A stretch of 14,599 nt of DNA from an uncultured Thermoplasmata archaeon (GCA_964399335.1 CAYNQI010000026.1:1-14599); one strand, 5' to 3'; counted from the first letter of the stretch, positions 1-14,599 are shown. Notes: generated by a model from the sequence alone, not told the origin. Program-made: numbers and translations.

Positions 1-238
1 TGATCTTCAGGAACAGTTTACGTTTATCCTCTATGACCTGTTCTCCTGTCAGGTTATCTAAAGCAAGTCTTCTAGGCGTGGTCGCGAAATGGCCTAAGCG
101 AGGGTTGTCGAGGCGGGCGTTCAAGGCGTCGGCCAACGGTGCGTCAACGGTGAGTACAAGGTCGTGGTCTTTGACTCGGTCGTAGATCTGGTCTATAGTT
201 AGTGATTTTTTTAAAGTTAGAGTGATCGGATCTCCCAT
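1..238 (-). CDS. Partial CDS (runs off the left edge): N-terminus of a conserved archaeal protein, resembling haloarchaeal AddB-like/PD-(D/E)XK nuclease family proteins
   Basis: Not in the ORF track. Manual translation from ATG at 238 gives 79 open codons: MGDPITLTLKKSLTIDQIYDRVKDHDLVLTVDAPLADALNARLDNPRLGHFATTPRRLALDNLTGEQVIEDKRKLFLKI. The motif S-IDxxYDxVxDxDLVLxxDAPLAxALNxRLDxPxxGxFATTPRRLA matches my recollection of that family's N-terminus. Sampled lines are 40-60% GC, higher than most of the window. Confidence 0.7.
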   Translation of the reverse strand, partial: MGDPITLTLKKSLTIDQIYDRVKDHDLVLTVDAPLADALNARLDNPRLGHFATTPRRLALDNLTGEQVIEDKRKLFLKI

Positions 239-266
239 GATGATCTTATGGAGATTGATGAGAGTG

Positions 267-272
267 TATAAA
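267..272 (-). promoter_or_regulatory. Putative archaeal TATA box (TTTATA on the minus strand) for the gene starting at 238
   Basis: Plus-strand TATAAA at 267-272 lies about 29-34 nt upstream of the minus-strand ATG at 238, the spacing expected for a short-leader archaeal transcript. Confidence 0.4.
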
Positions 273-305
273 GTAGTTATCGTGGAGGGGTGAGTGATTT
301 TAAGT

Positions 306-806
306 TTATTCAACTTCTAACTCTTTTATCTCTTCCACAACGTCATGGTAGAATTGGATGAGATCGTCTACATTATCATTTTCTAGTTGACAAATATGTC
401 CCTTCCAATGAATATCCTTTGGATCGGGGAGTTTTGGATTTTTCTTTTTGAGTGGTAACACATATTCTTTAACTATTTCTCTACGTTTTTCATCAAATTT
501 TTCCCGTAATTCTACATCTTCATAAAAAGTGGGATTGTTGAGAAAATTCGAGCTTCCATTTGACCAGAATCTATAAACTGACACGTTTTGATCCTCTGTT
601 AATTTTACCCTTAAAGAAAATGACCAGTTTTCTCCTTTTCCAAAATCAATCTTACCTAAATCTTTTGTTGCCTCGTATATGGCTTTTACTTTTGAACAAT
701 CTTCCTAACCAACCTCTATTTCTAAATCCTCGAAGAATCTATCTTCATCACTTTTTTGATTCTTAGTATTATTTGCCTTTTCATTATCGGTATTTTTCAT
801 TGACAT
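306..806 (-). pseudogene. Approximately 166-codon gene interrupted by a single in-frame TAG (707-705); hypothetical protein
   Basis: Track ORFs 705..890 and 306..584 are in the same frame (704-584=120 nt) and the 40 codons between them are open: MSMKNTDNEKANNTKNQKSDEDRFFEDLEIEVG*EDCSKVKAIYEATKDLGKIDFGKGENWSFSLRVKLTEDQNVSVYRFWSNG...EIKELEVE. A purine-rich RBS-like GGAAGTGG precedes ATG 806. Confidence 0.65.
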
Positions 807-929
807 CGATTTCCACTTCCTATTTTTAAGTATAGGAATATAGTGAATAAAGTTACAGTACCTAAAATTTATTTCATAACCCATAAACATTATATCATTA
901 ATGGTGATAACAAATGTAACGAAAATAAA

Positions 930-937
930 GGTGAGGT
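930..937 (+). promoter_or_regulatory. Archaeal-type Shine-Dalgarno GGTGAGGT for mcrB
   Basis: GGTGAGGT lies immediately upstream of ATG 941. A similar AGGTGAT at about 12387-12393 precedes ATG 12399. Confidence 0.7.
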
Positions 938-940
938 AAT

Positions 941-3900
941 ATGGTTGATATATTAGATATTGATGGATATACTTTCGATAAGGAAGTTTTACGACTGGCT
1001 GTTGAAGAATATGTAAAATTTAGAGGTACTGACGAACATACTGAAGATTACAAGTGGGAAATTTTTAAAGATTTAAACAAATGGTTAGATGAAAACGAAT
1101 TAAATGAGGAAAACATTCTTGATTTTGTTAACTTCCTTAAAGAAAAAAATCCTAATACAGGTTCATTTACACATTGGAGCGATCTTGATGATATAGCTAA
1201 ATTTACAGAAGAGAATATTGAAAAAACACTAGATTTATTCAAGGAGTTATATTATGGTAAAGATGATCTTGAAGATAGAATTTCAAAGTTCAGAGATGAA
1301 ATAAAAATAGGTACACCTGCCTTTGGTTATTTGCTAGCTGCCTTTAATTATGAAAAATATGCACCTATAAAAGTTGGTCTTTTTAAGAAGTTTATGGATC
1401 ATTTTGTAGACATGACTCCTAAAAATATAGGTTCGTTTTCTATTGATAAAAAGTATTCGTTCTATGTTCTATTTTGTGAGAAAATAGGTGAATTCTTAGA
1501 GGAAGAAGGGGTGATCGAAAAGGCAACAGCTTTAGCTGCACAAGATTTTTATTATACTATTGAAGCCTATGAAGATATTAAATTAGAATCCATATTTTTG
1601 AAATATATCTGGAATTTTGACCAAAAATTCAGTGAGTTTAAGAAAGATTCAGAGTTATTGATCCGTGAGATAGCTACATTGCCTACAGATTTTCTTCAAG
1701 AAAAGAGAGATTTTTGTGCGAATGATGAAAAGATAAACAAAATAAGATATATTACATTAGATAAGTTGATAAAAGAAGAAGATGTAGATATAGAAAAGAT
1801 AGCCACCGATGTAAATAGTGATTACGAAAAGAATATTTTGCAAAATTGGACGAATTTTACCATTCATTCTCAGATTTATTACGACTTTTTTAAGTATAGA
1901 TTGTCTAGATACTTTGAATCAATCAGTGAATTTCTCACTAGCAACATTGATATTGAAAGTTTAGACTCCAATATCGTGACATTCCAAGGTTCACGGAATA
2001 GGCCAACAGTTGAACCTTATATACTTATTTATCCTGAGGAAAAGGGTAGTCATAGAGATAGTTATCAATTCTTTTTCAGGGTCTTACCCAAAAAAATAGA
2101 ATATGGTTTGAGTCATGGTGAGAATATTGATGATAGTGAGTTTAAGGAGAAATATGTTGGTGAGATTAACGAGGTTGATGAAAATAGTTTAAAACGGATT
2201 GTTGAAAGATATAATCAGATAATAGATGAATTCAAAGAATTGAATCAACTAGATCTAGAAGTGGATGATGATATAAGATGGTATATCGACAAATATAAAG
2301 AACTTCACGATTGGAAAAGCGATTTAGAGAAAAGAAAGAAATTCCAAGATAAATATAGAAAGATATTTGATCCTGATAATATTGATGAACTCGATAAAGA
2401 AGATGTTTTCTCTTTTTTAAAGGAATCATTTTGGCCTGGTCTTGAAAGGAGTAAAAATAAAATCACAGAAGACATGGAAAAATTACGAAAATCAATTGAG
2501 TACCTTCTTGATGATAACGAAGACTTAATAGAAAGATTGAACAACATTGTCGACAATTCAAAAAGTGAATACTGGATAAGAGGGATGGGTAGGAATCTAT
2601 CTACCGGAATCATTAAACTAATGGATGAATCCGATGAATATGGAGTCTTCAATGAAAGAGCAACTACAGCTATGAAGAAACTTGGTATATATCCTGATGA
2701 TATAACTTCTTCGATGAGTACTGGTGAAAAATACGTCAAAATTAATGAGGTCTTGAAAAAACTGAATAATATGGGTTTAGAAGGTATGTGGGATGTTGAT
2801 TATTTTGTCTATTGGTTGGATGAAAACTATGAAAAACTAGCAAAAAAGAAACAAAAACATAAAGAAATTGATATCCCAGCAGAAATTGAAGAAATTTTTA
2901 ATGAAGTATTCAAAGACAAAAGGCTAATTGTGCCTGCTTTTAATCATTTCAAGTTGGTTTTTAATGAGATCAAAGGTAAAAAGGATATCGGGGATAAAGT
3001 AGCAACTACGTGGAGAAAAAGTGATGATATGATATCAATCAACATAGGGAATTGGAAGATATTTAGTATCGCCAGAGATCAGGATCAATATCAATGTGCT
3101 ATAGCAGCTGATTTAGACGTGTTATATGAGGAATATGATAGTTGGCCCGAATTCATTGAAGAATATCGTGAATTTAAAGTGGGTAAGAATCATAAGTTGA
3201 TCAAATTTGAATGGCATCCAGATATATTTGAGAAACATTCTAGTTTGAAAGAAGCAATGAAAAATTCAACCAATTATGCTTTTGACTATTTCAATAGTAG
3301 TGCATATACAAACCATCAACATGAAGGTCTTTTTGAATTCTTCACTGATAAAGATTATGAACAACCTATTCCAGAAGATATACACGCTGTAGAAGAGGAA
3401 ACCAATTACTTCTGGGTTACTGCAAATCCGAGCATATGGAGAGTTTCTAAAATTGAAGATGGGAAAAGTGTATTCTATAATGCATATAATAGAAAAGGTA
3501 ACAAAAAAAGGATCTTCGAGTCATTTGAAAAGGCAAAAGCAGGGGACAAAGTATTGTTTTATGAATCTACACCTGTTAAGAAAATTGTCGCCGAAGGTGA
3601 GATTGAAAAAGGTATGCACTATAAAAAACAAGAGGGGTTTGATGAAGCAACAAAAGGTATTTCCATAAAATATTGTGAACCTATAAATGATATATCTTGG
3701 AAAGAGATTACTGATGTTTCAAAACTTGAAGACTCCGCTCCAGTGAAGAATAGCGCTAGAGGTAGTATATTTGAAATTTCCAAAGATGAATATGATGCTA
3801 TTTTGTCTTTAGAAGAAAATATACAAGAAATTGAAAGAACTAAGGAAGAGATCTTGCTCGAAAAGAATAATGCGGAACTAGAGTTCGAAGATATCGATTT

Positions 3901-4882
3901 CACTGAAGGATTACATTTCCCTAAAAAGACTAGAAGAGATATAATCCAATCTGTTAAAGCCGCTCTAAAATCTGGAAAAAATATCATATTAACGGGACCT
4001 CCTGGAACAGGGAAAACGAAGATAGCTAGAAACATCGCTAAATTGATGGAGGATAATTGTGAATGTGTGGATGGATTCACATTCACGACTGCAACAGCTG
4101 ACTGGACCACCTTTGATACTATGGGTGGTTATCATCCTCACAAAGAAGATGGTTCTCTGTGTTTCAAACCTGGTCTGTTCTTAAAATGCTTCAAGGAAGA
4201 TTTCAAACCTGTAAATAAATGGCTGATAATCGATGAGATAAACAGGGCTGATATCGACAAAGCATTTGGACAATTATTTAGTGTATTATCAAAGGACGAT
4301 GTGGAATTACCATTTACTGATGAAAGTGAAAGATCTATTTCAGTTGTATCGATAAACGAAAAAAACGATGAGATCGAATATAAAGACAACAACTACTACG
4401 TAACACGCAATTGGAGGCTACTTGCTACCATGAACACCTACGATAAAGCTTCGCTTTATGAGATGAGCTACGCATTCATGAGACGGTTCGCTTTCATCGA
4501 TGTAGGTGTTCCTATGGAACAGATCAGTGATGATTTGATTATAGAATATATCAAAAAATGGGATGATCTTGAAGTTGATGAGGTTGAAAATTATCTTGAT
4601 AATCTAAGCCGTGTTTGGAAAGTTTTGAATGATGGTAAAAGGTCCATCGGCCCAGCTATCATAAAGGATATGTTACTATTCTTAAAAGAATCAGGTGATG
4701 GAGAAGGTCTAGTGAACGCATTGAAACTATATGTTTTACCTCAGATGGAGGGTATGATAAAAAGTGACCAGGAAAAGATATTCCAAGATTTGATACAAGA
4801 GATTGGTCATCAAGATGAAATAAAGAAAGTAGCTAAGGAGAGATTTGAACTTATATTGAAAGAAAAGAAAGAAGGCGAATAA
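941..4882 (+). CDS. mcrB: McrB-family AAA+ GTPase (type IV, modification-dependent restriction) with a long multidomain N-terminus including an EVE domain
   Basis: Walker A GPPGTGKT (nt 3995-4018), Walker B LIIDEINRA (about 4223-4249), McrB signature MNTYD (NxxD, 4433-4444) and AFMRRF arginine finger. The EVE-like segment NYFWVTANPSIW...AKAGDKVLFYESTPVKKIVAEGEI...RGSIFEISKDEYDAIL (about 3403-3810) lies directly before the GTPase. The gene is followed after 2 nt by a McrC-like gene. Confidence 0.92.
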   Translation: MVDILDIDGYTFDKEVLRLAVEEYVKFRGTDEHTEDYKWEIFKDLNKWLDENELNEENILDFVNFLKEKNPNTGSFTHWSDLDDIAKFTEENIEKTLDLFKELYYGKDDLEDRISKFRDEIKIGTPAFGYLLAAFNYEKYAPIKVGLFKKFMDHFVDMTPKNIGSFSIDKKYSFYVLFCEKIGEFLEEEGVIEKATALAAQDFYYTIEAYEDIKLESIFLKYIWNFDQKFSEFKKDSELLIREIATLPTDFLQEKRDFCANDEKINKIRYITLDKLIKEEDVDIEKIATDVNSDYEKNILQNWTNFTIHSQIYYDFFKYRLSRYFESISEFLTSNIDIESLDSNIVTFQGSRNRPTVEPYILIYPEEKGSHRDSYQFFFRVLPKKIEYGLSHGENIDDSEFKEKYVGEINEVDENSLKRIVERYNQIIDEFKELNQLDLEVDDDIRWYIDKYKELHDWKSDLEKRKKFQDKYRKIFDPDNIDELDKEDVFSFLKESFWPGLERSKNKITEDMEKLRKSIEYLLDDNEDLIERLNNIVDNSKSEYWIRGMGRNLSTGIIKLMDESDEYGVFNERATTAMKKLGIYPDDITSSMSTGEKYVKINEVLKKLNNMGLEGMWDVDYFVYWLDENYEKLAKKKQKHKEIDIPAEIEEIFNEVFKDKRLIVPAFNHFKLVFNEIKGKKDIGDKVATTWRKSDDMISINIGNWKIFSIARDQDQYQCAIAADLDVLYEEYDSWPEFIEEYREFKVGKNHKLIKFEWHPDIFEKHSSLKEAMKNSTNYAFDYFNSSAYTNHQHEGLFEFFTDKDYEQPIPEDIHAVEEETNYFWVTANPSIWRVSKIEDGKSVFYNAYNRKGNKKRIFESFEKAKAGDKVLFYESTPVKKIVAEGEIEKGMHYKKQEGFDEATKGISIKYCEPINDISWKEITDVSKLEDSAPVKNSARGSIFEISKDEYDAILSLEENIQEIERTKEEILLEKNNAELEFEDIDFTEGLHFPKKTRRDIIQSVKAALKSGKNIILTGPPGTGKTKIARNIAKLMEDNCECVDGFTFTTATADWTTFDTMGGYHPHKEDGSLCFKPGLFLKCFKEDFKPVNKWLIIDEINRADIDKAFGQLFSVLSKDDVELPFTDESERSISVVSINEKNDEIEYKDNNYYVTRNWRLLATMNTYDKASLYEMSYAFMRRFAFIDVGVPMEQISDDLIIEYIKKWDDLEVDEVENYLDNLSRVWKVLNDGKRSIGPAIIKDMLLFLKESGDGEGLVNALKLYVLPQMEGMIKSDQEKIFQDLIQEIGHQDEIKKVAKERFELILKEKKEGE

Positions 4883-4884
4883 AG

Positions 4885-6207
4885 ATGAGCAAAACTCCTC
4901 AAGACGAACTACTAGAACCTGTTGCATCAGAGATGGTGAGTTTTCTAAGAAATGGACTAATTAACCCAGAATTTATTGAAAATAATCTAGAGTTTAAAGG
5001 TATCGATAGGATACAGGATCTAAAATCTATCTTGAGGATACATTTCGTATTATCTGAACCTGTAGTCAACTTTTTGAAAGAGTTACCTAGAAGGATTAGA
5101 AGGATCAAAACAGAATCAAAGAAAAACGTTATCAGGAGGAGAGGTGAAATAAGAGGACGGATAAACTGGAGCAGAACGGTCATCGACCAAAGATCTCAGA
5201 ACGACCGTTCAATATTCATATGTCAGAACCCTTCTAAGAATTACAACGTATCTGAAAACTTAGTTTTGAAAAAATTGTTATCGATCATCTATGTGGTGTT
5301 GGATAGTGATCTAGAAACACCGCTTGAGAAGAATTACACTTGGTTGAAAGGGTTAAAGGATGAAGAAGATCTGGTAACCTTTCTAAAAAACATATATCGT
5401 AGAAATGTACACGTGAACAGGATAAAAGATCCGGAAGAATACCAAGTTTCTGAAAGGGATACATCTATTGCAGAAAATTCTAGAAAAGAACTTTACAAAG
5501 AGGCAGCTTATCTGTTTATAAAATACAAGAAACTGATGGGTGGTGAATATGAGAAAAAAGAGTTGGAAGAACTGTTGAATGAAACATTGATCATCCCAGG
5601 AGATGCACCAACATTGTTTGAATTGTATGCAGTGTTCAAACTCCTCCGTAAAATCGGAGAGGACTTCGAAATTAAAAAATATGTAGAAGGGAGTTCAGAG
5701 ATCGCTCTATTTGAAAAAGATGAAACTAAGGTTCTAGTTTATCACGACTCGACTGGTGGTATGAATTTCTATGAGAGTATATTGAAATTAAGACAAAAGA
5801 AATCAGATATCAAATACCTTGAGAGATTTAGGAAAGCTACGTTGGAGTATGCTGATCTAGTAAAGAAGCTGTTAGATGAAGAAAAATCTTCTATCTATGG
5901 AGGTCGACCTGATCTTTTGATAGAGCATTATGAAAGTGGTGAATTGAAGAAACTCGTTATCGGTGAGGTCAAATATTCGGACCAAAAGTCAAAATTCAAG
6001 GAAGGTTTAAAAGAGTTGATAGATTACCTCTATTTTGCAAGGGAAGGAGACGATTATGTACTGGATAACCTAGAAATCGAAGGTATTTTGGTCGTTGACA
6101 AGAAGGGATATTTGGGAAGTAGTAAGTTAGAAGAAAATAAAGTTATAGGAGACTTACCATTCAAATTGGAAATATATGATACTGAGGAACTGAAAGGGAT
6201 AGGATGA
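4885..6207 (+). CDS. mcrC: McrC-like PD-(D/E)XK endonuclease subunit
   Basis: Translationally coupled to mcrB (TAA-AG-ATG). Contains the McrC-type GEIRGRINWSRT and NYNVSENLVLK motifs and the C-terminal catalytic pattern RPDLLI...VIGEVKYS...EGLKELIDYL. Confidence 0.85.
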   Translation: MSKTPQDELLEPVASEMVSFLRNGLINPEFIENNLEFKGIDRIQDLKSILRIHFVLSEPVVNFLKELPRRIRRIKTESKKNVIRRRGEIRGRINWSRTVIDQRSQNDRSIFICQNPSKNYNVSENLVLKKLLSIIYVVLDSDLETPLEKNYTWLKGLKDEEDLVTFLKNIYRRNVHVNRIKDPEEYQVSERDTSIAENSRKELYKEAAYLFIKYKKLMGGEYEKKELEELLNETLIIPGDAPTLFELYAVFKLLRKIGEDFEIKKYVEGSSEIALFEKDETKVLVYHDSTGGMNFYESILKLRQKKSDIKYLERFRKATLEYADLVKKLLDEEKSSIYGGRPDLLIEHYESGELKKLVIGEVKYSDQKSKFKEGLKELIDYLYFAREGDDYVLDNLEIEGILVVDKKGYLGSSKLEENKVIGDLPFKLEIYDTEELKGIG

Positions 6208-6234
6208 GTCTGGATCTAATGTAAGTGATATAAT

Positions 6235-7029
6235 ATGGTCAAAACAACATCTAATCAGTTTAGAGAATTGAAAAGAAAATTAGCTAATGGGAAAGTCAGA
6301 GAGAACGAAAAGTTATGGAATTTTTTGATCGCTTCAATCCTAGATAAAAAAAACAATAAATCAAGATATATCAGAAAATTCACAGATGATTTAGTTACTG
6401 AAGATGGATTCGATATCTGGTTCGAGTCTCAGCCATTACCACCTCGTGAGGATGAGGGTAACACAGCTTTAGACTTCTCTTTTGGAGACATTAAAAGAAG
6501 AGGTGATACTAAATCAGGTATCGAATACGATCCTGTTGAAGACTCATTCGTGTGTTTTGTAGAAGGAAAATTGTTCTCTGACTGCAGTACTAGAGTACGT
6601 AAAGATCCCTTGAGGAACCAGCTCATCAGAATCATAGAGAATTTACTATGTTTTCAAAGTAAAGGTAAATTCCCAGATAAACTGTATTTTACTCTACTTA
6701 CACCTAAAATATTCAAAGAAAACAAAAGATCGAAGTTGTATTCTTATAAAATGCAGGAATATTGGGATGAAGAAAGTGATACTATACGGAAAGACAATAT
6801 CTTAAGAGATATCGATTCCTGTAGGAACGAAAGAAGGAATCAAACAGATTGGAGATATCCTGATATCGAGGGGAGGCTGGATAGGCTGAATATAAGTTGG
6901 GTGACCTATGAAGAGATACTAGCGGAAGAATTTGATATGGATGGGTTAGATTTGACTGATCTAGAAGAGAGGGAGTTAGAGGGATTTAAAGGTGAAATGG
7001 AGAGAAAGATAAAGGAGATAAGAAGTTAA
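6235..7029 (+). CDS. Hypothetical protein, probable PD-(D/E)XK nuclease fold
   Basis: 264-aa ORF 27 nt after mcrC. The pattern EGNTALDFSFG...FVCFVEGKLFSD...RNQLIRIIE gives D, ExK and a downstream Q-containing helix typical of the superfamily. Confidence 0.6.
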   Translation: MVKTTSNQFRELKRKLANGKVRENEKLWNFLIASILDKKNNKSRYIRKFTDDLVTEDGFDIWFESQPLPPREDEGNTALDFSFGDIKRRGDTKSGIEYDPVEDSFVCFVEGKLFSDCSTRVRKDPLRNQLIRIIENLLCFQSKGKFPDKLYFTLLTPKIFKENKRSKLYSYKMQEYWDEESDTIRKDNILRDIDSCRNERRNQTDWRYPDIEGRLDRLNISWVTYEEILAEEFDMDGLDLTDLEERELEGFKGEMERKIKEIRS

Positions 7030-7153
7030 GTATCAAAAAAGGTCAATAATTTGGATCTCCGATAATCAGTAAATAACCTAGATAGAAGCCTGGATGAAAA
7101 GGGATTTTGTATCGGGTACAGATGTTTTGCTCGACATACACAAAAGACCAAAA

Positions 7154-7185
7154 TAATTAATTAATACCTATGTATATACCTATGT
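7154..7185 (+). promoter_or_regulatory. TATA-like element plus a tandem 10-bp direct repeat (ATACCTATGT x2), putative RHH operator of a leaderless gene
   Basis: TAATTAATTA at 7154-7163. Exact ATACCTATGT copies at 7164-7173 and 7176-7185 (12-bp period) end 3 nt before ATG 7189. No SD sequence is present. Confidence 0.5.
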
Positions 7186-7188
7186 GTT

Positions 7189-7953
7189 ATGAAGAAGAAC
7201 ACCATGTTGACGTTGGAAAAGAACGTAATAGAGACCGCTAAAGCATTGGGGATCAATCTTAGCCAGGTTGCTGGTGAAGCGTTAAAAAAGAGACTTGAAG
7301 AAAGGTTACGTCCTAGAGGACAAGGTATCGTACAGATCCCAAAGACAGAAAAAGTGATATTGAAAAATATAGGTCCTTTTCAAGGCGAAAAAGAGTTCGA
7401 GTTTTCAGATGGTATGAACGTGATAGTAGGAGCTAACGGTTCCGGAAAAACAACTATCATCGAATCTATCAGAGCAGTTTATGGTGATCAAAGACCCCCT
7501 ACCAAGAACGAGTTTGTAGAAGATGATGAGGATGCTTGGATCAAAGTGGTTCCCATGGACGGAGAGATCAAAAGAGACATCTCAGAGGTGGGTCATAGGT
7601 TAACCGAAGGTGACTTTACTCATAGGATCGATTTTGAGAGGTTTGATAGCTTGACTGAGGTGATCAAAGAGAGGATGAGTCACAATGCAGGTATGGATTT
7701 TAGGGGGCTTTCTGAAGGTGATAGAGTGTTCAGAGAGATAGTGTTCCAGTCCATGGCCACTAGACCTAACGAATGTTATGTGAATGATGGGGCTCTAGCA
7801 AGGTTGGATGTCAAAATCAAGGAAATAGTCTTGGACATGTTACGTCAACAGGACATCCAAGTGATACTCACTTTCCCTTCTATAGACAGGGAGGATGAAA
7901 GGATATACTCAGAGGATCACAACATGGTTGAGATTGGAGAGAGGAGGTCGTGA
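7189..7953 (+). CDS. Fusion of a CcdA-like RHH domain and a short Rad50/SMC-type ABC ATPase with degenerate Walker B and H-loop
   Basis: Residues 1-40 MKKNTMLTLEKNVIETAKALGINLSQVAGEALKKRL are RHH antitoxin-like. They are followed by VILKNIGPF, Walker A GANGSGKTT (7429-7455), signature LSEGD (7708-7722), Walker B-like CYVNDG, D-loop LARLD and QVILTFP. Confidence 0.75.
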   Translation: MKKNTMLTLEKNVIETAKALGINLSQVAGEALKKRLEERLRPRGQGIVQIPKTEKVILKNIGPFQGEKEFEFSDGMNVIVGANGSGKTTIIESIRAVYGDQRPPTKNEFVEDDEDAWIKVVPMDGEIKRDISEVGHRLTEGDFTHRIDFERFDSLTEVIKERMSHNAGMDFRGLSEGDRVFREIVFQSMATRPNECYVNDGALARLDVKIKEIVLDMLRQQDIQVILTFPSIDREDERIYSEDHNMVEIGERRS

Positions 7954-8070
7954 AACATTTCCATTTTCACCGACCCCTTGATTAAATTTATAAGTAGAGT
8001 GAAAGAAGTGATATATTTCCCGGAAGCGGGAGAAAAATATGGAGTTTGAAAAGTAGGAGAGGTAGATAAG

Positions 8071-9576
8071 ATGAGTAGAAGTCCAGAAAAAGAAGCGAGG
8101 AGAGAAGAGTTCGATAGAAAGAAGTTGAAGCAGTTGGGTATGGATAAGGATTTTGACGAGGTCGAGATATTCGAGAACAATTACGAGTATCTTAGGGCAA
8201 TGACCATGCTTGGAAGAAGTATGATTTTAGAGGCTCGATATATGACCAGATATCCATCTAGAGATAGATTCGAAGAGAAGTGTGAAGAATATAGTAAGAT
8301 CTACAAGGGTCTTGAGGAGAAGCGTGAAGAGTCGGAAGAAGAAAGAGGTGAGAAATTCAAAGCTACGAAATTCCTTGAAGGAGAGGGTTTTGACGAGATC
8401 GAAAAGGGAGCTATCAAACTAGCTTATGCCAAGAAAGGTGTCGGTATCAAAGCTTCTAATCCAACGGTAAGAGGGGATGTGCTGATCCATGCACTCAAGA
8501 TGATATCTGATCTTGAGGTTGAAGAGATAAGATCCTATCTTACGATCGGTTCTAAGTTGATGAATGAAGGTTATTTAAGATCCCACCGTAGAGGTAGTCT
8601 TAGAAATCATGAGGGGCTGGAGATGAGGAGTTTCATCATAACTAACTCAACGGTGAATTCGATACTTGAAAACGAGAGCATCGATGTTGAAGAAAGGGAT
8701 ATCACAGGTTTAAGTAGAAAAAGGCATGAAAGAGATAGAGGTGAGAATATCTTGGAGCCGGTTGAAACCGATATCACACTTTCTGATGTGGTACTTCCAG
8801 AAGAAATAAAAGAATCCGTTGGAGCTATAATGACGGAGAAAAAGTACGAAGAAAAGTTCTACGATGAATGGGATATGCAGAGTGTCGTAGGTAATAGAAG
8901 AGGGTTGAACGTGCTCTTTTCCGGACCACCTGGAACCGGCAAAACGATGACTGCCAAGGCCCTCAGCAACCATCTAAACCAGGAACTATACATCATCAGG
9001 TTCGAGGAGTTGGTGAATGTCTGGTACGGTCAGACTGAAAAGAACGTGAAAAAGTTGTTCGAAAAACTCGATGAAAACGGAGGTATCATACTTTTAGACG
9101 AAGCTGATGCGATACTGAAAAAGAGGAGTTCTAACAGAGGGGGAACTAGTGCCACTGAGAACCGGATCGTCAATATATTTCTACAGGGGATGGAGGAACA
9201 CTCTGGTGTAGTCGTGATGACTACGAATCTAGCAGTCAACATGGACAGCGCTTTGAACCGAAGGATCGATCTAAAAGTAGAATTTCCTGTACCGGATGCT
9301 GAAGCAAGAGAAAGTATCTGGATGTACCATCTACCAGATAAACTGCCTTTAGGAGATGATGTCGATCTTAAGGAGCTTGCTGAGAGGTATGAATTCACTG
9401 GTGGAAGTATCAGGAACGCAGCTTTCAATGCAGCAAGGAACGCTCTGCATGCAGAGAGAGATGTTGTAACTAAAGAAGACTTCAATGCCGCTATCAAGAA
9501 AGAGAAGGAAGGAGAGAAAGCAATGAAGTACTCCCTACAGGACGAAGGCGGGGAGATGTTGAAGGGCTACAAGTAG
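8071..9576 (+). CDS. Classical-clade AAA+ ATPase (single AAA module, helical/winged-helix-like N-terminus; Afp15/Pvc15-like architecture)
   Basis: Walker A GPPGTGKT (8923-8946), pore loop VWYGQTEKN, Walker B ILLDEAD, sensor-1 MTTN, second region of homology MDSALNRR, and lid FTGGSIRNAAFNAA. SD-like GGAGAGGT lies upstream. Confidence 0.88.
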   Translation: MSRSPEKEARREEFDRKKLKQLGMDKDFDEVEIFENNYEYLRAMTMLGRSMILEARYMTRYPSRDRFEEKCEEYSKIYKGLEEKREESEEERGEKFKATKFLEGEGFDEIEKGAIKLAYAKKGVGIKASNPTVRGDVLIHALKMISDLEVEEIRSYLTIGSKLMNEGYLRSHRRGSLRNHEGLEMRSFIITNSTVNSILENESIDVEERDITGLSRKRHERDRGENILEPVETDITLSDVVLPEEIKESVGAIMTEKKYEEKFYDEWDMQSVVGNRRGLNVLFSGPPGTGKTMTAKALSNHLNQELYIIRFEELVNVWYGQTEKNVKKLFEKLDENGGIILLDEADAILKKRSSNRGGTSATENRIVNIFLQGMEEHSGVVVMTTNLAVNMDSALNRRIDLKVEFPVPDAEARESIWMYHLPDKLPLGDDVDLKELAERYEFTGGSIRNAAFNAARNALHAERDVVTKEDFNAAIKKEKEGEKAMKYSLQDEGGEMLKGYK

Positions 9577-9630
9577 ATGATTAAGAATAGTTAGTAGGGC
9601 ATAAATGTATGCATAATATGACATGTAATA

Positions 9631-9644
9631 GAAAAACATAAATA
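9631..9644 (+). promoter_or_regulatory. Putative BRE/TATA (GAAAAA-CATAAATA) upstream of the 9677 gene cluster
   Basis: A purine run followed by an AT-rich octamer sits about 33 nt before ATG 9677 in the 100-nt intergenic gap. The downstream genes are spaced only 7-12 nt apart. Confidence 0.35.
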
Positions 9645-9676
9645 GCACATACCGACATAACTCTATTTGTGGTATT

Positions 9677-10732
9677 ATGGCAAGAACGACTGTTCGGGTT
9701 CCGGATGAATTAAAAAGGGAGATGGATAAGATGAATGAAATAAATTGGTCTGAATTTGTTAGAGAAAAGATTAAAGAAAGAATATATCTAACAAAACCGA
9801 CTGAGAGAAAAATAGAGAGATTCATAAAGAGATATGGAAATGATTTAAAAAAATTATGGATACTCCATATATTATCTGAAGGGATCCCTAAAAAGGATGC
9901 ATATAACATAGCTGAACTCATCTTTGGTGAAGAAGTTGATGAAACTGTCGATAATTTAGAAAAGGAAATGGAAGAATTAAATATTAGACAAATCCATAAA
10001 AGATTAAATGAAGGTTCTTTAGTTAGGGATGCCCTACAAAGAGAAATAAATCTAATGGGCATCGAAAATATAAAAAGAAAGGTGAAAAACGATATTAAAA
10101 ACTCATCTAATGAAGTAAAAAACGGGATAATTTTACTTTGCTCATATGTTGAAGATAATTTTGATAGAGACCGATGCACCATAAATTTAGATGGATTTGA
10201 ACGTACTTGGAAAATATATGTTGGACAAAATGTTGATATGAATGATTTGTTATCTACGGGTATAGTTTACAAGTATTTTTATTCATCAAACGCTTATGGA
10301 TATTGGACACTAAGAGTTCCTAGATATGGATTAGATATTTTAGAAGAAATATACCATGGAAACGGTATAAAAGAAGTAAGTTACAATAAACCTAGTTATT
10401 CAACGGTTAAAAATTTGTTAAATAACGATGATAATAGAGAGTTTATTAAGTGGATGGAAGGTTCTAGGAAGTACGTTAAAGAGTATGAGGAGGAAAAAGA
10501 GTTGAAAAGAGAATTTGATGAGACAAATATAGATATCTCTATTGAGGATTTTAAGAAGATTCGAGAAGACTTAATAAAAAAAGATGTTTTGGTAATAAAT
10601 TATAATCCTCATCGAAGTAATACTGGGAGAAGAAATAGTAAGCCTGCAAAGTGGCGTTATGAATTTACAAATTCAGCTTTAACTCATATTGCAGATATCC
10701 TCATGGAAAAATTTAGTGAAATGGAGTTTTAG
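9677..10732 (+). CDS. Hypothetical protein: N-terminal archaeal antitoxin-like RHH domain fused to about 310 aa of unknown, possibly winged-helix, domains
   Basis: Residues 1-36 MARTTVRVPDELKREMDKMNEINWSEFVREKIKERI follow the archaeal RHH pattern (beta strand, PxELKxxM, INWSE). 351-aa open frame. Confidence 0.7.
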   Translation: MARTTVRVPDELKREMDKMNEINWSEFVREKIKERIYLTKPTERKIERFIKRYGNDLKKLWILHILSEGIPKKDAYNIAELIFGEEVDETVDNLEKEMEELNIRQIHKRLNEGSLVRDALQREINLMGIENIKRKVKNDIKNSSNEVKNGIILLCSYVEDNFDRDRCTINLDGFERTWKIYVGQNVDMNDLLSTGIVYKYFYSSNAYGYWTLRVPRYGLDILEEIYHGNGIKEVSYNKPSYSTVKNLLNNDDNREFIKWMEGSRKYVKEYEEEKELKREFDETNIDISIEDFKKIREDLIKKDVLVINYNPHRSNTGRRNSKPAKWRYEFTNSALTHIADILMEKFSEMEF

Positions 10733-10744
10733 GCTGGGATACAC

Positions 10745-11590
10745 ATGGCTTGGTTATTGGATATATATGAAAGTGGTAAACTGATTCTAACACCAGATAT
10801 GATCTGCCCAAATTGTGATACCTTGATTGCATGTAAGAAACACAAATGGGCTTACGATAATTGGTTCATATGGTGGTATAAAAAAAAATTCGGTGAGGTT
10901 CCTGAAATTAATGATTATAAAAAGAGGAATAAAAAAACTAAAAACGAAGAAGTCGGTTATATAGATTTAAAACAAAATACTTTGAATCAATTTGATAAGG
11001 GTAAAAAAATAAAGCTAATGTTCGTTTTAGAAAGTCCAAATGGAAAAACAAGCTATTTTTATAACTTGGATGGAGATCAAACTGGAGTGACTGGTAGATT
11101 AATTTCACCTTTAGAATATAATATTCCTAGCTATCCTTCTAATATTAGTGATAAAAAAGAGCGGATACGTCATTTCATAGAGTATGGATACCTACTCACA
11201 GACTTATTTCACACCCCTCTCAACAATGTAGATAATGTCATGGAACATATTGACCGATTAAAAGATGAAATTGAAGAGATAAATCCGGATAAAATAGTGA
11301 TCATGTTACCAAAAAAGACATTCGATAAAAAAAATATGGAACTTTATATTGAATTGATAAACAAAAATCTAGGCGGAAAACCAATAGACAATAATGATGA
11401 TTTCATAGATAAAGAAATAAACATAATCCAAAAGCTGATTAGTTGTATAAAAGATGAAATTGAAATTAAAGCTGCTCCTTTCCCTGCTACTCAAGGTAGC
11501 CTACCTGATGAATGGAAAAAAAGAGATACCTATAGTTTTTCTGACTGGGTTAAAGAAAACAAAGATTGGTTAGAAATCGAGGAGGAATAG
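10745..11590 (+). CDS. UDG-superfamily-like protein (paralog 1) with an N-terminal Cys/His segment
   Basis: Motif-A-like LMFVLESPN..SYFY (Glu at nt 11030), then F..xGYLLTDLF..P, NPDKIVIMLPKK and a motif-B-like APFP. CPNC...C..H occupies aa 21-33. Clearly homologous to 13710..14456. Confidence 0.65.
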   Translation: MAWLLDIYESGKLILTPDMICPNCDTLIACKKHKWAYDNWFIWWYKKKFGEVPEINDYKKRNKKTKNEEVGYIDLKQNTLNQFDKGKKIKLMFVLESPNGKTSYFYNLDGDQTGVTGRLISPLEYNIPSYPSNISDKKERIRHFIEYGYLLTDLFHTPLNNVDNVMEHIDRLKDEIEEINPDKIVIMLPKKTFDKKNMELYIELINKNLGGKPIDNNDDFIDKEINIIQKLISCIKDEIEIKAAPFPATQGSLPDEWKKRDTYSFSDWVKENKDWLEIEEE

Positions 11591-11597
11591 TGATATT

Positions 11598-12388
11598 ATG
11601 AAATTCGTGCAAGAAAAAGAAAATATGAAAATAGCTAGAAGTTCCTTTAAAGATATCGAAAAGGCAAAGGTGAAAGTAGATTTGACTGACATCGGATTAT
11701 CTTCGATTGATGAAATGAAAGAGTTGAAGGGATCATCAGCTAGGAGAACTGGAGATCGGACCTGTTCGCTTTGTTCTGGAGAAAAGTTGTTAGAAATGTG
11801 TTGGAGGACTTGAAGGAGGCCATTGATATGGGGACTACTACAGCGATAATACATATCGGTAGGGAACATCAATTCCATTCAGGTATCAGAACGGATCTTA
11901 TGGTATTGTTGAGTGAAAACGATGCGCCTTACTTATCTCCTTTCAAACCAAAATATCAAGAAGATTCCATGTGTTACAAATTGTGCGAAAGTCCTAAAGG
12001 TGGTTTTATCCCGGACCTTAAAGATTGGTTTGGAAGTGACCCGATGTTTTCTCATCCGATAACCGATATGCTGTTGACTTTCCAATGGGAACGATCTGAA
12101 GCATCGGGTGAGATCGAAAAGATAATTGAGAACGTAGACTGCGACTGGAAAGATTATGTATGGTGTGAAGGAAGGACAGACCCGAAGAAGGAAAAAGATA
12201 CTAGGGAACGGACTCAGTTGGATAAAGCCAGGGATCTTATGAGAGAAAACAAGTTCGACGGGAAGATAGTCATAACTATACTGAATGGGATCTCTTTAGA
12301 GGCTACCAAAGGCATCAAAAGAGATGCTAACAGATTAAAAACAGATGTAGTGATCTTGGATGAAAACGAGATCGGAGAAGTGTATTAG
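11598..12388 (+). pseudogene. Probable single gene of about 263 aa split by a -1 frameshift near 11735-11770; possible PD-(D/E)XK-like nuclease
   Basis: ORF 11598..11813 has a good start (7 nt after the previous stop) but ends in an atypical tail. ORF 11771..12388 starts at a TTG with no SD. The second frame is open from 11744 (ENWRSDLFALFWRKVV...), and adding one G at GCT AGG/GAG AAC TGG joins the two. The C-terminal part shows ITDMLLTF...VWCEGRT...QLDKA. Confidence 0.5.
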
Positions 12389-12398
12389 GTGATAAAAG

Positions 12399-13544
12399 AT
12401 GACAGATAATGGGCATAGTGATGAAGAAGAGCGCGGGATGATATTATCCCGCTTCAGCAGTGATGTTGTTCAGCAGGCTATAGATGCAGGGATATTGGAT
12501 GAGGATTTACTAGATGTTGAGGACCCAGATGAACGTGGTGATAGATATATCAAGGCATACAGGGAGATACCTCGGATCTTGGACGATCGAGAGAAGATAG
12601 AGGAATTCATAAATCGAGAAAAGGGATACGTACCCTCATTTCCCTGGTTCTGGGGCGAGTACTATCATGTAAGTATGAAGGGGGATAAAAAAATCGTCAA
12701 AGAGAGAAAGGCATCCCAGGAGAGAGAGAGATTCAAAGAACGGATCGGATCACTCATCGATACAGAGGGAGATTACATTAGTCTACTCAATAGTATTCTG
12801 GAAACCGGTGTCGAAGTAAGAGACTTATTCGAAGTTAGTTTTCCCCTACGCGATGGAAAACTGGTTTATGCTTCTACCGGAACAAGGTATATTTTTGAGA
12901 CCGGTGAGGATGAGTGGTCTCGCTCCCTGAAAGTTTCGTCGATATTTGAGCACAAAACGGATCGATACGAACGTTTGTTTGAAATAGAAGGCTTTGTAGC
13001 ATTCGAGGATTATTATGTTGGTACTCCCCTCGAGATGGGTTATAAGGTGTTCATCGCCAGGGAACTCCTGCCACTGATTTACGAGGTTTTGGATGGGACA
13101 GAAGAGATGAAGATCCATGAAGAAAGGTTCGTGGTGAGTGAGGAAGAGATGGAAAAAATACCCAACGTATTATCAGATACTTTAAATAACCATCCTCAGA
13201 CTAATAAAATGAACCTAAAGATACCTCAAGATCCAATAAATGTTGATATAGGTTGGTTTGAAAAATATATAGGACCATTCACCGATGGAAATGTATCCCT
13301 AAACGGTGATGAAATCTCTCGAAAAACAAAGAAGATGATCCTGAAACAAGGAACAGCCATTGCAAGTTATCTATGGAAAAGAAATGATTGGAAAGAAGAA
13401 CTAAAGCAAACTATTGAATGGCCTCAATTCCTGAAATTTTGTAGTAAAAATTATATGATCTTTCTTAAATGGTGGGAAGGGGAACAGGATTGGGATGATA
13501 GTATTCAAGAGTTCATCGATAAATTAGAACAACACTACTATTAG
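12399..13544 (+). CDS. Hypothetical protein, probably a two-part chimera
   Basis: 381-aa ORF with SD AGGTGAT. No recognisable catalytic motif. There is an internal in-frame SD+ATG at 13138-13151 and a GC drop at the same point. Confidence 0.75.
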   Translation: MTDNGHSDEEERGMILSRFSSDVVQQAIDAGILDEDLLDVEDPDERGDRYIKAYREIPRILDDREKIEEFINREKGYVPSFPWFWGEYYHVSMKGDKKIVKERKASQERERFKERIGSLIDTEGDYISLLNSILETGVEVRDLFEVSFPLRDGKLVYASTGTRYIFETGEDEWSRSLKVSSIFEHKTDRYERLFEIEGFVAFEDYYVGTPLEMGYKVFIARELLPLIYEVLDGTEEMKIHEERFVVSEEEMEKIPNVLSDTLNNHPQTNKMNLKIPQDPINVDIGWFEKYIGPFTDGNVSLNGDEISRKTKKMILKQGTAIASYLWKRNDWKEELKQTIEWPQFLKFCSKNYMIFLKWWEGEQDWDDSIQEFIDKLEQHYY

Positions 13545-13709
13545 ACAAACGACTTTGATAATTGTAGATGGCTGTGAGGCTTTTAAAAGTCATCATGTAC
13601 TCGAACTGGTTCTTATTGAGTGTAGAGTAGATGGAAAAAGGAAGAGAAAAATGTTCCGAAAGGATGATATTTAAAGAGATGTTAAAGATAGTGAAAGAGG
13701 ATAGATAAC

Positions 13710-14456
13710 ATGAATAGATATAGAGAAATGAAAATAAAGACAATAGCTGATGCGTATGATATTAGATATGATGAAGAAGACGATATTGAAGAATTGGAAA
13801 AAAAAGTTTATGAAAAAGGGAGAGAAAAAGTAGATCTTATCTTTATTGCTGAAAGTCCTCCTGAATATTCTAAGATCGAGAATTATTTTTATTATGTAGA
13901 AGATGGTGCTTCGGTTAATGGTATAACATCTAATCTTATAAAACGATTAGAAGAGAATGTATATAAAAACGGGAAAAACGATGATGGAAATGAAGACAAA
14001 ATATATAGAATCAAAAAATTTCTTAATAAAGGTTACTGGCTCGAGGATATATTTCCCAAACCCATGGATTGTATAAAAGAGAAAGAAGCGAAGAATAGGG
14101 TCGGCGAGTTAAAACATTTGATCGAAAAGTTAGATCCTGATAAAATCGTTATGTTTTTACCTAAAAAAATATTCAAACATAAATCTATGGAAATATTTTG
14201 TAATGAAATCGGTATCGAGTATCAATATGATAATGATGAATTCAACCTGATCAAAATGCAGGAAAAATTATTGTCAAAACTTTTAGACGATACTATAGCT
14301 TCAAAATTGGCACCGTTTCCAGGGCAAGGTGTACCCAAAGTTTGGAAAGAAAAAGGATATGTTTCATTTAAAAGATGGGTCGAAGACGACGAGACTAAAG
14401 AGAATGTAAAATTTTTAACGATTACTGAAGAAGATCTAAAGACGATGAAAGGATAG
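13710..14456 (+). CDS. UDG-superfamily-like protein (paralog 2)
   Basis: LIFIAESPP...NYFY (Glu at nt 13851), FLNKGYWLEDIFPKP, LDPDKIVMFLPKK and LAPFPGQG occur in the same order as in 10745..11590. SD-like GAGGA lies upstream. Confidence 0.7.
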   Translation: MNRYREMKIKTIADAYDIRYDEEDDIEELEKKVYEKGREKVDLIFIAESPPEYSKIENYFYYVEDGASVNGITSNLIKRLEENVYKNGKNDDGNEDKIYRIKKFLNKGYWLEDIFPKPMDCIKEKEAKNRVGELKHLIEKLDPDKIVMFLPKKIFKHKSMEIFCNEIGIEYQYDNDEFNLIKMQEKLLSKLLDDTIASKLAPFPGQGVPKVWKEKGYVSFKRWVEDDETKENVKFLTITEEDLKTMKG

Positions 14457-14509
14457 TAAAAAGATCAGGATTGGAATTAAGGAGGATATATTATTTATAT
14501 TTAAAAAAA

Positions 14510-14527
14510 TTCTAGAATCATCTAGAA
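14510..14527. repeat. Perfect inverted repeat TTCTAGA-atca-TCTAGAA
   Basis: 7-bp arms at 14510-14516 and 14521-14527 with a 4-nt spacer, in the intergenic region after the last + strand gene. Confidence 0.6.
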
Positions 14528-14542
14528 CTAAAAGTTCCAATT

Positions 14543-14568
14543 AAAAAAATTAAAGGGGAATATCCCCT
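14543..14568 (-). terminator. Hairpin plus T-tract terminator for a convergent minus-strand gene
   Basis: AGGGGA-ATA-TCCCCT stem (14554-14568), followed on the minus strand by TTTAATTTTTTT (A7 at 14543-14549). Confidence 0.5.
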
Positions 14569-14599
14569 AAGCATACATGTTCGAATTATCGTCGTCGTC
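14567..14599 (-). CDS. Possible C-terminal tail of a convergent gene entering from the right edge
   Basis: The minus strand reads GAC GAC GAC GAT AAT TCG AAC ATG TAT GCT TAG (DDDDNSNMYA*) directly into the hairpin/T-tract. Only 11 codons are visible. Confidence 0.3.
   Translation of the reverse strand, partial: DDDDNSNMYA

Follow-up and report, generated by a model that had tools for sequence, protein, structure and literature searches.

Two UDG-like genes and their neighbors

The window, a stretch of 14,599 nucleotides from an uncultured Thermoplasmata archaeon, carries two UDG-like genes among the following features, with 143 nt between the end of paralog B and the end of the contig.

7189..7953, plus strand: fusion of an RHH (CcdA-like) domain with a small SMC/Rad50-type ABC ATPase head, a recurrent accessory
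8071..9576, plus strand: classical-clade AAA+ ATPase with a ~270-aa N-terminal region (Pfam AAA, 2e-28), a recurrent accessory
9677..10732, plus strand: RHH/VapB-like N terminus (NCBIfam VapB-type RHH, 5.5e-8) followed by a ~310-aa body
10745..11590, plus strand: UDG-like paralog A (P0001), 281 aa, with a CxxC...CxxH zinc-knuckle-like extension at the N terminus (residues ~1-60) and the UDG-like core motifs ESP, YFY, D.F..P, LPKK, and APFP
11589..11779, plus strand: what is left of a second, decayed partner gene, immediately following paralog A
11828..12388, plus strand: cassette accessory protein (ORF listed from TTG 11771)
12399..13544, plus strand: conserved partner protein, 381 aa, with an FPWFWG.YY.V motif
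13710..14456, plus strand: UDG-like paralog B (P0002), 248 aa, the protein used for the structure model

A reading made from the sequence alone had taken the two UDG-like ORFs for paralogs, and a BLASTP comparison of their products agreed (37% identity and 54% positives over 216 aa, E 1e-26), with every motif pair proposed between the two present in the alignment. The similarity was also noticed in the DNA, and indeed, positions 11275-11345 and 14127-14197 are ~73% identical (52 of 71 columns). Because this stretch codes for the most conserved peptide, PDKIV..LPKK.F, its likeness reflects constraint on the protein and not recent copying. The N-terminal part of paralog A has free-standing homologs, P0026 and P0027.

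Predicted fold of paralog B

The AlphaFold (AF2) model of paralog B (pLDDT 85.3, pTM 0.87) has four strands, at residues 43-47, 109-113, 145-148, and 197-200, which form a parallel sheet in the UDG order within a predicted alpha/beta/alpha sandwich of three layers. Searching the PDB with Foldseek, we found that all top matches were TDG, MUG, family 4, SMUG, UNG, or UdgX (probabilities of 0.99 to 1.0, E-values of 4e-3 and weaker, that is, above 1e-3). VIA-align, which is independent of Foldseek, returned UDG-fold chains as its top 16 matches (Z 8.1 to 5.8), led by 2l3f (Z 8.1, rmsd 3.4 Å over 142 residues) and including MUG (7.7), D4 (7.7), SMUG1 (7.2), and TDG (7.2), with GTPases and Ago-MID behind them at a Z of about 5; these scores are middling, a Z of 8 being the usual top score for models without a clear match. 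UDGs again ranked first in a viral structure library, and the closest clusters in Atlas have UDG as their name or bear PF03167, one structural neighbor cluster carrying RHH_1/UPF0175 fusions. Vaccinia D4 and the UDG-like domains of PolA proteins were also among the structural matches. The UDG alpha/beta fold suggested from the sequence thus holds as a prediction, with UDGs first in both aligners, and on the basis of the model we predict that the window paralogs have a UDG-superfamily fold.

Sequence profiles gave fewer indications. Neither P0001 nor P0002 had a PF03167 match in Pfam at E ≤ 1. Among the family members PF03167 was the commonest Pfam match (6 of 18, all subthreshold); the best one covered the correct region with 17.2 bits (E 0.0057) and did not reach the gathering threshold of 24.3 bits. 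Nothing significant was found for either paralog or the partner in Pfam, NCBIfam, PADLOC, or PHROGs, no PADLOC model matching UDG-like or partner proteins and no PHROGs entry matching any of the cassette proteins. Nor did any PDB entry match significantly by sequence when single sequences or the profile of alignment A1 served as queries. With A1, hhalign aligned the family to family-4 UDGs at a probability of 51%, which fell to 0.5% with the broader alignment A5, so that the profile-profile support is fragile.

Conserved residues and the putative pocket

In paralog B the sequence AESPP starts directly after β1. Motif A of the UDG superfamily, which bears or positions the catalytic residue, is of the G-x-x-P-x type and lies at the C-terminal end of β1, where AESPP matches it, and in three hhalign runs FIAESPP fell on LIGE[AG]PG of family-4 UDGs. 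The earlier assignment of this motif is therefore supported, as it aligns with the family-4 GE[AG]PG. E48, S49, and P50 are invariant across 17 diverse sequences. When a wider clade of ~175-aa proteins is included, E-S-P, Y.Y, and P-F-P still do not vary, and D113 and P118 hardly do. The conserved positions are E-S-P behind β1, YFY, the Asp that closes β2, and PFP behind β4, and by alignment and topology these residues appear to coincide with those of the UDG pocket.

D113 is the last residue of β2, the site of an Asn in UDGs. Because of an insertion, β2 could not be aligned by hhalign; P118 falls on the CRPP loop, and counting back from it gives an offset of one residue for D113. D113 could be the counterpart of the discriminating Asn, an assignment that follows the topology and may be off by one residue. 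F60 was placed on the stacking Phe of the family-4 PFVG motif in a low-probability alignment only.

After β4, the family reads APFP(G/N/A)(Q/T)(G/Q). The canonical His of HPS-type motif B, which stabilizes the leaving base, is missing from the window family, and PFP stands in its place, as had been proposed. In the wider clade the sequence is PFPSHG, with a His three residues further on. Family 2 (MUG/TDG-type) enzymes are active without a motif-B His, so this residue does not define the whole superfamily. The family alignment contains no conserved Cys column, and the family therefore has no Fe-S cysteine set, in agreement with the sequence-only reading.

The missing His and the subthreshold Pfam scores could also indicate a noncatalytic UDG-fold module, which would bind or sense DNA or a flipped (modified) base and signal to the ATPases or the partner, and which may be likened to other UDG folds that have lost catalysis or can do without it, such as the UDG-like domains on viral PolA enzymes. 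The presence of those domains and of vaccinia D4 among the structural matches would fit such a module, as would the recurrence of ATPases in the cassette. However, acidic and aromatic residues are invariant at the very positions assigned to the pocket across a wide clade, MUG/TDG-type enzymes need no His, and the ATPases are missing from several loci in which the UDG-like gene and its partner persist. We therefore regard a noncatalytic role as quite unlikely.

A conserved partner and recurrent accessory genes

In 8 of 10 loci the partner gene comes immediately after the UDG-like gene, and the two overlap by 8 to 11 nt in genomes G019 and G007. Partner homologs are 276 to 469 aa long. In the window protein, residues ~105-237 are winged-helix-like, while the ~120 aa at the C terminus are peculiar to this copy. 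Its AF2 model has a pLDDT of 69, with residues 1-250 good, and was matched by VIA-align to the CodY C-terminal domain (Z 8.5) and the Cdc6/Orc1 WH (Z 7.5). Foldseek gave no credible match to this model, Atlas gave nothing above chance, and we recognized no catalytic or inhibitor fold in the protein.

The remnant behind paralog A was recovered with the partner profile (hmmsearch, E 1.4e-5) and by tblastn (47% identity, E 2e-9), and a genome search with the partner matched it at 11589-11729. Codons ~2-48 lie in one frame and codons ~75-95 in another, with an in-frame stop. Since TTG 11771 falls within this remnant, the true start of the following ORF is likely ATG 11828. Its product matched no profile; a homolog (33% identity, 204 aa, E 1.5e-17) follows the partner gene in locus L017.

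The RHH-ATPase fusion (Pfam AAA_23 6e-16, SMC_N 3e-11, CcdA 4.5e-7) has homologs directly upstream of the UDG-like gene in loci L015 (36% identity) and L035 (45%, E 4e-67). The AAA+ ATPase is 41% identical over its full length to a neighbor of the UDG-like gene in G007 (E 4e-114). It was also picked up by the PADLOC model IetA (2e-38) and by NCBIfam IteA, the latter at 118.9 bits against a cutoff of 510, with similar scores for CDC48/PAN. An IetAS system was rejected, as the ATPase scores far under the cutoff and the window has no subtilase-like (IetS protease) gene. The ORF at 9677..10732 (GC 29.9%) ends 12 nt upstream of paralog A, which is similarly low in GC. It was not found in the other loci; it does not resemble the 235-aa ORF at the same position in G007, nor does the ORF at 11771-12388 resemble its positional counterpart there. 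Small AbrB-like proteins recur near the UDG-like gene (AbrB/MazE-like, E 0.005), and in P0012 and P0017 this domain is fused to it. A scan with bacterial promoter and terminator models, which are ill suited to archaea, stayed at chance level.

Such an arrangement calls to mind a toxin-antitoxin or abortive-infection addiction module, in which the UDG-like protein would damage the cell's own unmodified DNA, the downstream partner would neutralize it, and the RHH/AbrB domains would autoregulate the operon. Protection against viruses would then be due to cell suicide and not to recognition of modified DNA. This would be in line with the strict adjacency and frequent overlap of the two genes and with the antitoxin-type DNA-binding domains fused or adjacent to them (AbrB/MazE-like; RHH on 7189-7953 and 9677-10732), as well as with the RHH_1/UPF0175 fusions in the Atlas cluster, the patchy distribution with decaying copies, and an MNT-type nucleotidyltransferase adjoining the UDG-like remnant in genome G023. 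On the other hand, the ORF of paralog A is intact even though its own partner has decayed, which is unexpected unless one partner covers both copies. The partner is also larger than typical antitoxins and itself has no RHH/AbrB fusion, and we know of no toxin with a UDG fold. We consider an addiction module unlikely.

Restriction neighbors

The UDG-like genes were first noticed in an EVE-McrBC setting. They are accessory genes and lie beside a putative type IV restriction system. The EVE and McrB part of this assignment stood: ORF 941-4882 contains EVE (E 5e-10) and AAA_5/McrB-type (E 4e-15) domains. The putative McrC (4885-6207) matched no profile and is named from its position and a PD..E.K motif alone. 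It had further been suggested that the UDG-like proteins possibly work with the neighboring nuclease-like genes at abasic sites; since none of the other loci has these genes or McrBC, synteny lends no support to cooperation with either. What recurs across loci are the cassette partners (12399-13544, 7189-7953, 8071-9576, and 11828-12388) and not the EVE-McrBC genes. A direct defense context was found in the window locus only.

Distribution and origin of the two copies

The UDG-like family is rare, with ~15 representatives among 1.84 billion proteins. Within the host family the gene occurs in 3 of 42 genomes, and it was found in none of 400 others of the phylum; G023 carries a decayed copy. Judging by locus L030, the source environment would be sediments of the soda-lake type. 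A word-index homolog search with P0002 returned only P0002 itself, and the same search with the partner added a single protein. In all five of the loci compared, the GC content of the UDG-like gene is 5 to 15 points lower than that of its partner.

In the tree, the relatives with which P0002 clusters come from other metagenomes, and P0001 is not among them. This contradicts a recent tandem duplication, as do the mosaic GC content and the decayed partner copy behind paralog A, and the earlier view that the genes were duplicated within the locus has to be given up. The paralogs would instead belong to separate branches of the family, and they may differ in specificity. As part of the joint explanation that we tentatively favor below, the cassette (7189-14456 in the window) would be a mobile, horizontally moving unit, lineage restricted and patchily distributed.

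A function in ordinary repair, with a damaged base of some kind as the substrate and no part in conflict, would agree with the wider clade, where P0039 sits in an unremarkable neighborhood and P0028, which diverges most, has split uvrC genes next to it. Such a function is difficult to reconcile with the sparse occurrence given above, with the canonical UDG that G007 already encodes, with two copies per locus, pseudogenization, and the GC mosaic, or with an obligate coupling to a nonrepair partner and regulator domains, and we judge it highly improbable.

Low and mosaic GC and decaying copies could also point to a function borne by archaeal tailed viruses or proviruses. A virus might use it to exclude superinfecting viruses, to attack the DNA of its host or of rivals, or to handle modified bases of its own, and the copies on chromosomes would be leftovers of proviruses. 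In locus L036, the AbrB, UDG-like, and partner genes are indeed immediately preceded by a portal gene (PF06381, 1.2e-7; phrog_146, 1.8e-12). In contrast, pattern-based IMG/VR scans of limited sensitivity, with P0024, P0002, and the partner alignment as the three queries, yielded no relative, and neither did tblastn searches of GenBank phage records with P0002 and the L036 portal fragment. Virion and integrase genes were absent from the window and from the G007, G019, and L017 contexts, and PHROGs gave no match. A viral origin of the function thus appears very unlikely.

Comparison with known UDG-fold proteins

Family 4 UDGs and UdgX share with the window family a Glu two residues before a Pro after β1 (AESPP versus GEAPG; motif GE[AQ]PG), an aromatic residue ~12 residues after motif A (YFY versus PFVG), a Pro-rich loop after β2, and the same order of strands and helices. 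Unlike them, the window family lacks Fe-S cysteines, has APFP instead of HPA/HPS, and would, by topology, carry Asp for Asn at the end of β2. It also has a ~25-residue helical insertion before β2, another insertion between β3 and β4, and a conserved C-terminal tail, SF.DWV..N..WLEI, that is specific to it.

The best Foldseek matches belong to family 2 (MUG/TDG), which likewise has no catalytic His in motif B and has a Pro-x-Pro-type loop. Family 2 enzymes act on nonuracil substrates, TDG on 5fC, 5caC, and T. However, motif A of MUG/TDG is GINPG with a catalytic Asn, whereas the window family has Ser at this place and a conserved acid one position earlier. The closest chain in VIA-align, 2l3f, is a putative UDG of Methanosarcina acetivorans from structural genomics and, like the window proteins, a small archaeal UDG-like protein. 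It is only 14% identical to them, and since it carries no assigned function, it is uninformative on mechanism.

Brig1 and Brig2 reportedly act as single genes. Brig2 and Brig3 are UDG-superfamily defense enzymes, Brig3 with a helper enzyme from its operon, BapA. Compared from their descriptions, Brig1, Brig2, and Brig3 resemble the window family in having a UDG-like fold that is poorly detectable by sequence and in being accessory AT-rich genes near other defense genes; the operon companion has its parallel in BapA. In Brig1, E147 replaces the usual Asn and Y121 serves for stacking (PMC11078745), and the proposed acid at the Watson-Crick-face, base-reading position in our family (D113), along with a stacking aromatic, recalls this arrangement. 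In contrast to the bacterial Brig1-3, the window family is archaeal, and unlike the lone Brig1, it regularly has an unrelated winged-helix-like partner at its side and, in many cases, ATPases and RHH/AbrB domains as well.

A candidate base-excising system

Taken together, the paralogs are plausible candidates for a DNA-base-excising antivirus or conflict system, with a putative activity and defense role. The explanation that we tentatively prefer, at somewhat short of even chances, is that a divergent UDG-superfamily protein and an obligate winged-helix-like partner form the core of the cassette, which would act as a base-excising system against foreign DNA. The UDG-like protein would flip a DNA base into its pocket, where the AESPP Glu after β1 would sit at the position that activates water in family-4 UDG and UdgX, stacking of the base would fall to the YFY aromatics, the Asp at the end of β2 would read its Watson-Crick face, and the PFP loop after β4 would serve as a wedge. 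Cutting of the glycosidic bond would leave abasic sites that block or destroy foreign DNA. Since an acid would replace the Asn at the reader position and the motif-B His is absent, uracil is probably not the substrate. A base with an exocyclic amino group, for example, (modified) cytosine or adenine, would probably be recognized instead, as by Brig1. The partner, together with the RHH, AbrB, and Zn-knuckle domains that are fused to the enzyme or encoded next to it, would probably restrain, target, or autoregulate it, with the two ATPases as accessories.

A more far-reaching version, which we think unlikely, would be a new archaeal immune system in which interchangeable UDG-fold glycosylases are specificity modules for different modified viral bases, and the winged-helix partner and ATPases restrain or guide them. 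Low-GC UDG-like genes would then be recombined into a higher-GC chassis, in the manner of restriction specificity subunits.

Enzymes that excise specific modified bases would be useful reagents for mapping DNA modifications. The modeling also suggests that a confident fold prediction can assign a mechanistic class to an orphan family of ~15 representatives that sequence profiles miss. Antiviral DNA glycosylases (Brig1-3, Dag1/2) have been recognized only recently, and to our knowledge, the characterized examples are all bacterial. If the proposed function is true, the idea of antiviral glycosylases would extend to archaea, and to a multicomponent design that combines the glycosylase with an obligate partner, ATPases of two kinds, and antitoxin-like regulators, which raises the question of how cells control a potentially genotoxic enzyme.

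Two UDG-like paralogs of a small, unannotated family

The window is an entire 14.6-kb contig (C26) from an archaeal MAG that is 80% complete, and its + strand carries every long ORF. Two of these encode UDG-like proteins:

10745-11590, + strand: P0001 (copy A), 281 aa, UDG-like, with an N-terminal zinc-knuckle
13710-14456, + strand: P0002 (copy B), 248 aa, UDG-like

The two proteins are 37% identical over 216 residues (E 1e-26). Their paralogy, proposed by the sequence-only reading, was borne out, all the motif pairs that it had listed being seen in the alignment; the DNA stretch that it had named as similar is ~73% identical and codes for the most conserved peptide. Neither protein matched anything above threshold in Pfam, NCBIfam, PADLOC, PHROGs or the PDB sequences. 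An exhaustive HMMER search of 1.84 billion cluster representatives returned only 18 proteins at E <= 0.001, and in two of these the similarity is confined to the P0001 N-terminal zinc-knuckle. One member, P0020, is a chimera whose C-terminal portion matches AIM24 (E 1.6e-20), probably an artefact of frameshift or misassembly in the gene call and no genuine fusion. A profile-seeded search added a wider clade of ~40 more unannotated proteins of ~170-220 aa.

In the 18-sequence family alignment A1 (P0002 numbering), E48, P50, Y59, and P118 are invariant, while S49, F60, Y61, D113, F115, L150, P151, and G207 are near-invariant. After 12 of the ~40 added proteins and P0028, the most divergent member, were aligned with family members, E-S-P, Y.Y, G108, and P-F-P were invariant and D113 and P118 near-invariant. 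This conservation argues that the family would keep a functional pocket rather than a decayed fold.

Predicted fold and putative pocket

The AlphaFold2 model obtained from A1 (pLDDT 85.3, pTM 0.87) has four strands alternating with helices. Its leading Foldseek matches in the PDB were TDG, MUG, family-4 UDG, SMUG1, UNG, and UdgX, with probabilities of 0.99-1.0, yet with E values of 4e-3 or weaker and TM scores of 0.4-0.5. VIA-align, a structure aligner independent of Foldseek, placed UDG-fold chains in rows 1 to 16 (2l3f, Z 8.1; MUG, 7.7; vaccinia D4, 7.7; SMUG1, 7.2; TDG, 7.2), followed by generic Rossmann-like folds at Z ~5, and the viral structure library and ESM Atlas likewise pointed to UDG. 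The UDG fold had been suggested from the sequence, with AlphaFold and Foldseek proposed as a check, and UDG structures indeed lead both structural comparisons of the predicted model. PF03167 was matched below threshold by 6 of the 18 members (best E 0.0057, in the correct region), and every other family by at most two. In a profile-profile comparison with family-4 UDGs from related genomes, LIGE[AG]PG was paired with FIAESPP and the CRPP loop with P118, at 51% probability (E 1.5e-4). A broader alignment brought this down to 0.5% but kept motif A and the stacking Phe in register. We therefore assign the predicted fold to the UDG superfamily with fair confidence. Membership in PF03167 as curated was rejected, since members match below threshold only.

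According to the predicted structure and alignment, conserved residues sit at the four places that form the UDG pocket:

After β1: E-S-P
About 12 residues beyond E-S-P: Y-F-Y
End of β2: D113, then F..P
After β4: A-P-F-P..G

According to the Brig1 paper (PMC11078745), a Glu, E147, takes the place of the Asn found in uracil enzymes (N82 of S. tokodaii UDG), and Y121 provides base stacking. By analogy, D113 would point to a substrate base carrying an exocyclic amino group; its equivalence to the discriminating Asn comes from topology only and may be offset by one residue. A rival explanation is that the protein is a non-catalytic sensor. The canonical motif-B His is missing from the family, as had been noted from the sequence, and MUG and TDG likewise lack it.

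A partner gene follows most UDG-like genes

The partner, a winged-helix-like protein, has a homolog (33-37% identity) directly 3' of the UDG-like gene in 8 of the 10 loci with a visible downstream gene (the window, G007, G019, L015, L017, L035, L036, and L037); the other two carry the most divergent family members. Within the host family, every genome with an intact UDG-like gene has the partner, and elsewhere there is just a weak partial match (G013). Other genes recur as well:

12399-13544: partner, with homologs after the UDG-like gene
7189-7953: RHH-ABC ATPase, recurring in L015 and in L035 (45% identity)
8071-9576: AAA+ ATPase, recurring in G007 (41% identity, E 4e-114)
11828-12388: ORF recurring in L017
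Other loci: small AbrB/MazE-like protein, separate in L017, L036, and L037 and fused to the UDG-like protein in P0012 and P0017
Other loci: recurring small proteins (165, 135, and 99 aa); in L036 the 165-aa one forms a fusion with the partner

Residues 1 to 250 of the partner are modelled well, and there a winged-helix-like domain is the sole recognised feature (CodY C-terminal domain, Z 8.5; Cdc6/Orc1, Z 7.5), and structure searches found no enzyme fold in it. A rival explanation of the cassette is a toxin-antitoxin-type module.

In two unrelated loci (L012 5533-6327, in G007; L038 2972-3688), a regulator combining a winged helix with an HFX_2341-like N-terminus lies no more than 2-3 kb away from the UDG-like gene and may be an additional, loosely linked component. 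Upstream of tandem UDG-like genes, the ORF at L013 1-408 (G019:C73) has a PD...E.E.K pattern (QPDILVEKEEGTVSVIEIEKEAK) typical for restriction-endonuclease-like nucleases; profile searches with it gave no match.

EVE-McrB and nuclease-like genes of the window

941-4882: McrB-like protein, 1313 aa (EVE 5e-10, AAA_5 4e-15), ~820 aa preceding the EVE domain and AAA_5 GTPase
3 nt further (pair, 941-6207): 440-aa ORF with a C-terminal PD..E.K motif, putative McrC, without a McrC profile match
6235-7029: 264-aa ORF with a D...E.K pattern (ALDFSF...FVEGK)

The defence-island neighbourhood described earlier stands in part: an EVE-McrB gene adjoins in the window, but the EVE-McrB/putative McrC pair is not among the conserved neighbours, lying beside the cassette in no other locus. 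The pattern in the 264-aa ORF suggests a PD-(D/E)xK nuclease; profile searches gave no match, and a 100% identical copy lies in L030 (PWHJ01000098.1). This 3.3-kb contig is 99-100% identical to window ~6.2-9.6 kb, yet the MAG to which it was assigned bears the label Bacteroidetes bacterium T1Sed10_131 and the window genome is archaeal (L24e present); one of these MAGs was probably misbinned here. The L030 record also gives a clue to the environment of origin.

Sparse distribution, turnover and wider contexts

Of 42 other host-family genomes, 3 carry the UDG-like family, one of them as a broken remnant; a sample of 400 genomes from across the phylum gave none. G007 additionally encodes a canonical UDG. 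Duplication within the locus, as first supposed, is contradicted by the tree: P0002 clusters (support 87/92) with sequences of other metagenomes and P0001 is placed elsewhere, so the two copies are no local duplication. Copy A is directly followed by the decayed remains of a partner gene (frameshift, in-frame stop, truncation); the TTG listed as the start of the ORF after it is therefore spurious. The UDG-like remnant at L014 ~9125-9340 (G023:C38) has FIGLQP as motif A and an in-frame TGA; in its housekeeping surroundings, a minimal nucleotidyltransferase gene immediately precedes it and an archaeal ATPase_2/DUF234 gene comes next.

GC content is mosaic across the locus, at ~30% in the two UDG-like genes and in ORF 9677-10732 and at 40-43% in the remaining cassette genes; the genome has 38.7%. 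The five loci examined all show the UDG-like gene with 5-15 points less GC than its neighbouring partner gene, with GC3 low as well. Abrupt GC switches flank UDG-like genes at window 9550-9650, 11600-11700, and 13550-13700 and in L012, L013, L015, and L017. Candidate causes are repeated swapping from low-GC donors and selection to keep a toxic gene weakly expressed.

Two further rivals are a viral function and plain repair. In L036 a portal protein gene lies upstream of the cassette, indicating that some copies are virus-borne; the virus collections searched held no more cassette copies. P0028 adjoins split uvrC genes and P0039, from the wider clade, is situated among ordinary genes, and this clade may therefore include repair enzymes.

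Everything past fold and synteny is what we infer. The reading with most support, put tentatively at somewhat under even odds, sees a mobile cassette for genetic conflict: a divergent UDG-fold DNA glycosylase that excises some base other than uracil would be its effector, and an obligate partner would control it. Because UDG-fold defence glycosylases are already known (Brig1-3), the cassette family is a new variant and no new category; it is archaeal, comprises several genes, and escapes the profiles now available.
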